Assembly: GCA_963695545.1 (NCBI GenBank) | Contig: OY968796.1 | Location: forward strand, 1,952,001-2,016,000 | DNA: 64,000 bases | Direction: 5' to 3' | DNA from: Terriglobia bacterium | Lineage (GTDB): Bacteria; Acidobacteriota; Terriglobia; Acidiferrales; UBA7541 | In this document: piece after piece, positions 1 to 64,000 of the stretch | How positions within the stretch are numbered: position 1 is the first letter of the stretch | How the letters are laid out: every line of letters starts with the position of its first letter | Made by a program: the position numbers and the translations under genes | The notes under the pieces: generated by a model | Databases searched by the model: none | Told to the model about the DNA's origin: nothing | Seen by the model: the letters and a program-made list of their open reading frames with translations, nothing else

Positions 1-730
1 CCGCGCCTTGCGTGATCACGACGGGCAGCGTGAATTCGTCGGTGGTGCCCTGCTCGTAGCTGCGCAGAATGGCCGCAATCGGATCGGGCGAACGCAGCTC
101 CGATTCGCCGTGGGCCACGGCGCGATAGGCGCGCTCGACGCGCTCCCAGCGATTGTCGCGATCCATCGCATAATAACGGCCGGAGAGGCTGGCGATTCTG
201 CCCAAGCCGTACTCGCGCAGCTTCTGCTGAATCTGGCGCAGATAATCGACGCCGCTATTTGGCGCGGTGTCGCGCCCATCCATGAAGCAATGAATGAAAA
301 CGCGCTCGACTTTGTTTTCGCGCGCCATGCGCAGCAGCGCATAGAGATGATTCAAGTGCGAATGCACGCCGCCGTCGGAGACAAGACCCATGAGGTGCAA
401 TTGCCGCTCGCGCCCGCGCGCCATGGCGCGCAACAGCAGATCATTCTGGTAGAAAGCGCCGGAAGCGATCATTTGATCGATGCGCGTGATGTCCATGTGC
501 ACGATGCGCCCGGCGCCGATGTTCAGGTGACCGACTTCGCTATTTCCCATTTGGCCCTCGGGCAGGCCGACGGCGGGGCCCGAAGTTTGGATCAAGGTGT
601 TGGGATATTGTTTCAGCAGGGAATCGTAAGTGGGCTTGCGCGCGAGAGCGATCGCGTTGCCTTTGATCGCCGGTGAGTAGCCCCAGCCATCGAGCACGGT
701 CAACACAATCGGTTTCGGCCGCTTCGCCAT
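1..730 (-). CDS. gpmI: 2,3-bisphosphoglycerate-independent phosphoglycerate mutase (3' part runs off window start)
   Basis: Manual translation from the ATG at 730 gives [17 protein letters not shown]...[21 protein letters not shown], the iPGM catalytic-Ser motif. Absent from the ORF track because there is no stop in the window. Confidence 0.95.
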
Positions 731-880
731 AGGATTCCAGAATACACAAACCCACCGCCAAAATGAAATTGTACCGGTGCGGTGGCCTGACGCAGAATCC
801 GAGAGTTTGGCGGTAACGCGATGACTGTGCGGGACTTCTTTCTGTTCCGGCGCGTGAGCGGACGGACTGGGATTGAGGTG

Positions 881-1210
881 GGGGATACCCACCCCCGGTA
901 TGTTTTGCGTAAGAGCGGCAGACAAAGGACTTGCAGGAAAAGAGTAACAAAGAGTGCGGAACAGATTGAGAACAATGGATTTGCGGGTGTTTATTTTCAA
1001 TGAAGTGCGCACTCTTTTGAGCGTGTGCGCATTAGTTTGAAAATAAAAGGGATATTGGGACCCGAGAAAACGGATGTGGAGGGATGCGGGGGCGGCGGCG
1101 AGGCGGGGAAAAGTCGAGGAGGGCAACAATTCGAATGCAGCGCGAGTGAACATTCAGAAGCATAGCATGAATTGAAACATGTGTCAACTACTGATTGAGT
1201 ATTCGAAATA
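881..1210 (-). repeat. Divergent copy (C) of the dispersed promoter + palindrome-array intergenic element
   Basis: Starts GGGGATACCCACCCCCGGTATGTTTTGCGTAAGAG...AAAGGACTT, like the copies at 10.5 kb and 46.3 kb. Minus-strand TTGACA(1187-1182)-N17-TATGCT(1164-1159); TATTCGAA at 1200-1207. Confidence 0.55.
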
Positions 1211-1219
1211 ACATGCGCG

Positions 1220-1681
1220 TTACGCGTCGACGATCTTGTGCGCGAGGCGGCCGAACATCGGATATGCCGACCATTTGCCGTGGTAGGCCTTGATGGAATA
1301 CACGATCGCCAGGATAAGGTTGCCGAACCAGCCGATCATGAAGACCAGCCAGAGCGCGCCAAATCCCAGGAAGAATGCCAGAGGAGGAGCGTTGTTCGAC
1401 GCGGCGTTCGGATGCTGATGAATGAGTGTGGCGAACATCGTGGCGAACATGACCATCATCCCGAGCATGATAATCACGAGATATGCGGCCTGCCAGAGAA
1501 GCGCCTGCATGGCGTGAAACGCGACGAAACGCGAATTGCGTTTGACGAGATAAATTACCAGCGGCGGTACGAAGCCCGCGAAAAACTGGAGCAAATGGGC
1601 CAGCATGGCGAAGTTGCGTTCGTCTTGTGTGGGTTCGGCGCCGGCGGACTGCACGCTTGAATGATCCGGTGTCTGGCTCAT
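1220..1681 (-). CDS. DUF4870-family (Tic20-like) membrane protein
   Basis: ERNFAMLAHL, PLVIYLVK, FVAFHAMQAL, KAYHGKWSAYP; three hydrophobic segments. Confidence 0.8.
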   Translation of the reverse strand: MSQTPDHSSVQSAGAEPTQDERNFAMLAHLLQFFAGFVPPLVIYLVKRNSRFVAFHAMQALLWQAAYLVIIMLGMMVMFATMFATLIHQHPNAASNNAPPLAFFLGFGALWLVFMIGWFGNLILAIVYSIKAYHGKWSAYPMFGRLAHKIVDA

Positions 1682-1769
1682 CGCCGCCTCCGCTTAAATC
1701 GCCACCTCGAGATTCGGGCGGAGTCTATCACGCCGACCGCGCGGCGGCCGCGTGCGCGGGATCGCGTGA

Positions 1770-3077
<1,308 letters not shown>

Positions 3078-3208
3078 TCACCCCTTCCGCGAACTGAATA
3101 AATTGTTCAGGAATGCAGCAGAAAGTTTAGCGTCTCTCGCCGTCCGGGGAAAGCGCGATTACGGAAAGATTCGGGCCGCGAATAATTTGAGGCGGAAATC
3201 GCCGAAGG

Positions 3209-4441
3209 CTACTCGGGTTCCTCGAGCATGGATTCATCGCGGATCACCACGACCACGCCGCTTTCGGTGACGTGATATTTCTTGCGGTCTTCTTCGGCGT
3301 CGTAGCCGATCACGGTGCGCTCGGGGAGATTCACGTGGCGATCCACGATGGCGTTGCGGATTTTCGAGTGCCGTCCGATATTCACGTGATTGAAGACGAT
3401 CGAGTTTTCAACTTCGCTGTAACTATTGATGCGCACGTCGTACCCAAGCACCGATCCCTTCACGCGCCCGCCGGAAATGATGCTGCCCGGGGCAACGATC
3501 GAGTCCAGAGCCACGCCCATGCGCTCCGGATCGGCGAACACGAATTTCACGGGCGGATATTGCTGCTGCCAGGTGCGCAGCGGCCAGCTTTTGTCGTACA
3601 AATTGAACACCGGCGAGACGCTGATCAAATCCATGTTCGCCGCGTAATAGGCGTCGAGCGTGCCAACGTCGCGCCAGTAATGCTCGTGCGGCTTGTTCTC
3701 GTCCTCGAAATTGTAGGCGTACACGCGATACTTCGAGAGGATGCGCGGCAGAATATCCTTGCCGAAATCGTGCGTGGAGCCGGGCTGTTCGGCGTCGGCG
3801 ATCAGCGTGGGCAGCAGGAATTGCGTGTTGAAAATGTAGATGCCCATCGACGCGTTCACTTTCGCGGGATTGTGCCGCGAACGCTTGGGCTGCGCGGGCT
3901 TTTCCTGGAAGCCGACCACGCGCCAGTGCGCGTCGGTCTCGATCACGCCGAAGCGGCCGGCCGCTTCTTCCGGATCGATTTCAAACGTGCCCACCGTGCA
4001 ATCGGCGCCGGCGTCGACGTGCTGCTGAAGCATTTTTCCGTAGTTCATTTTGTAAATGTGATCGCCGGAAAGCACGATGATGTAAGTGGAGCGATCGCTG
4101 CCGATGGAATAAATATTCTGATAGATCGCGTCAGCCGTTCCCAAATACCAATTCGCGGAGACGCGCATCTGCGGCGTGAGGATCTCGATGAAATCGCCGA
4201 GGCCCACGATGCCGGTCCATCCGCGGCGGATATGGCGATTCAGACTGAGCGCTTTATATTGGGTGAGAACGTAAACGCGGCGCAGATCGCTGTTGATGCA
4301 GTTGGAAAGCGTGATGTCGACGATGCGATAAATTCCGCCGAAGGGCACGGCGGGCTTGGCGCGGTCGCGCGTCAATGGCCATAGCCGCTCGCCCTGGCCG
4401 CCGGCCAGGATGATCCCAATGGCGTCACGCATCAGCGACAT
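3209..4441 (-). CDS. glgC: Glucose-1-phosphate adenylyltransferase
   Basis: ILAGGQGERLWPLTRDRAKPAVPFGG, GTADAI, DFGKDI, YWRDVGT. Confidence 0.97.
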   Translation of the reverse strand: MSLMRDAIGIILAGGQGERLWPLTRDRAKPAVPFGGIYRIVDITLSNCINSDLRRVYVLTQYKALSLNRHIRRGWTGIVGLGDFIEILTPQMRVSANWYLGTADAIYQNIYSIGSDRSTYIIVLSGDHIYKMNYGKMLQQHVDAGADCTVGTFEIDPEEAAGRFGVIETDAHWRVVGFQEKPAQPKRSRHNPAKVNASMGIYIFNTQFLLPTLIADAEQPGSTHDFGKDILPRILSKYRVYAYNFEDENKPHEHYWRDVGTLDAYYAANMDLISVSPVFNLYDKSWPLRTWQQQYPPVKFVFADPERMGVALDSIVAPGSIISGGRVKGSVLGYDVRINSYSEVENSIVFNHVNIGRHSKIRNAIVDRHVNLPERTVIGYDAEEDRKKYHVTESGVVVVIRDESMLEEPE

Positions 4442-4601
4442 GGCCGTACCTCAGCGCCGCGCGCCCGCGGCGTAGGATCCCAAGCAGCACACATTCTAGT
4501 TCGGTCGTCGGCGCTTTGCGAGCGCCTTTCCGCGCGAACTTCCCACGCCGCCGGGCCGATTCATGCTATGAATTCATCGCCATGCGAACGGGGCTGCAAT
4601 T

Positions 4602-6224
4602 TTGAATCGGCGAGAATTCATCGCAAGAGGCGGTCTGCTTGCGAGCGCGGCGCTGCCGATGCTGTCGCGGGCTTCGCGCGCGCGAGAGAAATTTGCGGCC
4701 GCGGCCGCGGCCGATTCATCGCTGGCGCCAGCGGAATCGCGAATCTCATTCGAGACAACCGATTCGCTGCTGGCGAATGCTTATCGCCACGCGCTCAGTG
4801 TTCTGGCCGCGAATGTGATGGTGCTGCCGTACTACTCTCGCCCCGTGCTGATCGAAGGCGGCGTGTATCAGCGGCTTTCCGGCGAAGGCGGTCCGCACGA
4901 AGGCCTGATTTACAGCTCGATTCGCGCTGACGTGGCGCGCAACAATCAAATGGCTTTTTTCGCGCTGCAGCGCGAAGACGGACTCATCCCGCACGCCATG
5001 AAATCCGATGAGATCGGCTGGCGGCATCTTCAACTCGCCGTGCCGCTGGTGGCCACGGCCTGGGAGCTTTCGCGGCAAACCGGCGATAGCGAACTTTTGG
5101 AGACGGCTTACAACGGTTGGAGCCGCTTCGATGCCTGGCTGCGTCGCTATCGAGACACGCTGCACACCGGACTGTGCGAAGGTTTCTGCACGTTCGACAC
5201 GGGGCAGGACAACAGTCCGCGCTGGGCAGGAATTCCAAATAGTTGCCCGGATGACGACGCGCGCAAGTGCCCGCCGCTCGCGTCGCTGCCGCGGCTGTGT
5301 CCCGATATGTCGGCCACGGTTTACGGCGGGCGCGTGGCGCTTGCGGCGATGGCTCGCGCGCTAGGCAAGTCCGGCGAGGCCGATCGCTGGCTTGCGGATG
5401 CCGACGCCATCCGCGCCGCTATCTTGAATCGACTCTACTCGGCTGACGACGCGGCTTTTTACGATGTCGACGCACAAAATCAATTCGTGCGCGTTCGTGG
5501 CGAGGTGATCCCGCGCGTTCTAGGCGAACACGTGGTAGACGCGAAACTCTTCGCCACGATCTACGATCGCCAGATTCACAATCCGGCGGCGTTCTGGGCG
5601 CCTTATCCCTTGCCCTCGATCGCGCTCGACGATCCGAAATTTGTGCGCCCGATTCCCGCCAATTCCTGGGGCGGAGCCTCGCAAGCCCTAACGGCCTTGC
5701 GCGCCACGCGCTGGATGGAGCACTACGGCAAGGCGGCCGATTTCGCTCAACTCATGCAGCAATGGGTCACCGCGATTTGCCGCGCGGGCGATTTCTATCA
5801 GCAGATCGATCCACTCAGCGGCGTCTCCACGCGGGATCCCGGGAAATATTCACCAGCGGCGCTGGTGCTCTTCGATTTCACGTGGCGCCTGGCGGGCGTT
5901 CGCCGCGTGGAAGATAATTTGGAGTGGAATGTTCGTCCGCCCGCGGCCCCGACGAGCGCGAGTTACAAACTGCAAGTAACGCCCACGCGAATCGCCGAGT
6001 TGCGCTACGCCTCAGGCGCGGCAGAACTTTCCATCAATGGGAAGCTTTTGTGCCGCACCAGCAGCACTGTTCGCTTGCTCACTGATCTCGATGGAAATAT
6101 TCACGCCGCGACGGGCATCGCGCCGGAAGTAACGAACGTGGAAATCCGCTGCTTCGCGAGTCACGCTCAAAGATTTTCAGTCGAGCCGAACGCAAGGATC
6201 GAATTGCCGGCGCCGCGGTCCTGA
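4602..6224 (+). CDS. Tat-exported (alpha/alpha)6 glycoside hydrolase (GH63/MGH1-like)
   Basis: TTG start, NRREF twin-arginine signal, DTGQDNSPRW motif. Confidence 0.7.
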   Translation: MNRREFIARGGLLASAALPMLSRASRAREKFAAAAAADSSLAPAESRISFETTDSLLANAYRHALSVLAANVMVLPYYSRPVLIEGGVYQRLSGEGGPHEGLIYSSIRADVARNNQMAFFALQREDGLIPHAMKSDEIGWRHLQLAVPLVATAWELSRQTGDSELLETAYNGWSRFDAWLRRYRDTLHTGLCEGFCTFDTGQDNSPRWAGIPNSCPDDDARKCPPLASLPRLCPDMSATVYGGRVALAAMARALGKSGEADRWLADADAIRAAILNRLYSADDAAFYDVDAQNQFVRVRGEVIPRVLGEHVVDAKLFATIYDRQIHNPAAFWAPYPLPSIALDDPKFVRPIPANSWGGASQALTALRATRWMEHYGKAADFAQLMQQWVTAICRAGDFYQQIDPLSGVSTRDPGKYSPAALVLFDFTWRLAGVRRVEDNLEWNVRPPAAPTSASYKLQVTPTRIAELRYASGAAELSINGKLLCRTSSTVRLLTDLDGNIHAATGIAPEVTNVEIRCFASHAQRFSVEPNARIELPAPRS

Positions 6225-6270
6225 TCCACGCAACGGAACTTCAGCGATTTCGCAACGGACAAGGCGAATG

Positions 6271-8424
6271 CTAATTCGCGCCGGTGTCTCCGGCCAGGCC
6301 GCGATCCTCGAGCATCGGCTGAATGCTCGGCTTCGCGCCCAGCCACTTCTCGTAAATTGTTTCAAGGTCCGCGGTGTTGCCTCGCGAAAGCACCATGCTG
6401 CGGAAACGATCGCCGTTGGCGCGCGTCAAGCCGCCGTTATCCTCGAACCATTTGTAAGCGTTATCGTCCAGCATCTCGCTCCACAGATACGCGTAGTAAC
6501 CCGCATCGTACCCCTCGGCCCAAATGTGCAGAAAATAGCTCGAGCGATAACGCGGCGGCACCGTGGCGATTGCTAGATGCGTGTTCTCCAGTGCCTGTTT
6601 TTCAAACGCGTCTGGATCTTCCAGAGGCGCGCTGGCGGGCAGCGTATGCCACTGCATATCAAGTTCCGCCGCGGCCAGCAATTCCGTCAGCATATATCCC
6701 TGATTGAAAGTTTTCGATTTCTTGATCTTGGCCACCAGTTCCGGTGGCATCGGCGCGCCTGTCTGATAATGCGTCGCATAGTGACTGAATACAGCCGGAT
6801 CGCTCGCCCAGTGCTCGTTAAATTGTGAAGGGAATTCGACGAAGTCGCGCGGCACATTCGTGCCAGCGAGGCTGGGGTATTCCGTGTCGCCGAACATGCC
6901 ATGCAACGCGTGGCCGAACTCGTGGAACATGGTGGTCACGTCGTCGAAGCTGACGAGAGCGGGCTGGCCGGCGACGGGCTTGCTGAAATTAGCGACGTTG
7001 TAGATCACCGGCAGCATCCCCAACAGCTTCGACGGGCTGACGAAGAAATCCATCCACGCGCCGCCGTTTTTGTTGTCGCGCCGGAAATAATCGCAATACC
7101 ACAGCGCCAGCGGCTTGCCGTCCGCGTCGGTAATCTCAAACACGCGCACGTCCGGGTCGTAGACCGGGATGTCGTGCCTTTCTTTGAACGTCAAGCCGTA
7201 TAGTTGATACGCCGCGTAGAACACGCCGTTCTGCAGCACGTTGTTCAACTCGAAGTAGGGTTTCACCTGCGCGTCGTCCAAATCGTATTTCGCCTTGCGC
7301 ACTTGCTCGGAATAAAAATTCCAATCCCACGGCTGCAATTGGAAGCCGCCGCCCTGCGTATCGATCAGCGCTTGAATTTCCTTGGCTTCGCTGGCCGCGT
7401 TGGCCGTGGAGGCCGGCACCAGCGCATCCATGAACTTCAGCACCGCGTCCGGCGTCTTGGCCATTTGATCCTGCAGATCCCACGCCGCGAAGTTCGGAAA
7501 CCCGAGCAGTTGCGCTTTCTGGGCGCGAAGCTGGGCCAGCCTCGCGATCGTCGAGCGCGTGTCGTTCGCGTCGCCGTGCTCCGTGCGATTCCATGAATCT
7601 TCAAAAAGCTTTTGCCGCGTGTCGCGATCGCCCAGAAAAGTCAGATCCGGCTGCTGCGTGGTATTTTGCAGCGAAATCAGATAGCCGGTTTGCTTATGGT
7701 CCGTCGCGGCTTGCGCCGCGGCCGCGATCTGCGCGTCGCTCAATCCCGCCAGAGCGCTCTTGTCGCTGGTCTCAAACGCCGCCGCGCCGGTTGCCGCGAG
7801 CAATTTTTCCATGAACGCGTTCGAGAGCGTCGATTCCTCTTCGTCCAGCTTTTCGAGCTTGGCCTTGTCGGCGTCTGAAAGATTTGCCCCGGCCTTCACG
7901 AATTCCAGGTAGTCGAACTCCACCAGGCGCAGCGACTCAGGATCGAGATTGAGCGAAGCGCGCTCGTCGTAGATCGCTTTTACGCGCGCGAATAATTTTG
8001 CGTTCAGAAAGATCGCATCCTGCAGGGCCGCCAGCTTCGGCGCCTCGATATCCTGCACCTTTTGCAGCGCCGGATCCGTGTTCGCGCCGGTGACGCCGTT
8101 GAACACCAGTTGCACGCGATTCAGCAGTTGCCCGGTCTTCTCGAACGCCACAATGGTGTTCTCGAACGTTGGCGCGGCTGGATCGTCCGCAATCGCCTGC
8201 ACCTCCTTCAGTTGCTGCGTCATGCCCGCTTCCATCGCCGGCTGATAATCCGCGTCCTTGATCTTGTCGAATGGCGGCGCGTGAAATGGCAACGCGCTCG
8301 GCGCGTAAAACGGATTCGACGGACCGAAGGCCTCTTGCGCGTTCGCAATGCACGCCACTCCGGCGCCAAGCGCAATCGCACATGCAATCGAAGCAATTCG
8401 CATACCCAGCATCGTGATCTTCAT
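6271..8424 (-). CDS. dcp: Peptidyl-dipeptidase Dcp (M3 metallopeptidase) with signal peptide
   Basis: FHEFGHALH zinc motif, RDFVEFPSQFNEHW, AGYYAYLW; start uncertain (8424, ORF track 8463). Confidence 0.9.
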   Translation of the reverse strand: MKITMLGMRIASIACAIALGAGVACIANAQEAFGPSNPFYAPSALPFHAPPFDKIKDADYQPAMEAGMTQQLKEVQAIADDPAAPTFENTIVAFEKTGQLLNRVQLVFNGVTGANTDPALQKVQDIEAPKLAALQDAIFLNAKLFARVKAIYDERASLNLDPESLRLVEFDYLEFVKAGANLSDADKAKLEKLDEEESTLSNAFMEKLLAATGAAAFETSDKSALAGLSDAQIAAAAQAATDHKQTGYLISLQNTTQQPDLTFLGDRDTRQKLFEDSWNRTEHGDANDTRSTIARLAQLRAQKAQLLGFPNFAAWDLQDQMAKTPDAVLKFMDALVPASTANAASEAKEIQALIDTQGGGFQLQPWDWNFYSEQVRKAKYDLDDAQVKPYFELNNVLQNGVFYAAYQLYGLTFKERHDIPVYDPDVRVFEITDADGKPLALWYCDYFRRDNKNGGAWMDFFVSPSKLLGMLPVIYNVANFSKPVAGQPALVSFDDVTTMFHEFGHALHGMFGDTEYPSLAGTNVPRDFVEFPSQFNEHWASDPAVFSHYATHYQTGAPMPPELVAKIKKSKTFNQGYMLTELLAAAELDMQWHTLPASAPLEDPDAFEKQALENTHLAIATVPPRYRSSYFLHIWAEGYDAGYYAYLWSEMLDDNAYKWFEDNGGLTRANGDRFRSMVLSRGNTADLETIYEKWLGAKPSIQPMLEDRGLAGDTGAN

Positions 8425-8452
8425 CGTTTTCGTCCTTCCGCGTCGCTCGAGT

Positions 8453-9550
8453 TCAATCTTCAAACGGTTTCCTCGCCGGAGATTCCGCCGGCGCCGCTCG
8501 CAAGTATTGGACGGGCCAGCTCATCGATTGTTTCAATTCGCGTGCCGCCCGCAGCACCCAATATGGATCGCGCAAAAATTCCCGCGCCATGAAAACCAGA
8601 TCGGCGTGATCCTTCGCCAGAATCTCCGCGACCTGCTCTTTCGTCTCAATCAATCCCACCGTGCCGGTCTTCACTCCCGCGTCGCGCCGAATCCGCGCGG
8701 CAAAGGGAACCTGAAATCCCGGTCCTGCGACGACCTCCTGATCCTGCACAAGCCCCGCTGATGAGCAATCGACTAGATCCACGCCCAGCGGCGCAAGTTG
8801 CTTCGCCAGTTCCACGGCTTGATCGAGATCCCATCCGCCTTTCTTCCAATCCGTCGCGGAAATGCGAATGAAGAGCGGCAGGCTCTCCGGTATCACCGCG
8901 CGAATCGCGGCTACCACCTCGTACGCGATACGCGTGCGGTTCTCGAACGAGCCGCCATACTCGTCCTTCCGGAAATTGCTGAGCGGCGAAAAAAATTCGT
9001 GCAGCAGATAGCCGTGCGCGGCGTGAATTTCAATCACGCGAAATCCCGCTTCAAGCGCCCGCTGCGCCGCCTGCGCGAACGCCGCCACGACGCCGCGAAT
9101 CCCTTCGATCGTAAGCGCCTGCGGCATCGGGTAGTCATCCGAGTACGCAACAGCGCTCGGCGCCACCGGCACCCAGCCGCCTTCGCTCACCGGAATCGCG
9201 CCGTAGCCCAACCACGGCGTGCGCGTGCTGCCCTTGCGCCCCGCATGCGCCAGTTGCATTCCCGGCACCGCTCCCTGGCTTTTCAGAAATCGCACGATGC
9301 GCGCCAGAAATTCAATGTGCGCATCCTTCCAGATTCCCAAATCCTCCGGACTGATCCGCCCCTCCGGCGTCACCGCGGTCGCTTCGGTAAATACCAGGCC
9401 CGCCCCTCCCACCGCCCGGCTCCCCAAATGCACCAGGTGCCATTCGTTGGCAAACCCGTCGATGCTCGAGTATTCGCACATCGGCGACACAACCACGCGG
9501 TTCGCCAAAGTGATCCCGCGAATCGTAACTGGCTCGAATATTTGCGCCAT
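8453..9550 (-). CDS. NADH:flavin oxidoreductase, Old Yellow Enzyme family (YqjM/NamA-like)
   Basis: NRVVVSPMCEYS, QLAHAGRK, EIHAAHGYLLHEF; ATG at 9550 after a purine-rich RBS. Confidence 0.92.
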   Translation of the reverse strand: MAQIFEPVTIRGITLANRVVVSPMCEYSSIDGFANEWHLVHLGSRAVGGAGLVFTEATAVTPEGRISPEDLGIWKDAHIEFLARIVRFLKSQGAVPGMQLAHAGRKGSTRTPWLGYGAIPVSEGGWVPVAPSAVAYSDDYPMPQALTIEGIRGVVAAFAQAAQRALEAGFRVIEIHAAHGYLLHEFFSPLSNFRKDEYGGSFENRTRIAYEVVAAIRAVIPESLPLFIRISATDWKKGGWDLDQAVELAKQLAPLGVDLVDCSSAGLVQDQEVVAGPGFQVPFAARIRRDAGVKTGTVGLIETKEQVAEILAKDHADLVFMAREFLRDPYWVLRAARELKQSMSWPVQYLRAAPAESPARKPFED

Positions 9551-9625
9551 GTTTTCCCTTTTCAGATTTGCGCGATTAGGCGCCGGCTGCGGCATTACGA
9601 GGACCTTCAGCCTCGCCGAAACATC

Positions 9626-10261
9626 TCACTTCGGTGGAGTCGCCTCGTCGATCTCACGCACAATCTCTTTCGCGCGCGATGCGTCGCTCGGAATAACGAA
9701 GATTCTTCGCAAGCCGCCATCCGCGCCGTCCGTGCGAGCACGAATATTGTTCTCGCGCAAAGACGACTCAACCATCGAGGCCTGATTTTCGCTCTTCCCG
9801 GACCAGATTTCCGCCGTGGCGTCTTCAGGAAACCAATCCTTCGAGTCCCACTCGTCGTCGGATTCCGCGGGAGCCGGCTCATCATCCTCGGCCGGCAATT
9901 CCATCACCGACGAATCCACGTTTTCGTCGAAAGGATCCAAGCGATCTTTGTAAATGATTTCCCTGGCTCGATCGTAGGAAACCGCCGGCACGCCGATCTC
10001 AAAGTATTGACCCAGTCCGGTTAGAAATTCCCGTCCTCGCTCATTCACTCGAAAGGGAATCCCAGCGTCCTTGAGCTGCGCACAAACCGCGGCGAACTCT
10101 TCTTGATCTTGGCCGCCCCAAACGCCACGGAGGTCCGCATCGGATAAAGATCCAGCGGATTCGGCGCCGGGTGCCGGCAAGCTGTCCACTAAATCCACGC
10201 CGCAATCCGAGCAGTGCGTGACACCGTCCACATACTCGGCTTTGCATTGCGGACAAATCAT
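9626..10261 (-). CDS. Zinc-ribbon plus two DUF2007-like domain protein
   Basis: N-terminal CPQC...CSDC, two L..(A/N)GI/NI...V....A.EI repeats. Confidence 0.65.
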   Translation of the reverse strand: MICPQCKAEYVDGVTHCSDCGVDLVDSLPAPGAESAGSLSDADLRGVWGGQDQEEFAAVCAQLKDAGIPFRVNERGREFLTGLGQYFEIGVPAVSYDRAREIIYKDRLDPFDENVDSSVMELPAEDDEPAPAESDDEWDSKDWFPEDATAEIWSGKSENQASMVESSLRENNIRARTDGADGGLRRIFVIPSDASRAKEIVREIDEATPPK

Positions 10262-10371
10262 CAGGCGTTCGACGTTATCATTCCGCGGTAATCACGGCAA
10301 TCCTTTCCGAATCCTCCGCGGGCGACAAGTCTCTAGTGTCCGCCCTCGGTATCGAACCAATTTCCACAGGC

Positions 10372-10637
10372 TATTCGAATAACCGAAGCATTATCATTGA
10401 CATACACGGAAAAAGAGTGCTAAGATCTTGCGTGAGCTGCAAACGCATTCCCGCGCCCGACAAGTCGCTTGATGCCAACGCCGCCGTCGGTCCTTTTCTC
10501 GCCCATAACCCGTGTGGAATGAGCAGTTCTGAAAAATCGCATTTTAACCCCTTTAGAACGAGCACTTCTGGCGCAAAGGACTTAAAGTCCTTTAGAATGA
10601 GCAGTTCCAAAAAACACCCGGGGGTAGGGGGGTACCC
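10372..10637 (+). repeat. Copy A of the dispersed promoter + 39-bp-period palindrome-array element
   Basis: TATTCGAATA 10372-10381; TTGACA 10397-10402, N18, TGc-TAAGAT 10421-10426; GAAtGAGCAgTTC units at 10517, 10556 and 10595; ends AAAAAACACCCGGGGGTAGGGGGGTAC. 10494-10637 aligns to the reverse complement of 46277-46419. Confidence 0.85.
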
Positions 10638-10973
10638 GTGCCTCCATTCATCGATTTCTTCGATCGTTGGCGAGCCCGCGGATTTCGCAACCCCGCCGAA
10701 ATACCTCCCGCCTTTATCCGAATGTCTCTGCCCTGGGCGTGCGCTCGCCGCGGCCCGTGGCACGGGGTCGCGGGCTCGCAAGGGGCCGACTTTCACAGTC
10801 CACCCGCTGCGCAAAACATTGCTTGACTTGCAGGGGCACGCTTCTATAGAAGGAGGTACCATTAGGTCCTAATTCATAGCCATTTCTCATTTAAGACGTG
10901 CTTCGGGAAAAGTGCGGCACGTCCGTGCAAAATACGAGATCGACTTTAGAGCCGAAAGGGCGGTGATATTCGA

Positions 10974-11171
10974 GTGGCTGAAGTAAGCATTCAAGAAGGC
11001 GAATCCCTGGAGAACGCGCTGCGCCGTTTCAAACGCCGCGTGCAACAGGAAGACGTCATCAAGGAAATCAAGAAGCACAGTTACTACATGAAGCCCGGTG
11101 AAAAGCGCCGGGCCAAGCAGGCGCTGTCGCGCAAGCGGCTTCGCAAAAAGCAGCGCCGCGAACAGGATTAA
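10974..11171 (+). CDS. rpsU: 30S ribosomal protein S21
   Basis: ESLENALRRFKR...YYMKPGEKRR; GTG start. Confidence 0.97.
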   Translation: MAEVSIQEGESLENALRRFKRRVQQEDVIKEIKKHSYYMKPGEKRRAKQALSRKRLRKKQRREQD

Positions 11172-11198
11172 GGCGGCCGAACCCTTGGGTTGTTCAGG

Positions 11199-11306
11199 GC
11201 AGCTCCCCATCTCTCGGCGAACGGGACCCGCAGGTCACCCCGGCGAATCCCAGCATTCTCGTGTTGGGGGTGGGGAAGCTGCGGGTTCTCCAAGTCTTGA
11301 GAGCCC
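11199..11306 (+). ncRNA. Candidate structured RNA leader (three-way junction plus hairpin abutting the RBS)
   Basis: GCAGCT-CCCCATC (11199-11211) pairs with GGTGGGG-A-AGCTGC (11269-11282); inner hairpins GACC/GGTC and CCCAGCA/TGTTGGG; then GGGTTCTC/GAGAGCCC directly before GGGAG. Confidence 0.45.
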
Positions 11307-11317
11307 GGGAGCAACGC

Positions 11318-11623
11318 ATGGAATACCACGATAAGGTCCTGAAGTGCGGCGAGTGCGGAGCTGAGTTTGTTTTCACCGCCGGCGAACAGATGTTTTTCGC
11401 CGACAAGGGTTTCAAGAACGAGCCCAAGCGGTGCAAGAGCTGCAAAGCCAAGCGCGCTCAAGGCATGGGCCAGGCAAGTAGTCAGCAGAGATCGGAAACC
11501 AAGACGACCTGCTCGCAGTGCGGCAAGGAAACCACCGTTCCCTTCCGCCCCACGCAAGGGCGTCCGGTCTATTGCCGGGAATGTTTCCAGGCGCGGCGAT
11601 CTTTGGGCGGCGCGCCCGCCTAA
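11318..11623 (+). CDS. Zinc-ribbon / CxxC-x17-CxxC domain protein
   Basis: DKVLKCGECGAEFVFTAGEQ.FF..KGF.NEPKRC..C and CSQCG.ETTVPFRPTQGRPVYCRECF; ATG at 11318 after GGGAG. Confidence 0.9.
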   Translation: MEYHDKVLKCGECGAEFVFTAGEQMFFADKGFKNEPKRCKSCKAKRAQGMGQASSQQRSETKTTCSQCGKETTVPFRPTQGRPVYCRECFQARRSLGGAPA

Positions 11624-11868
11624 TCGTCTTCGCGGGCTCCGCTATCCCGGCGAACGCAGCGAACCGCGCGTCGCGGTTCGTGGCCAGGATGCGGGCTCTA
11701 CTTCAAGCTCGCCAGAACAGCGTGCACACAGCGTGTCCGCCGAGTTTTTCCGCTTTACCTCGCTTCGCACCGTGCGATCTGTAACGGCACCTGCTACGAT
11801 TATTTAGCTGAATTAATTGTCGCGCGGTTTTGTTGACTGATTGCCAGAGAAATGTCCGCGGAGAAAGA

Positions 11869-13311
11869 ATGAAGACGTCGCTTCCCCAATCCGCCGTGCA
11901 GCAGATCGAGTCGCGTCTCGAAGTAGCCAGCGCCTCGTTCGCGCGGCGCTATCCGGGCGAAAGCGGCCGGCGGCAACCCGTGCACGTGGTTTACGGCGGC
12001 GCGCATCTGTTCCGCGCCGATACGGCCGCAAAGTTGGGAGAAGTGGCGCGCCGCGCGCTTGAAGAATACGGCGGCGAACCCATCGCATTCGCGCGCGCCA
12101 TTGGGCTTGCGGGGGCCGATTCACTTCCGGCTTCCGCGGCGCAGGCCAAGAGTTTGGCGCGGCGCTTCGCCGCCGATCCCGAGCGGTTGCGCCGTGAGAA
12201 TGGCGCGGCCTGGCTGGCCCTGGCGGTGCACGGTCGCGTGCGCGAAAAGCTGGAGCGCGAGCCCGTCGAGGATTTCCGCATCGATTTCGAGGATGGCTAC
12301 GGCAATCGTCCCGACGAGGAAGAAGATCTGCACGCGCAAGGCGCGGCGGAGGAAGTGGCGCGGGGAATGGCGATGGGTTCGCTGCCGCCATTTATCGGCA
12401 TTCGCATCAAGCCGCTAACGCCGGAACTGCGGCAGCGCAGCATTCGTACGCTCGATATTTTTCTCACCAGTTTGCTCGAAGCCACGCGCGGGCGGTTGCC
12501 GCAGAATTTCGTCGTGACGCTGCCGAAAATTGTTGTGCCGGAGCAGGCTGCGGCGCTTGCGGCGCTTCTTGACGCGTTCGAGGACGCCGCGGGTCTTGCG
12601 CACGGCGCGCTGCGTTTCGAGTTGATGATCGAAACGCCGCAATCCATCATGAACGAGCGCGGCGAATCGAACTTGCCGCGATTTCTCGACGCTTCCGCCG
12701 GCCGCTGCGCCGCGGCGCACTTCGGCACCTACGATTACACCGCGAGTTGCAGCATCACCGCCGCCTACCAGACCATGACGAATCCCGTATGCGATTTCGC
12801 CAAGGAGATGATGCAGGTGGCTTTTGCCGGCACCGGCGTGTGGATTTCCGATGGCGCGACAAATATTTTGCCCGCGCCGCCGCATCGCGCGCAGGCCGGA
12901 AAGAAACTCACGCCGCGCCAGCGCCAGGAAAATCGCGCCGTGGTGCATCGTGCCTGGCATTTGCACGTCGCCCACATTCGCCACTCGCTCGAGGGCGGCT
13001 ACTATCAGGGATGGGATTTGCATCCGGCGCAATTGCCGACGCGCTTCGCCGCGGTGTACGCGTTTTTTCTTGCGGGACTTGACGCCGCGGCCGAGCGGTT
13101 GAAGCACTTCGTTGAGAAAGCCGCGAAGGCCACGCTGATCGGCGACGTCTTCGACGACGCGGCCACCGGGCAGGGACTTTTGAATTTCTTTCTGCGCGCC
13201 ATCAATTGCGGCGCCATCAGCGAAGCCGAAGCCGAACGCCGCACAGGCGTGACGGCGGAGGAATTGCGCGGCGCATCGTTCCTGAAAATTCTGAAGAACC
13301 GCGCGCGCTGA
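11869..13311 (+). CDS. CitE/HpcH aldolase-citrate lyase superfamily protein (DUF6986-like)
   Basis: RQPVHVVYGGA, EDFRIDFEDGYG, ELMIETP, HFGTYDY, YQGWDLHPAQL; convergent with the purine-catabolism operon. Confidence 0.75.
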   Translation: MKTSLPQSAVQQIESRLEVASASFARRYPGESGRRQPVHVVYGGAHLFRADTAAKLGEVARRALEEYGGEPIAFARAIGLAGADSLPASAAQAKSLARRFAADPERLRRENGAAWLALAVHGRVREKLEREPVEDFRIDFEDGYGNRPDEEEDLHAQGAAEEVARGMAMGSLPPFIGIRIKPLTPELRQRSIRTLDIFLTSLLEATRGRLPQNFVVTLPKIVVPEQAAALAALLDAFEDAAGLAHGALRFELMIETPQSIMNERGESNLPRFLDASAGRCAAAHFGTYDYTASCSITAAYQTMTNPVCDFAKEMMQVAFAGTGVWISDGATNILPAPPHRAQAGKKLTPRQRQENRAVVHRAWHLHVAHIRHSLEGGYYQGWDLHPAQLPTRFAAVYAFFLAGLDAAAERLKHFVEKAAKATLIGDVFDDAATGQGLLNFFLRAINCGAISEAEAERRTGVTAEELRGASFLKILKNRAR

Positions 13312-13351
13312 CGCGGCCCCCCCGAAGTTATCCTTATTTATTGGCGCGCGG

Positions 13352-14200
13352 CTATCGGCGAAATGTTGCTTCGATCAAGCCGTAAGGCTGAACGGTCGGC
13401 AGGAAAATCTCGTTGTTGTTGCGCAGGCCGAACGGTCCAAGGTCCATAGGGATGTGATGTTTGTTGGGCAGCGAGAAATGGATTTCCGAAACGTCGTCGA
13501 ACGAAGCAAGCACGGCTTCGCCCATCGCGTACATGGTGTGCTGCACCGAGCGGCTCTCGTGCTCGGCAAACGTTTCGAGGATCGTGCGCCGCACGCCTTC
13601 CCACATCGCGCCGTAGGCAAGACCGGCGCGCGCGTACAGCCAATTCGCCGCGATGGCCGTGGCGAAAATGCGATCGCTGGTTTCCTTGAGCGTGGTGAAA
13701 ATGTCGTTGCGAAAGCCCTCGAATCCGGAATGGCTGCTCTTCAGCACCACCAAGTCCTCAATCCCCGCGCGCACCGTGGTGGTTGCGTCGCGCAAGCCGC
13801 TGACCTCCGCGGTTCGCTTGTCGCTTGCGGCGCGCACAAACGCAGAGCCATGCGGCCGTCCGCCGACGGAGATCCGCGACCACGGGCTCTCCCACACATC
13901 TACAGTAGCCTTGGTGACCGCGGGGTTGATGCGCAGAAAATGAGAGACCAGGCGCGCGGCAAACTCTTCGATCTCGCCGGTGCCGGCCGCCGCGAGAGCG
14001 TACACGGTATTTTTCATGGTGTCGGTTGCGGTGATGTTGGAGTTGTCGCCCGCGGAGTGGGCAGCGGCGAAATCGCCTTCCACCTGAATACAAACCGAAA
14101 GGTCCGTGATCTCGTGCAATTCGCCGCGCCGCTCAAGACGCACCATTTTCACGAGCGATTTTCCGTAACCGTTCCAGACCATGTTCATCGAAGCGGTCAA
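13352..14200 (-). CDS. pucL: Factor-independent urate oxidase (uricase)
   Basis: YGKSLV, ATDTMKNTVY, VLKSSHSGF, SRSVQHTMY, LPNKH, PYGLIEA. Confidence 0.93.
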   Translation of the reverse strand: MTASMNMVWNGYGKSLVKMVRLERRGELHEITDLSVCIQVEGDFAAAHSAGDNSNITATDTMKNTVYALAAAGTGEIEEFAARLVSHFLRINPAVTKATVDVWESPWSRISVGGRPHGSAFVRAASDKRTAEVSGLRDATTTVRAGIEDLVVLKSSHSGFEGFRNDIFTTLKETSDRIFATAIAANWLYARAGLAYGAMWEGVRRTILETFAEHESRSVQHTMYAMGEAVLASFDDVSEIHFSLPNKHHIPMDLGPFGLRNNNEIFLPTVQPYGLIEATFRR

Positions 14201-14538
14201 CTCCCGCGATAGGTCGAATAGCCGTACGGACTCAAAAGCAGCGGCACGTGATGGTTCTCGGCCGGATCGCGCACTTCAAACACGATCACGACTTGGGGAT
14301 AAAATCCCGCGACGCCCAACGCTTGAAAGTATGCGCCGGTATCGAACACCAGGCGATAGGTTCCGGCGGCGAGCGATGCACCGGCCGGCGCAAAATTCAC
14401 GGCGCGACCGTCGGCTGAAGTTTTGGCGCTACCGACGCGCTGCCATTCTCCGGCGGATGAGTGTTCGAGCACGACGCCGAGGCCCGCCGCGGGGCGGCCG
14501 CGCGATGTGTCGAGCACGTGTGTCGAGATTCCGCTCAC
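14197..14538 (-). CDS. uraH: 5-hydroxyisourate hydrolase
   Basis: ISTHVLDT.RGRPA, HHVPLLLSPYGYSTYRGS. Confidence 0.97.
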   Translation of the reverse strand: MSGISTHVLDTSRGRPAAGLGVVLEHSSAGEWQRVGSAKTSADGRAVNFAPAGASLAAGTYRLVFDTGAYFQALGVAGFYPQVVIVFEVRDPAENHHVPLLLSPYGYSTYRGS

Positions 14539-15062
14539 TCAGATTCCGGCTCGGCGCCGCCCGAGAATAATTTCTCGAGGCGCCGGCGCGCGATCCGCCG
14601 CTGCTGCTCGGCGGCCTCGCGCAATTCCAACCGGGGATTATTCTGGATGCGCTGCTCAAGAAGCGCAAGTATCTCGGCGCGAGACTTCCCGGAGGCGTCC
14701 ACGATAAAGATAAAACCGAATCTCACCTGGTAGGCGCGATTGGCTTGAGCCAAGCGCGCGGCAACGTCTTCGCTCGCGGCGTTTGCCGCGGCTTGCTCCT
14801 GCGCGGCCCAGCGGCGCGCGGATTCCGAACCGGTTGCCGCGCGCTCGCCGATTTTGGGATGCGCGGCGAAGGCTTCGAGCCAATCCGCGCGGTCGAGCGA
14901 CCACCAGATTTCGTCCGCGGCTTCGCACAGCGCGGAGAAATCCGCGAATAGCCGACGCGCGGCGATCTCGCTGGCCCAGCGTTGCGAGCCGCAGCAGGCG
15001 ATCACTTCGGCTTCGGCGTCGCCGCGCGGCAGGGCGTTCCATTTTGCGAGGGCCGGAGTCAT
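14535..15062 (-). CDS. uraD: OHCU decarboxylase
   Basis: LEAFAAHPKIG, EQA, YQVRFGFIFI, EQQRRIARRRL; ATG at 15062 overlaps the alc stop. Confidence 0.92.
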   Translation of the reverse strand: MTPALAKWNALPRGDAEAEVIACCGSQRWASEIAARRLFADFSALCEAADEIWWSLDRADWLEAFAAHPKIGERAATGSESARRWAAQEQAAANAASEDVAARLAQANRAYQVRFGFIFIVDASGKSRAEILALLEQRIQNNPRLELREAAEQQRRIARRRLEKLFSGGAEPESE

Positions 15063-16057
15063 CGCGCGTGTTGTGTGCGCTGGCCGAAAACGCGCAGGCG
15101 CGCTACGCCGCCATCGGGATAAATATTCAGGCGAACGTGCGTGGCTTCGCCGGACGAGCGCAGCTCTTTCTCGAAAACACGGCGCGCGTCGGCTTCGAGA
15201 GGCGTGCGCGCCAGAACTTCGGTCCAATCGAGATTCGCGTGTGTCGCGTCACCGCTTGCAGCACGGCTGGCGTCGAGCGAGCAGCTTTCGGGGAAATTGC
15301 CTTTGAAGAATGAAGTTTCCACGACAACACGGTGAATCGTTCCCGATGCGCCCAAACGCACGACGGCCCAATCGTGGCCGGGTCCGCGGCGGCGGCGCGT
15401 TTCCCAGCCGTCGAACATTCCGAGCGCTGGGCCGGGCAGAATGAGATTCGCGGGGGAACCGAAAAACATATCGCTCGAAGCTACGATCACTCCGCCGTGT
15501 TCAACCGCGGCGAGATCCACTTCTTCCCCAGCGTGCTCAATTTTCTCCCAATCCGGCAGGACTTCGCCGTGAACGCGCAGGCGAGCTACGCCGCCGTCAG
15601 GGAAAATCTTGAGGCGAAGATGAGTGAAGCGTTGTGCGGATGTGATGTGGAACCGGTTTTGCGAATCCCCGATCAGTGTGGATTCGGAGAGAATTTCCGT
15701 CCACGGATGCGCGGCAGCGAGCAGCAATTCGAGAGAGGGCGTGCCGGTGGCGACGCAAGCTTCAAGCGAAGCGCGCGCGGGAAAGTTTCCCTTGAAGAAA
15801 CTTGTGTCCACCACGACGCCGCGGATTCGGCCGGGGAGGCCGAGCTTGACGACGCACCAATCGTAACCAGGGGTGCGGCGGCGGCGCGTCTCCCAGCCGT
15901 CCATCCATTTGCCGCGGTCGGTGTATTTTTCCGCGACGAAAATGGGCGCGGCGGGTTTTAGTAGATTTTCCTTGGGCGCGAAAAAATCGTCATTGGCGGC
16001 AAGAACCCGGCCGCCCAGCCGCTCCGATGCCAGATCGACGAGTTCGGTGAAATCCAT
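15059..16057 (-). CDS. alc: Allantoicase
   Basis: Two DGWETRRRR repeats, each followed by PDGGVARLRV. Confidence 0.96.
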   Translation of the reverse strand: MDFTELVDLASERLGGRVLAANDDFFAPKENLLKPAAPIFVAEKYTDRGKWMDGWETRRRRTPGYDWCVVKLGLPGRIRGVVVDTSFFKGNFPARASLEACVATGTPSLELLLAAAHPWTEILSESTLIGDSQNRFHITSAQRFTHLRLKIFPDGGVARLRVHGEVLPDWEKIEHAGEEVDLAAVEHGGVIVASSDMFFGSPANLILPGPALGMFDGWETRRRRGPGHDWAVVRLGASGTIHRVVVETSFFKGNFPESCSLDASRAASGDATHANLDWTEVLARTPLEADARRVFEKELRSSGEATHVRLNIYPDGGVARLRVFGQRTQHAR

Positions 16058-17418
16058 CAGCGCGCTTCCCGTTCGAGCAGCGAGCCCGCGGGCCGCCCGA
16101 AAAAGTTTCCGTCCTCGAAAATGCGGCGACCCTTTAAGAATGTCGCTTGTACCACGCCGGCCAATGCTTCGCCAGCGTACGGAGTTAACTTGTGGCGCTG
16201 ATGCATTTGGGCGCGTTTCACGTGGAACATTTCCTCGGGGTCCCAGATGGCGAGATCCGCGTCGGCGCCTTCGGCCAGAACTCCTTTTCGGTCATCAAGA
16301 CCGAGCAGACGCGCGGGGCCCTCGCAAAGCCACCGTGCGACTTGAGAGAGAGTGTGGCCGCGGCGGCGCGCTTCGGTCCACACGATGGGCAGGCGGAGTT
16401 CGAGCGAGGCGATGCCTCCCCAGGCTCGGAAAAAATTGCCGCGCGCGCCGGTTTTCATTTCGGGCGGACATGGAGAATGGTCGGAGACGATGAAATCGAT
16501 TTCGCCGCGCGCGAGCGCGCGCCAAAGACGATCGCGATTTGTGGCGTCGCGAATCGGCGGAGCGCACTTGAAGGCCACAGCGCCATCGCGGATCGCGGCA
16601 CTGGAAAAGAAAAGATAGTGCGGGCAGGTTTCGACGCTGATCGGAAAGTGCGCGCGGCGCGCGCGGCGCAGCGACGGAAGCGCCGCCGATGCGGAAAGAT
16701 GAACGATGTGAACGCGCGCGCGAAATTCGCGGGCGAGTCGAATCAACAGAGCGATGGCATCGCATTCGGCTTCGGGCGGGCGCGAGGCGAGCCACGTGGC
16801 GTAGCGTTTTGGATTTGCGCGCGCGAGTCGCGCGGTCGCGGCTTCGATTGGGCCGGGCAATTCCGCGTGCGCGAGTAGCGCGGCGCAGAGGCGCGCGAGC
16901 ACGGGCATGGCGGCGCGGAGATCGCGTTCCGTAACGTGCGCAAATTCCGGAACGCCTGACGGCACGAGGAAACACTTGAAGCCGAAAACTCCGGCTTCGT
17001 GCAGCGGACGAAGTGCGGCGGTGTTCCCCGGCACGACGCCGCCCCAGAAGCCGACGTCTACGTAGCAGCGACCGCGGGCCGCGCGGCGTTTCGCTTCGAG
17101 CGCGCGCAATGTGGTCGTCGCGGGAATGCTGTTGAGCGGCATATCGACGAGCGTGGTCACGCCGCCGGCAGCGGCGGCGCGCGTCGCGGTGGAGAAGCCT
17201 TCCCAGGAAGTGCGGCCCGGTTCGTTGATGTGCACATGCGAATCGACCAAGCCAGCCATTACGACCGAGCGGCCGACGTCGTAGAGCTTGCAGCCGGCGG
17301 GCGCGGATTCCCAATCGGCAACGGCGGTGATGCGGCCGCTCCTGATGTGCAGGGCGGCGCGGCGCACGCCTTGCGGCGTGATCACGCGCTCGCTGCGAAC
17401 CACTAAATCCAATTTCAT
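16057..17418 (-). CDS. allB: Allantoinase
   Basis: DSHVHINEPGRT.WEGF, DMPLNS, ETCPHY, KCAPPIR, SDHSPC, AWGGI. Confidence 0.95.
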   Translation of the reverse strand: MKLDLVVRSERVITPQGVRRAALHIRSGRITAVADWESAPAGCKLYDVGRSVVMAGLVDSHVHINEPGRTSWEGFSTATRAAAAGGVTTLVDMPLNSIPATTTLRALEAKRRAARGRCYVDVGFWGGVVPGNTAALRPLHEAGVFGFKCFLVPSGVPEFAHVTERDLRAAMPVLARLCAALLAHAELPGPIEAATARLARANPKRYATWLASRPPEAECDAIALLIRLAREFRARVHIVHLSASAALPSLRRARRAHFPISVETCPHYLFFSSAAIRDGAVAFKCAPPIRDATNRDRLWRALARGEIDFIVSDHSPCPPEMKTGARGNFFRAWGGIASLELRLPIVWTEARRRGHTLSQVARWLCEGPARLLGLDDRKGVLAEGADADLAIWDPEEMFHVKRAQMHQRHKLTPYAGEALAGVVQATFLKGRRIFEDGNFFGRPAGSLLEREAR

Positions 17419-18278
17419 GCGCGTAGAGTTTTCAAGAATTCTTCCAAGAGATTTTGCGCGACGCGCAGGCGATAACGCGCGGTCGAGCGAATGTCATCGA
17501 TGGGAGCGATGTCGCGTTCGAGCGCAGCGCGCGCCGCTGCAAATGCGCCGGGCACGAGAGGCTTGCCGTGAAGAGCAGCTTCGGCCGCTTTCGCGCGCAT
17601 CACGGTGGGAGCCACGCTGCCGAAAGCGATGCGAATATCGCGAATCGTTTTCGCGTCGATGAGCGCGGCTGCGGCGAGGCACACTTTCGAGATGGCTTGG
17701 GCTCTGCGCGTGCCGACCTTGGCGTACTGCTGAATCCAATCTTTCTTGTCGCGCGGCAGGCGAATGCGCGCGATCAATTCGTCGGGGCGCAGCAACATTT
17801 TTTTGTAGCCGATGTGGAAACCATCGTACGGAATCCAGCGCGAGCCGGCGGCGGAGACAAGCTCGAGCGATGCGTCGTAAACGACGAGCGCCGGCGGGGA
17901 ATCGGCAGCGGGCGAGGCGTTAGCGATGTTTCCGCCGAGCGTGCCACGATTTTGCGTGGCGACGCTGCCGGTTTCCGCCGCGGCGCGGCAGAGCAGCGGA
18001 AATTCGGCGGTAAGGATTGCGTGGTTTTGGATATCCGTGTAGGTGGCGAGCGCGCCGAGCGTGATGGAATCTTCCGCGAAAGTGATGCCGCGGAGTTCCG
18101 GCAGCTTCCAAATATTCAAATAGCGACGGTGGGAAAGTTTGCCGGCTTCGAGCAAAACCATCAGATCGGTGCCGCCGGCAAATGGCCGCCAGACGCCGGG
18201 CTCACGCGCGAGCGTGGACACGGTTTCGGCCAGCGTGGCCGGCGTGCGCATCTCGTAGGCGGGGACATAAGACCTCAC
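17415..18278 (-). CDS. Xanthine dehydrogenase family FAD-binding subunit
   Basis: AGGTDL, QNRGTLGGNIANASPAAD, PIDDIRST. Confidence 0.93.
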   Translation of the reverse strand: MRSYVPAYEMRTPATLAETVSTLAREPGVWRPFAGGTDLMVLLEAGKLSHRRYLNIWKLPELRGITFAEDSITLGALATYTDIQNHAILTAEFPLLCRAAAETGSVATQNRGTLGGNIANASPAADSPPALVVYDASLELVSAAGSRWIPYDGFHIGYKKMLLRPDELIARIRLPRDKKDWIQQYAKVGTRRAQAISKVCLAAAALIDAKTIRDIRIAFGSVAPTVMRAKAAEAALHGKPLVPGAFAAARAALERDIAPIDDIRSTARYRLRVAQNLLEEFLKTLRA

Positions 18279-18769
18279 GGCGTGACGCTCGTAGTTTGGC
18301 AGGCGCGCACGACGGCCTCGAAAATTCTGGTGTAGCCAGTGCAGCGGCAGAGATTGCCGGAAAGGCCGGCGCGAATTTCTGCGTCAGTGGGATGCGGATG
18401 CTTTTCGAGCAAGACGTGCGCGGCCAAAATCATGCCGGGCGTGCAGATGCCGCACTGCGCGCCGCCGCAGGAGAGGAACGCTTCCTGAACCGCGGCGAGT
18501 TGTTCGCCGGAGTGAGCCAGGCCTTCGATGGTACGGATATCGGAGCCGTCAGCTTGTGCGACGGGCACGAGACAGCTATTTACGAGCGCGCCGTCAAGGA
18601 GGACCGAGCAGGCGCCGCATTCGCCTTCGCCGCAACCTTCTTTCGTGCCGGTCAGCGCGAGTTCGCGGCGCAGCGCATCGAGCAAGCGTTCCATCGGCCA
18701 GGCGCGGAAGCGGCGCGGCGAGCCGTTCACCGTACATGCAATTTCGATTTTTGCGGAGGCGTCAGGCAC
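18275..18769 (-). CDS. Xanthine dehydrogenase family 2Fe-2S subunit
   Basis: GTKEGCGEGECGAC, QCGICTPG, GNLCRCTGY; probable GTG start at 18769. Confidence 0.93.
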   Translation of the reverse strand: MPDASAKIEIACTVNGSPRRFRAWPMERLLDALRRELALTGTKEGCGEGECGACSVLLDGALVNSCLVPVAQADGSDIRTIEGLAHSGEQLAAVQEAFLSCGGAQCGICTPGMILAAHVLLEKHPHPTDAEIRAGLSGNLCRCTGYTRIFEAVVRACQTTSVTP

Positions 18770-21035
18770 GCGGCCTCGCGTGCTCGGGTTCGTGCGCGGC
18801 GGCGGCTGAGTCGAACGCTTCCATGATGCGCTCGGGCGTCGCCGGAATTTCGCGGATCGAAAGGCCGGTGGCATTTTCGATGGCGTTCAAAATGGCGGGC
18901 GCGGGACCGTCGATCGGAAGTTCGCCGATGCCTTTGGCGCCGTCGGGGCCGAACGCGTAGGGATTTTCCTCGAAGAAGACGCGGATGCGCGGCAGGTCGG
19001 CCGAGGTGGGCATGATGTAGTTGGTCATTTGACCGTTGGCCATGCGGCCGTCGTGCCAAACAACATTTTCGGTGAGCGCGAAACCCACGCCTTGCGCGAT
19101 GCCGCCTTCGATTTGTCCTGCGGCGAGAACGGGGTGAATCACCTTGCCGACTTCCTGCACGGCGACGAAGTCATCGACGCGCGCTTCAAACGTCGCGGTG
19201 TCGACCGTGACCTCGGCGACGTAAACGGCCCACGCGTAGGTGCCGTAGGCGTCGCCGGAATATGTGGCGTCGTCCCAATGCAGGCCTGGCGGCGCGTGAT
19301 ATTGGCTGCGCGAGCGAAGCGGGCCGCGCGTTTCGATGTAGAGGCGGCACGCGCTCGAAAAATCCGCTGAGGAATATTCCGCCGCGAGCAAGCCGGAGGA
19401 TGCGAGTTCGTGCTTGAGGCCGAGCGCCGCGGCTTCGACGAGTTTGCCGACGACCATTGAGGTGCGCGAGGCGACGGTGGGGCCGCTATTGGGCACGGCG
19501 GCGGTATCGGGCTGCGCGATTTCGATTTGATCGTAATCGAGACCGAGAGCGTCGGCGGCGATCTGCGCGAAGACGGTGTTGGCACCCTGGCCCATCTCGG
19601 TGTTGGCGGTCATCACGCGCACGCGGCCTTCCGGCGTGGCCTCGGCTTCGACGACGGAAGCCAGATAGGTTTCGCCTGAGCCGGTGAATCCGGCGCCGTG
19701 GAAAAACGCGGCGAAGCCGATGCCTTTTTTCACGCGCGCGGCCGGATTTTCGCGCGCGAAACGCTCGCGCTTCGCGGCGTAATCACTTTCGCGCAGAGCG
19801 CGATCGAGCAGGCGGTTCATGTCCACGGCTTCGTGGATCACTTGGCCGGTGGCCGTGGTTTCGCCCGTGTGGATGAAATTGCGGCGGCGAAATTCTTCGG
19901 GCGAAAGGCCGATGGCTTGGGCGACGCGATCCATGTGACGCTCGAGCGCGAAAATACTTTGCGGCGCGCCGAATCCGCGAAACGCGCCGTGTGGCGGAGC
20001 ATTGGTGGCCACGACGCGCGAGCGGATGCGCACGTTGGGGCAAAAGTAAGGGCCAGCGGCGTGAATGGTGCCGCGCGAAAGGACGACGGACGAGAGCGTG
20101 GCGTAAGCGCCGCCGTCGAGCGCGAAGTCGATATCCATGGCGAGAAGTTTGCCGTCGCGCGTGACCGCGGTGCGATGGCGCGTGCGCGAAGGATGGCGCT
20201 TGGTGGTGGCGGCCATGTCTTCGGCGCGATCGTAGACGATTTTCACCGGGCGGCCCGATTTCCAGGCGAGCAGCGCGGCGTGTCCGGCGATCATCGAGGG
20301 ATATTCTTCCTTGCCGCCGAAGCCGCCTCCGGTTTCCGCTTGCACCACGCGAATTTTCTCCGCGGGCAAACCGAATATCGGAACGAGGGCTTTGTGGATG
20401 TAGTAGGGACACTGCATCGAGCCCCACACGGTGACGCCGTTGTGCGGATTCGCGATCGAGACCATGGCCTGCGGCTCGATGTAAAGCTGCTCTTGCGCGC
20501 CGGTGCGATACTCGCCTTCGACGACCACGCAATCGGCGCGCGCGAAGGCGGTTTCGACGTCGCCTTTATTCACCGCGTAGGATTTGAAAACGTTGTCCTT
20601 GCCCCAGATGATTTCCTTGCGCGCGAGTGAATCTTCGAGCGTGAAAATCGGAGGCAACGGTTCGATTTCGATGCGCACGTCACGGCGCGCTTCTTCGAGG
20701 AGATACGGATCGGCGTGGGCGAGGAGCACGATGGCTTCTTCGGGATGATTGACCGCGCCATCGGCGAGCAGCGGCTGATCATGTTCGATCAGCAGAACGC
20801 AATTTTCGCCGGGAATATCGCGCGCGGTGACGATGATGAATTCGTCCCACGGAATGCCCGGACCGAATTCGATTTTGCGGATGATGCCGCGCGGAACTTC
20901 GCTGCGCACGGTGACGCCGTAGAGAAGGCCGGGGAAGGTGAGATCGTCGGTGTAGCGCGCGCGTCCGGTGACTTTGTCGCGGCCCTCTTTCCGCGGCACG
21001 GAGCGTCCCACCAACTTTTCTCTCGGCGAGTGCAT
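18762..21035 (-). CDS. Xanthine dehydrogenase family molybdopterin-binding subunit
   Basis: GGGFGGKEE, GAFRGFGAPQ, EMGQG, GPTVASR, GQIEGG, AKGIGE. Confidence 0.95.
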   Translation of the reverse strand: MHSPREKLVGRSVPRKEGRDKVTGRARYTDDLTFPGLLYGVTVRSEVPRGIIRKIEFGPGIPWDEFIIVTARDIPGENCVLLIEHDQPLLADGAVNHPEEAIVLLAHADPYLLEEARRDVRIEIEPLPPIFTLEDSLARKEIIWGKDNVFKSYAVNKGDVETAFARADCVVVEGEYRTGAQEQLYIEPQAMVSIANPHNGVTVWGSMQCPYYIHKALVPIFGLPAEKIRVVQAETGGGFGGKEEYPSMIAGHAALLAWKSGRPVKIVYDRAEDMAATTKRHPSRTRHRTAVTRDGKLLAMDIDFALDGGAYATLSSVVLSRGTIHAAGPYFCPNVRIRSRVVATNAPPHGAFRGFGAPQSIFALERHMDRVAQAIGLSPEEFRRRNFIHTGETTATGQVIHEAVDMNRLLDRALRESDYAAKRERFARENPAARVKKGIGFAAFFHGAGFTGSGETYLASVVEAEATPEGRVRVMTANTEMGQGANTVFAQIAADALGLDYDQIEIAQPDTAAVPNSGPTVASRTSMVVGKLVEAAALGLKHELASSGLLAAEYSSADFSSACRLYIETRGPLRSRSQYHAPPGLHWDDATYSGDAYGTYAWAVYVAEVTVDTATFEARVDDFVAVQEVGKVIHPVLAAGQIEGGIAQGVGFALTENVVWHDGRMANGQMTNYIMPTSADLPRIRVFFEENPYAFGPDGAKGIGELPIDGPAPAILNAIENATGLSIREIPATPERIMEAFDSAAAAHEPEHARPRA

Positions 21036-21053
21036 AGGCCTCGACGCCGCCGC

Positions 21054-21530
21054 TCAATATTCGATGCGGCCGAGTTGGTCGCGCCAGGCGCGAAACGCCG
21101 CCAGCGCATCCTCCCTCATGATGGGCGTCATAGGGATTTTGCGATGGCTGGGCTCGCGGCGCAACTCCTCATAGATGAAGCTGTCGTCGAAGCCGGCCTC
21201 AGCGGCATCCTGGGCGGTGGCGCCGAAAAAAACGCGGTCAGGCCGCGCCCAGTAGATCGCGCCAAGGCACATCGGGCAGGGCTCGCAACTCGTGTAGAGT
21301 TCGCAGGCGGAAAGTTGAAAAGTGCCGAGCGCGCGGCAGGCTTCGCGAATGGCGAGGACTTCCGCGTGCGCCGAAGGATCGTTGGTCTGCGTGACGCGAT
21401 TGACGCCTTCGGCGATGATGCGGCCGTCCTTGACGACCACCGCGCCGAACGGGCCGCCCGCGCCAGATTTCACGTTCTCGATGGCCAAGGCGATGGCGCG
21501 TTGCATGAATGGGCTGGGCACGCTCGGCAT
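21054..21530 (-). CDS. guaD: Guanine deaminase (cytidine-deaminase superfamily, GuaD-like)
   Basis: GGPFGAVVV, AHAEV, SCEPCPMCLGAIYWA, GFDDSFIY; first gene of the purine operon. Confidence 0.85.
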   Translation of the reverse strand: MPSVPSPFMQRAIALAIENVKSGAGGPFGAVVVKDGRIIAEGVNRVTQTNDPSAHAEVLAIREACRALGTFQLSACELYTSCEPCPMCLGAIYWARPDRVFFGATAQDAAEAGFDDSFIYEELRREPSHRKIPMTPIMREDALAAFRAWRDQLGRIEY

Positions 21531-21636
21531 GAGTGATCCTTTTCGGAACGGTCTAAGCTCAGAATTGTAGCGAACCCTCGCGTGCGGCACGCCATTTTCT
21601 TGGCTAGCGACGCATAGTTGATACAATTGCCCTCCG

Positions 21637-22884
21637 ATGAGCCTGACCGCGCTATTCGCGTTGCTGGGCGGCCTGCTGGTTCTGGCGTTCGTGGCCAACC
21701 GTTTGTTCCAGTGGACGCGCGTTCCAGACGTGGTCGTGCTGATGATGACGGGGCTTTTGATCGGCCCGGTGCTCGGCTGGGTGCACGCGGGGCCGTTTGA
21801 AGGCGTGGCGCGCGCGTTCGGTTCGCTCGCGCTGATACTGATTCTGTTTGAGGCGGGGCTTGATCTGGATTTGCGGCGCACGCTGCGGCATTTTCCGGGC
21901 GGCCTGCTGCTGGGATTTTTCACCTACGCACTGACGACGCTGGCGGTCGGTGGAATCGTCTGGCGAAATCTCGGATTGCCGCTGCGCGACGCCATGGCCG
22001 TCGGCGCGATCATGGGATGCACGAGCAGCACGATCGTGCTTCCGATTCTCCAACAGTGGAAGGCGCGCGAACCGGTGCGCGTGACGTTGCTGGTGGAATC
22101 GACGCTCGGCGATATTCTGGGCGTGCTCACGACGCAGTTTCTGCTCGATTTCGATCCTTCACAAGGCTCCGCGGTCGGCGGGTTGGCTTCGAAGCTGGCC
22201 TTGCAGGTCGCGATCTCTCTGGCTGCCGCGCTCGTGATTGGATTCTTGTGGTCGAAGTTGCTGCCATTTCTTTCCGAGCAGCGATTTTGGCAGGTGCTGA
22301 CGTTTTCGATGGTGCTGCTGCTTTACGCGGGAACCGAGGCGCTGAAGGGCAGCGGTTTGCTTGCCGTGCTCGGATTTGGCCTCGCGCTTTCCAATTTGCC
22401 GGGCGCGCGTCCGGAAATGGCGGCGATGTTCCAGTGGGCCACGCCGCAGGCGGCTAAGCACGAGCGGATCTTGAGCTTTCATTCGGAGCTGTCATTTCTC
22501 GTGCGAACTTTCTTTTTCGTGATGATCGGAGTGGTGGTGAAGTTGGGCGGGCTGCGCGCAATCTGGTTGTTGCTGCTCGGCGTGATGGGCGCGATTTGGC
22601 TGGCGCGCTGGATCGGCGTGCAATTGACGTCGTGGTCGTGGCGCGAATGCACGCCGCAAGATCTCAAGGTTGTGCTGTGGATGCTGCCGCGCGGCTTGAT
22701 CACCATCGTCTTGGCGCTGGCGGTGGTTGAAGCACGCGGAAGCGCGATGTCGTTTGTGCCGGCGCTGTCGTTCGCCGTGGTCTTGCTCACGAACTTGCTG
22801 GTGCTTGTTGGCGGAATCGACGCCGCGCGCGCCGTGCCGTCTCCTGCGCCCGCTGAAATTGACGTCCTCGCCGCCAGTGAGTGA
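21637..22884 (+). CDS. Cation:proton antiporter (NhaP-like)
   Basis: Many TM segments; LILFEAGL, ESTLGD, MLPRGL. Confidence 0.85.
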   Translation: MSLTALFALLGGLLVLAFVANRLFQWTRVPDVVVLMMTGLLIGPVLGWVHAGPFEGVARAFGSLALILILFEAGLDLDLRRTLRHFPGGLLLGFFTYALTTLAVGGIVWRNLGLPLRDAMAVGAIMGCTSSTIVLPILQQWKAREPVRVTLLVESTLGDILGVLTTQFLLDFDPSQGSAVGGLASKLALQVAISLAAALVIGFLWSKLLPFLSEQRFWQVLTFSMVLLLYAGTEALKGSGLLAVLGFGLALSNLPGARPEMAAMFQWATPQAAKHERILSFHSELSFLVRTFFFVMIGVVVKLGGLRAIWLLLLGVMGAIWLARWIGVQLTSWSWRECTPQDLKVVLWMLPRGLITIVLALAVVEARGSAMSFVPALSFAVVLLTNLLVLVGGIDAARAVPSPAPAEIDVLAASE

Positions 22885-23020
22885 GAAACCCTGGCGTGCG
22901 ATCAGGCGTCCTGAATGGGTGGGCGCAATGCGGTATCCTAGGCCTTGGCGGGCGAGTCTGGCGAGCGATCCCGCTGTCAAGCCAGACCGGTGAACTGCGA
23001 AGGGGAATTGAAGGACACAA

Positions 23021-24064
23021 ATGGTGAACGCGATGAATTTGAAAAAACGGCCGCTGGGTTCGAGCGGCATCGAGATTTCGACCGTGGGCTTTGGCGCCTG
23101 GGCGGCTGGCGGCGGGGGCTGGATTTTTTCGTGGGGGCCGCAGGACGACGCGGAATCCGTGGCCGCGATCCGGCGCGCGGTCGACTACGGCGTAAATTGG
23201 ATCGACACCGCGGCGGTGTACGGCATCGGTCATTCCGAAGAAGTGGTGGGCCGCGCGCTGCGCGAGATTCCCGTGGCGCAGCGCCCGCTGGTCTTCACAA
23301 AATGCGGCGTGCTGACCAATCCCGCAGATCCCTACGGTCCCGTGACGCGCACGATACGCCCCGATTCGATTCGGCGCGAGATCGAACTGTCGCTTAAGCG
23401 CCTCGGCGTCGATCGGATCGACCTCTATCAATTTCACTGGCCGGACGCGACGGGAGTGCCGGTGGAAGATTCCTGGGGCGAGATGGTGCGCCTGATCGAA
23501 GAAGGAAAAGTTCGCGCCGGGGGCGTATCGAATTTCGACGTGGCTCTACTCGAGCGTTGCGAGCGCATTCGCCACGTTGATTCGCTGCAGCCGCCGTTTT
23601 CCTTGATTCGGCGTCAGGCGGCCGCGGACGTGATTCCGTGGTGCGCGGCGCATGGCACCGGCGTGATCGTCTACAGCCCGATGCAATCCGGCCTGCTGAC
23701 CGATTCGTTCGCGGCCGAACGCATCTCGAAGCTGGGCGAAGACGATTGGCGGCGGCGCAACGCGGAGTTCCAGGAGCCGAATCTCGGCCGCAACCTCGCG
23801 CTGCGCGACGCGCTGCGGCCCATCGCCGCGCGGCACGGCGTGAGCGTTTCAGCCGTCTCGACGGCGTGGACGCTCAGTTGGCGCGGCGTCACCGGAGCGA
23901 TCGTCGGCGCGCGATCCGCCGAGCAAGTCGATGGCTGGATCGCCGCGGGGGCGCTCGACCTCACGCCGCAGGATCTTGACGAGATCGCGCGCGCCGTCCA
24001 GGCGACCGGGGCTGGCGACGGTCCCGCTCGGCCAGAGCAGGCCGGGGCCCGGGCCGGAGGTTAA
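23021..24064 (+). CDS. Aldo/keto reductase
   Basis: WIDTAAVYG, VFTKCG, IDLYQFHWP, GVSNF, YSPMQSG. Confidence 0.93.
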   Translation: MVNAMNLKKRPLGSSGIEISTVGFGAWAAGGGGWIFSWGPQDDAESVAAIRRAVDYGVNWIDTAAVYGIGHSEEVVGRALREIPVAQRPLVFTKCGVLTNPADPYGPVTRTIRPDSIRREIELSLKRLGVDRIDLYQFHWPDATGVPVEDSWGEMVRLIEEGKVRAGGVSNFDVALLERCERIRHVDSLQPPFSLIRRQAAADVIPWCAAHGTGVIVYSPMQSGLLTDSFAAERISKLGEDDWRRRNAEFQEPNLGRNLALRDALRPIAARHGVSVSAVSTAWTLSWRGVTGAIVGARSAEQVDGWIAAGALDLTPQDLDEIARAVQATGAGDGPARPEQAGARAGG

Positions 24065-24177
24065 CTGCGCTGGATTATCTGGATTTGATATAGGATCAGG
24101 CGAATCGGAAACCGTCCCTGGGAACTCGATACCTCACTCTGGGAACCTGAGATTTCATGTCGTGAGAGGAGAGTCCA

Positions 24178-24576
24178 ATGGCATCAACGAATCGCTTGGT
24201 ACCGCTTGTGGCCAGGATCTTGATGGCCGTTCCGTTTCTAGTGTTCGGATTTCTGAAACTCAAGGGTTTTCATGGCAGTGTGACCTACCTTGCGGCCCTG
24301 AAAGTTCCTATGAGCACGGTCGCGGCCGTGATCGTGATCATTATCGAATTGTTGGGCGGCCTTTGCCTGGTGCTCGGCTTTAAGACGCGATTCTGGGCCT
24401 GGGTGATGTTTCTCTATTTGATTCCCGTCACGTTCCTGGCCCACAATTTCTGGGCGTTCACGGGTGCGGCGCGCTCGGACAACGAGGCCCAATTCGTGAA
24501 AAACATCGCGATCATGGGCGGATTGTTGATGCTGGCGGCGTTCGGTCCGGGTTCGCTGAGCATCGATAAGGCCTGA
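24178..24576 (+). CDS. DoxX family membrane protein
   Basis: ARILM, ELLGG...LGFKTR, HNFW, KNIAIMGGLL...GPG.LSID. Confidence 0.88.
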   Translation: MASTNRLVPLVARILMAVPFLVFGFLKLKGFHGSVTYLAALKVPMSTVAAVIVIIIELLGGLCLVLGFKTRFWAWVMFLYLIPVTFLAHNFWAFTGAARSDNEAQFVKNIAIMGGLLMLAAFGPGSLSIDKA

Positions 24577-24618
24577 AGATAAAGATCTCACTCGGCTAAA
24601 TGGGGGCGCGCGGCGACT

Positions 24619-25668
24619 CTAGTAGCCGGCCTCGCCGTGCGCTCTCGCATCCACTTTTCCAGCGAACCTGCGATACGCGTGCACCGTGTATGCGGTCGCG
24701 AGCGCCATCCCGATGAACCACCAAATAAGTCCAATCCGCAGTCCATACTCCGGAGCCATCGCATTGTGAACAGTGAGGCCGAAGGCTGGGTCAGTTGATG
24801 CCGGCAGGACGTAGGGATACAGGCTGAACGCCGCGCTGGTCAACATGCCGAGCAGGTAGGCGCAGGAGCCGAAGAAAGCGTTGCGTTCCGCGCCGCGATA
24901 CGAAAACCACGCGATTCCCGCGAGGCCTAAAATCGCAAGAGCGGGGAATACCGCGCCCCAAGCGTGCCCGGAGAAATGCGTCGCCAAGCTGGGTTGCACA
25001 CGGAAGCTCGCTGCGGTAATCGCCGCCGTGAGCGCGGCGACGAGCCACACCGCGCGGCTCGCCAGGCGCCGCGCGCGCACGGACACATCTCCATCGGTCT
25101 TGAGCGCGACCCACAGCGCGCCATGCAACGTCAGCGCCGCAAGTGCCGTCAGGCCGACCAGAATCGTGTACCAATCGAGAACGCCCGCGTCCGGGCCGGG
25201 GCGGAAATTCGTCCACAGCGCCTCGAAAAATCGGCCGTTCGCGTCGAGCGGCACTCCGCGCACAACGTTGCCCAGCGCCGCGCCGAAGAAAACCGCCAAC
25301 AGCAGACTCGCCAGCGCGAAAACCGCGTCCCAGAACGGCGCCCACACGGCGCCGGTCACGTGACTGCGAAATTCCACCGCGACGCCGCGCAGCGTCAAGA
25401 GCCAGAGCACGATCATCAGCGGCAAATAAAAACCGCTGAAGCTTGAGGCGTACAGCGCGGGGAACGCGAAATACAACGTGCCTCCCGCGGCGATCAGCCA
25501 GACTTCGTTGCCGTCCCACACGGGACCGATCGAGCCGAGCACGGAGCGGCGCTCGGAATCCGTGCGCGCCACCAACAGATGCACGATGCCCGCGCCCAGA
25601 TCGAAGCCGTCGAGCACCACGTAGACGGCGAGCATTAGTGCGACCAAGCAGAACCAGAGTGTCTCCAT
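24619..25668 (-). CDS. cydB: Cytochrome bd ubiquinol oxidase subunit II
   Basis: LDGFDLGAG, IGPVWDGNEVWL, LRGVAVEFR. Confidence 0.96.
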   Translation of the reverse strand: METLWFCLVALMLAVYVVLDGFDLGAGIVHLLVARTDSERRSVLGSIGPVWDGNEVWLIAAGGTLYFAFPALYASSFSGFYLPLMIVLWLLTLRGVAVEFRSHVTGAVWAPFWDAVFALASLLLAVFFGAALGNVVRGVPLDANGRFFEALWTNFRPGPDAGVLDWYTILVGLTALAALTLHGALWVALKTDGDVSVRARRLASRAVWLVAALTAAITAASFRVQPSLATHFSGHAWGAVFPALAILGLAGIAWFSYRGAERNAFFGSCAYLLGMLTSAAFSLYPYVLPASTDPAFGLTVHNAMAPEYGLRIGLIWWFIGMALATAYTVHAYRRFAGKVDARAHGEAGY

Positions 25669-25680
25669 CGCGTCTCGTCC

Positions 25681-27027
25681 TCAGGCCGCTACCGGCGCGC
25701 CTTCGTCGTCGCCGGGCCCGCGCTCGATTTCGATGTACACCAGGAAGAGAAACAGAATCGCGAGCACGGTATACAATCCAAAAAATCCCAGCAACGTGAA
25801 CCACGCGTCGCCCGCGGGCACTTGCGGCGACATACCTTTCTGCGTGCGCATCAAGCCGTAGATCAGCCAAGGTTGCCGCGCCGATTCGGCGGTGATCCAG
25901 CCGGCCGTATTGGCGATGAAGGGCAGCGGCAACGAAAGCATCAGAATCCACAACATGGCGCGCGAGTCGTAAAGTTTTCCGCGCAACAATTGCAAAGCCG
26001 CCAGAAGCTGGATGGCGATGAAGATCGTGCCCAAGCCAACCATGATGTGATAGCTGAAATAGACCAGCGGAATCTCATCGGGCCATTCGTCGGCGCTGAA
26101 GCTATCGAGGCCGCGCACCTCGGCGGCCCAGTTGCGATACGTCAGAAAGCTCAGCATCCGCGGAATTACGAGCGGGTTGTCCAGCGTGCGCTTGTTTACG
26201 TCCGGCTGGCCGAGAATCGCAATCGGGGCGCCGCGCTCGCTGTGGAACAATCCCTCCATCGCGGCGAGCGACGCCGGTTGGTACTCGGCGACCATTCGGC
26301 CCTGCCCATCGCCGGTGGGCCAGAGTTGCAGCGCGGCCGCGCACACGCCGACGATCACCGCCGTGCGCAGAAACAGTTGCGCGGACGCGCGATGGCGATC
26401 AGAGAGCAAATAAAACGCGCCGACGGCGGCCATCGTGAAGCAGCCGGTTTGCACCGCGCCCAACATGGTGTGCGCGTATTGCCAGAGCGCCCAGCGATTC
26501 AGCAGCAGCGCCCAGAAGCTGGCGAGTCCCATGCTGCCATCGGGACCGATCGAGTAGCCGACCGGATGCTGCATCCACGCGTCGGTGGCCACGATCAAAT
26601 ATCCGGAAAGCCACGAACCCAGAAACATCGCGAGCGCCGCGAGCCAGTGGCCGCGCGGCCCCAGCCGCTTTTCGCCGAACAGAAACAATCCAAGAAAACT
26701 CGACTCGAGAAAAAACGAAAACACTCCCTCCATCGCGAGCGTCTGGCCGATCACGGCGCCGGCCGTCTTTGAAAATTCGGCCCAGTTCGTGCCGAATTGA
26801 AATTCCATCGGAATGCCGGTGACCACGCCGAGCGCGAAACTGATTCCGAAAATTTTCGCCCAAAAGCGCGCCGCGCGATCCCATCTCGGATCACCCGTGC
26901 GCAGCGCAATCGACTTCATCACCAGGATCAGCAGCGCCAGGCCCATGGTGAGCTGCGGAAAAATGTAATGGAACGTGACGGTGAAGGCGAACTGCAGGCG
27001 ATCGACCGTAAGAGCGTTTTCGAGCAT
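25681..27027 (-). CDS. cydA: Cytochrome bd ubiquinol oxidase subunit I (short Q-loop)
   Basis: RLQFA...FHYIF, EFQFGTNW, WMQHP, LAAME, HIMVG, GWITAESARQPW. Confidence 0.96.
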   Translation of the reverse strand: MLENALTVDRLQFAFTVTFHYIFPQLTMGLALLILVMKSIALRTGDPRWDRAARFWAKIFGISFALGVVTGIPMEFQFGTNWAEFSKTAGAVIGQTLAMEGVFSFFLESSFLGLFLFGEKRLGPRGHWLAALAMFLGSWLSGYLIVATDAWMQHPVGYSIGPDGSMGLASFWALLLNRWALWQYAHTMLGAVQTGCFTMAAVGAFYLLSDRHRASAQLFLRTAVIVGVCAAALQLWPTGDGQGRMVAEYQPASLAAMEGLFHSERGAPIAILGQPDVNKRTLDNPLVIPRMLSFLTYRNWAAEVRGLDSFSADEWPDEIPLVYFSYHIMVGLGTIFIAIQLLAALQLLRGKLYDSRAMLWILMLSLPLPFIANTAGWITAESARQPWLIYGLMRTQKGMSPQVPAGDAWFTLLGFFGLYTVLAILFLFLVYIEIERGPGDDEGAPVAA

Positions 27028-27178
27028 CTAGCGCCTTTCCCGAAATGGTGGCGCGTCGCTCATCCGGCTTCAATGCTCCGAAACATTCGTGGTGGGCGTG
27101 CTGGGATTCGGACCTCGAAATATAACATTTCCATGCGTCACTCCACACATCTAGCCCGGCACTCGAGTCCGCGCCGTG

Positions 27179-28366
27179 TTACACAGCTCGCCCCGCCGCG
27201 GCGCCCGAGGCCCAGGCCCATTGGAAGTTGTGACCGCCGAGGTGACCGGTGACGTCGACGACCTCGCCAATAAAAAATAGTCCCGGCACCCGGCGACTTT
27301 CCATCGTCTTGCTCGATAGTTCGTCGGTATCCACACCGCCCACGGTTACCTCAGCTTTGTCGTAGCCTTCCGTGTCCGCGGGTATCAGAGTCCATTCGTG
27401 CGACTGCCGCTCAAGTTCCGCCAACGCTTGGTTTGTCCAGTCGGATGGCGTATGCAAATCCAGCCAACGCGAGGCGAAACGCTTCGGCAGAAGTCGTTGG
27501 AACGCGCTGCGGGCGGCTGCCATATCCCGAATCTTGGCGTCGCGAATCGCAGCCGTCACATCTCGATCGGGTGCTAGGTCAATTAGGATCGGCTCGCCTT
27601 TGTTCCAATAGGACGAGATCTGAAGGATCGCCGGCCCGCTCACCCCGCGATGAGTAATCAGCATTTTTTCTTTGAACGAGTGATGGCCTGCAGCGACGAC
27701 CACTTCCGCCGACACGCCAGTTAGATCGCAATATTGGGTTTGCTCTTTCGATGCCAACACAAGCGGCACAAGCGCGGGTCGCGTGTCGCGAATTTTCAGC
27801 CCGAATTGGCGGGCAAGGTCGTAGCCGAAAGCAGTAGCGCCCATCTTCGGGATCGAGAGCCCGCCGGTCGCGACCACGAGCGTAGGCGCGTGAAACTCCT
27901 CCAGCTCCGTTCGCACCACGAACTCTGTCGAGCGCCGCACCTCGCCGATTCGGCGATTGACGAATGTTTCCACTCCTGCGCCCTTACACTCGGATTCGAG
28001 CATGTCCGTGATGTCGCTTGCCGAGCGGTCGCAGAAGAGCTGCCCCAGGGCTTTTTCGTGGTAGGGGATGCGATGTTTTTCGACGAGCGCGATGAAATCT
28101 GAAGGTGTGTATCGAGCCAGAGCGGATTTCGCAAAGTGCGGGTTCGCCGAGATGAAATTATCCGGCTGGCAATTGGTGTTCGTGAAGTTGCAGCGTCCTC
28201 CGCCCGATATCAGGATTTTTTTGCCGGCACGCTCGGCACGCTCAATGATCGCGACGCGGCGCCCGCGCTTACCTGCCTCGGCCGCGCACATAAGTCCCGC
28301 AGCCCCGGCACCGAGAATTAAGACGTCGAATCTGCGGCTCACCCTAGCATTTTGCGTCGGTCGCAT
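27179..28366 (-). CDS. HI0933/BaiN-family flavoprotein
   Basis: ILGAGAAG, GKKILISGGGRCNFTN, ATGGLSIP, AEVTVGGV, GEVVDVTGHLGGHNFQWAW. Start trimmed because the ORF-track start lies inside the tRNA. Confidence 0.9.
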   Translation of the reverse strand: MRPTQNARVSRRFDVLILGAGAAGLMCAAEAGKRGRRVAIIERAERAGKKILISGGGRCNFTNTNCQPDNFISANPHFAKSALARYTPSDFIALVEKHRIPYHEKALGQLFCDRSASDITDMLESECKGAGVETFVNRRIGEVRRSTEFVVRTELEEFHAPTLVVATGGLSIPKMGATAFGYDLARQFGLKIRDTRPALVPLVLASKEQTQYCDLTGVSAEVVVAAGHHSFKEKMLITHRGVSGPAILQISSYWNKGEPILIDLAPDRDVTAAIRDAKIRDMAAARSAFQRLLPKRFASRWLDLHTPSDWTNQALAELERQSHEWTLIPADTEGYDKAEVTVGGVDTDELSSKTMESRRVPGLFFIGEVVDVTGHLGGHNFQWAWASGAAAGRAV

Positions 28367-28410
28367 GAAACCGACAACCGACTGTTGGGCAGGTCCGTGG
28401 CGTGGAGGGT

Positions 28411-28487
<77 letters not shown>

Positions 28488-28703
28488 CACCTGTGCGACG
28501 GCTGATTTTACATCTCCGTGGCAGGATTGCGCGGAAGATACGAAACGCCCAGAAGCGTTCCGGTCATGTTCACACCTATCCGCGCGGCGCGCGATCGCGG
28601 GCTGCGTCGCCGCTACCTGACCAATCTTCCGGGCTCGATCCTAGCCACTTGGCGGATGTGGACGCCGGCGCGTCTGTGCGAATGTGTGCTTGGAGGAATG
28701 AAA

Positions 28704-29618
28704 ATGTCCAAAGAACTGATCGAGCTTTCAAACGCATTGGCGCAAGCCACCGAACGCGCTGCCGCGAGCGTCGTGGCTATCCACACAGAATCGCGCGGCT
28801 CTTCGAGCGGAATCGTGTGGCGCTCGGGCGTGATCGTGACGTCCGAACACGCGCTGCGCCGCGATGAAGAAATTCAGGTGACGCTTCCAAATGGCGGCGT
28901 GGCGCCGGCAACGTTGGCGGGCCGCGACGCCTCGACCGACATCGCGGTTTTGAAGTGCGCTGAGGCCAGCGGGCCTGTGCTGGAATTCGGCGACGCAGCC
29001 GCGCTCAAGCCGGGTTCTCTCACGCTCGTCGTGGGGCGTACGCGTGCTAGCGGCCCGGTGGCGGCGCTCGGAGTCGTAAGTCTGATTACGCCGGAACGCC
29101 GCGGTTGGACGGGAGCCTCGCTCGCGCCGTACATTCGGCTCGACGTCGGATTGCAACCCACCGCGGTCGGCGGCGCGGTGATCGACTCGCAGGGTAAAGT
29201 CGTCGGCCTGGCCACACCGCGCTTTGCGCGTTTCGGCGCGATTGCCGTTCCGGCCGCGGCCATAAACAAAATCGCCGGCACGCTTCTCGAAAAAGGACGC
29301 ATGCCGCGCGGCTATCTCGGCGTCGGCTTGCAGCCGGTGCGCTTGCCCGACGCACTTCGCGAAACTCTTAAGCGCAACGAGAAGGGCGCCGCGATCGTTC
29401 TCGAAGTTCATTCCGGCGGCCCGGCGGACAAGGCTGGCATGGTCATCGGCGATATTCTAGTCTCGATGGGTGGCCAAGCCGTCACGCGCCTCGAAGACGT
29501 TCAGTCGCACCTTGCCGCGGACGCGATCGGTAAATCTTTGGCGGTGAAATTTGTTCGTGGCGGCGCGCTCGAGGAACGCAGCATCGAGGTCGCCGAGCGT
29601 CCGCACGGGGGGGAATGA
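28704..29618 (+). CDS. HtrA/S1C-like protein with PDZ domain, lacking the catalytic serine
   Basis: TSEH and TDIAVL present, but LQPTAVGG replaces PGNSGG; C-terminal RGYLGV...GPADKAG..GDIL; GGAGGA RBS. Confidence 0.82.
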   Translation: MSKELIELSNALAQATERAAASVVAIHTESRGSSSGIVWRSGVIVTSEHALRRDEEIQVTLPNGGVAPATLAGRDASTDIAVLKCAEASGPVLEFGDAAALKPGSLTLVVGRTRASGPVAALGVVSLITPERRGWTGASLAPYIRLDVGLQPTAVGGAVIDSQGKVVGLATPRFARFGAIAVPAAAINKIAGTLLEKGRMPRGYLGVGLQPVRLPDALRETLKRNEKGAAIVLEVHSGGPADKAGMVIGDILVSMGGQAVTRLEDVQSHLAADAIGKSLAVKFVRGGALEERSIEVAERPHGGE

Positions 29619-29619
29619 A

Positions 29620-30516
29620 ATGGCGTTATCGGGTATCGGTGAAGTTGTCGGATTTGGCGAGATCGCCGAAAAACTTCGCCGCTCGACCGTAGTGGTTCGC
29701 GCTGGCAGCCGCGGCAGCGGCTCCGGCGTGATTTGGTCGAGCGACGGCCAGATCATCACCAATGCGCATGTCGCACGCGGTACGCGCGCTCGCGTTGAAA
29801 TTTGGGATGGGCGCGAGTTCGACGCGACGGTCACATCGCGCGATCCGCGGCGCGATCTCGCCGCGCTGCGCATCGACGCGACGAATCTTCCCTCCGCGCT
29901 CGCCGCCGATTCATCGCAAGTGCGCCCCGGCGAAATCGCAATCGCCATCGGCAACCCCTTGGGCTTCGTCGGCGCCCTCACCACTGGCGTGATTCATGCC
30001 GTCGGTCCGTTGCCCGGACTCGGCGCGCAATCGTGGGTGCAGGCCAATGTTCGCCTGGCTCCGGGCAATTCCGGCGGGCCGCTCGCCGACGCGCGCGGCC
30101 GCGTGATCGGAATCAACACCATGGTCGCTCGAAATCTCGCGCTCGCGATTCCGAGCAGCGTCGTGCGCGATTTTCTTTCCGCGGGCGCGTCTGACGCGTG
30201 GCTTGGCGTCACCGTTCATCCGGTGCAAATTCCTAAATCGAAGTCCGGCAGCGCGAGCGCGCACAGATTCGGCTTGGTTCTCCTCGAAGTCGAACCCGGC
30301 AGTCCCGCGTCCACCGCATCTCTTCTGCCGGGCGATATCTTGCTCGGCGCCGAAGAAAAAACCTTCGCGTCGCTCGGCGATCTTTCGCAGGCGCTTCACG
30401 GCACCGGCGCACGCACGTTGCGAATAGAGTTTCTCCGCGGAGATTACGCGCGAATTCGCCGCGTCACCGTTCAGCTCGGCGGCCAAAGCGCCATCGCGAG
30501 TTCCGTGGCCGCGTGA
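29620..30516 (+). CDS. HtrA/S1C serine protease with PDZ domain
   Basis: GSGVI, ITNAHV, DLAAL, APGNSGGPL, GINT, PDZ. Confidence 0.9.
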   Translation: MALSGIGEVVGFGEIAEKLRRSTVVVRAGSRGSGSGVIWSSDGQIITNAHVARGTRARVEIWDGREFDATVTSRDPRRDLAALRIDATNLPSALAADSSQVRPGEIAIAIGNPLGFVGALTTGVIHAVGPLPGLGAQSWVQANVRLAPGNSGGPLADARGRVIGINTMVARNLALAIPSSVVRDFLSAGASDAWLGVTVHPVQIPKSKSGSASAHRFGLVLLEVEPGSPASTASLLPGDILLGAEEKTFASLGDLSQALHGTGARTLRIEFLRGDYARIRRVTVQLGGQSAIASSVAA

Positions 30517-31151
30517 TTCGCGTCTTCATCGTCGCCCCGTCGTCGCTCGCGCGAGCGGGTCTGCAAAGTCTCGTCGCCACGCGCGATGTGGAGGTCGTCG
30601 GCAGCGCTTCGAGCTTCGAGTCGCTTGCCGGTCAATGGATGGACGTTGACGCCGACGTCGTCCTCGTCGAGGCCTCCGGCCGGCAGTTTGATTCACTAAT
30701 GAATTCTCTCGCCGCGTCACAACTTGCATCCGAAACCGCGATCGCGATCCTCTCCGATCACCCCGAGCCAGGGTCACTCGCTCGCGCGCTGCGTGCCGGC
30801 GTTCGCGCGATTCTTCCCAGCGATATTTCGTCCGAACATCTCGTCGCCGCGCTCGAAGCCGCGGCAGCGGGGCTCGTCGTTATGCATCCAGTGGAAATCG
30901 CCGGCGCGTTTCCCGCAATCGAGCCCGCTTCGCGCCCGCTCGCGGAACTCGCCGAGCCACTTACGCCACGCGAAAGCGAAGTGCTGCAAATGCTCGCGAG
31001 CGGCCTGGGCAATAAGGAAATCGCCGCGCGCCTGGCGATCTCCGAGCACACTGTAAAATTCCACGTAGCTTCAATCCTCGGCAAACTCGGCGCCGGCACG
31101 CGAACCGAAGCCGTCTCCATCGGCATTCGCCGCGGCCTGGTTCTTCTTTGA
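30513..31151 (+). CDS. NarL/LuxR-family response regulator with atypical receiver domain
   Basis: LTPRESEVL..LASGLGNKEIA..L.ISEHTVKFHV HTH; receiver lacks the acidic pocket and has VVLVE at the phospho-Asp position. Confidence 0.88.
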   Translation: MIRVFIVAPSSLARAGLQSLVATRDVEVVGSASSFESLAGQWMDVDADVVLVEASGRQFDSLMNSLAASQLASETAIAILSDHPEPGSLARALRAGVRAILPSDISSEHLVAALEAAAAGLVVMHPVEIAGAFPAIEPASRPLAELAEPLTPRESEVLQMLASGLGNKEIAARLAISEHTVKFHVASILGKLGAGTRTEAVSIGIRRGLVLL

Positions 31152-31222
31152 TGCACTACAAAATTTGCGGGCCGATTGCCTGAAACGATTTCGCCGCCGC
31201 GTGAGTCATACTGATTGGCGTC

Positions 31223-33505
31223 ATGCGACTCCTCCTGCGCACAATCGTCCTCACGGCCGCCATCGCACTCGCTGCCTGTTTGCCGGTCCACGCGCAACAG
31301 CCATGGCTCGAGATTCAGATGCCCACCGCGGCCGAAGTCGCAAGCCAATGGAAAACGCCGCCACCGGAATATGGACCGGAGCCCTACTACGGCTTCGGCG
31401 GCGCCATGGACGAAACCGTGATCAGCTACGATTTGGATTCCATGAAGGCCATGGGCTATCAGGCGATCACCGTGCAAGCCGGCGGAAGAGATATGCCCGA
31501 GCCGTATCTTTCAGAGGCCTACTTCAAACTTTTTCGCGTGTTCGTTGACGAAGCCAAAAAGCGCGACATGCGCATCTGGATCGTCGACGACGCCGGTTAT
31601 CCCAGCGGATTCGCGGGCGGCAAGTTCACCGAGTTCGCGCCGAATCTGCGCATGCAAGCGCTGGTCGTGGCGAAGAAAATCGATGTCGCCGCCGGCGGCA
31701 CTCTGTCACAGCCGGTCACTCCGGAAACTGTCGGCGCGATCGCGGTCGATGCCGGCGGCGCTTCGCAACCAGTGCCGGTGACAAATGGCGCGATCGATTG
31801 GACGGCTCCCGCGGGAAAGTGGACCGTCTTGATCGTCGAGCATCAGTTCAGTACCTCGCCCACGATGTCGGATACAAATCCCGTGCGCCGCAAAGACACT
31901 TCTCAATCGCTCGAGGATTATCTCGATCCCGCCGCAACCGCGCAGTACCTCGCGTTCACGCACGAACAGTACAAAAAATATGTCGGCGACGAGTTCGGCA
32001 AAACCATCATCGGTTTCCGCGGCGATGAGCCCGACTACTCCATCGGCGGCATTCCGTGGACGCCCGCGTTCTTCGATCGCTTCCAGCAGATCAAGGGTTA
32101 CGACGTGCGTCCCTACGTCGCAGGTTTTTTCGCGCCCAACATGACCGACGAGCAAAAGCGCGTGAAAGCCGACTATTGGGATGTTTTTTCGCTGATGTTC
32201 GCCTCGGCATTTTTTAAGCAGCAGGGCGATTGGTGCGCCGCCAACGGACTGGCCTATCAAGTGCACATCAATCATGAAGAGTTGGAAATGCAGCTGGTGC
32301 GCAGCGAAGGCGATTTCTTCCGCGACATGCGCTACGTGCAAGTCCCCGGCATCGACGCGATCTGGCACCAGATCTGGACCGACACGATCTCGGATTATCC
32401 GCGCCTCGCGTCTTCCGCCGCGCATTTGAACGGCTGGCAGAGAGCTTTCGTCGAAACTTTCGCGGCGTATCGCCCTATTCCCAACGTCGATCAGGCGCGC
32501 TACGTCCTAAATGAAGAGATGGTTCGCGGAGTCAATCAAGTCGAAATTATGTTTTTTCCCGCCAGCAGCGCCGTTTCGCTGAACGGGAACACGCCGAACA
32601 CCGGCGCGGGCAAACCCTCCGCGTTCATGAACGAGCCCGGTTTCCCCGACCTGATGCAGTACGTGCGCCGGCTAAGTTATCTGATGTCCATGGGACGGCC
32701 CGCCGCGTCCGTCGCGCTCTATATTCCTTCGAGTTCGATGTGGCTTGGCGATGCAGCCGCCGATCGCGCCTTCGTTTCCACCGAACGGCTGCTCTCCGAA
32801 CATCAGATCGATTTCGATATCGTAAGCGAAGACGCACTCGCCACGGAACTCATTCCCGGCAACGGCACTCTGACAACGCTCAGCGGAAACACGTATCGCA
32901 CGGTTATTCTCCCCGGCGAATCGCTTCTGTCGCAAGCCGCTCTCGATCGCCTGCACACCTTCGCCGCCGGCGGCGGCCGCGTTCTGTTTCTCGATCACAC
33001 GCCAAGCCTGATCTCCGGCCGAACGATTCGCGATGCGCGCGCCGCCACTCCCGCCGATTTTTCCTGGGCGCCCACTTTCCAATGGTGCGCGACCAAACCC
33101 TCTGACTTCTCTTGGCTCACCGACGAGGTGTGCCCCGAGCTTTCCCTGACGCCAACGCCCGGACAGTTTGCCCCTCCCGCCCCGCCGGCTCCACAGGACG
33201 TCCCTCCCACGTTTGTGGCCGCCCTCAGCGTCGTTACGCCACGCGATCTCGCACTCGACACGCCCGACACCTCTCTCCGCTACATGAAGCGCCAGCTCAA
33301 AGACGCCGCCGTGTATTTGTTCTTCAACGAAAGCGATCACGCTTTCTCCCGTCCCGTCACATTGATATGCAAAGGCAAGAGAACCGAAGTGTGGGACCCA
33401 CAAACCGCAAACATTCAGCCGATGCATTCGACGAGAGCGAAGAATTCCCTAAAGATCGACTTGGCGCTGCAGCCCTACGAAACGCGAGTCGTCGTGGTCC
33501 GCTAA
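31223..33505 (+). CDS. Secreted glycoside hydrolase (GH106 / alpha-L-rhamnosidase-like)
   Basis: Signal peptide, WIVDDAGYPSGFAGG, GFRGDEP, VPGIDAI. Confidence 0.7.
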   Translation: MRLLLRTIVLTAAIALAACLPVHAQQPWLEIQMPTAAEVASQWKTPPPEYGPEPYYGFGGAMDETVISYDLDSMKAMGYQAITVQAGGRDMPEPYLSEAYFKLFRVFVDEAKKRDMRIWIVDDAGYPSGFAGGKFTEFAPNLRMQALVVAKKIDVAAGGTLSQPVTPETVGAIAVDAGGASQPVPVTNGAIDWTAPAGKWTVLIVEHQFSTSPTMSDTNPVRRKDTSQSLEDYLDPAATAQYLAFTHEQYKKYVGDEFGKTIIGFRGDEPDYSIGGIPWTPAFFDRFQQIKGYDVRPYVAGFFAPNMTDEQKRVKADYWDVFSLMFASAFFKQQGDWCAANGLAYQVHINHEELEMQLVRSEGDFFRDMRYVQVPGIDAIWHQIWTDTISDYPRLASSAAHLNGWQRAFVETFAAYRPIPNVDQARYVLNEEMVRGVNQVEIMFFPASSAVSLNGNTPNTGAGKPSAFMNEPGFPDLMQYVRRLSYLMSMGRPAASVALYIPSSSMWLGDAAADRAFVSTERLLSEHQIDFDIVSEDALATELIPGNGTLTTLSGNTYRTVILPGESLLSQAALDRLHTFAAGGGRVLFLDHTPSLISGRTIRDARAATPADFSWAPTFQWCATKPSDFSWLTDEVCPELSLTPTPGQFAPPAPPAPQDVPPTFVAALSVVTPRDLALDTPDTSLRYMKRQLKDAAVYLFFNESDHAFSRPVTLICKGKRTEVWDPQTANIQPMHSTRAKNSLKIDLALQPYETRVVVVR

Positions 33506-33567
33506 AAAATCCTCGCGAGCGCCTCGCCCTCGCCGAACCAGACGCGTGTGGTATTCTCCGCGCTGCG

Positions 33568-34107
33568 ATGAGCGCTCCATCCGCCACGATCAGGATAAGT
33601 TTTCAACTGAGTCCGCGCGAGTGGTACCGCGCAAACGTCGCCATCGCCACCGTCAATCTCCGCACGCTTCGCATTTTCGCGTGGGTCAGCGTGGCCCTGC
33701 TGCTCGCGTGTGTCGTGGTCAAGGCCGCAGGCACTGGCCGTCCGGCCGCGGCCGCAACGAACCTCTTGCCGCTCTTTGTGATTTTGCCGATCGCCGTGAT
33801 AATCGGAACTTACCTGGCGCCCTACCCCGGTTCGAGATCCGTGTATAAAAACAGCGCAAGCCTGAAGAACACCATCCAATACTCGTTCTCTGGCGACAGC
33901 GTCACCCAGAAATCCGCCGCCGGCCGCTCCGAAGTTCTGTGGACCGCCTATCCCAAAGCGCGGGAAACTCGAGATTGGTTTCTTCTCTACACACAAAAGC
34001 GCTTGGCCCATCCTTTGCCGAAGCGCGCCTTTGCGAACGAAAATGAGATCACGGAATTCCGCGACCTCGTTCGACGCCGCGTAAAAAATGCTTCTCTGCG
34101 CGGTTGA
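33568..34107 (+). CDS. YcxB-like membrane protein
   Basis: Two TM helices then S.VLW....K.RET..WFLLY......PLPKRAF. Confidence 0.7.
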   Translation: MSAPSATIRISFQLSPREWYRANVAIATVNLRTLRIFAWVSVALLLACVVVKAAGTGRPAAAATNLLPLFVILPIAVIIGTYLAPYPGSRSVYKNSASLKNTIQYSFSGDSVTQKSAAGRSEVLWTAYPKARETRDWFLLYTQKRLAHPLPKRAFANENEITEFRDLVRRRVKNASLRG

Positions 34108-34116
34108 TCGCGCCGG

Positions 34117-35439
34117 TCAGTCGCTCGTCGCCGGAATTTGATCGGACGCTTCGCGCGTCATCATTCCCGAGGCCACCAACAATTCCCGCGCCGATTCGCG
34201 CAGCCCCGGCCAGCGCCGCCAGAACCAGAACGCCCCAAACACGCAGGCGACGCCCCCCAGCGCCACAGCCACAGGCGCGCCAATCCGGTCGGCCGCGGCT
34301 CCCGCGATCAGCGCGCCGAGCGGCGCCATGCCTCCGGTCATCATCGAGTAGAGCGACATCACGCGCCCGCGCAGTCGATCGGGTGCCATGGCTTGCAACA
34401 GCGTGTTCGTCGCCGCCATGTCCACCATCATGAAAAATCCCGATGGCACAAGCACGGCCACCGAAACCCACATCCAGCGCGAAAACGCAAACAGCACGAG
34501 CGATGCGCCGAACCACGCCGCCGACACAAAGACCCAGCGCCCCAGGCCTCTCACGTCCCTCCGCGTCGCCAGCGCCAGCGCGCCGAACAGAGCGCCGACG
34601 CCCGTGGCTCCCATCAGCCACCCGAGCCCTTGCACGCCGCCGTGTAGAATTCTGTCGGCAAAAATCGGCATCAGCACCGTCACCGGCATGGCCACGAAAC
34701 TCACCAGGCCTACCAACAGCAGCAGCGCCCCCACCGGCCCGGTCTGCCGGGCGAATCGAAACCCTTCGATCACGTTTTCGATGGCCGAATCGTTTTCTTC
34801 GAGCGCGGCCGGTTGATCGATGCGCATCAGCGCGAGGCCGACGATCACGGCGATGTAACTCACCGCGTTCGCAAAGAAGCACCAGCCGACTCCCAGCGCG
34901 GCCACCAGAATTCCCGCAATCGCCGGTCCCGCGACGCGCGCGCCGTTGAACATCGAAGAGTTCAGCGCCACGGCGTTCATCAGATCCTCGCGCTCCACCA
35001 TCTCCACCAGAAACGCCTGCCGCGCCGGAATGTCGAACGCGTTCACCACGCCCAGCATCGCCGCCAGCGTGATGATCTCCCAGACCGTCAGACGGCGCGC
35101 CAGCGCTAGGCCGGCCAGCGTGAACGCGACAATCATCGACGCGCTCTGCGTGGCGATCACCACCTTGTGCCGTTTCCAGCGATCGGCCACCAGGCCGCCC
35201 AATGGCGCGAGCAGAAATATCGGGATTCGGCTCGCGAATCCCACCACGCCCAGCAGCAGCGACGATCCCGTCAGCCGGTAGACCAGCCAGGCCTCCGCGA
35301 TCGTCTGCATCCACGTGCCGATCAGCGATATGAATTGCCCGCCGAAGAACAGCTGGAAATTGCGGTGACGCAACGCGCGGAAGGTCGTTTTGCTCCAGTG
35401 AGGTTGCTTGGCCGCTTGCGATTGGGAACTGTCGTTCAT
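34117..35439 (-). CDS. MFS transporter
   Basis: FRALRHRNFQLFFGGQ.ISLIGTWMQ, GGLVADRW, AFDIPARQ, LRGRVMS. Confidence 0.92.
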   Translation of the reverse strand: MNDSSQSQAAKQPHWSKTTFRALRHRNFQLFFGGQFISLIGTWMQTIAEAWLVYRLTGSSLLLGVVGFASRIPIFLLAPLGGLVADRWKRHKVVIATQSASMIVAFTLAGLALARRLTVWEIITLAAMLGVVNAFDIPARQAFLVEMVEREDLMNAVALNSSMFNGARVAGPAIAGILVAALGVGWCFFANAVSYIAVIVGLALMRIDQPAALEENDSAIENVIEGFRFARQTGPVGALLLLVGLVSFVAMPVTVLMPIFADRILHGGVQGLGWLMGATGVGALFGALALATRRDVRGLGRWVFVSAAWFGASLVLFAFSRWMWVSVAVLVPSGFFMMVDMAATNTLLQAMAPDRLRGRVMSLYSMMTGGMAPLGALIAGAAADRIGAPVAVALGGVACVFGAFWFWRRWPGLRESARELLVASGMMTREASDQIPATSD

Positions 35440-35587
35440 CTTCGATGGATGTCTATATTCTAGCGCAGCCGGCCTTCTCCGTGCCGCACGCGAAATCGCG
35501 CGTTGCGAAAACCAAACGCGAAGCGCAGTGGGGCGGCGGATTGTCGGTGCGTTCTTAGATGCTGTTTTGCGGAATGCTTTCGAGCCG

Positions 35588-36310
35588 TCAGGCCTGCAGC
35601 TTCTGCCGCTTGCTCGCTTCGCGCAGCCGGAACCAGATTCCCGGCACCAGGCTCAGGTAGAAAACCGCCCAGTAAATTTTCATGTTGAATGTGAATGCGT
35701 AAAGGAGTCCTCCCAGCGCGATGGCCCAGTGAAACACTTCTCCCAAAATTCCATTCAGCCAGTGCGCCTTGTTTCCTGCCGCAGGAACCCGCGGAAAGAT
35801 CGAATACCACAAGCGCGGCGCGCGCGCGCAATAGGCGCGGTAAGTTTCTCCCTGCGTCGCGGAAAGTTCCGCTTCTTCTCGCAGAATCAATCGGTAATGA
35901 AACACCACGATGGCCATGAACAGGAAAACGAAGCCCGCGCGGCTCGCCACCAATCCCACCCCCACGGCCATCAATATATTTCCGAGATAAAGCGGATTGC
36001 GCACATGGCGAAAAGGCCCGTCGGCCAGTAGGCGATCCGTCACTACCGTCCGCGATTGCATCACCGCGGTTTGCAAATACGCCGTGCCCCAGCTGCGCAG
36101 CGCCGCCGAAATCACCAGCACCGCCGCCGCGAACACAAACACGGCGCGGGTCCACGCGAAAAGGCTCATCTGCGGAAAATGCAGCGCCAGCAATTGAGCC
36201 ACCCACTCGCCCGCCTGTACGTGGTCCAGCCAGTAGAATTCAAAGCCGATCAGGAAAATCGAGATGATGAACCAGCGGCGATTCCGAAATTCAAACAGCG
36301 TGGCCTTCAT
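35588..36310 (-). CDS. Isoprenylcysteine carboxyl methyltransferase family protein
   Basis: GPFRHVRNPLYLG, REEAEL....GETYRAYC..APR. Confidence 0.82.
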   Translation of the reverse strand: MKATLFEFRNRRWFIISIFLIGFEFYWLDHVQAGEWVAQLLALHFPQMSLFAWTRAVFVFAAAVLVISAALRSWGTAYLQTAVMQSRTVVTDRLLADGPFRHVRNPLYLGNILMAVGVGLVASRAGFVFLFMAIVVFHYRLILREEAELSATQGETYRAYCARAPRLWYSIFPRVPAAGNKAHWLNGILGEVFHWAIALGGLLYAFTFNMKIYWAVFYLSLVPGIWFRLREASKRQKLQA

Positions 36311-36408
36311 CGAATCTCCGTCGGCCTCTGCCGTCGCGTCGCGCTTTTAGCCGCGCGCGGCCGCAAGCGCGTGCTCTTCTTGAATTACGCAAGGGAATCA
36401 ATCGAAGT

Positions 36409-37572
36409 TCAATCGGTGAAGACGATGCCTACCGCGGTTTCATCCTTGTTGCGCGCCGGCTCGATGCGCACCACGGTGCCGCGCAGCCGCATCGGCGCGT
36501 TGCCGGAATCCCCGCCGCCGGGGCTGTCGATCAAAACCTGCAATTCCGATTGCAGCTTGGGGCTGTGCGCCAAATTCACCAGCGCTCCGTGCAAACTGAG
36601 ATCGCGAATCACAGTTTCTTCCTCAAAAGCTTTTCCTTCGCCGGTAAACCCCGTGATCCGCGCGCGGAAGTGCGCTTCGCGCCGCAGTCCTTCGGCCACG
36701 TTCGGAATCACCACGCCGAATTCTTTTTGCCCAACCGTGAGCACCATTCCTTCCGTCGCCGCCCACACGTTCGCAAAACTCCCGCGCGCCGCGCGCAAAA
36801 TCGCGTCGATGGCTTTGTCGGACGAATCCGGGTCGTGGTGAAAAAGCACCAAGTTGCGCACGCCGGCCTCTTCCGCAATACGCACGCCTTCGAGCCAGCT
36901 CGAATGTCCCCATCCCTTGCGCGTCGAGGCCAGTTGTTCGGGCGTGAATTGCGCGTCGTTCACGAACACGTCCGCGCCGGCGGCCAGCTCGCGAAGGTTG
37001 CGGTCCAGCTTCGCGTCGCCCGGCTCGTTGTCCGTCGCATAAACGATCGTGCCCGCCGGCGTCTCGAACCGAAATCCCAGGCAGCCCTGCGGATGATTCA
37101 GCCAGCACGCCGTCACGCGCGTGCCTTTCACATCGAGCGTTTCGCCGCCGCCCACTTCCGTAAATTCGCGCCCCGCCGACATGGCGCTCAAATCCACCGG
37201 AAAATATGGATGCGCCATCTGCGCTTCAAAAACGCGCTTCAAACTATCGCGCCCCAGGAATTCCGAGCGGAAACTGTAAAAATGGAACCGATTCTGCGGC
37301 GCGTAGAGCGGCGAAAAAAATGGCAACCCTTGAATGTGGTCCCAGTGATAGTGCGTGACGAAAATGTGCGCGCGGACCGGATCCTCGCCGCTCGCCCACT
37401 GTTTCCCCAGCATGCGCAGCCCGGTCCCGCAATCCAGAATGAATCGCGTGCCGTCCGGCGCGGTCAGCTCAAGGCAAGGCGTGTTTCCGCCATAGCGCCA
37501 AGTGTCGCGGTCCACGGTCGGCGTCGAACCGCGCACTCCCCAGAAACTCAGCGTGGCTGCGGATTTGGGCAT
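36409..37572 (-). CDS. MBL-fold metallo-hydrolase fused to a C-terminal PilZ-like domain
   Basis: FWGVRGS, YGGNTPC, THYHWDHIQG, GWGHS, LFHHDP; C-terminal LRREAHF...IRDLSLHGA...GTVVRI...VGIVF. Confidence 0.85.
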   Translation of the reverse strand: MPKSAATLSFWGVRGSTPTVDRDTWRYGGNTPCLELTAPDGTRFILDCGTGLRMLGKQWASGEDPVRAHIFVTHYHWDHIQGLPFFSPLYAPQNRFHFYSFRSEFLGRDSLKRVFEAQMAHPYFPVDLSAMSAGREFTEVGGGETLDVKGTRVTACWLNHPQGCLGFRFETPAGTIVYATDNEPGDAKLDRNLRELAAGADVFVNDAQFTPEQLASTRKGWGHSSWLEGVRIAEEAGVRNLVLFHHDPDSSDKAIDAILRAARGSFANVWAATEGMVLTVGQKEFGVVIPNVAEGLRREAHFRARITGFTGEGKAFEEETVIRDLSLHGALVNLAHSPKLQSELQVLIDSPGGGDSGNAPMRLRGTVVRIEPARNKDETAVGIVFTD

Positions 37573-37801
37573 CGAGTCGGGTAGGAGCCCGCTTTCGGCC
37601 GCGGCGAGCGAGCTCGCGAGAGGGTTCGCGGCGGAAAATCGGCACCTTTTGAATCGTAAGCAGCGCCCGAAGTGAAGTCAATTAACATTGCAATCGCGCG
37701 TGCGCAACGCGCATCGCCGCTCCCGCACACGACGTTGCGCCCACGCCTCGCCGCGTTCCGAGATTCGTGCACTTCCGCCCGGGCCTCGCTAGAATGTGCT
37801 C

Positions 37802-38761
37802 ATGCACGTTCACGCTGCCGGCGAACGCCACGCTCAGGGTCACACTCATGCCCATGCGCATGATGCAGCCTCCATGAGCCGCGGCCTGCTCGTCGGCGCG
37901 ATCACTTCGACGCTCGCGCTGATTGCGCTTGAAATAGTTGGCGGCACGCTCGGCCACTCGATCGCGCTCGTCAGCGACGCCGTTCACAACCTCGCCGACG
38001 TCCCCATGCTTTTCATTTCCTGGCTCGCCGCGCGCCTGGCTGAGCTGCCCGCTGATTCGCATCGCACCTTCGGTTATCGCCGCGCCGGAATTTTGGGCGC
38101 GTTCACCAACGGAGTTTTGCTCATTCTTGTGGCTGCGGGCTTGCTCTACGAGGTGTACCAGCGATTTCTGCATCCCGCCGCCGTCGGCGCCGGCTGGATG
38201 ATCGGCGTTTCGCTTGTCGCGCTCGCGGTCAATGGCGGCATCACGCTTGCGCTCGTCCGCGGCCGCCGCGATCTCAATCTGCGCAGCATCTACATCCACA
38301 ATTTGGGCGACTCGCTCTCAAACATCGGCGTGCTCATCGGCGCGGTGATTCTGCATTACACCCGCGCCGCCTGGATCGATCCCGCCATCGCCGCCATCAT
38401 CGGCCTTCTCGTGCTCTGGTCCACGATCGGTATTCTGCGCGAATCCGGCAACATTCTTCTTGAAGGTTTGCCCGCGGGCCTCGAGGTCGAGCGCGTCGCC
38501 CGTTCCATCCTGAAAGTCCCCGGCGTCCGCGAGGTCCACGACATTCATATCTGGACGCTCGGCACCGACATGCACGCTCTCTCCTGCCACGTCCGCGTCC
38601 CCGACATGCACATGGACGAAAGCGAAAAAATCGTCACCGCCATCTGCAAGCAGCTCGATTCCGAATTCCACATCTCCCACATCACCGTGCAAGTCGAACG
38701 CGCCGGCCTCCCCGCCGACGCCGGCTACTTCATGCCAGAACCCTTCGAGAGCGCGAAGTAA
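37802..38761 (+). CDS. Cation diffusion facilitator (CzcD/ZitB-like)
   Basis: His-rich N-terminus, SDAVHNLAD, TFGYRR, IHNLGD, VHDIHIW, HITVQVE. Confidence 0.93.
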   Translation: MHVHAAGERHAQGHTHAHAHDAASMSRGLLVGAITSTLALIALEIVGGTLGHSIALVSDAVHNLADVPMLFISWLAARLAELPADSHRTFGYRRAGILGAFTNGVLLILVAAGLLYEVYQRFLHPAAVGAGWMIGVSLVALAVNGGITLALVRGRRDLNLRSIYIHNLGDSLSNIGVLIGAVILHYTRAAWIDPAIAAIIGLLVLWSTIGILRESGNILLEGLPAGLEVERVARSILKVPGVREVHDIHIWTLGTDMHALSCHVRVPDMHMDESEKIVTAICKQLDSEFHISHITVQVERAGLPADAGYFMPEPFESAK

Positions 38762-38827
38762 CTCGCCTCTGCACAGCTCGGCTTGGCTCCCCATACGATG
38801 TTCGGCGCCAGGAGGCGAAGAGGAACG

Positions 38828-39013
38828 ATGAGAGCGACGCTGAATATCATCGCTGTTCTTATGGTTCTAGGGGGCGCCGTGTGGTTCCTGCAAGGAATCA
38901 ACGTGATACCCGGCAGTTTCATGACCGGACAGACTCGCTGGGCCATCTACGGCGGCATCGCCGTCGCAGCAGGCATCGTTCTATTTCTGTTGGCTAATCG
39001 GCCGCGAAAATAA
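38828..39013 (+). CDS. Small two-TM hypothetical protein
   Basis: GAVWFLQGINVIPGSFMTGQ.RW; AGAGGA RBS. Confidence 0.7.
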   Translation: MRATLNIIAVLMVLGGAVWFLQGINVIPGSFMTGQTRWAIYGGIAVAAGIVLFLLANRPRK

Positions 39014-39044
39014 TCGTGATCAAGAAAATACCCATCACTGTGGC

Positions 39045-39728
39045 TCAATACACGTACGGAATAAATTTCCTCGTATGCGCGGCGTAGGTATCAAATTGGC
39101 CGCCGTATTTTTTCTTCAGGTATCTGTCGAGCATCGGGATGTTTGCAAATACGAATCCGAACGCCATGAGCGCGGGAATTGCGAGCCCCCAGAGTGACCC
39201 GGCGATCAGCGCGTATCCCAGGAATAGAAGTTCATCTCCGAAATAATTGATGTGCCGGGAATAGCGGAAAAGCCCTCCGGTGTACAGCCGGCCTTTGTTG
39301 CCGGGATTTTCCTTCCATCGATAGCGCAAGTATTCCGATCCAGTATTGAAGTACGAACCCAGAACATACAAAAGAATGCCCGCGACCTGACCCCATCCGA
39401 ACGGTTTCGCGTTCGTGCGTCCGAAAAAAGCAAACAGCGCATGGATGAAGACAACCCACACGCCTATGCCCAACGCCTCGCCGTAACCGACCTTGCGCTT
39501 ATACAAATGCAGAGTGCCGTAGCATATCCTCGCGAAATAGATCGCTGCGCATGCGAATACCAGCGCGCGCGTCAAGATGTGATCGGGTGCGGCGGTTTTG
39601 CCTGTCCACCGAAAAAGGGCCCCAAAACCGGGGCCAAAGAGGATCCATGCTGCGGCGCACACAGCAATCGCGTGAATCACCGTGAGAACGATCTTGGCGC
39701 CGAGCGACCTGTCATATTCACCATACAT
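39045..39728 (-). CDS. DUF1295 / steroid 5-alpha-reductase-like membrane protein
   Basis: LYTGGLFRYSRHINYFGD, YLKKKYG, T.KFIPYVY. Confidence 0.8.
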   Translation of the reverse strand: MYGEYDRSLGAKIVLTVIHAIAVCAAAWILFGPGFGALFRWTGKTAAPDHILTRALVFACAAIYFARICYGTLHLYKRKVGYGEALGIGVWVVFIHALFAFFGRTNAKPFGWGQVAGILLYVLGSYFNTGSEYLRYRWKENPGNKGRLYTGGLFRYSRHINYFGDELLFLGYALIAGSLWGLAIPALMAFGFVFANIPMLDRYLKKKYGGQFDTYAAHTRKFIPYVY

Positions 39729-39923
39729 GTAGCGATCATAATACTGCCGGGTACACGGTCGATGTGAGAGACGTGCCCGACTCTCAATCACGGCATTTCA
39801 CACTGGTTGATAGACTCAGTCGGCCGACATTTTCCCATTTTGAGATTGTCCCGCCACGCGCATTGGCCGACGCGGCGGCAACTGTTACAATTCTCAATTC
39901 GATTGATCTTGCCGAGGCTGCTG

Positions 39924-41255
39924 ATGGCTCGCATCTTTCCGTTCCAGGCGTATCGCTACAATCCGGGGCGCGTCAAGCTTGAAGACGTCGCCACGCAGCC
40001 CTACGACAAGATTTCCCCGGCCATGCAGGAGCGCTATTACGCCTCAAATCCCTACAATTTGATTTCGGTGGAGAAGGGCAAGGCGCGGCCCGATGATTCG
40101 CCGTCAGACAACGTGTACACACGCGCCGCGCAAACGCTCGAAGAATGGATCGCGGCAGGCGTGCTGCTTCGCGATCCCGTTGCTTCTCTCTACGCCTACA
40201 TCCAGAAATATACGGCGCCCGGCGAAACAACAGAACGCACGCGCAAAGGGCTGATCGCCATCGGTCAGATTGAAGATTATTCCGCCGGCGTGATTTTTCG
40301 CCACGAGCAGACGCTCTCCGGCCCCAAAGCCGATCGCCTCGAATTGTTGCGCCACACCAAAACGCACACCGGCCAGCTCTTCATGCTTTACACCGATCCC
40401 GCGCTCCGTGTGGAGGCGCAGCTCGACCGAATCTCCGCGCTTCCGCCCACGGCCGAAGCGCGCGACGACCTCGGCGTGCTGCACCAACTCTGGGCCATCA
40501 CCGATCCCGCCGTGATTCCATCGATCCAAAGCGATCTCGCCGATAAAAAACTCGCGATCGCCGACGGTCACCATCGCTACGAAACCGCGCTCGCCTATCG
40601 CGATGAATGCCGCGCACGAACCGGAAGCACCGATCGATCTGTGCCGTATGAACGCGTGATGATGACGCTATTCAACACGGCCGGCGAAGGGCTGATCGTT
40701 CTGCCGACGCATCGCGTGGTTTCCCACTTGCCCGATTTTTCTTTCGACCGCTTTCGCGAGCGCGTGCAGGCTCAATTCGATTGCCGATCGTATTCTTTCG
40801 CTGGTAGCGCGGCGCGCGCCGCGGCCTGGGGAATTTTCCGCAGTCACCTCGCGCAGTCGGTTGGCGAGCGGCCCGGCATCGGCGTGTACGCCGGCGGCGA
40901 CGCCTTCCATCTGTTCACGCTGCGCGCCGATGCGAATCTTGACGCGCTGTTGCCGGACGTCTCCGCCGCGCAGCGGCGCCTCGACGTCGTGCTTCTGCAC
41001 AGATTGCTGATCGAGCGCGGCTTGGGAATCACCGCCGAAGCCGTTAAAGGCGAGCGCAATCTAACTTACGAGCGGGAAATGGAAGCGGCCATCGCCGATG
41101 TGGATCGCGGCGACGCCCAACTTTGTTTCTTGCTGAACGCGATTTCCGCCGAGCAGGTCGCGCAAATTGCGTTCGCCGGCGAAGTGCTGCCTCAGAAATC
41201 GACCGACTTCTATCCAAAACTTCTGAGCGGATTGACGCTCTATCGTTTGGATTAA
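39924..41255 (+). CDS. DUF1015 family protein
   Basis: PYDKIS, HEQT, IADGHHRYETA, LPTHR, PQKSTDFYPKLLSGL. Confidence 0.9.
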   Translation: MARIFPFQAYRYNPGRVKLEDVATQPYDKISPAMQERYYASNPYNLISVEKGKARPDDSPSDNVYTRAAQTLEEWIAAGVLLRDPVASLYAYIQKYTAPGETTERTRKGLIAIGQIEDYSAGVIFRHEQTLSGPKADRLELLRHTKTHTGQLFMLYTDPALRVEAQLDRISALPPTAEARDDLGVLHQLWAITDPAVIPSIQSDLADKKLAIADGHHRYETALAYRDECRARTGSTDRSVPYERVMMTLFNTAGEGLIVLPTHRVVSHLPDFSFDRFRERVQAQFDCRSYSFAGSAARAAAWGIFRSHLAQSVGERPGIGVYAGGDAFHLFTLRADANLDALLPDVSAAQRRLDVVLLHRLLIERGLGITAEAVKGERNLTYEREMEAAIADVDRGDAQLCFLLNAISAEQVAQIAFAGEVLPQKSTDFYPKLLSGLTLYRLD

Positions 41256-41340
41256 ACCGCTGGAATAATCGGCGAGCGAAAAATAATTCGCGGCCAGGCC
41301 GCTGCGGCTCGGCCCGGCCGCGAATTGAAATTCCAAGCGG

Positions 41341-41685
41341 CTACCTGAAGCTCGCGATGGCCGCGGTCTCCGTGTCGTGCACTTCAAAAACGGTGAGCAA
41401 TTTCGTCACCTGCAAAACTTCCTGGAATTTCGCTCCGAGGTTCGAGAGGCGCAGCGATGCTCCCTGCGTGCGCGCGCTGTGGTGCGAGGCCACCAGCGTG
41501 CCAAGGCCCGCGCTGTCGATGTAGGTCACGTTCGCCATATTCAGAACTATTTTCTTCTTGCCCGCGGCCAGCAGTCGCTTCACCCCTTCACGCAGCGCGT
41601 TGCTTTCTTCGCCCAGCACGATGCGTCCGTCAAGCGACAATATCGAAATCCCGTTCTCTTCGCGTTCCGTGATTTTCAGGGCCAC
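41341..41685 (-). CDS. STAS-domain anti-sigma factor antagonist
   Basis: GRIVLGEES, YIDSAGLGTLV, LQVTKLLTVF. Confidence 0.92.
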   Translation of the reverse strand: MALKITEREENGISILSLDGRIVLGEESNALREGVKRLLAAGKKKIVLNMANVTYIDSAGLGTLVASHHSARTQGASLRLSNLGAKFQEVLQVTKLLTVFEVHDTETAAIASFR

Positions 41686-41744
41686 AGTACTTCCTCCTCT
41701 TTCAATCCCGCAGGGCGCGCGTTCAAGCCGCGCGGCCGATGGGC

Positions 41745-41972
41745 TCAGTAGAAATCAGAACATGACATGTAATACCCGCATCGCGTGCAGATCATCTTGC
41801 ACCGTTGCGGCTCGAGCTTTGCCGAACACGAAGGACAGAAACTCGCGGGCACTTCATCGCCCAGGCGCGCTCGCTCTCTCGCGCCGGCTCGCCCAGAGTT
41901 CACTCCCGATATTGCTTTGTTTTCGAGCAACGCGAAATCCGTTTCAGCAACGCGCTCCGCGCGGACCGTCAT
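41745..41972 (-). CDS. Small Cys-rich zinc-finger protein (true start probably downstream)
   Basis: CPSCSAKL...[18 protein letters not shown]. Confidence 0.6.
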
Positions 41973-42153
41973 GAGCGAGCGGAACGTCGCTTATAACACA
42001 ACCGTATCCGCTCTGGGAAGCGCTTCTCCCCGCATCGCCGCGCCGTCACGTCGCTCGCGATGCTCCGGCGCGTTGCTGGCGGCACGAAGGCACCTTGTTC
42101 GCGCCGCGGCAGGCGCGGCCTCGGCGTGTACAATAGTGGCGAGGTGACGCCCG

Positions 42154-42558
42154 ATGGCAGGCTACACGGATGAGCACGCCCGCGCCGGAATCCGCACGCG
42201 GCTGCCCAAGCTCGAAACCTGGCCGAATCAATTCCCCGGCTACACCATCGTGACGCGCATTCCGGAATACACTTCGATCTGCCCGAAGACCGGCATGCCG
42301 GATTACGGCGCGATCTCGATCGAGTACCAGCCGCGCAAACTGTGCCTCGAACTCAAGTCGCTCAAGATGTATATGCTCGCGTATCGCAATCTTGGCATCT
42401 TCTACGAGAACGCCGTGAATCGGATTCTCCGCGACATCGTGGAAGCGGCGCGCCCGGTGTGGTGCGTGGTGCGCGGCGACTTCACGCCCCGCGGCGGCCT
42501 CACCACTTCGGTGGAAGCGCGCTGGCCGCGATCGCCGCAGCGCGCGCGGCGCGCGTAA
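42154..42558 (+). CDS. queF: preQ1 synthase (7-cyano-7-deazaguanine reductase)
   Basis: PEYTSICPKTGMPDY, ELKSLKMY, FYEN, FTPRGG. Confidence 0.95.
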   Translation: MAGYTDEHARAGIRTRLPKLETWPNQFPGYTIVTRIPEYTSICPKTGMPDYGAISIEYQPRKLCLELKSLKMYMLAYRNLGIFYENAVNRILRDIVEAARPVWCVVRGDFTPRGGLTTSVEARWPRSPQRARRA

Positions 42559-42695
42559 CGCGACGATCAGCAGGTTAGCCGCGGCGCGAGCGCTACGCGG
42601 CGCGCGAGCGTAGACAACCCCTGCGGGCTTCGAGATAATCATAGTGGTGTCGCGCGGCAACCCAGTCGCCGCCAAGCGCAGAGGAGGCAGTAAGC

Positions 42696-43622
42696 ATGAG
42701 CACGATTCCAACCGGGCCCGCATCCACCGAATCCAAGGAGACGTTTGTCTACGAAGCGGCCCCTCTTCCGCGCTGGATTTATGTAGCGTTCGTCGCGCTT
42801 TTGCTTTTGGTGGCCTACCTCTTTTATGCCGGCTACACGGAGCGCGACAAGCTGCAATCCGATTTGACGGCGGCCACCAACCAGGAAGCCGTGCTCTCCG
42901 CCGAGATCGACCAATCCAATTCGCGCGTCGCCGATCTGCGCGCCAAGCTCGAGGTGACCTCGCAAAAGCTAGGCCTGACGCAGGATGAACTCGCGCGCGC
43001 CAGCACGCTGGCCGAAACCATCAAGCAGCAGCAGAAGGACAGCGACGCGCAACTCGCGGCGCAGATCGGACAAGTGCAGCAGCAATCCGATCAGAAGATC
43101 GGCGCGGTCTCGACCGATCTTTCCGGCACGAAGTCCGATCTTTCCGCAACCAAGCAGGATCTTGCGGCGACCAAGGCTCAGCTGACAACCGCTGTCGGCG
43201 ATCTGGGCGTGCAGAGCGGATTGATCGCGCACAACGAAGGCGAAGTGCAGGAATTGCAGCGCCTCAACGAGCGCAACATTTTCCAATTCAACCTCAAGAA
43301 GGAAAAGACCGCCTCGCGCGTCGGACCGATCGAAGTGAAGCTTGAAAGCATGGACCCGAAGCGCAACAAATACACGATCCTGGTGGTTGCCGACGATCGC
43401 ACGACCGAGAAAAAAGATAAGACCGCCGAAGAGCCGGTCCAGTTCTACGTGAAGGGCGCAACCCAACCTTATGAAATCGTGGTCTTCGACGTTGCCAAGG
43501 ACCACATCGCGGGCTACCTTTCGACTCCGAAAGGTGAGGGCACGTCAGCGGCGGCGCCCGCCTCCGCCGCTCCTGCTTCTGCTCCGGCTTCGTCCTCCGC
43601 GCCCGGGACCACCACACCCTGA
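42696..43622 (+). CDS. Membrane-anchored coiled-coil hypothetical protein
   Basis: GGAGG RBS, one TM helix, long heptad region, beta-rich C-terminal domain, Ala/Pro/Ser tail. Confidence 0.75.
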   Translation: MSTIPTGPASTESKETFVYEAAPLPRWIYVAFVALLLLVAYLFYAGYTERDKLQSDLTAATNQEAVLSAEIDQSNSRVADLRAKLEVTSQKLGLTQDELARASTLAETIKQQQKDSDAQLAAQIGQVQQQSDQKIGAVSTDLSGTKSDLSATKQDLAATKAQLTTAVGDLGVQSGLIAHNEGEVQELQRLNERNIFQFNLKKEKTASRVGPIEVKLESMDPKRNKYTILVVADDRTTEKKDKTAEEPVQFYVKGATQPYEIVVFDVAKDHIAGYLSTPKGEGTSAAAPASAAPASAPASSSAPGTTTP

Positions 43623-43646
43623 ATTCTTATCTGCCGCAAAACGGGC

Positions 43647-46100
43647 TCAATCGAACTGCTTGAGCGCTTGAGCCCACTCCCGCAGTCGCTTATCCACCAG
43701 CGCGAAAACCGTGTCGGGCTCGAAGGCGCCATCGGCGCTGCGCGTTCCGGCTTTCACGCCGGTGAGAATTTCTATGCCCTGTTCGACCGTGGAGACGGGG
43801 AGAATCTGAAATTGGCCGCGGGCCACGGCGTCAATGGTGTCGTCGCGCAGCATCAAGTCCTCGATATTTTCGGACGGAATGATCACGCCTTGTTTGCCGG
43901 TGAAGCCGAGAACGCGGCAGACATCGAAGAATCCTTCGATCTTCTGATTGACGCCGCCGATCGGCTGGATATCGCCCTGTTGATTCACGGAGCCGGTGAC
44001 GGCGATTTCCTGCCGAATGGGCAGGCCGGAAAGCGCGGAGAGCAGAGCGAACACTTCCGTTGAGCTGGCGCTATCGCCATCGACGCCGGAATAGGATTGC
44101 TCAAAGCACAGGCTGGCGGCCAGCGAAAGCGGCTTATCCTGCGCGAAGCGCGCGCGAAGGAATCCGGCGATGATCTGCATGCCCTTATCGTGCAGGCGGC
44201 CGCTCAGGCGGGCTTCGCGTTCGATATTGATCAGGCCGGATTTGCCAAGCGACGCGGACGCGGTGATGCGAATGGGCTTGCCGAACGAGTAGCCGCCGAT
44301 TTCGGCGACGGTCAGGCCGTTGACCTGGCCGATGCGCGTGCCGGCGACGTCCATCAGCAGCGTGCCTTCTTCGATCATTTCGCGGATTTTGGTTTCGATC
44401 AGGTTGTGGCGTTCAATGCGCGCTTCGCGGGCGGAGCGCACGTGCGCGGCGGTGACGAGTTTTTGGCCATCCTCGCGCGCGGCGTAGCACGCTTCGCGCG
44501 CGAGATCGGCAAGATCGGCAAAGCGCGCGGTGACTTTGTTGCGGCGGCCGGCGAGGCGCACGCCGAATTCGAGCATGGCGGCGACGGCCGAGCGATCGAA
44601 CGCGAGTAGATTTTCTTTTTCGGAAAGTTTCCGCAGCCGGCCGCCGTACTGGTGGATCACAGTGTCGTTCAGGCCCATTTCCTCGTCGAACTCGACGCGC
44701 ACTTTGAAAATCTTTTTGAAATCCTCGTCGTTCTCATAGAGCAGCTCGTACATTTCCGGATCGCCGATCAGAATGATCTTCACATTGATATCGATCGGCT
44801 CGGGCTTGAGCGCCGAGGCGCCGAAGGGAAAGAAAAGATCGAGCGGCTGGCTATCGAGCTTGGCGTGATTGAGCGTGCGCTTGAGCGTGCGCCAAACGCC
44901 GGCTTCGCCGAGCGCATCGAGCGCGTAGATGATCAGATAGCCGCCATCGGCGCGGAGAATCGAGCCGGCGCGCAGATCCATGAAATCGGAAGTCCAGCCG
45001 CCGCGGGAATCATAGGCGCGCTGGATGGTGCCGAATAGGTTCGCGTAGGTCGGCGTGGTTTCAAAAATCACGGATGAGGCTTCGAGATCGTCGTGCGCGA
45101 GTAGCGTATTGACGTTGTAAACGCGGAACGGATCGCGCTCGGGCATCTGCAAGCGGGAGATGCCGTCCACTTGCGGCGAGCCGCCCGGTTCGGTTTCTTC
45201 GCCTTCACGTTCCTTGAAAGGATCGAGATTATCGAGAATGTTGTGGCGAACTTCCTCGAGATATTCGGCGATGTGCGCTTCGGGATATTTTTCCTTGAGC
45301 TCCTCGATCACGCCGTCAACGAGCACAGAGGCGGCTTCCTGCTCGAGGTAGGAAAGTTCGCTCGCGAGTTCGCGCGAGAGCGTGAGCGTGCGGCGATAAA
45401 CCACGGTGAAATCCTGGCGAAACACTTCGTACTTGCGCTCGAGGTCTTCGGCGATGGCGGTTTCGAGTTTCCCTTCGTTGACGAGCTTGGGCATGTCCTC
45501 GATGGGCACCATTTGGCCTTCGAGAACGGGGAAAATTTCCGGCAGCGCCACGGCGCCGACTTGCATGTGGCCGAGCGCGAATTGATCGCGCGCGATGCGG
45601 CGCGTGAAGTCGTCCATCAATTCTTTTTCGCGGATGGTGAAGCGCTCGACGATGCGATTTTTTTGGCGCTGGAAGGGCTCGCCCTCGAAAACCTGCGGAA
45701 TGCGGCGGCGCAGAAATTCGATGCCGGACTGAATGTCCTTGCGGAAATTGGTGGCCTGGCCCGGCGGAAGGGTGATGAGGCGCGGGCGATCGGGAATTTT
45801 GAAATTATTGACGTAGCAGCGATCGAGCGACATTTTTCGCGGCGGATCGAGTTCTTTGATCATGCGCGCGATCATGCCGCCGCGGCTGGTGCCGGCCATG
45901 CCGCAGACGAACATGTTGTAGCCGCGCGCGTCGAGTTCGACGCCGAGTTTGAGCGCGCGCAGGGCGCGATCCTGGCCGATCATGCCTTCGATCTGCGGCG
46001 CATCGGCGGTGGTCTCAAAGGGAATGCGCGAGGGATCGCAGCGCCAGCGAAGCTGATCGGGCGGAAGCGGAACGGCGGTCGGTGGTGATTTCAGGGCCAT
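43647..46100 (-). CDS. Lon-like protease (LonC/AAA_32 type)
   Basis: IGQDRA, GQVNGL, FEQSYSGVDGDSAS (catalytic Ser), IGGVNQKIEGF (catalytic Lys). Confidence 0.9.
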   Translation of the reverse strand: MALKSPPTAVPLPPDQLRWRCDPSRIPFETTADAPQIEGMIGQDRALRALKLGVELDARGYNMFVCGMAGTSRGGMIARMIKELDPPRKMSLDRCYVNNFKIPDRPRLITLPPGQATNFRKDIQSGIEFLRRRIPQVFEGEPFQRQKNRIVERFTIREKELMDDFTRRIARDQFALGHMQVGAVALPEIFPVLEGQMVPIEDMPKLVNEGKLETAIAEDLERKYEVFRQDFTVVYRRTLTLSRELASELSYLEQEAASVLVDGVIEELKEKYPEAHIAEYLEEVRHNILDNLDPFKEREGEETEPGGSPQVDGISRLQMPERDPFRVYNVNTLLAHDDLEASSVIFETTPTYANLFGTIQRAYDSRGGWTSDFMDLRAGSILRADGGYLIIYALDALGEAGVWRTLKRTLNHAKLDSQPLDLFFPFGASALKPEPIDINVKIILIGDPEMYELLYENDEDFKKIFKVRVEFDEEMGLNDTVIHQYGGRLRKLSEKENLLAFDRSAVAAMLEFGVRLAGRRNKVTARFADLADLAREACYAAREDGQKLVTAAHVRSAREARIERHNLIETKIREMIEEGTLLMDVAGTRIGQVNGLTVAEIGGYSFGKPIRITASASLGKSGLINIEREARLSGRLHDKGMQIIAGFLRARFAQDKPLSLAASLCFEQSYSGVDGDSASSTEVFALLSALSGLPIRQEIAVTGSVNQQGDIQPIGGVNQKIEGFFDVCRVLGFTGKQGVIIPSENIEDLMLRDDTIDAVARGQFQILPVSTVEQGIEILTGVKAGTRSADGAFEPDTVFALVDKRLREWAQALKQFD

Positions 46101-46276
46101 GGATTCTCGATTAGGCGGCTACTCTAGCATAGGGCGTTGCATGCGCGCACAAAGGTGAAACGTGGGGTTTCCAGATCGCGTTTCGAGTGCGCCGGCGTGG
46201 CACGCGCCGTCGGCGACCAACGGCAGCCAAACAACGTCTTTCGGGAAGCATCGAAAAAATCGATGCGAGGGAGGAT

Positions 46277-46611
46277 GGGGTGCCCCTGCCCCCCGGGTGT
46301 TTTTCGGAAGTGTTGAAATGATTCGACTTTAAGTCCTTTGCGCCAGAACTGGTGATTCTAAAAGGCTTAAAATGCAATTTTTCAGAACTGTTGATTCTGG
46401 AAGGGTTACGGGCGAAAAACCGGCGGATTGGAGAGACTGCTGGCAGGTTTTGGCCTCCGCGCGGTGAAGAGGCCAATCCGGGGATTGGCGTTCCCGGGGC
46501 GGCTTCGGTCGGGAGTGGGTGCTTGCGAGTCATTCCGCAGCATAACACATTTATTGGCTGGATGTCAACAGATACTCTGTGGATATCTATTCGAAGAGAG
46601 TTTTCGAATAG
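46277..46611 (-). repeat. Copy B of the dispersed promoter + 39-bp-period palindrome-array element
   Basis: 46277-46419 is the inverted homolog of 10494-10637; minus-strand TTGACA(46568-46563)-N18-TATGCT(46544-46539); CTATTCGAA...TTCGAATAG upstream of the -35. Confidence 0.85.
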
Positions 46612-46776
46612 TTCGTCACGATCAGCCCGGGGGAAGCAGCCGATGCCGAGAACAAAAGGAGCGCGCTCCGGGCACGCGTCGTTCGCCGGGCGTGGTCGGA
46701 ATTGAGGGGCGAGAGAGTGTGGTAATCTCCGTCGTCGGTCATAATAGATACATTGGAATTGCGGAGAGCTGGCGAA

Positions 46777-47838
46777 ATGAACTGTCTAAATTGCGGGACC
46801 GAGATGATGAACAATCAGGTGAGCACGAAGGACGAGGTGATCTCGTACAATATGTGCGAGAAGTGCGGGAGCTTGTGGCTAGATAAGGGCGAGCTGGACA
46901 AGATGGCGTTTCAGGTGGACGGCGACATTGAATATTGTTCGCAGGAGGCGGTGGAGGGGAGCGCGGAGAAGATTCGGAAGTGTCCGCGCTGCGACAATTC
47001 GGATTTGTATGCGGTGCGGTTCCTCGAAGCGACCGACATTATTCTGCACCATTGCAAAGGATGCGGGGGATTTTGGCTGGATGGCGGGGAGCTGGATTTA
47101 ATTGATAAGGAACTGGCGAAGCTGATGCCGGTGAGCGGGAAGGGATTTTCGGATTTCGTGAACAATGTGCATGTTCCGTACTGGTATAAGCGGGTGAAAA
47201 GAAACAGCAGCGAGACGGATACGCCGGTGCCGGCGCCGCCAATCGAGGGCGCTTCGATGCAGAGCGCGACGACGGATGTGTGCCCGGCGTGCGGGAAGCT
47301 TCTGAATGGATACACGGCGTACACCATGAAATTCGAGGGCTGCGCGGCGTGCAAGGGAATTTGGTTGTTCAAGGATGAATTGCGCGGGCTGAAGAATAAG
47401 GTGGAGCACGGGTCGCTGCGCTGGCTGAACGACGAAGTGAATAACGTCGAGAAAACGAGCGCGCTGGCGACCAAGCGCGCGTGCCCGAAGTGCAAGAGCG
47501 TCGCGCTGGTTTCCGTGCTTTTCGGGAAATCGTCGATTGTGATCGATTGGTGCCCGCAATGCTTTGGAATGTGGCTCGACCACGGTGAATTTGTCGCGGT
47601 GACCGATTATTTGAAGCAAGAGTCGGAGGTCGTGCACTCGAAGGACCTGGAAAAGAAGGCGCTCGAAGAGGTGAAGCTGCTGGTGAAGGGCGGGCCGGAA
47701 AGCCGCCTGGAAGAGTTGAAAGATTTGAGAGCCACGATTTCGGCGCTGACCAGCGCCACGGTGTTTGAGCATCCGTGGCTGTTGAGGCTGTGCAAGGAAG
47801 CGGCGCTGGCGAGTTACGGGCTGGGATTCGGGGCGTAG
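46777..47838 (+). CDS. Protein with four tandem zf-TFIIB-type zinc ribbons
   Basis: Four C..C...C..C.G.WL(D)..E(L) units. Confidence 0.8.
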   Translation: MNCLNCGTEMMNNQVSTKDEVISYNMCEKCGSLWLDKGELDKMAFQVDGDIEYCSQEAVEGSAEKIRKCPRCDNSDLYAVRFLEATDIILHHCKGCGGFWLDGGELDLIDKELAKLMPVSGKGFSDFVNNVHVPYWYKRVKRNSSETDTPVPAPPIEGASMQSATTDVCPACGKLLNGYTAYTMKFEGCAACKGIWLFKDELRGLKNKVEHGSLRWLNDEVNNVEKTSALATKRACPKCKSVALVSVLFGKSSIVIDWCPQCFGMWLDHGEFVAVTDYLKQESEVVHSKDLEKKALEEVKLLVKGGPESRLEELKDLRATISALTSATVFEHPWLLRLCKEAALASYGLGFGA

Positions 47839-47870
47839 GCGCGCGCGTCAACTCGCGGTGACGGCAAGAC

Positions 47871-47962
47871 CAAAAACCCCACACGCAAGACCGGCGTGTG
47901 GGGCACACGCCGAACAGCGAACGTCAAAACCCGCACCCTTGAAACCGAACGGTGCGGCACCC
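47871..47962. repeat. Pair of REP-like hairpins between convergent genes
   Basis: CAAAAA-CCCCACACGC-N7-GCGTGTGGGG-CAC and CAAAAC-CCGCACC-N13-GGTGCGG-CACCC. Confidence 0.6.
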
Positions 47963-47982
47963 GCGGCACAACTGCAAAAACA

Positions 47983-49116
47983 TCAGGACGTGTGCGCGAC
48001 GGCGGGGCCTTCGCCTGGCGGCGACGAGGCGGAGGAGTGCGACGCGGCGGTGAAGAGGCTTGTGGCTGTGGCGACCACGATGGGGCCGAGCACGAGGCCG
48101 AGCGGGCCGAAGACCGCGACGCCGCCAAGGACGCTGATGAACACCACGAGGCCACTTAGTTCCGAGCACTTGCCGACCATGATGGGGCGAACTACGTAGT
48201 CGGTGGTGCCGATGACTACGAGCGCGATCGCGAGCAGCACAATGGCGCGCTCCCAGTGGCCGGACGCGAATAGATAAATCGTGGCGGGCAGCCAGACGGG
48301 CCAGGCTCCGACGACCGGCAGCATCGAGAGGAAAGCCATCACCGCGCCCCAGAATATGGGCGCTCCCAAACCGAGCACGGCAAACGAAATGCCTCCGACC
48401 ACGCCGTAGATCGCGGCGATCACGAGGCTGGTGGTGACGCTGGCGTTGATGAGCTCGCGCGCCTGGGAGAGGATGCGTTCGCGCGCCGCGGGCGAGAACG
48501 GGAGCAGGCGGCGGAAATTGGCGACGATCCAATCGGCGTCGCGGAAAATGTAGAACAGAGCGAAGAGCGTGACGAAGAGATCGAAGACGAACACGATGGC
48601 GTTGCGGAAGATCGAGCCGAGTTTCGAGCCCAGGAAACTTGCGCCATAGACGACGGCTCGCTGAACCATGGCCACGATGTTCACCGCGTGTTGCGCAGGG
48701 AATTTTGAATCGAGCCACGCGCCGGCCCGGCCGATCGGTCCGGGCAGGCTTGAAAGATCGGTGACGCCGGAAAAATTCGAGAGATCGGTCAGTGTGGGCC
48801 AGCCTGTGCCGAAGCTGGGCGCGATCGCGTGGACCACGCCGGCGGCTTCGTGCACCGAGAGCGTCACGAGCGCGAGCACGGGCACGATCAGAATCAGCGT
48901 GACGCCGAGTGTGGAAACCAGAGCGGCTCGGCCGGGAGGCATGCGGCGCTCCAGACGCTTTTGAAATGGATAGAAGACCACGACCATCACGCCGGCCCAT
49001 CCGAGCGGCGCAAGAAACGGTTCGAAGATGCTGAAGACGAAATAGGCCAAGAGCGCAACGACAACGTAGAAGAGCAGGTTGTCGAGGCGGGTGCGGTTTG
49101 TGTGAGCGTCGGGCAT
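47983..49116 (-). CDS. AI-2E family transporter
   Basis: PFLAPL, FYIFRD, AFLSMLPVVG, DYVVRP, GG...FGPLGLVLGP. Confidence 0.9.
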   Translation of the reverse strand: MPDAHTNRTRLDNLLFYVVVALLAYFVFSIFEPFLAPLGWAGVMVVVFYPFQKRLERRMPPGRAALVSTLGVTLILIVPVLALVTLSVHEAAGVVHAIAPSFGTGWPTLTDLSNFSGVTDLSSLPGPIGRAGAWLDSKFPAQHAVNIVAMVQRAVVYGASFLGSKLGSIFRNAIVFVFDLFVTLFALFYIFRDADWIVANFRRLLPFSPAARERILSQARELINASVTTSLVIAAIYGVVGGISFAVLGLGAPIFWGAVMAFLSMLPVVGAWPVWLPATIYLFASGHWERAIVLLAIALVVIGTTDYVVRPIMVGKCSELSGLVVFISVLGGVAVFGPLGLVLGPIVVATATSLFTAASHSSASSPPGEGPAVAHTS

Positions 49117-49229
49117 TTTGAGCGCCGCAATAGGGCGAGCTATTGTAATCCGGACGCGGGCTTTGCGGGATGGCGCGACGCAAAATTCGCGCGAGCGGTG
49201 GTAGGATCAGGCTACGGGCGGCGACGAAG

Positions 49230-49394
49230 ATGACGGAAGCTAAAGCTCCTTGCGTACACGCGCGCACGCAACTCGTGGCGCAGGATTCGGACGCGACTTA
49301 CGTGGAGTGCCTCGATTGCGGGGCGATCCTCGAAGGCGATGAATTGGCGGAGAAGAAGAAGGACGGATTCAACGAAACATTGTCGGATGCTTGA
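49230..49394 (+). CDS. Small putative zinc-binding protein
   Basis: CVH...YVECLDCG..L; C-terminal ETLSDA. Confidence 0.55.
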   Translation: MTEAKAPCVHARTQLVAQDSDATYVECLDCGAILEGDELAEKKKDGFNETLSDA

Positions 49395-49417
49395 GAGGGG
49401 CGCGGGCGTTAGCGGAA

Positions 49418-49840
49418 TTAGGAAATGCCGAGCTGGGTCAGGATGCGCAGGACTTCTTCTGAGGTCACGTCGTAAAGATCGCGTTCGTCTTCCTGCTGCA
49501 AGCGCTCGCGGAGATATTCGGCGGCGGCGTAGCTGGCTTCGCGGTCGGTGAGATCGCGCTGGGCGCGTTCGCGGAAAGCGACGAACGCGGGGTGCGCGAG
49601 ACCGACGATCACACCGCGTCCATCCACGATAAATTTTGTGTCGATCGTGTCGCTGTGGCGCGTGGCCACGGCGTTCCACAGGTGCGAGAAGCGCACGTGG
49701 TAGGCCTGATCGGTGAGGCGCGAAGGGACGTCAAACGCGCCGATAAATTCCTTCATCGCGCCGCGATTCAAGATCATCGTCTTGGAAGACGGCTTCGCGG
49801 CGGGCGAAGGTTTTGGGGCCGATGTGGACGATGGCGCCAA
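49418..49840 (-). CDS. Hypothetical protein
   Basis: Protein-like composition in the same orientation directly after the aminotransferase; start uncertain. Confidence 0.6.
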   Translation of the reverse strand: MAPSSTSAPKPSPAAKPSSKTMILNRGAMKEFIGAFDVPSRLTDQAYHVRFSHLWNAVATRHSDTIDTKFIVDGRGVIVGLAHPAFVAFRERAQRDLTDREASYAAAEYLRERLQQEDERDLYDVTSEEVLRILTQLGIS

Positions 49841-49861
49841 GATTTGCGTTTGCCTCGCGCG

Positions 49862-51082
49862 CTATTTTCGCTGGCTTACGGCTACGGGCACTCCCTGCGT
49901 GTAGTAGTGCACGGCCGCGCCGGCGCCGGCTCCCTGCGAAACGCGGTATCCCTGATCGAGCAACGTTTTTTCGAGCGCGGACAAGAATTGCAGCACGTGT
50001 CCCTTTTGGCTCGAGAAGCCCATCAGGCCGACGCGCCAGAGTTTGCCCTTCAGCGATTTGATGCCGCCGGCGATTTCGATGTTGAACTCATCGAGCAATT
50101 GGCGGCGCACGCGGTGATCTTCCACGCCTTCGGGAACATGAATGCCGGTGACGGTGGTCATGCGCTCGGCCGGATCGGGGACGAACATTTCCAGGCCCAT
50201 CGCTTCGAGACCGGCGATTAGCGCGAGCTGATTTTGGCGATGGCGCTCCCAGTTGGCTTCGAGTCCTTCTTCGAGCACGATGCGCAACGCTTCGCGCAAT
50301 CCGTAGACCAGCGGAATCGCGGGCGTGTGGTGATAGGTGCGCTCTTTGCCCCAATATTCCATGGTGTGCGTGAGATCGAAATACCAGCTGACGGGTTTCG
50401 ATTTGCGCGCGCGGATCACTTCTTCGACGCGCGTGTTCACGGTGATCGGAGACATGCCAGGCGGCGCGCTGATGGCTTTTTGCGAGCCGGAGAAGCAGAT
50501 GTCGATGCGCGTGCCGTCGACGTCGACTGGATGGCCGACGAGAGACGCGACGGTGTCAACGAGGAGCAGCGCGCCCAATTCATCGGCGACTTTGCGGAAT
50601 GGCTCGATCTTGGTGAGCGCGGACGTGGAAGTTTCGCCGTGCACCATGCCGACGAGCTTGATCGGGCGGCCCTTGGCGGCGCGGCGCACGTCTTCGGGAT
50701 CGACCGTGCGGCCGAGCGGTGCTTCGACGCGAATAATCGTCGCGCCGGTGCGCTCGGCGATGATGGCCATGCGCTCGGAGAACGCGCCGTTCACGCAGAT
50801 GATGGCTTGGTCGCCCGGCTCGAGTGGGTTGACCACGGCGGCTTCGATGCCGCCTGAGCCCGAGGCCGAAACGGGAAACGTGACGCGATTTTCGGTCTGG
50901 AACACTTTGCGCAGAAGGGACTGAATGTCGCCCATCATGGCGGTGAACCAGGGGTCCATGTGGCCGACCAGCGGCGCGGACATGGCGCGATAGACGCGCG
51001 GGTCCAGCATGGAAGGGCCCGGGGTCAACAACATACGCGGGGGCGGAAGAAGCTCTCCGATATCATTCCGATCAATGCTCAT
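49862..51082 (-). CDS. Alanine-glyoxylate / serine-pyruvate aminotransferase family (class V PLP enzyme)
   Basis: LLTPGPS, VHGETST, LVDTVASL, SGSQKAISAPPG, YHHTP, WRVGLMG. Confidence 0.92.
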   Translation of the reverse strand: MSIDRNDIGELLPPPRMLLTPGPSMLDPRVYRAMSAPLVGHMDPWFTAMMGDIQSLLRKVFQTENRVTFPVSASGSGGIEAAVVNPLEPGDQAIICVNGAFSERMAIIAERTGATIIRVEAPLGRTVDPEDVRRAAKGRPIKLVGMVHGETSTSALTKIEPFRKVADELGALLLVDTVASLVGHPVDVDGTRIDICFSGSQKAISAPPGMSPITVNTRVEEVIRARKSKPVSWYFDLTHTMEYWGKERTYHHTPAIPLVYGLREALRIVLEEGLEANWERHRQNQLALIAGLEAMGLEMFVPDPAERMTTVTGIHVPEGVEDHRVRRQLLDEFNIEIAGGIKSLKGKLWRVGLMGFSSQKGHVLQFLSALEKTLLDQGYRVSQGAGAGAAVHYYTQGVPVAVSQRK

Positions 51083-51296
51083 TTGGCAGAATCCTCGATG
51101 CCGTGCAGATTTTTGCCCGATCCCAAAACCATGGGAACGGGAAGCGCCGAGCGGGCACGGTTTCTCCAAGCCGAATGGAGCGCCCGGCGGGAAACTATAG
51201 TTTGAAGGATTTGCGAGCTTCGCGCAACCCGCAAGATGGGGAATTATATACATGACTCCCGTAAGGAAACAAGGGACTTTAAGGGCGATTATGGAC

Positions 51297-51325
51297 TTGA
51301 CAAAGTAACGCGAATCTGGTAGCCT
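51297..51325 (+). promoter_or_regulatory. Putative sigma70 promoter of the IS1595 transposase
   Basis: TTGACA(51297-51302)-N17-TAGCCT with a TGn extension. Confidence 0.55.
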
Positions 51326-51343
51326 CTGTGTAGTGAGGCTGCC

Positions 51344-52327
51344 ATGAACCTAATAGACGTTACACGAAAGTTCGCCAGCAAGGAATCCTGCTTAGAGTAT
51401 CTCGCCGCGATGCGCTGGCCGAATGGTATCACGTGCACACACTGTGGCGTTGTGGGCGACGATCAATTCCGCAAGTTCACGACACGCGAGACTGAGCGCA
51501 CTCGATTCAGCGCGAAGAAACAGAAGACGGTCACCGTCCGCGTGCCGTCGCGCAGCCTGTACGAGTGCAAGGGATGCGGCTATCAATTCAGCGCGACCAC
51601 GGGCACGGTGTTCCACGATTCACACTTGCCGCTCGAAAAGTGGTTTATGGCGATTGCCCTGATTCTTGAAGCGAAGAAAGGAATCAGCGCCCTACAGGTC
51701 TGCCGCAACCTCGGAATCCCTGAGAGTAGCTACCGGACGGTCTGGTATCTCTGCCATCGCATCCGTGAAGCCACACAAGAGACCGGCTTACTATCCGGCA
51801 TCGTTGAGACGGACGAGACCTATCTGACGCCTAAGAAGCCCCGCAAGGGCGCTCCCAAGGTCAAGAAAGACAAGCGAGACGTGGTGCTCGGAATGATCGA
51901 ACGCGGCGGTCGGCTGCGAATGGTTCCGATGCGAGACGCGAAGATGTCGATAATCGAGCCGATCATTGCGAAGCACATCGCTCCCGATGCCACGCTGCAA
52001 ACCGACGAACATCCCACATACGCGATAATCGGCAAGCGCCGCTTTCCCGGCAGGCACCGCGCGATCAATCACATGCGCAGTTACGCGGACGGCGACAATA
52101 CGACGAACTCAATTGAGAATGCGTTTTCGTTGCTCAAGCGCGGCGTGTACGGCACGTTCCACAAGGTTTCGATAAAGCATCTTGGCCGGTACTGCAACGA
52201 GTTTTCGTATCGGTTCAACCGACGCGGGAATCAGTCGGAGATGTTCGGCGAGACCGTGAAGGGATTGCTAAAGGGCCAGCCGTTGCCGCTCAAGAAGCTG
52301 ACTGCTTCCGAAACATCGGAGTCTTAG
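51344..52327 (+). CDS. IS1595-family transposase
   Basis: RWP.G..CTHCG...YECKGC..QFS..TGT.FH zinc ribbon, KGISALQ HTH, VETDETY, TDEH, NSIEN, YCNEF.YRFNRR. Confidence 0.96.
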   Translation: MNLIDVTRKFASKESCLEYLAAMRWPNGITCTHCGVVGDDQFRKFTTRETERTRFSAKKQKTVTVRVPSRSLYECKGCGYQFSATTGTVFHDSHLPLEKWFMAIALILEAKKGISALQVCRNLGIPESSYRTVWYLCHRIREATQETGLLSGIVETDETYLTPKKPRKGAPKVKKDKRDVVLGMIERGGRLRMVPMRDAKMSIIEPIIAKHIAPDATLQTDEHPTYAIIGKRRFPGRHRAINHMRSYADGDNTTNSIENAFSLLKRGVYGTFHKVSIKHLGRYCNEFSYRFNRRGNQSEMFGETVKGLLKGQPLPLKKLTASETSES

Positions 52328-52445
52328 GGCCGCGCTTGCCGGAAGTTTTTATATCGCTTTGCGGCTTCGGCTTTGAGCCGAGCAGCGCCGCGAGCACCGC
52401 GTCAAACTTCTTCTTTTCGACCAGCACGCTTTTCTTTGTTTTCAT
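52290..52445 (-). CDS. Small basic protein convergent with and overlapping the transposase 3' end
   Basis: MKTKKSVLVEKKKFDAVLAALLGSKPKP... (51 aa). The longer ORF-track version reads through the nested IS1 junction. Confidence 0.5.
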   Translation of the reverse strand: MKTKKSVLVEKKKFDAVLAALLGSKPKPQSDIKTSGKRGPKTPMFRKQSAS

Positions 52446-52503
52446 GAGTTTTCCACATCCTGAATGGATTTCCACAGCCATGTCGGAAAAATCCGGTAGT
52501 GAC

Positions 52504-52776
52504 TCATTTTGAATTGGGCCTTTGGGACAGGTGGCAGGGAGTCTTGTGGACGCCGGAGACCGGACGTGTGACATAAAACACGGGTTCGACGGCGGAAATC
52601 TGCTTAACCAAGAAGGGGGCCAACTGGAACTGCTTATAGCCCTCCTTCAGGGCATCGTCATACGAAGAAAAGAAGTCCACAATAGTTTCCCCGTGAATAA
52701 GCACGAACTTGCCCTCGTGCGCTTTCAGCTCGGGGAGGTTCTTCCGGTAGGTTTCCAGCTCTTTTTCTAAGGCCAT
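52504..52776 (-). CDS. Small passenger protein (DUF5678-like)
   Basis: LEKELETY...L.AHEGKFVLIHGETIVDFF.SY.DAL..GY..F...PFLVKQI; stop codon lies inside the TIR. Confidence 0.65.
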   Translation of the reverse strand: MALEKELETYRKNLPELKAHEGKFVLIHGETIVDFFSSYDDALKEGYKQFQLAPFLVKQISAVEPVFYVTRPVSGVHKTPCHLSQRPNSK

Positions 52777-52871
52777 CTTGGCACCAGTTGTTGTCACTTT
52801 TATACCTCAGATGCCAGAAGAGATGCGGGGATAGTACAAAACGGTTTCTCTGGGCGCAACACCAATTTGCC

Positions 52872-53720
52872 CTACGCGGCCTTCTCTTTCGACATCTCCA
52901 TTATACGCACCAGCTCCTCAATTGTCCAAACGTGGTCCGAGACTCCCGCTTCCATCGCAGGGGTTACACGTAGTGTTTGATGCACGCGGCAGAAGTTATA
53001 GTGCATAAAGTGGAGTGCCACGGCCCAACGGTGATTGTCTAGCTTCTTAGAGAACGCATTTGTGAGCCGGGTAAAACGGCGCATCTTCATCCGCATAGTT
53101 AGGTTCTGGCGTTCCACGAAGCTGGTAGAAATGTGCTTTGGATTCGGCTGACCTACAATTTTGGTTTGTCTGCACCCGATATAGTCTGCGGGACTATATC
53201 GGACTTCTCCTTGTGCCCGATCTGAGCCGTACATCTTGACGAGCATCGCGTAGTCAATCTCAGTACCGAATGCGAATTCAACCGCCTGCAAATAGGCTTT
53301 GTGACCATCGCTGGTCAACTGCACGCGATTGGCAAGGCGCGAAGCCAAGTCGTACATGAAATGCTGCGCGTGCCAAGCGTTGCGGTCACCGATTCGCCAG
53401 CAGGGAACCAACTTTGTATCCGCGCAAATAGAAACCCAGGTCCACACGTCGCCGAACCCATGCTTGCCGCGCAGATCGTTCGGCACGTTCTTTTCTTTGG
53501 CATAGCAGAAGGACCAGATTTCATCGCACTGGACGCGCTTGCAGGGAAGATTAACCAACACGCGGCGCTGGTATTCTTCGCAAGCTTGGCCAATCGCTGG
53601 CATGAGCTTTAGGACAGTATTAAAAGCCACATCGCACATACGGGCCGTGGCTCGTAGTGAGTTCCCTTCTACGAGTGCCGAGATGATCTGCGCTTGCTTC
53701 TCTTTGTTTAAGCGATTCAT
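52872..53720 (-). CDS. IS1-family transposase (single ORF)
   Basis: LVEGNSLRATAR HTH, VQCDEIWSF, QLTSDG, TSFVERQNLTMRM..RRFTRLTNAFSKK. Confidence 0.93.
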   Translation of the reverse strand: MNRLNKEKQAQIISALVEGNSLRATARMCDVAFNTVLKLMPAIGQACEEYQRRVLVNLPCKRVQCDEIWSFCYAKEKNVPNDLRGKHGFGDVWTWVSICADTKLVPCWRIGDRNAWHAQHFMYDLASRLANRVQLTSDGHKAYLQAVEFAFGTEIDYAMLVKMYGSDRAQGEVRYSPADYIGCRQTKIVGQPNPKHISTSFVERQNLTMRMKMRRFTRLTNAFSKKLDNHRWAVALHFMHYNFCRVHQTLRVTPAMEAGVSDHVWTIEELVRIMEMSKEKAA

Positions 53721-53728
53721 AATGTCTG

Positions 53729-53758
53729 ATTATGCTTGAGCGGCTCAAGGTGTGTCAA
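53729..53758 (-). promoter_or_regulatory. IS1 transposase promoter with a palindrome in the spacer
   Basis: Minus strand TTGACA-N18-CATAAT; spacer holds CTTGAGC-N-GCTCAAG (53735-53749); ATG only 8 nt after the -10. Confidence 0.6.
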
Positions 53759-53924
53759 GAGAAAAACGCAGAATCTTACGAACACTTGGCGCTCACTAAG
53801 TGCTGTACTGTCAATACGATGTGGATACACCTGCGTAATATCCGCAGGGTGCTCTGCAAGTTCGGCGTGCTAGACTAAGTCTTCTCTGCTAGAATCGGCG
53901 TGTCTGATACGGACATGGAGGTTC

Positions 53925-54446
53925 ATGGTCATGGATGATAAACTAAGTGGCGCTGTCGAAGTGCTGGTCGCGCAATTGAACGATCAAATGAAACAAGTGG
54001 CTGACACAAAAAGCACGATCAACGCGCTATTACGAAGTATGGGGAAAGAGGCGATGTTTCAGGATGTAAACGTGGAACAAGCGTCCGCGATTCGTCCAGA
54101 CCAGTTCTACGGAAAGGGTCTCGCAACTGCTGTTCAGGACTATCTCAAACGGCGAAAGCAAGCGTGCGGAGCGGATGAAATTCTCCGGGGACTAGAACAA
54201 GGTGGTTTTGATTTCCGCTCAGTATCATGGAAGGAAGCTGATCGTCGTCGGAGTCTATCAATCTCATTGGCAAAGAACAGCGTCACATTTCATCGGCTTC
54301 CCAACGGGACATTCGGTCTGCTGAGTTGGTACCCTGAGAATATTGGGAAGCAAGAGCCGCCAGCAAACAAAAAGCGCGGGCGGAAAGCGAAGAAGGCCAA
54401 GCCATCGGCTGAGGACGCTACAAAGCCTGAACAGGGGAAACCATGA
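53925..54446 (+). CDS. Passenger protein: coiled coil, putative winged-helix (HARE-HTH-like) domain, basic tail
   Basis: GGAGG RBS; AVQDYL......EILRGLEQGG...SLSISLAKN...FHRLPNGTFGL..W. Confidence 0.65.
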   Translation: MVMDDKLSGAVEVLVAQLNDQMKQVADTKSTINALLRSMGKEAMFQDVNVEQASAIRPDQFYGKGLATAVQDYLKRRKQACGADEILRGLEQGGFDFRSVSWKEADRRRSLSISLAKNSVTFHRLPNGTFGLLSWYPENIGKQEPPANKKRGRKAKKAKPSAEDATKPEQGKP

Positions 54447-54598
54447 CCAGAAGGGATATGTGCCTAGATTGCCGGACGCCGTGCCTACCGAGCAGCCTAG
54501 GCCAAATTAAAGACAAGACCCGCTTCCAGTAACCTTTGCGGGGGAGCTGGAAGCGGGCCGTGGTAGGACGCAAAGATCGCGGCCATGAACCGTCGCGA

Positions 54599-54835
54599 TT
54601 ATACCTTTTTTGTTGACCAACGTGCCTTAGCTGCTTTACGGGCGATGGCCTTTCGCTTACTGGCGGAGAGACGCGCCGCTCGCGCCTTTCCGCCTTTAAG
54701 ACCACCTTTGCGCCCGATCTGGGCGAGATACTCTTTGACGGATGCTGTCTGTCTTGGTTCTTCTGTGGATAGCCGTACGATCTCAGCGGCCAGTTGATTT
54801 GGGTCTTTCGGGAGCGGCTTGCTTGAGCGCCTCAT
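54599..54835 (-). CDS. Small basic KGG-motif (histone-H1-like) passenger protein
   Basis: PKDPNQLA..IV, YLAQIGRKGGLKGGKARA..LS...R..IARKAAKARW. Confidence 0.75.
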   Translation of the reverse strand: MRRSSKPLPKDPNQLAAEIVRLSTEEPRQTASVKEYLAQIGRKGGLKGGKARAARLSASKRKAIARKAAKARWSTKKV

Positions 54836-54967
54836 GCATCACATGATGCACAATTCTTCGGGGCGTTTCAAGCCCCCTAAAAGCTCAAAATGAGTCACTA
54901 CCAAAAATCCGCTTGCAATTTCATTCGTATTCTCTTCGCCTACCCCTGACTGAAACGCAAGCAAGGC

Positions 54968-54997
54968 TTGACAGATTTATCCCGAACAGCGTAGATT
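54968..54997 (+). promoter_or_regulatory. Putative sigma70 promoter of the non-coding cassette
   Basis: TTGACA(54968-54973)-N18-TAGATT(54992-54997). Confidence 0.6.
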
Positions 54998-55004
54998 GCA
55001 CCCT

Positions 55005-55105
55005 AGTAACAGCGACGGCCCACCACCCCAAGGGGTAGTGAGCCGGTTGCTGCTGCCACGCTAGCACGTGGCGGAAGTTCTGGGCGCATGCTACCGAGAA
55101 TTCCG
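55005..55105 (+). ncRNA. Three adjacent hairpins 5' of the tRNA-like genes
   Basis: CAGCGAC-GGC-CAC-ACCCC/GGGGT-GTG-GCC-GTTGCTG; GCCACG/CGTGGC; GGAA-TTCT/AGAA-TTCC. Confidence 0.45.
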
Positions 55106-55147
55106 TTCCTCGTCAACGTGGTTTCCGAATTTATTTTTTGTCGCACG

Positions 55148-55216
55148 GGGGGCGCCAGGTAGGGGACGTCGGTTTCCCACCCATTTCCCCTGGGTTCAAA
55201 TCCCAGCGCCTCCACC
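55148..55216 (+). ncRNA. D-armless tRNA-like / tmRNA-TLD-like mini-RNA with G3:U70
   Basis: Acceptor GGGGGCG/CGCCTCC followed by ACC; T-arm CTGGG-TTCAAAT-CCCAG; one internal hairpin GGT(A)GGGGA/TTCCCACC. Confidence 0.6.
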
Positions 55217-55231
55217 CATGCGACTTTCAAC

Positions 55232-55325
55232 GGCGGGATAGCTTTAACGGTAAAGCCCCGGATTTATAATCCGAGGGTCTCCATGCGTACACATGGAGAT
55301 GTCAGTTCGACCCTGACTCCCGCCG
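55232..55325 (+). tRNA. Atypical long-variable-arm tRNA with TAT (UAU) anticodon and G73
   Basis: Acceptor GGCGGGA/TCCCGCC; D-arm GCTT/AAGC with GG; anticodon arm CCGGA-TTTATAA-TCCGA; 26-nt variable region with TCTCCATG/CATGGAGA stem; T-arm GTCAG-TTCGACC-CTGAC; 3' end G-TCA. Confidence 0.8.
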
Positions 55326-55530
55326 TCAAACTTTTAAGGACACTAGGAGAACGCACCTGATTTCGGATTGGAAACAAAGGTCTGCATCGAGTCTCCCCAA
55401 CCCCGCGTCGCCGGGATTGCCTGACTTGGCTGGTACCAGCCGAGCACCCGGTACCGGCTCTGACTGTATATGGTATCACTATAATTTCGTCAAGGGAAAA
55501 CGATATGTCTCGTATCACACCGAGGTCAAC

Positions 55531-55875
55531 ATGATGAAACGCGTTTTTTTCTCGGCCTTAATCGCAGTTTGCATTGGTCAGGCTCCGCTTCTCGCGCAGG
55601 TGCGGCCTCCGGGTCGGCACCATCGAGACGACTTAGAACAGCGATACAACGATCTCAAATGTGCGCTCGTGATCGTTCAAAATGGGGGCGAATTCGGGAC
55701 AGGAGTTTTCATTGGCTCGGACGGAGATATTGCGACTGCCTCTCACGTCCTGGGCGACCGTACGTTCACATCTCAGGCCGACGGGACGATAACGACAAAC
55801 CTTGCGTTGCCCGCGTCACTCACCGTCATCGACAGCCAAGGAAAATCGACTACGGTGCCGGGAACATTGACCTGA
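55531..55875 (+). pseudogene. Secreted trypsin-like serine protease, 3'-truncated by IS3
   Basis: GAGG RBS, signal peptide, GTGVFI and ATASHV (catalytic His). The frame enters the IS3 end at 55868 and no Asp or Ser motifs remain. Confidence 0.75.
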
Positions 55876-55932
55876 CCGGGGTTTTTTGTACCAGCGGGAG
55901 TGAGAGAGAATTCACTCTGGAGGGAAGCTGGT

Positions 55933-56211
55933 ATGCCGATGAGGAGATACAAGCCGGAGCAGATCGTCACGCTGCTGCGGCAAGTTGAAGTTGAAATCGC
56001 CAACGGAAAGAGCACCCCACAAGCCTGCAAGGAAGCCGAGATCACCGCGCAGACCTACTACCGCTGGCGGAAGGAATACGGCGGCCTGAAGTTGGATCAA
56101 GCGAAACGCCTCAAAGAGTTGGAGCGGGAAAACGCCAAGCTGAAACGGTTGGTGGCGGAGCTTTCGTTGGAGAAGCAAATTCTGAAGGATGTGGCAGAGG
56201 GAAACTTCTAA
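55933..56211 (+). CDS. IS3 transposase OrfA
   Basis: RYKPEQIV..LR, TYYRWRKEYGG, RLKELERENAKLKRLVA; slippery heptamer G-GGA-AAC at 56199-56205. Confidence 0.92.
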   Translation: MPMRRYKPEQIVTLLRQVEVEIANGKSTPQACKEAEITAQTYYRWRKEYGGLKLDQAKRLKELERENAKLKRLVAELSLEKQILKDVAEGNF

Positions 56212-56234
56212 GCCCTGAGCGGCGACGTAGCGCG

Positions 56235-57077
56235 GTGGAGCATGCACGCGAGAGCTACCAAGTATCAGAGCGGCATGCCTGCCGGTTGCTGGGGCAGTGG
56301 AGAGGGACACAACGCTACGAGGTGATCCACCGAACGGATGAAGACGCGCTGACGCGAGACATCGTGGCGCTGGCCAGCGAGTACGGGCGCTTCGGCTATC
56401 GGAGGATCACGGCGCTGTTGCAAGCACGGGGCTGGTATGTGGGCAAGGATCGGGTGCAGCGGATCTGGCGGCGCGAAGGGCTGAAAGTGCCGCAGGGACA
56501 AAGGCCGCGAGGAAGGCTGTGGTTGAACGACGGATCGTGTGTTCGTCTCCGGCCGGAACGAGCCAACCATGTGTGGAGCTACGATTTCGTGAGCGCGATG
56601 ACCCACGACGGCCGAACACTGCGAATGCTGACGCTGATCGACGAATACACGCGGGAGTGCCTGGCGATCCGCGTGGCGAGAAGGCTGGGGAGATACGAAG
56701 TGATCGAAGCGCTGGCGGACGTGATGCTTTACCGGGGAATTCCGGAACATATTCGCTCGGACAACGGCCCGGAGTTCGTGGCCAAGGAGCTGAGGAGTTG
56801 GCTGGCGAAGGTGGGAACGGGGACGCTGTACATCGAACCGGGAAGCCCTTGGGAGAATGGCTACTGCGAAAGCTTCAACGGGAAATTGCGCGATGAATGT
56901 TTGAACGGAGAGATTTTTTACTCGCTGAAGGAAGCGCAGATCGTGATCGAGAAATGGCGGATGGTGTACAACACGCTGCGTCCGCACTCAGCGCTGGGCT
57001 ACAGGCCACCGGCGCCGGTGGCCTGTAGCCCCTTGGTGCCGCCAATTCTCGGTTCGCCGTCGACGGCTGTGATGTAG
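56235..57077 (+). CDS. IS3 transposase OrfB (DDE), probably fused to OrfA by -1 frameshift
   Basis: FGYRRI, VWSYDF, IRSDNGPEF, PGSPWENGYCESFNG, RPHSALGY. Confidence 0.95.
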   Translation: MEHARESYQVSERHACRLLGQWRGTQRYEVIHRTDEDALTRDIVALASEYGRFGYRRITALLQARGWYVGKDRVQRIWRREGLKVPQGQRPRGRLWLNDGSCVRLRPERANHVWSYDFVSAMTHDGRTLRMLTLIDEYTRECLAIRVARRLGRYEVIEALADVMLYRGIPEHIRSDNGPEFVAKELRSWLAKVGTGTLYIEPGSPWENGYCESFNGKLRDECLNGEIFYSLKEAQIVIEKWRMVYNTLRPHSALGYRPPAPVACSPLVPPILGSPSTAVM

Positions 57078-57298
57078 ACTCTCTCATTCACCGTGGTACA
57101 AAAACTCGGGCTGGTCATAAGGACAAGCCTAAATCAAGGGAGTCAACTATATAATTCCCGCAAGATGCGCGCGCGTGACGTGATTCAAAACCAATTTGGT
57201 CGCACGCTGGCGCGACGTGGCTGACGGTCGCCAACCGCGGGCGCGTCCGGTACAATAAATGGCGTGAACCCATCGATAGAAAACGCATAGGAGCTGCC

Positions 57299-59170
57299 AT
57301 GACCGCGACACCGCAAAGCGCCACCCCCACATCGAAAATTTCCGCGCTGGCTGAGAAGGCCCGCATCCTGCGGATCCACTCGCTGCGCATGACCACCGCG
57401 GCGGGATCGGGGCATCCGACGTCGTGTCTTTCGATCGCGGAAATTATGGCGGCGATTTATTTCGACGCGATGAAATTCGATCCGAAAAATCCGTACGCGC
57501 TGGCGGGCGATCGCTTCGTGATGTCCAAGGGCCACGCCGCGCCGATCTTGTACGCCGCGCTGGCGGAAGCGGGCGTGATTCCGGTTTCGCGTTTGATGAC
57601 GCTGCGCACGCTTGACAGCGAACTCGAAGGCCATCCGACGCCGTGGATTCCCGGCGTGGATGCGGCGACGGGCTCGCTGGGACAGGGATTGTCGGTGGGC
57701 GCGGGACTTGCGATCGGCGCGAAACGCCAGGGCTCCGATGCGCACGTTTACGTGGTGATGGGCGACGGCGAAATGGCCGAAGGCAACGTGTGGGAAGCGG
57801 CGGAATTCGCGGCGCACTACGACATCGACAATTTAATTGCGATTGGCGACGTGAACGGGCTCGGCCAAAGCCAGCGCACGATGTATGACCACGACGCCGA
57901 AGTTTATCAGCGGAAATTCGAGTCCGAGGGCTGGACCGCGGGAGTGATCGATGGCCACGATTTGAATGCCGTCCTCGCGGCGCTCGCGCGCGGAAGAGCA
58001 AGCGAAGGCCGGCCGCACGCGATTCTGGCGCGCACGGAAAAGGGCCACGGCGTCAGCTTCCTCGCCGATAAGGACGGCTGGCACGGAAAGCCGCTTTCCG
58101 CCGATCAGCTGGTGAAGGCGCTGGCGGAACTCGAGCCCGTGCCGGCGATTATTCCTGACAACGGCATCTCCTGCGCGCGCAAATCGCTGCCCGTTCCGCC
58201 GGATTTTCCCGCGCCGACCGCGCTCACTTATAAATTGGGGGAATCGATCGCCACGCGTGAGGCTTACGGCACGGCGCTCGCACGGCTGGGCGAAGTGAAC
58301 GAGCAGATCATCGCCATCGACGGTGACGTGAAAAATTCCACGTTCGCCGAAACGTTTCAGAAGAGCTTCTCCGACCGGCTGATTCAAGGATTTATCGCCG
58401 AGCAAAATATGGTGAGCGTGGCCGTGGGTCTTCAGGCGCAGAATCTGGTGCCGTTCGTCGCGACGTTCGCCTGCTTCCTCTCGCGCGCGTTCGATCAGGT
58501 GCGCATGGCGGGAATCAGCCACAGCAATATCAATTTGTGCGGCTCGCACGCGGGGATTTCGATCGGCGAAGACGGGCCCTCGCAGATGGCGCTTGAAGAC
58601 ATCGCGGCATTCCGCGCGATTCCGGGCGCCGCGATTTTGTATCCGTCCGACGCGGTCGCCACGGAGAAGCTGGTCGAGGGCGCGGCGCGCCGGCCGGGAA
58701 TCGCTTACATTCGGACATCGCGGCCGAAGACGGCCGTGATCTACGGGAACGACGAGAAGTTTCCGATTCCCGGGCTCAAGGTCGTGCGGCAGAGCGCGCA
58801 AGATCGCGTCACAGTGATCGGCGCGGGCGTCACGCTGTATGAAGCGCTGAAGGCGGCCGATCAATTGAAGGGCAAGGGCGTTGCCATCCGCGTGATCGAT
58901 CTCTATTGCATCAAGCCGCTCGATACGGCGGCGCTGGTCGAAAATGTGCGCGCCACGGGCGGGCGAGTGGTCACCGTGGAGGATCACTATCCCGAGGGCG
59001 GCCTGGGCGAAGCGGTGCTTGCGGCGCTGGCGGAAGCGGGCGTCGCGGTGCAGGCCGCGCATCTAGCGGTCGATCGCGTGCCGCATTCAGGCAAAGAGGC
59101 CGAGCTGCTCGAAAAATTCGGCATTTCGGCGAGCCACGTGGTCGAAGCCGTCGAGCGTTTGACGAAGTAG
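57299..59170 (+). CDS. tkt: Transketolase
   Basis: GSGHPTS, DRFVMSKGHA, LEGHP, ATGSLGQG, GDGEMAEG, IAEQNM, IGEDGPSQM. Confidence 0.95.
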   Translation: MTATPQSATPTSKISALAEKARILRIHSLRMTTAAGSGHPTSCLSIAEIMAAIYFDAMKFDPKNPYALAGDRFVMSKGHAAPILYAALAEAGVIPVSRLMTLRTLDSELEGHPTPWIPGVDAATGSLGQGLSVGAGLAIGAKRQGSDAHVYVVMGDGEMAEGNVWEAAEFAAHYDIDNLIAIGDVNGLGQSQRTMYDHDAEVYQRKFESEGWTAGVIDGHDLNAVLAALARGRASEGRPHAILARTEKGHGVSFLADKDGWHGKPLSADQLVKALAELEPVPAIIPDNGISCARKSLPVPPDFPAPTALTYKLGESIATREAYGTALARLGEVNEQIIAIDGDVKNSTFAETFQKSFSDRLIQGFIAEQNMVSVAVGLQAQNLVPFVATFACFLSRAFDQVRMAGISHSNINLCGSHAGISIGEDGPSQMALEDIAAFRAIPGAAILYPSDAVATEKLVEGAARRPGIAYIRTSRPKTAVIYGNDEKFPIPGLKVVRQSAQDRVTVIGAGVTLYEALKAADQLKGKGVAIRVIDLYCIKPLDTAALVENVRATGGRVVTVEDHYPEGGLGEAVLAALAEAGVAVQAAHLAVDRVPHSGKEAELLEKFGISASHVVEAVERLTK

Positions 59171-59252
59171 CCCGGCATAGGCATTTAGAAGCCCACAGAG
59201 GAGCCATCGCGGCGCGGCAAAACGAATCGAAGCGCGTCGCGAAAATCAGCGC

Positions 59253-59528
59253 ATGTCGGAAAAACTTGTGTTCGTCGGCGTGATTCCCGACGTCGCCGTG
59301 ATCGGCCCCGACGAACAGATCGTATGGATTTCAAACGCGGGACATCTGAAGATCGAATTCGATCCGAACCGCTGCCCGTTCCCCTCGAACGTTTATCAAG
59401 CGCCCGCCGGCATGCACCTGCAATCCGGCGCGCCTCGCCCCGGCACCAAGCCCGGCTCGTATCGCTATCGCTTGTGGCTCAACGACCAGCCCGTCGGCGC
59501 CGGCGAAGTGATTTTGAGAGAGAAGTAG
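59253..59528 (+). CDS. Small beta-rich hypothetical protein
   Basis: Host-like codon style; IVW...LKIEF...PF...GSYRYRL. Confidence 0.55.
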   Translation: MSEKLVFVGVIPDVAVIGPDEQIVWISNAGHLKIEFDPNRCPFPSNVYQAPAGMHLQSGAPRPGTKPGSYRYRLWLNDQPVGAGEVILREK

Positions 59529-59685
59529 AAGTTCGCGAAGAATCTGCTCCCTCAATTCAGAGGTTGTGCCACTCGGCGGGCTTCGCCGAAGTTTGCCTGA
59601 TGACGAATTGGTTGTGACCAGGGTGGAGGGGAGGGTAGGATGCGCAAGCCAAGCGTCTAAACCGGAAATTCCGGAGGCACATCTT

Positions 59686-60210
59686 ATGACACTGTATTTC
59701 CTGGTTGCCACAATCGTCGTTTTCAGTTTTCACCTGGCAGGACACATCTTCGATGCAATCTCGATTATCCCCAATTGGAAGAGCGGTGAAGTCGAGGATA
59801 TGGAAAGAAACAAAGCCTTTTTTAGAGAAGGACAAATCCGATTTTTCTTTGGATTGATGATATCTTCCTGTTTCGTTGTTTCTCTTGTAACCATGATCCT
59901 GTTACTCGGAGATCGTGGTGCAGCAAGATTATTTGCAATCCTCGCTTTTGCTCTTTCCACCGCAACAAGTATTTGGACCGTTGTATATTTTGTTCCTATG
60001 AACAAATATTTTGAAGGAGGTGAGTATCAAGCCGACCGATTAAAACAGGTAGTCAGGAAATGGATAACTGCAAATCGCCTGCGATTCGTTCTGCTCACGC
60101 TTTGCCTGCTATTTTCGATACTCGCACTAACGCACTATCTGTCGCCGTTGTGCATAGGCGCCCGTTCACGAATATTGTCCGCCGGGATGCACTCTGTTCG
60201 GTTGAAATGA
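59686..60210 (+). CDS. DUF1772 / anthrone-oxygenase-like membrane protein (AT-rich)
   Basis: GGAGG RBS, four TM helices, PNW, TVVYFVPMN, W...NRLR. Confidence 0.65.
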   Translation: MTLYFLVATIVVFSFHLAGHIFDAISIIPNWKSGEVEDMERNKAFFREGQIRFFFGLMISSCFVVSLVTMILLLGDRGAARLFAILAFALSTATSIWTVVYFVPMNKYFEGGEYQADRLKQVVRKWITANRLRFVLLTLCLLFSILALTHYLSPLCIGARSRILSAGMHSVRLK

Positions 60211-60241
60211 GCGTCACTTCAGAGATTGCGCCGGGCCGCGC

Positions 60242-61525
60242 TTAGTTTTCTTGAACTTCCACCGACATTTGATCTGCCATCGCGTGGTCGCGCGGGAGGG
60301 ACTGGCCCGACCACAGGAGTTGCGAAGTCCACGGCGCGGGCGGGGCGCTCCAGAATTCATCCGAGGGCGGCAGGCCGAGGGGCAGCAGAGCGGCGCTGCA
60401 AAGGTAGAGGCTGCCGGTTGAAATGTAGGACTCCGCCAGAGTGGGCTGGTGGCCGCAGAAACCGATTTGCAGCCAACCGTGGGCGTCAAACGTGCCGGGG
60501 GCTTCGATCATTTTGCGAATCACGGCGGTGATCGCGCAGCGCGCTTGCGCGGGCTTTACCGGCGCGGGCAATTCGCGCATCCAGGCGATCTGCGCGAGCG
60601 CATGAAAGGCGCCGAAGCGATAGGTGGTGGAGCGGCCGAGCGAGGGAAACGAGCCGTCGGGCGCGATCAACCGCTCCAGAATTTGCGCGTAGCGTTTGGC
60701 GCGCGCGAGCTCGACGGCATATACGGATTCGTACTGGCTATCCTTTTGCTTTAGCACCGCGAGTACATCGACGAGCATCGGATGGATCACGAAACTATCG
60801 TAATAGTCCCAGTGAAAGAACGCGCCGTCGCCATACGCGCCATCGCCTTTGTACCAGCCGAGCATGCGATCGACGCAATCTTCAAGGCGACCCTTCAGCG
60901 TTTTTTCGCCGAACGTTCCCAGCGCGGCCTCAATCATCGCCGCGAAGAGCACCCAATTATTGGCGGTCGGCGTGGCGATTGCGCGGGAAGAAAGGAGTGC
61001 TTCGATAATTTGCCGCTGCACGCGCGCATCGAGCGCCTGCCAAAGCACCGCCGGCGCGCGAAGAATTCCCTGGGCCATGAAGGCCGTGTCCACAAGCGGC
61101 TGGCGGCCCTGGTTGAAATTCAGGAAGTCGGGCGAGCGAGGATCCGTTGCGGCATCCAGGCATTCCTGCGCCGTGGCCACGAAATGTTTTTGGCGCGTGA
61201 CCTCAGCCGCGTCGAGCGTTTGCGCCGCGAGCCACGGCGCGATGCCGGTGAGCGTCCGTCCGAAGGCTTCGAGGTGCGAATACGCCGCGCGAGGCGCGGG
61301 ATTCGCGATTTCAACGGGCATGTTTTTTCTTAATTCGCGTCGCGCGAGATTATCCAAAACCGGCGACGCGATTTTTTCGAGCACGTCGATCCAGTAGGCG
61401 CGGTCGTCCGCGACGGAAGCGGTGGTCGCCGGCATTTGCGCCGCGGCGATGGCAGCGGTCACATTCGTTGCGCCAGCCACGCCAAGCGCAGTCACAGATT
61501 TAAGGAAGTGTCGCCGGCTTTGCAC
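60242..61525 (-). CDS. Tat-exported DUF2264 family protein
   Basis: SRRHFLK signal, HLEAFGR...GIAPWL, QPLVD, NNWVLF, WYKGDG.YGDG, GRSTTYRFG, YISTGSLYLC. Confidence 0.88.
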   Translation of the reverse strand: MQSRRHFLKSVTALGVAGATNVTAAIAAAQMPATTASVADDRAYWIDVLEKIASPVLDNLARRELRKNMPVEIANPAPRAAYSHLEAFGRTLTGIAPWLAAQTLDAAEVTRQKHFVATAQECLDAATDPRSPDFLNFNQGRQPLVDTAFMAQGILRAPAVLWQALDARVQRQIIEALLSSRAIATPTANNWVLFAAMIEAALGTFGEKTLKGRLEDCVDRMLGWYKGDGAYGDGAFFHWDYYDSFVIHPMLVDVLAVLKQKDSQYESVYAVELARAKRYAQILERLIAPDGSFPSLGRSTTYRFGAFHALAQIAWMRELPAPVKPAQARCAITAVIRKMIEAPGTFDAHGWLQIGFCGHQPTLAESYISTGSLYLCSAALLPLGLPPSDEFWSAPPAPWTSQLLWSGQSLPRDHAMADQMSVEVQEN

Positions 61526-61579
61526 GAGGATGATCCTACTATCGTCGCGCCGAGCGATGTGCGGATTGTTTGGCCGCGC

Positions 61580-62002
61580 TCAGTCGCCGGCGGCGATGGC
61601 GCGGACTTGGTTCAGCGATTCGGCGAGAGTGCGGCGCACAGGCGCGAGCGCGAATGCGGGCACGGGGCGATCGGGCAGGACCGCGAAGCTAGGCGAGCGG
61701 TCGGGGAACTGGGCGCGGCGGTCGGGCTCAAGGCCTTCTTCGCGCAGAAGCTCAGCCGAAAGATTCGGGTCGTCGGTGCGGTCGACTCCCCAGAACCACA
61801 GGCGTTCTTCGGATTTTTGCAGGAATTGCAGAACGCTTTCGAGCTTCTTGATGCCGCGATCGAACGTGGAAACCAGGAAATAGACGGAGAGATTCCACTC
61901 GTTTCGCGCGAATCCGGCGCGAATGCGCACGCAGTATTTCCCGTTCTGGTTCAGCTCGATCGAGCAACAATATTCGTTTCGCCCTTCGGTTCTTGCGCGC
62001 AT
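61580..62002 (-). CDS. Hypothetical protein
   Basis: Protein-like segment YFL.STFDRGIKKLE..LQFLQK.EERLWFW; start uncertain. Confidence 0.55.
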   Translation of the reverse strand: MRARTEGRNEYCCSIELNQNGKYCVRIRAGFARNEWNLSVYFLVSTFDRGIKKLESVLQFLQKSEERLWFWGVDRTDDPNLSAELLREEGLEPDRRAQFPDRSPSFAVLPDRPVPAFALAPVRRTLAESLNQVRAIAAGD

Positions 62003-62346
62003 TGCACACCTCGCTCTGGCTCTATTCGCGCCCGGTGATCGGAGTTTCGGAGGCCTGTTTCCGCTCGCTCCCCGCCGGGCGGCGGGGAGTCCAGATCGGC
62101 CTCGTACGGCATTCGATGACGGTCCCATAACCTTCGGTGACGCTTTGAAGTTACGACTCGCGAAGACGATTGCTCAAACAGCACGATCAGGAATCAGGAC
62201 AAGGTCGGGAGGGCGATGTCCCTTGTTCGTGCCCCTTCTGGCTGAGGGGCAGCAACTGCGGACACAAATATGCTAGCCGAAGTCGAGGACAAAAACAACG
62301 GGGCAGAGAAATATTACTAACGCTTCTATTTTGAGCGAGTTACGAG

Positions 62347-64000
62347 CTAGCCCGGTGTGGTGAGGCGCTTCATCGCGTCGGGCATATATTTGATTTTGCC
62401 CTCTTGCTCAAGGCGCTGTTCGAGGGCGTCGCGGAAGGCATCGTAGGCGGCTTCGCGCTTGCTTTGCAGCAAATCCTGGGTGATGGATTGCTCTTGCTGG
62501 GTGAATTCGTCCTGGGTTGGGACGTCGTGCTCCACGACGCGGTAGACCACCCAATTCGCGCCAAGGAATATCGGATCGCCGGTCTGATTCACCGGCAAAT
62601 CGAAGGCCGCGGCGAGCTGCTTGGCGCTGCCGGCGTCCGGAATTTCGCCGTCGCGCGCAAACGCATCGCTGGTCTTGGCTTGCAGGTCGTCGGATTTGGC
62701 AATCGCGTCGAGCGTCTGGCCGGCCTTGCTGCGCTGCGCGATGTCCGCCGCAAGCTGCTTGGCCTGATCGACCGCCTTATCGTGGCGATAATCCTGCAGC
62801 ACGGTGTCGTGCATCTCGGCGAGAGTCGCGGGGTGCGCCGGCTGGATCTGCTTGACGCTCAGGATCACGTAGCCCGTATCGGTGTGGATCGGCGCGCTCA
62901 CGTCGTCGGCGCGCTCCTGGAGGATCTCCTGCTGCGCTTCGGGTGAGTTGATTCCGGGGAGCGTGTCGTTCGGCCCGAGCGGCTGCGATTCCTGAACCGT
63001 CAGGCCGTATTTCTTGGCGATGTCGGTCAATGGCACGCGCCCGCTGCGGCGAATGTCTTCGGCGATTTCGGAGGAGAGTTGGTCGGCGAGCGCCTGAGTC
63101 TTCTCGGTCTGCAGCGCCGCGGCGATGTCGGCCTTGACTTCGTCAAACGTTTGCGTGCGCGCCATCTGGCGCTCGATCACGTGGATGATATGAAATCCGT
63201 ATTGCGTGCGCACCAGATCCGAGATTGAGCCGACCGGAAGCGAAAAAGCGGCTTGCTCGAATTCCGGGACGGTCTGGCCGCGCACGATCCAGCCAAGATC
63301 GCCGCCCTGGTCCTTCGTGGTGTCGTCGGAATACTGCTTGGCGAGCGCCGCGAAGTCGCCGCCGTGCTTGGCTTTCTGGTCCACCATCTCGGCGGTCTTC
63401 TGGATTTCCGCAATTTCGGCGTCGGTCTTGCCGACGGTCTTGAACAAAATGTGCGCCACATGCACGCGGTCGTCGATGTGGTATTTATCGAGATTGGCCT
63501 GATAGTAGGCGCGCTCTTCGTCGTCGCTCACGGTCACGCGCGAAGCCAGGCTCGCGGGATCCAGCGTGACGTATTGCACCACGCGCTTTTCCGGCACAAC
63601 GTACTTCGCTTTATTTTTCTCGAAGTAGGCGGCCAGATCCGCGTCGCTCGGATCGATTTTGGATTGCAGGTCGTCCGGCTTGATCACGATGTATTCGATT
63701 TTTATTTTCTCGTTCTTCCAGCGAAATTCCTGCTGCACTTCTTGCGGCGTCACGCTGATGCCGTCCGTCACCAGTTGCTCGAATTTCTGCTCGACCAGAC
63801 TTTGGCGCACCAACTCCTCGAATTCCGGCACGCCCATCTGGAATCGTTCCTGCACGGCGGCGGCGTATTGGTCCATGCCCACGAAGGTATCGCCCTGAAA
63901 TGCCGTGGGCACGAGTTGCAGAATGCGATCGCGGCGATCCTCGTCGGTCACGCTTAGGCCCAGACGCTGCGCTTCCAGATCGAGCGCGTGCTGCAGCACA
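62347..64000 (-). CDS. SurA/PpiD-like peptidyl-prolyl isomerase (5' part beyond window)
   Basis: Parvulin motifs HVAHILFK, FAALAKQYSDD, GGDLGW, VPEFEQAAF, RTQYGFHII. Confidence 0.9.
   Translation of the reverse strand, partial: VLQHALDLEAQRLGLSVTDEDRRDRILQLVPTAFQGDTFVGMDQYAAAVQERFQMGVPEFEELVRQSLVEQKFEQLVTDGISVTPQEVQQEFRWKNEKIKIEYIVIKPDDLQSKIDPSDADLAAYFEKNKAKYVVPEKRVVQYVTLDPASLASRVTVSDDEERAYYQANLDKYHIDDRVHVAHILFKTVGKTDAEIAEIQKTAEMVDQKAKHGGDFAALAKQYSDDTTKDQGGDLGWIVRGQTVPEFEQAAFSLPVGSISDLVRTQYGFHIIHVIERQMARTQTFDEVKADIAAALQTEKTQALADQLSSEIAEDIRRSGRVPLTDIAKKYGLTVQESQPLGPNDTLPGINSPEAQQEILQERADDVSAPIHTDTGYVILSVKQIQPAHPATLAEMHDTVLQDYRHDKAVDQAKQLAADIAQRSKAGQTLDAIAKSDDLQAKTSDAFARDGEIPDAGSAKQLAAAFDLPVNQTGDPIFLGANWVVYRVVEHDVPTQDEFTQQEQSITQDLLQSKREAAYDAFRDALEQRLEQEGKIKYMPDAMKRLTTPG

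What the first reader, a model, noticed from the sequence alone, without database searches (positions are those of the whole stretch)
54911..55500. Transposon-borne non-coding RNA cassette: promoter, hairpins and two atypical tRNA-like genes inside an IS1595 element
Seen: ~600 bp with no credible ORF, inside the IS1595 TIRs. It holds TTGACA-N18-TAGATT, three stacked hairpins (55005-55105), a D-armless tRNA-like unit (55148-55216), a full cloverleaf with a UAU anticodon 15 nt later (55232-55325), and further palindromes (CTTGGCTGGTACCAGCCGAG, CCGGTACCGG, ~55425-55457). Established: IS1595-family elements can carry protein passengers, and atypical allo-tRNAs have been described in Acidobacteria (Mukai et al., NAR 2017). 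Inference: this is a mobile, polycistronic tRNA-like RNA operon. It could be processed by RNase P, and could act in mistranslation, as an anticodon-nuclease decoy or as an antitoxin. I consider it the best candidate for an undescribed system in this window.
Basis: partly seen in the sequence, partly recalled or inferred. Interest (0 to 1): 0.92.

Follow-up and report, generated by a model that had tools for sequence, protein, structure and literature searches.

The report
Transposon-borne tRNA pair with leader
A jumping gene in a soil bacterium carries its own promoter, a conserved leader RNA and two odd tRNA genes, one of which reads the rare codon AUA that the element's own transposase keeps at four fixed places, so the element seems to control how its own enzyme is decoded.

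Summary
ARAGORN and Rfam find two tRNA-like genes at 55148-55216 (U1, no D arm, G3:U70) and 55232-55325 (U2, long variable arm, anticodon UAU, G73). They lie behind a TTGACA-N18-TAGATT promoter and a roughly 145-nt leader. The cassette lies inside a real IS1595-type transposon, 51239-57159. That unit has 22-nt inverted ends, an 8-bp target duplication and an empty site in a congener. Two later insertions (IS1-like, IS3) interrupt it.

Relatives of this transposase nearly always carry a long-armed tRNA(UAU): 30 of 34 loci with enough flanking DNA. At least four different tRNA bodies fill that role. Four loci share the window's layout of promoter, leader and first tRNA; in three of them a tRNA(UAU) follows.

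In 44 transposases, four Ile positions are always AUA (109 of 109). Fourteen other Ile-rich positions almost never are (5 of 359).

The best reading is a private AUA-decoding module for the transposase, with U1 a remodelled relic of the first tRNA.

The kind is published: allo-tRNA(UAU) and irregular-tRNA polycistrons, Mukai 2017. This architecture, the leader and the codon link are not in that paper.

Earlier agents of this scan noted the tRNA-codon link on other DNA, including this genome's second copy.

The parts
51231..51238 (.). Left copy of the 8-bp target-site duplication GCAAGATG
   Evidence: Read. The congener locus L062 has a single copy at the uninterrupted site.
51239..51260 (+). 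Left terminal inverted repeat of the transposon (GGGAATTATATACATGACTCCC)
   Evidence: Inverted pair I3, 22 nt, 91% complementary. It is the insertion boundary against the congener. The same ends bracket a roughly 0.7-kb element elsewhere in the genome.
51275..51307 (+). Inner inverted repeat shared with relatives; it holds a TTGACA box upstream of the transposase
   Evidence: It matches both ends of the second copy L011. It occurs as an inverted pair around transposase plus tRNAs in 14 of the 23 relatives checked. No right-hand partner is found in the window.
51344..52327 (+). IS1595-family transposase, 327 aa, with AUA at codons 4, 203, 228 and 277
   Evidence: Pfam PF12762 (E 2.3e-32) and PF12760 (E 6e-10). 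AUA positions.
52290..52445 (-). Small conserved ORF (51 aa) antisense to the transposase 3' end; function unknown
   Evidence: ORF list. It is homologous in L011, and its start is visible in L071, L089, L076 and L098. No Pfam match.
52495..54902 (-). Nested IS1-like element (282-aa transposase plus three small ORFs), a later insertion
   Evidence: Perfect 18-nt inverted ends (I4). They are flanked by the 8-bp direct repeat AAAAATCC at 52487-52494 and 54903-54910. Weak PF03400 match.
54968..54997 (+). Cassette promoter TTGACA-N18-TAGATT
   Evidence: Scan, 10 of 12 matches. TTGACA lies 32-34 nt before the conserved CCTAGT in 4 of 4 homologous leaders.
55003..55147 (+). Conserved leader with three hairpins and invariant strings (CCTAGT, GCCGGT, CTACCGA, TCCG, GTCAA)
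   Evidence: nhmmer finds it in 4 distinct loci: window, L069=L070, L071=L073 and L089. Alignments; fold.
55148..55216 (+). U1: D-armless tRNA-like unit. Acceptor GGGGGCG/CGCCUCC with G3:U70 and A73, intact T arm, no encoded CCA
   Evidence: ARAGORN, Rfam, fold. It sits where the 74-nt first tRNA of L069 and L089 sits, with the same 5' acceptor strand and the same spacer.
55217..55231 (+). Conserved spacer ending in TTCAAC
   Evidence: Shared by window, L068, L069, L079 and L089.
55232..55325 (+). U2: class II tRNA, anticodon UAU, G73, 7/5 acceptor/T geometry, 6-bp D stem with tetraloop, 8-9-bp variable stem, no encoded CCA
   Evidence: ARAGORN and Rfam, fold. Covariation in 14 of 31 pairs. 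L079 is 86% identical and L068 is 82% identical.
55326..55333 (+). Conserved 3' trailer TCAAAC
   Evidence: Shared by window, L068 and L069; L079 and L089 have TCAAAT; L018 has it after CCA.
55425..55457 (+). Two palindromes, not conserved in relatives
   Evidence: Read. The fold is no better than shuffles. There is no + strand terminator.
55531..55863 (+). Passenger ORF: signal-peptide protein with only the start of a trypsin-like domain, cut by IS3. In the IS3-free form it is 113 aa
   Evidence: ORF list. Weak PF13365 match to profile positions 1-27. Read-through of the IS3-free joint.
55868..57117 (+). Nested IS3-family element
   Evidence: 9 copies in the genome, 8 at 100% and 1 at 99.9%. 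Pfam rve and HTH_Tnp_1. A DNA contig of run X1 joins 55863 to 57124 without it.
57138..57159 (-). Right terminal inverted repeat
   Evidence: I3. Homology to the congener resumes at 57157.
57160..57167 (.). Right copy of the target-site duplication GCAAGATG

Best explanation
Window 54911-55500 is the RNA module of an IS1595-family transposon (51239-57159). A sigma-70-type promoter drives a conserved leader of about 145 nt and then two tandem tRNA genes.

U2 is a selected, fully paired, long-armed tRNA with anticodon UAU. It is the element's own reader of the rare codon AUA. The transposase keeps AUA at four fixed codons (4, 203, 228, 277), so making the transposase is tied to the cassette. This could work by supplying a scarce decoder, with codon 4 sitting in the start region. 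It could also work by inserting the amino acid that U2's body specifies. G73 plus a long variable arm are the serine-type features.

U1 descends from the ordinary 74-nt first tRNA of this polycistron family. It has lost its D arm and a regular anticodon arm but keeps a perfect acceptor/T minihelix. It most likely serves only as a processing unit, or is a relic.

Shown: mobility of the unit, the promoter match, selection on U2's fold, the recurrent tRNA(UAU) cargo and the codon-level pattern.

Inferred: cleavage by RNase P and RNase Z, CCA addition, charging, and decoding of the transposase's AUA codons.
For: Mobile unit:
- 22-nt inverted ends, an 8-bp duplication and an empty site in a congener.
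- With the nested IS1-like element removed (its own ends and AAAAATCC duplication), the cassette lies about 300 nt from the IS1595 core.

Recurrent cargo:
- 47 loci have a transposase at least 45% identical, and 33 of them hold a class II tRNA(UAU).
- Among the 34 loci with at least 700 nt beyond the stop codon, 30 hold one.
- None of the 66 loci at 40% identity or less holds one.

Body swapping:
- Transposases 93-94% identical to the window's carry a serine-tRNA-like body (L011) or the published 8/4 allo-tRNA (L067) instead of U2's type.
- Homology to the window breaks at the same point in both, 52436.
- Across these bodies the loop is YUUAUAA in most of the 29 tRNAs (three depart by one letter or an inserted letter), and N73 is G in 28 of 29.

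Selection on U2's fold:
- In 4 sequences with 31 pairs, 92.2% of cells pair and 14 pairs change on both sides.
- None of 500 shuffles reaches this, and slid controls pair at 34-46%.

Codon pattern in 44 non-duplicate transposases:
- Ile at residues 4, 203, 228 and 277 is ATA in 35/35, 20/20, 25/25 and 29/29.
- The 14 other Ile-rich columns hold 5 ATA among 359 Ile codons.
- In the host, ATA runs at 3.7 per 1000 codons and makes up 7.8% of Ile codons.

Architecture: promoter, leader and first tRNA recur in 4 distinct loci; a tRNA(UAU) follows in 3 of them, directly in L071, and is deleted internally in L089.

RNA: a metatranscriptome run from another study holds one 208-nt contig identical to 55091-55298. 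It spans the leader's end, U1, the spacer and two thirds of U2.
Against: - No charging or decoding was tested. Mukai et al. (PMC5389517, section 16 read) report that six allo-tRNA(UAU) species converted to amber suppressors were inactive in E. coli, and two were lethal. They suggest most are not used in translation.
- The host has TilS (180 bits) and three CAU tRNA genes, so AUA can be read without U2.
- The residues that alternate with AUA do not agree on the amino acid. At 203 they are S6, T5, A, V, E, M, Y, which fits serine. At 228 they are F10, E1, which fits a hydrophobic residue. At 277 they are K5, M1.
- U1 has no usable anticodon arm in the minimum-energy fold, and only one sequence of its kind exists, so selection on it cannot be judged.
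- The RNA evidence is a single contig from an RNA library, which may contain DNA.
- This copy is interrupted by two insertions and lacks the inner right repeat that relatives have, so it may no longer move.
- Four clade loci with at least 700 nt of flank lack a tRNA(UAU): L087, L089, L093 and L128.
Confidence: 0.55

Rival explanations
1. The tRNA-like RNAs are not decoders. They would act as regulatory or structural RNAs of the element, for example as processing signals, as sensors of charging state, or as partners of neighbouring small proteins or toxin-antitoxin genes. This is the possibility Mukai et al. raised for allo-tRNA(UAU).
For: - Allo-tRNA(UAU) variants were inactive in E. coli (PMC5389517, section 16 read).
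- In class A relatives an ATG follows the tRNA 3' end within 2-4 nt (L012, L013, L015, L017). Cutting at the tRNA would therefore leave a nearly leaderless small-ORF mRNA.
- The leader is conserved in sequence.
- U1 keeps only the minihelix that processing enzymes recognise.
Against: - It does not explain why the anticodon UAU is kept through at least four body types.
- It does not explain why the transposase holds ATA at exactly four Ile columns, 109 of 109.
- The leader shows no excess pairing with the transposase 5' region (z -0.34, +1.34, -0.33).
- The original window element has no toxin-antitoxin genes.
Confidence: 0.2
2. Decaying, randomly captured tRNA genes with no present function, from the host or a phage.
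For: - U1 has lost its D arm.
- Neither unit encodes CCA, although 47 of 54 host tRNA calls do.
- In L089 the U2-type gene is deleted internally.
- The window element is hit by two insertions.
Against: - U2 pairs perfectly, and its relatives show compensatory changes in all five helices.
- BLAST finds no similarity to any host tRNA beyond short T-arm words.
- The cargo recurs in 33 of 47 related loci.
- The codon pattern in the transposase argues against it.
- The viral-contig scan gave only chance matches.
Confidence: 0.08
3. Defence or counter-defence RNA: a decoy or spare tRNA against anticodon nucleases.
For: Mobile elements are known to carry spare tRNAs (recalled, not tested here). U1 has alanine-type G3:U70.
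Against: - No nuclease or defence gene lies in the original element.
- The cargo is tied to one transposase clade and to its codons, not to defence islands.
- The PADLOC library was not searched.
Confidence: 0.05

Closest known systems
allo-tRNA(UAU) group of Acidobacteria and soil metagenomes (Mukai et al., Nucleic Acids Res 2017, PMC5389517; reviewed in PMC7609411)
   Same: - Anticodon UAU, G73 and a long variable arm.
- A tRNA-Sec-like 6-bp D stem with a tetraloop.
- Carriage on mobile DNA.
- The closest full-length transposase relative (L067, 94%) carries a published-type 8/4 allo-tRNA(UAU). Its first 17 nt occur in 74 rows of their table.
   Different: - U2 is 7/5, not 8/4 or 9/3.
- Its variable stem is 8-9 bp.
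- None of the U2 or U1 substrings of 10-17 nt that I tried occurs in their sequence table.
- The words IS1595, insertion sequence, transposase, codon usage, rare codon and leader do not occur in the paper's main text.
Polycistrons of irregular tRNAs (tRNA0/tRNA1/tRNA2) from forest and peat soil metatranscriptomes (same paper, section 16 and supplementary sheet 2, part 23 read)
   Same: - Tandem odd tRNAs a few nucleotides apart.
- The last one is long-armed and allo-like.
- They are seen in RNA libraries.
- First units carry anticodons that do not fit their bodies.
   Different: - Here the first unit has no D arm and carries G3:U70.
- A conserved promoter and a 145-nt leader precede it.
- The whole lies between an IS1595 transposase and the element's end.
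- The published examples were linked to toxin-antitoxin genes, not to this transposase.
tRNA-like domain of tmRNA (Rfam RF00023)
   Same: U1 has the same acceptor stem as the host tmRNA (GGGGGCG/CGCCUCC, G3:U70, A73), a T arm and no D stem.
   Different: - There is no reading frame for a tag and there are no pseudoknots.
- It scores 37.6 bits against a gathering score of 47.
- An ordinary host tRNA-Ala scores higher on the same model, 42.7 bits.
- Relatives' first tRNAs have G3:C70.
IS1595-family insertion sequences with passenger genes
   Same: DDE_Tnp_IS1595 plus zinc ribbon, inverted ends, and an 8-bp target duplication.
   Different: - The passenger is a promoter-leader-tRNA module matched to the transposase's codons.
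- That IS1595 elements carry protein passengers is recalled, not tested here.

Membership tests
tRNA (Rfam RF00005), unit U2 | Score at or above the curated gathering score, with the full model matched | tested here: met
   50.2 bits against 29, model positions 1-71 of 71. ARAGORN calls a cloverleaf.
tRNA (canonical cloverleaf), unit U1 | Four arms, including a D arm and an anticodon arm with a 7-nt loop | tested here: not met
   ARAGORN calls it only as D-armless, with a mismatched anticodon stem. The minimum-energy fold is a three-way junction with a 32-nt imperfect hairpin. Model R1, built from the U2 type, does not find it at E<=0.01.
allo-tRNA (Mukai 2017) | 12-bp acceptor branch arranged 8/4 or 9/3 | tested here: not met
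   U2 aligns as 7/5 in Infernal and ARAGORN. Position 8 (U) faces C and cannot pair.
allo-tRNA (Mukai 2017) | Long variable arm, long D stem with tetraloop, G73 (serine-type features) | tested here: met
   8-9-bp variable stem, 6-bp D stem with loop ACGG, G73.
allo-tRNA(UAU) subgroup | Anticodon UAU and carriage on transposable elements | tested here: met
   Loop UUUAUAA. Inside a transposon with a target duplication and an empty site.
Irregular-tRNA polycistron (tRNA0/1/2) | Two or more odd tRNAs in tandem on one transcript | tested here: inconclusive
   The units are 15 nt apart behind one promoter. One 208-nt contig from an RNA library spans both, but DNA carry-over cannot be excluded.
Irregular-tRNA polycistron (tRNA0/1/2) | Sequence membership in the published set | tested here: not met
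   Zero hits for U1 and U2 substrings and for the first-tRNA substring. One hit of a 9-mer from L071/L082-type tRNAs to a 'tRNA2 (partial)' row.
tmRNA (RF00023) | Gathering score, tag reading frame, pseudoknots | tested here: not met
   37.6 bits against 47, with 312 model positions replaced by 17 nt. ARAGORN finds the true tmRNA elsewhere in the genome.
IS1595 family | DDE_Tnp_IS1595 domain with N-terminal zinc ribbon | tested here: met
   PF12762 at 112.5 bits and PF12760 at 39.4 bits, both above their cut-offs.
IS1595 family | Terminal inverted repeats and an 8-bp target-site duplication | tested here: met
   22-nt ends matching at 20 of 22, and GCAAGATG on both sides with a single copy in the congener. 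That 8 bp is the family's usual length is recalled.
Serine-accepting tRNA | Charged by seryl-tRNA synthetase | not testable with these tools
   Only the features are seen. All five host tRNA-Ser genes and the selC-like gene have G73, while the host Leu and Tyr tRNAs have A73.

The most novel reading that the evidence does not exclude
The element runs a private genetic code. U2 and the other long-armed G73 tRNA(UAU) bodies of this transposon clade would be charged with serine and read the transposase's four invariant AUA codons as serine. The active, or deliberately attenuated, form of the enzyme would then exist only when the element's own tRNA is expressed. U1, with G3:U70 and a bare minihelix, would be an alanine-accepting tmRNA-like mimic that tunes this. 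This would be a natural, mobile, gene-specific sense-codon reassignment.
Probability: 0.15. Interest if true: 0.95.

Novelty: new variant of a known kind. Interest (0 to 1): 0.68.

Why it matters
Allo-tRNA(UAU) is the most abundant group of the odd soil tRNAs described in 2017, and its role has stayed open. The later papers that my search listed are mostly about engineering (listing only).

This locus and its relatives give a concrete, testable answer. The tRNA travels with one transposase clade. Its body is replaced again and again, while the UAU anticodon, G73 and the long arm are kept. The transposase holds AUA at four positions and nowhere else.

If the tRNA inserts serine, it is a natural case of gene-specific recoding. 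The conserved leader is a further RNA element with no known family.

Tried and rejected
1. U1 as a tmRNA or a tmRNA fragment. Rejected: below the gathering score, an ordinary tRNA-Ala scores higher on that model, and relatives have G3:C70.
2. Leader as an antisense regulator of the transposase 5' region. Duplex energies are no better than shuffles in 3 loci.
3. Consensus fold of the leader.
   - RNAalifold on the MAFFT alignment gave 9 pairs, none with a double change.
   - An anchor-guided alignment gave 16 pairs, with no pair changed on both sides.
   - By eye, hairpin 2 has three pairs changed on both sides between the window and the other three sequences. Four sequences are too few to judge.
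4. Rfam at E<=1 over 50000-58000 finds no family for the leader or for the stretch after U2.
5. Leader pattern TAGTRRGCCGGT-N38-50-CTACCGA.
   - It is in 0 of 400 other genomes of the class.
   - It gives 3 matches in viral contigs. These have no tRNA and no nhmmer match, so they are chance.
6. The cassette is absent from the 60 relatives searched, including 0 of 5 in the same genus. The three short matches are the T arms of ordinary tRNA-Pro and tRNA-Ala genes.
7. An inner right inverted repeat in the window: none found.
8. Palindromes at 55425-55457 as a terminator or conserved element. There is no T run, no excess stability and no conservation.
9. Coding potential: six mechanical ORFs, no Pfam match.
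10. Run X5 shows no contig outside 55091-55298, and the four DNA runs may be the source sample. Neither is used as evidence.
11. Earlier-findings look-up by sequence found nothing.
12. The DUF3800 RNA motifs (PMC5737381, passages read) do not bear on the window cassette.
Full report
WHAT IS THERE

- A sigma-70-type promoter, TTGACA-18-TAGATT, lies at 54968-54997 with 10 of 12 matches.
- Next, 55003-55147 folds into three successive hairpins. The z-score is -2.31, and 1 of 200 shuffles folds as well.
- U1 (55148-55216) is called by ARAGORN as a 69-nt tRNA without a D arm.
- Fifteen bases later comes U2 (55232-55325), a complete cloverleaf with a long variable arm and anticodon UAU. It scores 50.2 bits on RF00005 against a gathering score of 29, and its fold z-score is -6.99.
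- The palindromes at 55425-55457 exist. They are neither unusually stable (z -0.45) nor kept in relatives.
- Six mechanical ORFs of 41-84 aa overlap the region, and none has a Pfam match.

THE MOBILE ELEMENT

The 22-nt inverted pair 51239-51260 / 57138-57159 marks the ends of a real insertion.

- A genome of the same genus (G003, locus L062) is collinear up to 51237 and again from 57157, with nothing between.
- The window has GCAAGATG on both sides of the insertion.
- The same ends bracket a roughly 0.7-kb element elsewhere in the genome.

Inside the insertion lie these parts.

- An IS1595-family transposase, matching PF12762 and PF12760.
- A small conserved antisense ORF.
- A nested IS1-like element, 52495-54902. 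It has perfect 18-nt ends and its own 8-bp duplication AAAAATCC.
- The RNA cassette.
- A truncated secreted-protease ORF.
- A nested IS3 element, 55868-57117, present in 9 copies in the genome. A DNA contig of run X1 lacks it. That run may be the source sample.

Without the two nested elements the transposon is about 2.2 kb, and the cassette starts about 300 nt from the IS1595 core. The cassette occurs once in the 4.16-Mb genome. It is in none of 60 relatives searched, including 0 of 5 in the genus.

A SECOND COPY AND THE WIDER FAMILY

The genome holds a second IS1595 copy (L011). It is 86.5% identical in DNA over 51270-52436. It carries another long-armed tRNA(UAU) of a different, serine-tRNA-like body on the opposite strand.

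I fetched relatives of the transposase from genomes (49 loci) and from metagenomes (80 of 104 kept).

- I scanned them with ARAGORN. The genome set covered 46 of 49 loci, because the three shortest were left out. The metagenome set covered all 80.
- I also scanned them with Rfam and with a covariance model built from U2-type genes.

The results were as follows.

- Of 47 loci whose transposase is at least 45% identical, 33 hold a class II tRNA(UAU).
- Of the 34 loci with at least 700 nt beyond the stop codon, 30 hold one.
- Of 66 loci at 40% identity or less, none holds one.
- Some rows are near-duplicates: L069=L070, L071=L073, L014~L086 and L015~L077.

The tRNA bodies differ.

- The serine-tRNA-like type sits on the minus strand just upstream of the small ORF.
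- The U2 type occurs in the window, L068, L079 and L069.
- A GGAGCGG...GGGCA type occurs in L071, L076, L098 and L082.
- The published 8/4 allo-tRNA occurs in L067, L074, L018 and L139. ARAGORN misses it in L067 and L074.

L067's transposase is 94% identical to the window's. The first 17 nt of its tRNA occur in 74 rows of Mukai's table.

Across 29 such tRNAs the loop is YUUAUAA in most (three depart by one letter or an inserted letter), and N73 is G in 28. Homology between the window and both L011 and L067 stops at the same point, 52436. The core and the tRNA-bearing cargo therefore recombine as modules, and a UAU tRNA is kept each time.

THE WINDOW'S ARCHITECTURE IS SHARED

Four distinct loci share the layout: the window, L069=L070, L071=L073 and L089. 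The shared parts are these.

- TTGACA lies 32-34 nt before CCTAGT.
- A leader follows with invariant strings (GCCGGT, CTACCGA, TCCG, GTCAA), at nhmmer E-values of 1e-40 to 1e-51.
- The first tRNA begins GGGGGCG in the window, L069 and L089. L071 has none, and its tRNA(UAU) follows the leader directly.
- A spacer ends in TTCAAC (not in L071).
- The tRNA(UAU) comes next.
- The trailer is TCAAAC (TCAAAT in L089; not in L071).

In L068 the inner inverted repeat lies about 240 nt after the tRNA(UAU), so the dicistron is inside the element. In L089 the U2-type gene is deleted internally.

The leader has no Rfam family. Its consensus fold is weak with four sequences. It shows no excess pairing with the transposase 5' region. 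Its role is unexplained.

U2

An alignment of the four U2-type genes was scored against the cloverleaf, which has 31 pairs.

- 92.2% of cells are paired.
- 14 pairs change on both sides, in all five helices including the variable arm.
- None of 500 shuffles reaches this, and slid controls pair at 34-46%.

The fold has a 6-bp D stem with a tetraloop and a long variable stem, as in allo-tRNAs and tRNA-Sec. However, the acceptor/T branch is 7/5. U2 has no encoded CCA, whereas 47 of 54 host tRNA calls end in CCA. The seven exceptions are U1, U2, the second UAU tRNA, three doubtful calls and one boundary offset. Host Ser tRNAs have G73, while Leu and Tyr tRNAs have A73. U2's features are therefore serine-type. 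Charging was not testable.

U1

U1 occupies the place of the ordinary 74-nt first tRNA of L069 and L089.

- It has the same 5' acceptor strand and the same spacer.
- Its T stems covary with theirs: CUGGG/CCCAG, GCCAG/CUGGC and GCCCG/CGGGC.
- Its interior is remodelled. There is no D stem, and the minimum-energy fold has a 32-nt imperfect hairpin where the anticodon arm should be. ARAGORN's alternative is a mismatched stem with a UCC loop.
- Its acceptor stem is GGGGGCG/CGCCUCC with G3:U70 and A73. This equals the host tmRNA's stem.

The tmRNA model's score of 37.6 bits is below its threshold and below that of a plain host tRNA-Ala. Relatives have G3:C70. I read U1 as a relic that keeps the minihelix needed for processing. 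A new role as an alanine acceptor is not excluded.

THE CODON LINK

The host uses ATA at 3.7 per 1000 codons, which is 7.8% of Ile codons. It has TilS. The window's transposase has ATA at codons 4, 203, 228 and 277, and so does the second copy.

I compared 44 non-duplicate transposases of the clade, after dropping L070, L073, L086 and L077.

- Those four columns hold Ile as ATA in 35/35, 20/20, 25/25 and 29/29.
- The 14 other Ile-rich columns hold 5 ATA among 359 Ile codons.
- Outgroup transposases without the tRNA have other codons or residues at these positions.

This split cannot come from drift among synonymous codons. At these sites AUA is not equivalent to AUC or AUU.

The alternates do not settle which amino acid is read.

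- Residue 203: S6, T5, A, V, E, M, Y.
- Residue 228: F10, E1.
- Residue 277: K5, M1.

EXPRESSION

One metatranscriptome run from another study (X5) holds a 208-nt contig identical to 55091-55298. It covers the leader's end, U1, the spacer and two thirds of U2. This fits an unprocessed dicistronic precursor. DNA in the RNA library cannot be excluded.

COMPARISON WITH WHAT IS KNOWN

I read parts of Mukai et al. 2017 (PMC5389517): the abstract, passages, section 16, and supplement parts 1 and 23 plus look-ups.

- They describe allo-tRNAs with 8/4 or 9/3 geometry.
- They report UAU as the commonest anticodon.
- They report an allo-tRNA(UAU) pseudogene overlapping a transposon-related ORF.
- They report that six UAU species were inactive in E. 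coli.
- They describe polycistrons of irregular tRNAs near toxin-antitoxin genes.

The window's cassette is of this kind but is not in their table. It also fails the defining 8/4 or 9/3 test. Their main text does not contain IS1595, insertion sequence, transposase, codon usage, rare codon or leader.

Three searches of the held library listed no paper on a transposase-codon link: 'allo-tRNA' with Acidobacteria, 'allo-tRNA' from 2018, and IS1595 with tRNA and anticodon (listings only). bioRxiv supplements and subscription journals were not visible.

Earlier agents of this scan noted the same link on other DNA, including this genome's second copy. I tested it independently here.

VERDICT

The cassette is a real, selected, mobile RNA module. 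It is a new variant of a published kind. Its most likely role is AUA decoding for its own transposase (confidence 0.55). The amino acid inserted, the leader's role and U1's status remain open.

Noticed in passing
L011 3270-3361 (-) = own genome C1:344768-344860: A second class II tRNA(UAU) lies in the same genome. It has a serine-tRNA-like body and sits inside a second IS1595 copy that also carries a DUF3800 protein and a 138-aa ORF. The element is flanked by a 16-nt direct repeat AGAATCA(A/G)CACTTCTG, which is longer than a normal target duplication.
   Followed up: partly
L012, L013, L015, L017 (about 7100-7220, minus strand): In class A relatives the small ORF's ATG follows the tRNA's CCA end after only 2-4 nt. 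Cutting at the tRNA 3' end would leave an almost leaderless mRNA.
   Followed up: no
L069 6343-6415, L079 2827-2903, L082 2246-2322, L089 1290-1363, L018 8367-8440: The first tRNAs of the dicistrons are short-armed (73-77 nt) yet carry serine anticodons (CGA, GGA, GGA, GCU, ACU). The second tRNA has a serine-type body with an isoleucine anticodon. This looks like a swap of body and anticodon within one operon.
   Followed up: no
L068 6466-6553: Here the first unit is a long-armed tRNA with anticodon UUA, which reads the stop codon UAA. It sits next to a U2-type tRNA(UAU).
   Followed up: no
L099 6007-6092; L104/L105 6086-6159; L111 1056-1129; L037, L113, L116, L118 (about 170 nt upstream of the transposase): More distant IS1595 relatives (32-37% identity) carry other tRNAs right beside the transposase. 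These are tRNA(AGG) of 86 nt, tRNA(GCU) of 74 nt and tRNA(UGG) of 83-85 nt. tRNA cargo may therefore be a wider habit of the family.
   Followed up: no
L074 3448-3543 (-): A DUF3800-VII RNA (RF02967, 48.1 bits against a gathering score of 36.2) lies in the cargo of an IS1595 relative that also carries an 8/4 allo-tRNA(UAU).
   Followed up: partly
own genome C1:3843140-3843852: A roughly 0.7-kb stretch is bracketed by the same 22-nt ends as the window's transposon (5 and 2 mismatches). It looks like a non-autonomous relative.
   Followed up: no
window 55864-55867 and 57118-57123: The IS3 copy has no matching target duplication. The IS3-free contig of run X1 lacks the IS plus 7 flanking bases, with GGA shared at the joint.
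   Followed up: partly
window 52872-53720 (-): The nested IS1-like transposase has a single ATA codon (codon 273) and no tRNA of its own inside its ends. Earlier scan notes report IS1-type elements that carry allo-tRNA(UAU).
   Followed up: no
own genome C1:2260191-2260283: A 93-nt long-armed tRNA with an 8-bp acceptor stem and a UCA-like loop, probably the host's selenocysteine tRNA.
   Followed up: no
window 55229-55235 with 55322-55327: C-1 and A-2 can pair with G73 and U74. The U2 precursor therefore has a 9-bp acceptor helix, which might shift RNase P cleavage. The flanks TTCAAC and GTCAAA are conserved in four U2-type loci.
   Followed up: no

What the first reader, a model, noticed from the sequence alone, without database searches (positions are those of the whole stretch)
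55232..55328. tRNA with an Ile(UAU) anticodon on a serine-like type II body
Seen: 7/5 cloverleaf, U33, anticodon TAT (55265-55267), A37, a long variable arm with an 8-9 bp stem, discriminator G73, a C27-A43 mismatch, and 3' TCA rather than CCA. Established: bacterial tRNA-Ile has a short variable loop and A73; a long variable arm is the main SerRS determinant and tRNA-Ser has G73; UAU anticodons are rare because AUA is normally read by lysidine-modified tRNA-Ile2(CAU). Such a tRNA appears to be present at 28411-28487, so the host should not need this gene for Ile. Inference: it may insert a non-Ile residue, possibly Ser, at AUA codons, or be a non-translating decoy.
Basis: partly seen in the sequence, partly recalled or inferred. 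Interest (0 to 1): 0.88.

Follow-up and report, generated by a model that had tools for sequence, protein, structure and literature searches.

The report
Transposon-borne serine-like tRNA reading AUA
This is a real, conserved and probably expressed long-armed tRNA with anticodon UAU that rides at the end of an insertion sequence whose own genes keep the rare AUA codon at fixed places, so it most likely serves that mobile element rather than the host.

Summary
Window 55232-55328 is a 7/5 class II tRNA gene with anticodon UAU, G73, a C27.A43 mismatch, a 9-bp variable arm and no encoded CCA.

It belongs to a small conserved family of 7 distinct sequences. Seven base pairs change on both sides, against 0 of 500 shuffles. 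The family's motifs are absent from the published allo-tRNA table.

It sits at the right end of an IS1595-type insertion sequence (about 51270-55334, with a nested IS1-like element), behind a promoter-like site and a 69-nt tmRNA-acceptor-like minihelix. The same layout recurs in one other genome.

In relatives, 13 of 17 full-length transposase loci carry some class II tRNA(UAU). Transposase codons 4 and 277 are ATA in 21 and 20 of 25 copies. ATA's share of Ile codons is 2.8 times that in tRNA-less relatives, despite higher GC3.

The host has TilS and tRNA-Ile2(CAU). The serine determinants named in the review I read are present; most isoleucine ones are not. The residue inserted is unresolved: the codon-column test gave p = 0.052.

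A metatranscriptome contig matches 55091-55298 exactly.

Earlier notes of this scan reported transposon-borne tRNA(UAU) on other DNA. I class this as a new variant of a known kind.

The parts
55232..55328 (+). tRNA_B: a 7/5 class II tRNA. Anticodon UAU (55265-55267), G73 (55325), trailer TCA, no encoded CCA.
   Evidence: Family covariation.
55148..55217 (+). Partner RNA, 14 nt upstream. A tmRNA-acceptor-like minihelix with a G3.U70 acceptor stem, a T arm, and A73 followed by CC.
   Evidence: ARAGORN calls it an odd 'tRNA-Gly'. The Rfam tmRNA model matches both ends at 37.6 bits, below the gathering score of 47, with 17 nt in place of 312. Its acceptor stem is identical to that of the host ssrA. 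It is conserved in L068.
54968..54997 (+). Promoter-like site, TTGACA-18-TAGATT, 10 of 12 matches.
   Evidence: A similar TTGACA ... AGTAACAG ... GGCCCAC leader appears in L096, read by eye.
51270..55334 (+). IS1595_B, the insertion sequence that carries tRNA_B at its right end. The boundaries are approximate.
   Evidence: The left edge is set by homology to copy A and to L010. The right edge is set by homology to L096 ending at 55332. A candidate 8-bp target duplication, TAAGGAAA (51262-51269) and TAAGGACA (55335-55342), matches in 7 of 8 positions.
51344..52327 (+). IS1595-type transposase, 327 aa, with ATA at codons 4, 203, 228 and 277.
   Evidence: Pfam DDE_Tnp_IS1595 at 2.3e-32 and Zn_ribbon_IS1595 at 6e-10. 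Codon positions.
52290..52445 (-). Small conserved ORF antisense to the transposase 3' end (MK..VLVEKKKFDAVL...IKTSGKRG), with ATA at codon 32.
   Evidence: It is conserved in 8 of 8 elements examined, with ATA at the same Ile position in all 8.
52495..54902 (.). Nested IS1-like cargo element, inserted 57 bp upstream of the promoter-like site.
   Evidence: Perfect 18-bp terminal inverted repeats. An 8-bp duplication AAAAATCC on both sides. A weak Pfam IS1 transposase match at 0.0011.
55868..57117 (+). IS3-family element downstream of IS1595_B. It is not part of the tRNA unit.
   Evidence: Inverted repeats. Pfam HTH_Tnp_1, rve and rve_3. A DNA contig joins across it.
28411..28487 (-). Host tRNA-Ile2(CAU), the regular AUA decoder once modified with lysidine.
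   Evidence: TilS found.

Best explanation
tRNA_B is the private tRNA of an IS1595-family insertion sequence.

It is transcribed from the element's own promoter-like site, together with an upstream tmRNA-acceptor-like minihelix. It would then be cut out, receive CCA from a host nucleotidyltransferase, and read AUA. AUA is the rare codon that the element's transposase (codons 4 and 277) and its small antisense ORF keep at fixed positions.

Its body (long variable arm, G73, G1-C72, G2-C71, G30-C40) makes seryl-tRNA synthetase, which ignores anticodons, the most likely charging enzyme. The tRNA would then work in any host and would put Ser, at least in part, where the host's own tRNA-Ile2 puts Ile. 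Either way, production of the element's proteins is tied to the element's own tRNA.

Shown here: the gene, its conserved fold, its place in the element, the ATA pattern, and an exactly matching contig in an RNA library.

Inferred: processing, charging, decoding, and any effect on transposition.
For: 1. The fold is conserved. In 7 distinct family members 94.0% of cells pair and 7 pairs change on both sides. None of 500 shuffles reach this, and slid controls give 0-1.

2. It is linked to the insertion sequence.
- The window and L096 (transposase 65% identical) both show: transposase, small antisense ORF, promoter-like leader, partner RNA, then tRNA_B on the same strand. Homology ends 7 nt after G73.
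- A candidate target duplication matches in 7 of 8 positions.

3. Relatives of the transposase carry some class II tRNA(UAU) within 1.5 kb. All counts leave out two loci from unpublished genomes.
- 5 of 5 close MAG loci with an intact flank.
- 13 of 17 full-length loci in the class sample.
- 1 of 20 loci at 37-42% identity.
- 0 of 10 N-terminally short loci.

4. ATA codons are kept and enriched.
- Codon 4 is ATA in 21 of 25 copies and codon 277 in 20 of 25.
- The small ORF has ATA at the same position in 8 of 8 elements.
- ATA runs at 13.0 per 1000 codons in 20 linked transposases, 3.8 in 19 tRNA-less relatives, and 3.4 genome-wide.
- ATA's share of Ile codons is 2.81 times higher in the linked group, although that group's GC3 is higher (0.672 against 0.596). 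Eleven other A- or T-ending codons stay at 0.62-1.09 times.

5. Serine determinants are present, as read against PMC9976931 (passages). There is one SerRS gene and two PolyA_pol-family nucleotidyltransferases that could add CCA. The three E. coli tRNA-Sec pairs that reject EF-Tu are absent.

6. A 208-nt contig from a metatranscriptome run of another study equals 55091-55298 with no differences.
Against: - Charging and decoding were not tested here.
- Mukai et al. 2017 (PMC5389517, section 16 read) turned six allo-tRNA(UAU) into amber suppressors. None was active in E. coli and two were toxic.
- No member of the family encodes CCA (0 of 7), although the host's canonical tRNAs do. No RNase Z was found above the family cut-off; the best match was 37.3 bits against 292.95.
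- A14 is missing in 7 of 7 members, and the C27.A43 mismatch is kept in 7 of 7.
- The D arm (4-bp stem, 8-nt loop) is unlike that of the host tRNA-Ser genes.
- Five metagenomic relatives show no transposase among the 28 ORFs scanned. Two of them carry other anticodons, UAG and GUA.
- ATA columns are mixed. Codons 4, 89 and 269 sit in hydrophobic columns that fit Ile.
- The RNA evidence is a single contig, and DNA carry-over into that library cannot be excluded.
- No inverted repeats were found for the element, and the target duplication is imperfect.
- The sequences compared are kin, so the counts are not independent.
Confidence: 0.5

Rival explanations
1. It is an AUA decoder charged with isoleucine. 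The element simply brings extra capacity for a codon that is rare in its GC-rich hosts, as phage tRNAs do, with no recoding.
For: The anticodon-loop bases UAU, A37 and A38 suit IleRS. ATA columns at codons 4, 89 and 269 are hydrophobic in tRNA-less relatives: Ile scores 0.95, 3.05 and 1.95. The ATA enrichment needs only a decoder, whichever residue it carries.
Against: G73 stands in place of A73. G4-C69 and G29-C41 stand where the recalled E. coli IleRS set has C4-G69 and C29-G41. The long variable arm is unknown in tRNA-Ile. Every body type linked to these elements is class II, which is hard to explain if Ile were the aim. Five of 8 ATA columns are polar or small in relatives.
Confidence: 0.15
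2. It is a non-translating tRNA-like RNA. It could be a decoy or regulator for tRNA-targeting toxins or defence enzymes, or a DNA or RNA structure that forms the working end of the insertion sequence.
For: The tRNA abuts the element's terminus in both layouts. There is no encoded CCA, no A14, and a conserved C.A mismatch. One relative (L081) is followed by a CapRel-like RelA/SpoT toxin gene, with PADLOC PDC-S33 at 357.8 bits; another (L082) lies near a Panacea antitoxin gene. Mukai et al. found allo-tRNA(UAU) variants inactive in E. coli and suggested links to transposons or toxin-antitoxin systems.
Against: This does not explain why the anticodon is UAU across four different tRNA body types. 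It also does not explain why ATA alone is enriched and fixed in the linked genes. U33, A37, the T loop and G18G19 are all kept.
Confidence: 0.22
3. It is a decaying passenger or pseudogene with no present function.
For: The surroundings are scrambled by three insertion sequences. The family is rare in reference genomes, found in 2 of 401 in the class sample. It has several non-canonical features.
Against: Compensatory changes occur in the D, anticodon, variable and T stems across 7 sequences. The promoter-like site is intact. An exactly matching contig exists in an RNA library.
Confidence: 0.08

Closest known systems
allo-tRNA(UAU) group of Acidobacteria (Mukai et al., Nucleic Acids Res 2017, PMC5389517; passages, section 16 and the supplementary table were searched)
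   Same: It has a long variable arm, a UAU anticodon and mostly G73, and comes from soil Acidobacteria. It lies near transposon-related and toxin-antitoxin genes. The anticodon arm CCGGA-CUUAUAA-UCCG also occurs in 3 table rows.
   Different: Allo-tRNAs are defined by an 8/4 or 9/3 acceptor branch and a long D stem with a tetraloop. This tRNA is 7/5 with a 4-bp D stem and an 8-nt loop. Four motifs of this family have 0 occurrences in the table. The paper does not report fixed AUA codons in a linked transposase (passages read).
Polycistronic irregular tRNAs (tRNA0/tRNA1/tRNA2) from soil metatranscriptomes, in the same paper
   Same: Each is a tandem of a degenerate or odd tRNA-like RNA followed by a suppressor-type tRNA, seen as RNA in soil samples.
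   Different: The partner here resembles a tmRNA acceptor domain. The sequences are not those listed in the paper, and the link to an insertion sequence is not described there.
A-type tRNA(UAU) of the same IS1595 clade (this genome, C1 344768-344860; loci L009-L014 and L093-L098)
   Same: It is 7/5, class II, UAU and G73, and sits at the right end of the same transposase family with the same ATA codons.
   Different: It lies on the opposite strand with its 5' end outward. It has a Ser-like 3-bp D arm, mostly has C instead of U at position 55, and mostly encodes CCA. Outside the anticodon arm it has no sequence similarity to tRNA_B.
nev-tRNA-Ile(UAU) of nematodes (Hamashima et al. 2012, PMC3333845; abstract read)
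   Same: It is a class II tRNA whose UAU anticodon does not match its charging identity, and it tends to correspond to a rare codon.
   Different: It is eukaryotic, derived from tRNA-Leu, charged with Leu, and not on a mobile element.
tRNA-Ile2(UAU) of bacteria without TilS, such as Mycoplasma mobile
   Same: It has a gene-encoded UAU anticodon that reads AUA.
   Different: Those are class I tRNA-Ile bodies that replace the lysidine route. Here TilS and tRNA-Ile2(CAU) are both present.

Membership tests
tRNA (Rfam RF00005) | The covariance model score reaches the gathering score. | tested here: met
   50.2 bits against 29.
allo-tRNA (Mukai 2017) | A 12-bp acceptor branch arranged as 8/4 or 9/3. 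| tested here: not met
   The acceptor stem has 7 bp. The T stem has 5 bp, with two pairs that change on both sides. An eighth acceptor pair would be U opposite C.
allo-tRNA (Mukai 2017) | A long D stem with a tetraloop, as in tRNA-Sec. | tested here: not met
   The D stem has 4 bp and the loop 8 nt.
allo-tRNA (Mukai 2017) | A long variable arm with a non-serine anticodon. | tested here: met
   The variable-arm stem has 9 bp. Anticodons in the family are UAU, UAG and GUA.
Bacterial serine identity set (PMC9976931, passages) | A long variable arm, G73, G1-C72, G2-C71 and G30-C40. | tested here: met
   All five can be read. In 5 of the 7 sequences, G73 and the 3' acceptor strand were fixed by the search pattern.
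Bacterial serine identity set | A tertiary shape and D arm like tRNA-Ser. | tested here: not met
   The host tRNA-Ser genes have 3-bp D stems with 11-nt loops. This tRNA has a 4-bp stem, an 8-nt loop and no A14.
Bacterial serine identity set | Charged by SerRS. | not testable with these tools
   The genome has one SerRS gene.
Bacterial tRNA-Ile (identity set recalled, E. coli) | A73, C4-G69, C29-G41 and a short variable loop. | tested here: not met
   It has G73, G4-C69, G29-C41 and a long arm.
TilS-independent tRNA-Ile2(UAU) systems | It replaces TilS and tRNA-Ile2(CAU). | tested here: not met
   TilS scores 180.1 bits and tRNA-Ile2(CAU) lies at 28411-28487.
IS1595-family insertion sequence (the carrier element) | A DDE_Tnp_IS1595 transposase with an N-terminal zinc ribbon. 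| tested here: met
IS1595-family insertion sequence (the carrier element) | Terminal inverted repeats and an 8-bp target duplication (the size is recalled). | tested here: inconclusive
   No convincing inverted repeats were found. The duplication candidate matches in 7 of 8 positions.
tmRNA (for the 69-nt partner) | A tRNA-like domain together with an mRNA-like reading frame. | tested here: not met
   Both ends of the model match at 37.6 bits, below the gathering score of 47. Only 17 nt stand where the model has 312.

The most novel reading that the evidence does not exclude
An insertion sequence carries its own seryl-tRNA(UAU), so that AUA is read as serine in the element's own genes. This would be a private codon reassignment. 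The active transposase sequence would then depend on the element's tRNA, the system would work in any host because SerRS ignores anticodons, and the host would pay through Ser-for-Ile errors at its few AUA codons.
Probability: 0.3. Interest if true: 0.9.

Novelty: new variant of a known kind. Interest (0 to 1): 0.66.

Why it matters
Odd long-armed tRNAs with UAU anticodons are the commonest allo-tRNA group in soil metagenomes, and their role has been open since 2017.

This work gives that role a concrete, testable form. Such a tRNA sits at the end of a defined insertion sequence whose transposase and small ORF keep the matching rare codon at fixed positions. ATA alone is enriched, against the compositional trend.

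If the tRNA supplies or recodes AUA for the element, it would be a new way for a transposon to control, or make portable, its own protein synthesis. It would also be a natural source of host-independent missense tRNAs.

Tried and rejected
Searches that found no relative of tRNA_B:
- BLAST in 60 relatives. Four short matches of 33-41 nt at 80-85% identity over the D and anticodon arms (E 0.003-0.005) were not examined.
- BLAST in 400 genomes of the phylum.
- Plasmid and phage collections.
- Two patterns in viral contigs.

Leads dropped:
- A 28-31-nt likeness between the minihelix 5' half and six to seven genomes lay in sequence that looks protein-coding. No tRNA or tmRNA was called in any of the seven loci, and Rfam found nothing in the four scanned.
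- Of the 26 loci from the metagenome pattern scan, 6 (5 distinct sequences) are true relatives. Three hold another tRNA-like RNA with the same acceptor stem. The other 17 look like chance matches, including an ARAGORN 'tRNA-Gly(ccc)' call in L080.

Readings rejected:
- An 8/4 refold.
- The variable arm as a late insertion into a class I tRNA. The arm covaries.
- My first guess at the target duplication, ACTTTAAGG, lies inside the element by homology to copy A and L010. I replaced it with TAAGGAAA/TAAGGACA.
- A search for the element's inverted repeats gave nothing usable.

Ser against Ile from aligned columns:
- The first outgroup of 13 distant homologs favoured polar residues.
- The better outgroup, 19 sequences from the same class, gave a mixed picture with p = 0.052.
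- I count this test as inconclusive.

Other points:
- ATA and CTA counts in ORFs next to the non-IS relatives are too few to read.
- The RNA run covers only 55091-55298 of the 1201 bases laid. The lack of cover elsewhere means nothing, and contigs cannot show RNA ends or CCA.
- The four DNA runs that hold the stretch may be the source of this assembly.
- tRNAscan-SE isotype models are not available here.
- I did not use complex prediction or structure prediction.

Full report
**1. Observation.**
ARAGORN finds three tRNA-type genes in the window:
- tRNA(cat) at 28411-28487 on the minus strand.
- An odd 69-nt 'tRNA-Gly(tcc)' at 55148-55216.
- A 97-nt tRNA(tat) at 55231-55327.

Rfam's tRNA model scores the tRNA(tat) at 50.2 bits against a gathering score of 29. 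The strand folds on its own into the cloverleaf at -46 kcal/mol, z = -6.1.

**2. The host does not need it for Ile.**
The genome is one contig of 4.16 Mb at 60.6% GC, and ARAGORN makes 56 calls in it (54 tRNA-type and 2 tmRNA-type).
- The tRNA(cat) at 28411-28487 shares its acceptor stem and D arm with tRNA-Ile(GAU) and has C4-G69 and C5-G68.
- TilS is present at 180.1 bits against a cut-off of 93.6.
- ATA makes up 3.4 per 1000 codons and 6.9% of Ile codons in 2254 long ORFs.
- A second long-armed tRNA(tat), here called tRNA_A, lies at C1 344768-344860.

**3. It belongs to a conserved family.**
A degenerate pattern built on the T arm and the 3' acceptor strand found 26 metagenome loci. Six of them (5 distinct sequences) hold a close relative. 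A seventh relative, L096, was found independently through the transposase.

On the 7 distinct sequences:
- 94.0% of cells pair.
- 7 pairs change on both sides: one in the D stem, one in the anticodon stem, three in the variable arm and two in the T stem.
- None of 500 shuffles reach this, and slid controls give 0 or 1.

All 7 sequences keep C-1, the C27.A43 mismatch flanked by a C26-G44 pair, G18G19, U33 and A37. None of the 7 has A14 or an encoded CCA. G73 and the 3' acceptor strand were fixed by the search pattern in 5 of the 7. Anticodons are UAU in 5 distinct sequences, UAG in one and GUA in one.

The family is rare in reference genomes. It was found in 2 of 401 genomes in the class sample and in none of the 60 relatives or 400 phylum genomes searched.

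**4. It is the end piece of an insertion sequence.**
The stretch 51344-52327 encodes an IS1595-type transposase. A second copy in the genome (A, 343647-344630) is 92.7% identical in protein sequence. The two share 1170 bp of DNA at 86.5% identity.

An IS1-like cargo element (52495-54902) has perfect 18-bp inverted repeats and the duplication AAAAATCC, and is inserted between the transposase and the tRNA. With it removed, the minihelix starts about 296 bp and tRNA_B about 380 bp beyond the last base shared with copy A.

In L096, whose transposase is 65% identical, the same order appears on one strand: transposase, small antisense ORF, promoter-like leader, partner RNA, tRNA_B homolog. The tRNA homolog is 85.7% identical over 112 nt. 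Homology to the window ends at 55332.

A candidate 8-bp target duplication, TAAGGAAA and TAAGGACA, flanks 51270-55334. I found no convincing inverted repeats.

In copy A and its close relatives the conserved unit ends exactly at the 5' end of an opposite-strand tRNA(UAU). The element therefore comes in at least two layouts, each ending in a tRNA(UAU).

**5. The link between this transposase clade and tRNA(UAU) is general.**
All counts below leave out L100 and L114, which come from unpublished genomes.
- Close MAG loci with an intact flank: 5 of 5 carry a tRNA(tat), and L015 at 46% identity carries an 8/4 form.
- Full-length loci in the class sample: 13 of 17.
- N-terminally short loci: 0 of 10.
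- Loci at 37-42% identity: 1 of 20.

Among the counted loci the tRNA bodies fall into three kinds: 7/5 A-type, 7/5 B-type and 8/4-like. A fourth, a Ser/Leu-like class II body, was seen only in the excluded locus L100. All are class II with UAU, and G73 is read in all but one (L111).

**6. The element's genes keep ATA.**
- Transposase codon 4 is ATA in 21 of 25 copies, and codon 277 in 20 of 25.
- The small antisense ORF is conserved in 8 of 8 elements and has ATA at the same Ile position in all 8. That position lies outside the transposase frame.
- ATA runs at 13.0 per 1000 codons in 20 tRNA-linked transposases, against 3.8 in 19 tRNA-less relatives from the same class. The one outgroup member with a tRNA(tat), L136, has 15.4.
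- The enrichment is specific. ATA's share of Ile codons is 2.81 times higher in the linked group, although that group's GC3 is higher (0.672 against 0.596). Eleven other A- or T-ending codons stay at 0.62-1.09 times.
- The sequences compared are kin, so these are not independent events.

**7. Which amino acid?**
Per the identity review (PMC9976931, passages):
- Serine identity rests on the size of the variable arm.
- G73, G1-C72, G2-C71 and G30-C40 add to it.
- It does not depend on the anticodon.
- G73 blocks LeuRS and TyrRS.

tRNA_B has all of these features. It lacks the three tRNA-Sec pairs that reject EF-Tu. The genome has one SerRS and two candidate CCA-adding enzymes. No RNase Z was found above the cut-off.

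I then asked which residues tRNA-less relatives hold in the columns where the linked clade has ATA:
- Five of 8 columns are polar or small (codons 201, 203, 228, 244, 277).
- Three are hydrophobic (codons 4, 89, 269).
- Ile fits better than Ser in 3 of 8 ATA columns, against 12 of 14 ATC/ATT columns, p = 0.052.
- Within the clade, ATA alternates with Ser and Thr codons at codon 203 and with Ser at codon 244.

This is suggestive of a non-Ile or mixed reading, but it is not decisive.

**8. Expression.**
A promoter-like TTGACA-18-TAGATT site lies at 54968-54997. A metatranscriptome run from another study holds a 208-nt contig identical to 55091-55298. It spans the minihelix, the spacer and two thirds of tRNA_B. 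Contigs cannot show RNA ends, and DNA carry-over into the library is possible.

**9. The partner RNA.**
The 69-nt element at 55148-55217 matches both ends of Rfam's tmRNA model at 37.6 bits, below the gathering score, with 17 nt in place of 312. Its acceptor stem, including G3.U70 and A73, is identical to that of the host's own tmRNA and unlike the host tRNA-Ala genes. The same minihelix precedes the UAG member L068. Other family members have different odd tRNAs upstream. Its role is open; it could be a processing handle or an alanine-accepting helix.

**10. Contexts outside insertion sequences.**
Five metagenomic relatives show no transposase domain among the 28 ORFs scanned. One (L081) is followed by a CapRel-like RelA/SpoT gene (PADLOC PDC-S33, 357.8 bits) and a DUF5678 protein. 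Another (L082) lies near a Panacea antitoxin gene. The contigs are short, 1.6-6 kb.

**11. Known work.**
- Mukai et al. 2017 (PMC5389517; passages, section 16, supplement searched) described allo-tRNAs with 8/4 or 9/3 branches.
- That paper found the UAU group to be the most abundant. It noted a pseudogene overlapping a transposon-related ORF.
- It found six UAU variants inactive in E. coli, two of them toxic.
- It suggested links to transposons or toxin-antitoxin systems.
- tRNA_B fails the defining 8/4 or 9/3 feature, and its motifs are absent from the paper's table.
- Searches of the library for a UAU anticodon with a variable arm and serine, for tRNA with insertion sequence, AUA codon and transposase, for allo-tRNA with transposon terms, and for IS1595 with tRNA found no paper describing a transposase-tRNA-AUA link (listings and abstract starts only; for the IS1595-tRNA search only 10 of 98 papers were listed).
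- Earlier notes of this scan had reported the same idea for tRNA_A in this genome and for IS1-type elements in Planctomycetes. I tested the idea here for the IS1595 clade.

**12. Verdict.**
The gene is best read as the private AUA-reading tRNA of an insertion sequence, probably seryl. It is a new 7/5 variant of the allo-tRNA(UAU) theme.

Noticed in passing
window 55148-55217: A 69-nt minihelix has an acceptor stem identical to that of the host tmRNA (G3.U70, A73), a good T arm and no reading frame. It sits 14 nt upstream of tRNA_B. The same element precedes a UAG-anticodon relative in L068.
   Followed up: partly
genome C1 2260191-2260283 (outside the window): A Ser-like tRNA body (GGAGAGG...CCTCTCC-G-CCA) whose anticodon arm is a 7-bp stem closed by a UUCG tetraloop, so it has no anticodon.
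   Followed up: no
genome C1 344768-344860 and loci L009-L014, L093-L098: A-type tRNA(UAU) genes at the other kind of IS1595 end. Most have C instead of the universal U at position 55 of the T loop (TCCGAAT), and most encode CCA.
   Followed up: partly
window 10500-10587 and 46327-46414; about 19 copies genome-wide: A dispersed repeat of about 85 bp. One copy abuts the left end of IS1595 copy A.
   Followed up: no
window 51239-51260 and 57138-57159: A 22-nt inverted repeat, 91% complementary, brackets the whole island of insertion sequences. The bracketed sequence has no other copy in the genome.
   Followed up: partly
window 55863 to about 57124: A DNA metagenome contig joins across the IS3 element, so a form without it exists or the assembler skipped the repeat.
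   Followed up: no
L072, L077 (identical) and L084: Another tRNA-like RNA of about 105 nt has the same acceptor stem (GGCGGGA...TCCCGCCG) and T loop as tRNA_B but a different interior.
   Followed up: no
L086 2667-3684: A cluster of four irregular long tRNAs on one strand (taa, gta, cgg, taa). It includes the GUA member of the tRNA_B family.
   Followed up: no
L081 1335-2504: A CapRel-like RelA/SpoT gene (PADLOC PDC-S33, 357.8 bits) lies directly downstream of a partner-plus-tRNA(UAU) pair and holds 6 ATA and 5 CTA codons among its 390.
   Followed up: partly
genome C1 419492-419590 and 3061455-3061540: ARAGORN calls 'tRNA-Ser(gct)' (99 nt) and 'tRNA-Ala(ggc)' (86 nt) here. Both have poor stems in GC-rich sequence and look like false calls.
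   Followed up: no
class sample: Many IS1595-type matches start near residue 65 of the query and contain one in-frame stop. This suggests a subgroup with a split or frameshifted N-terminal zinc-ribbon part. None of the 10 such loci examined has a tRNA(tat).
   Followed up: no
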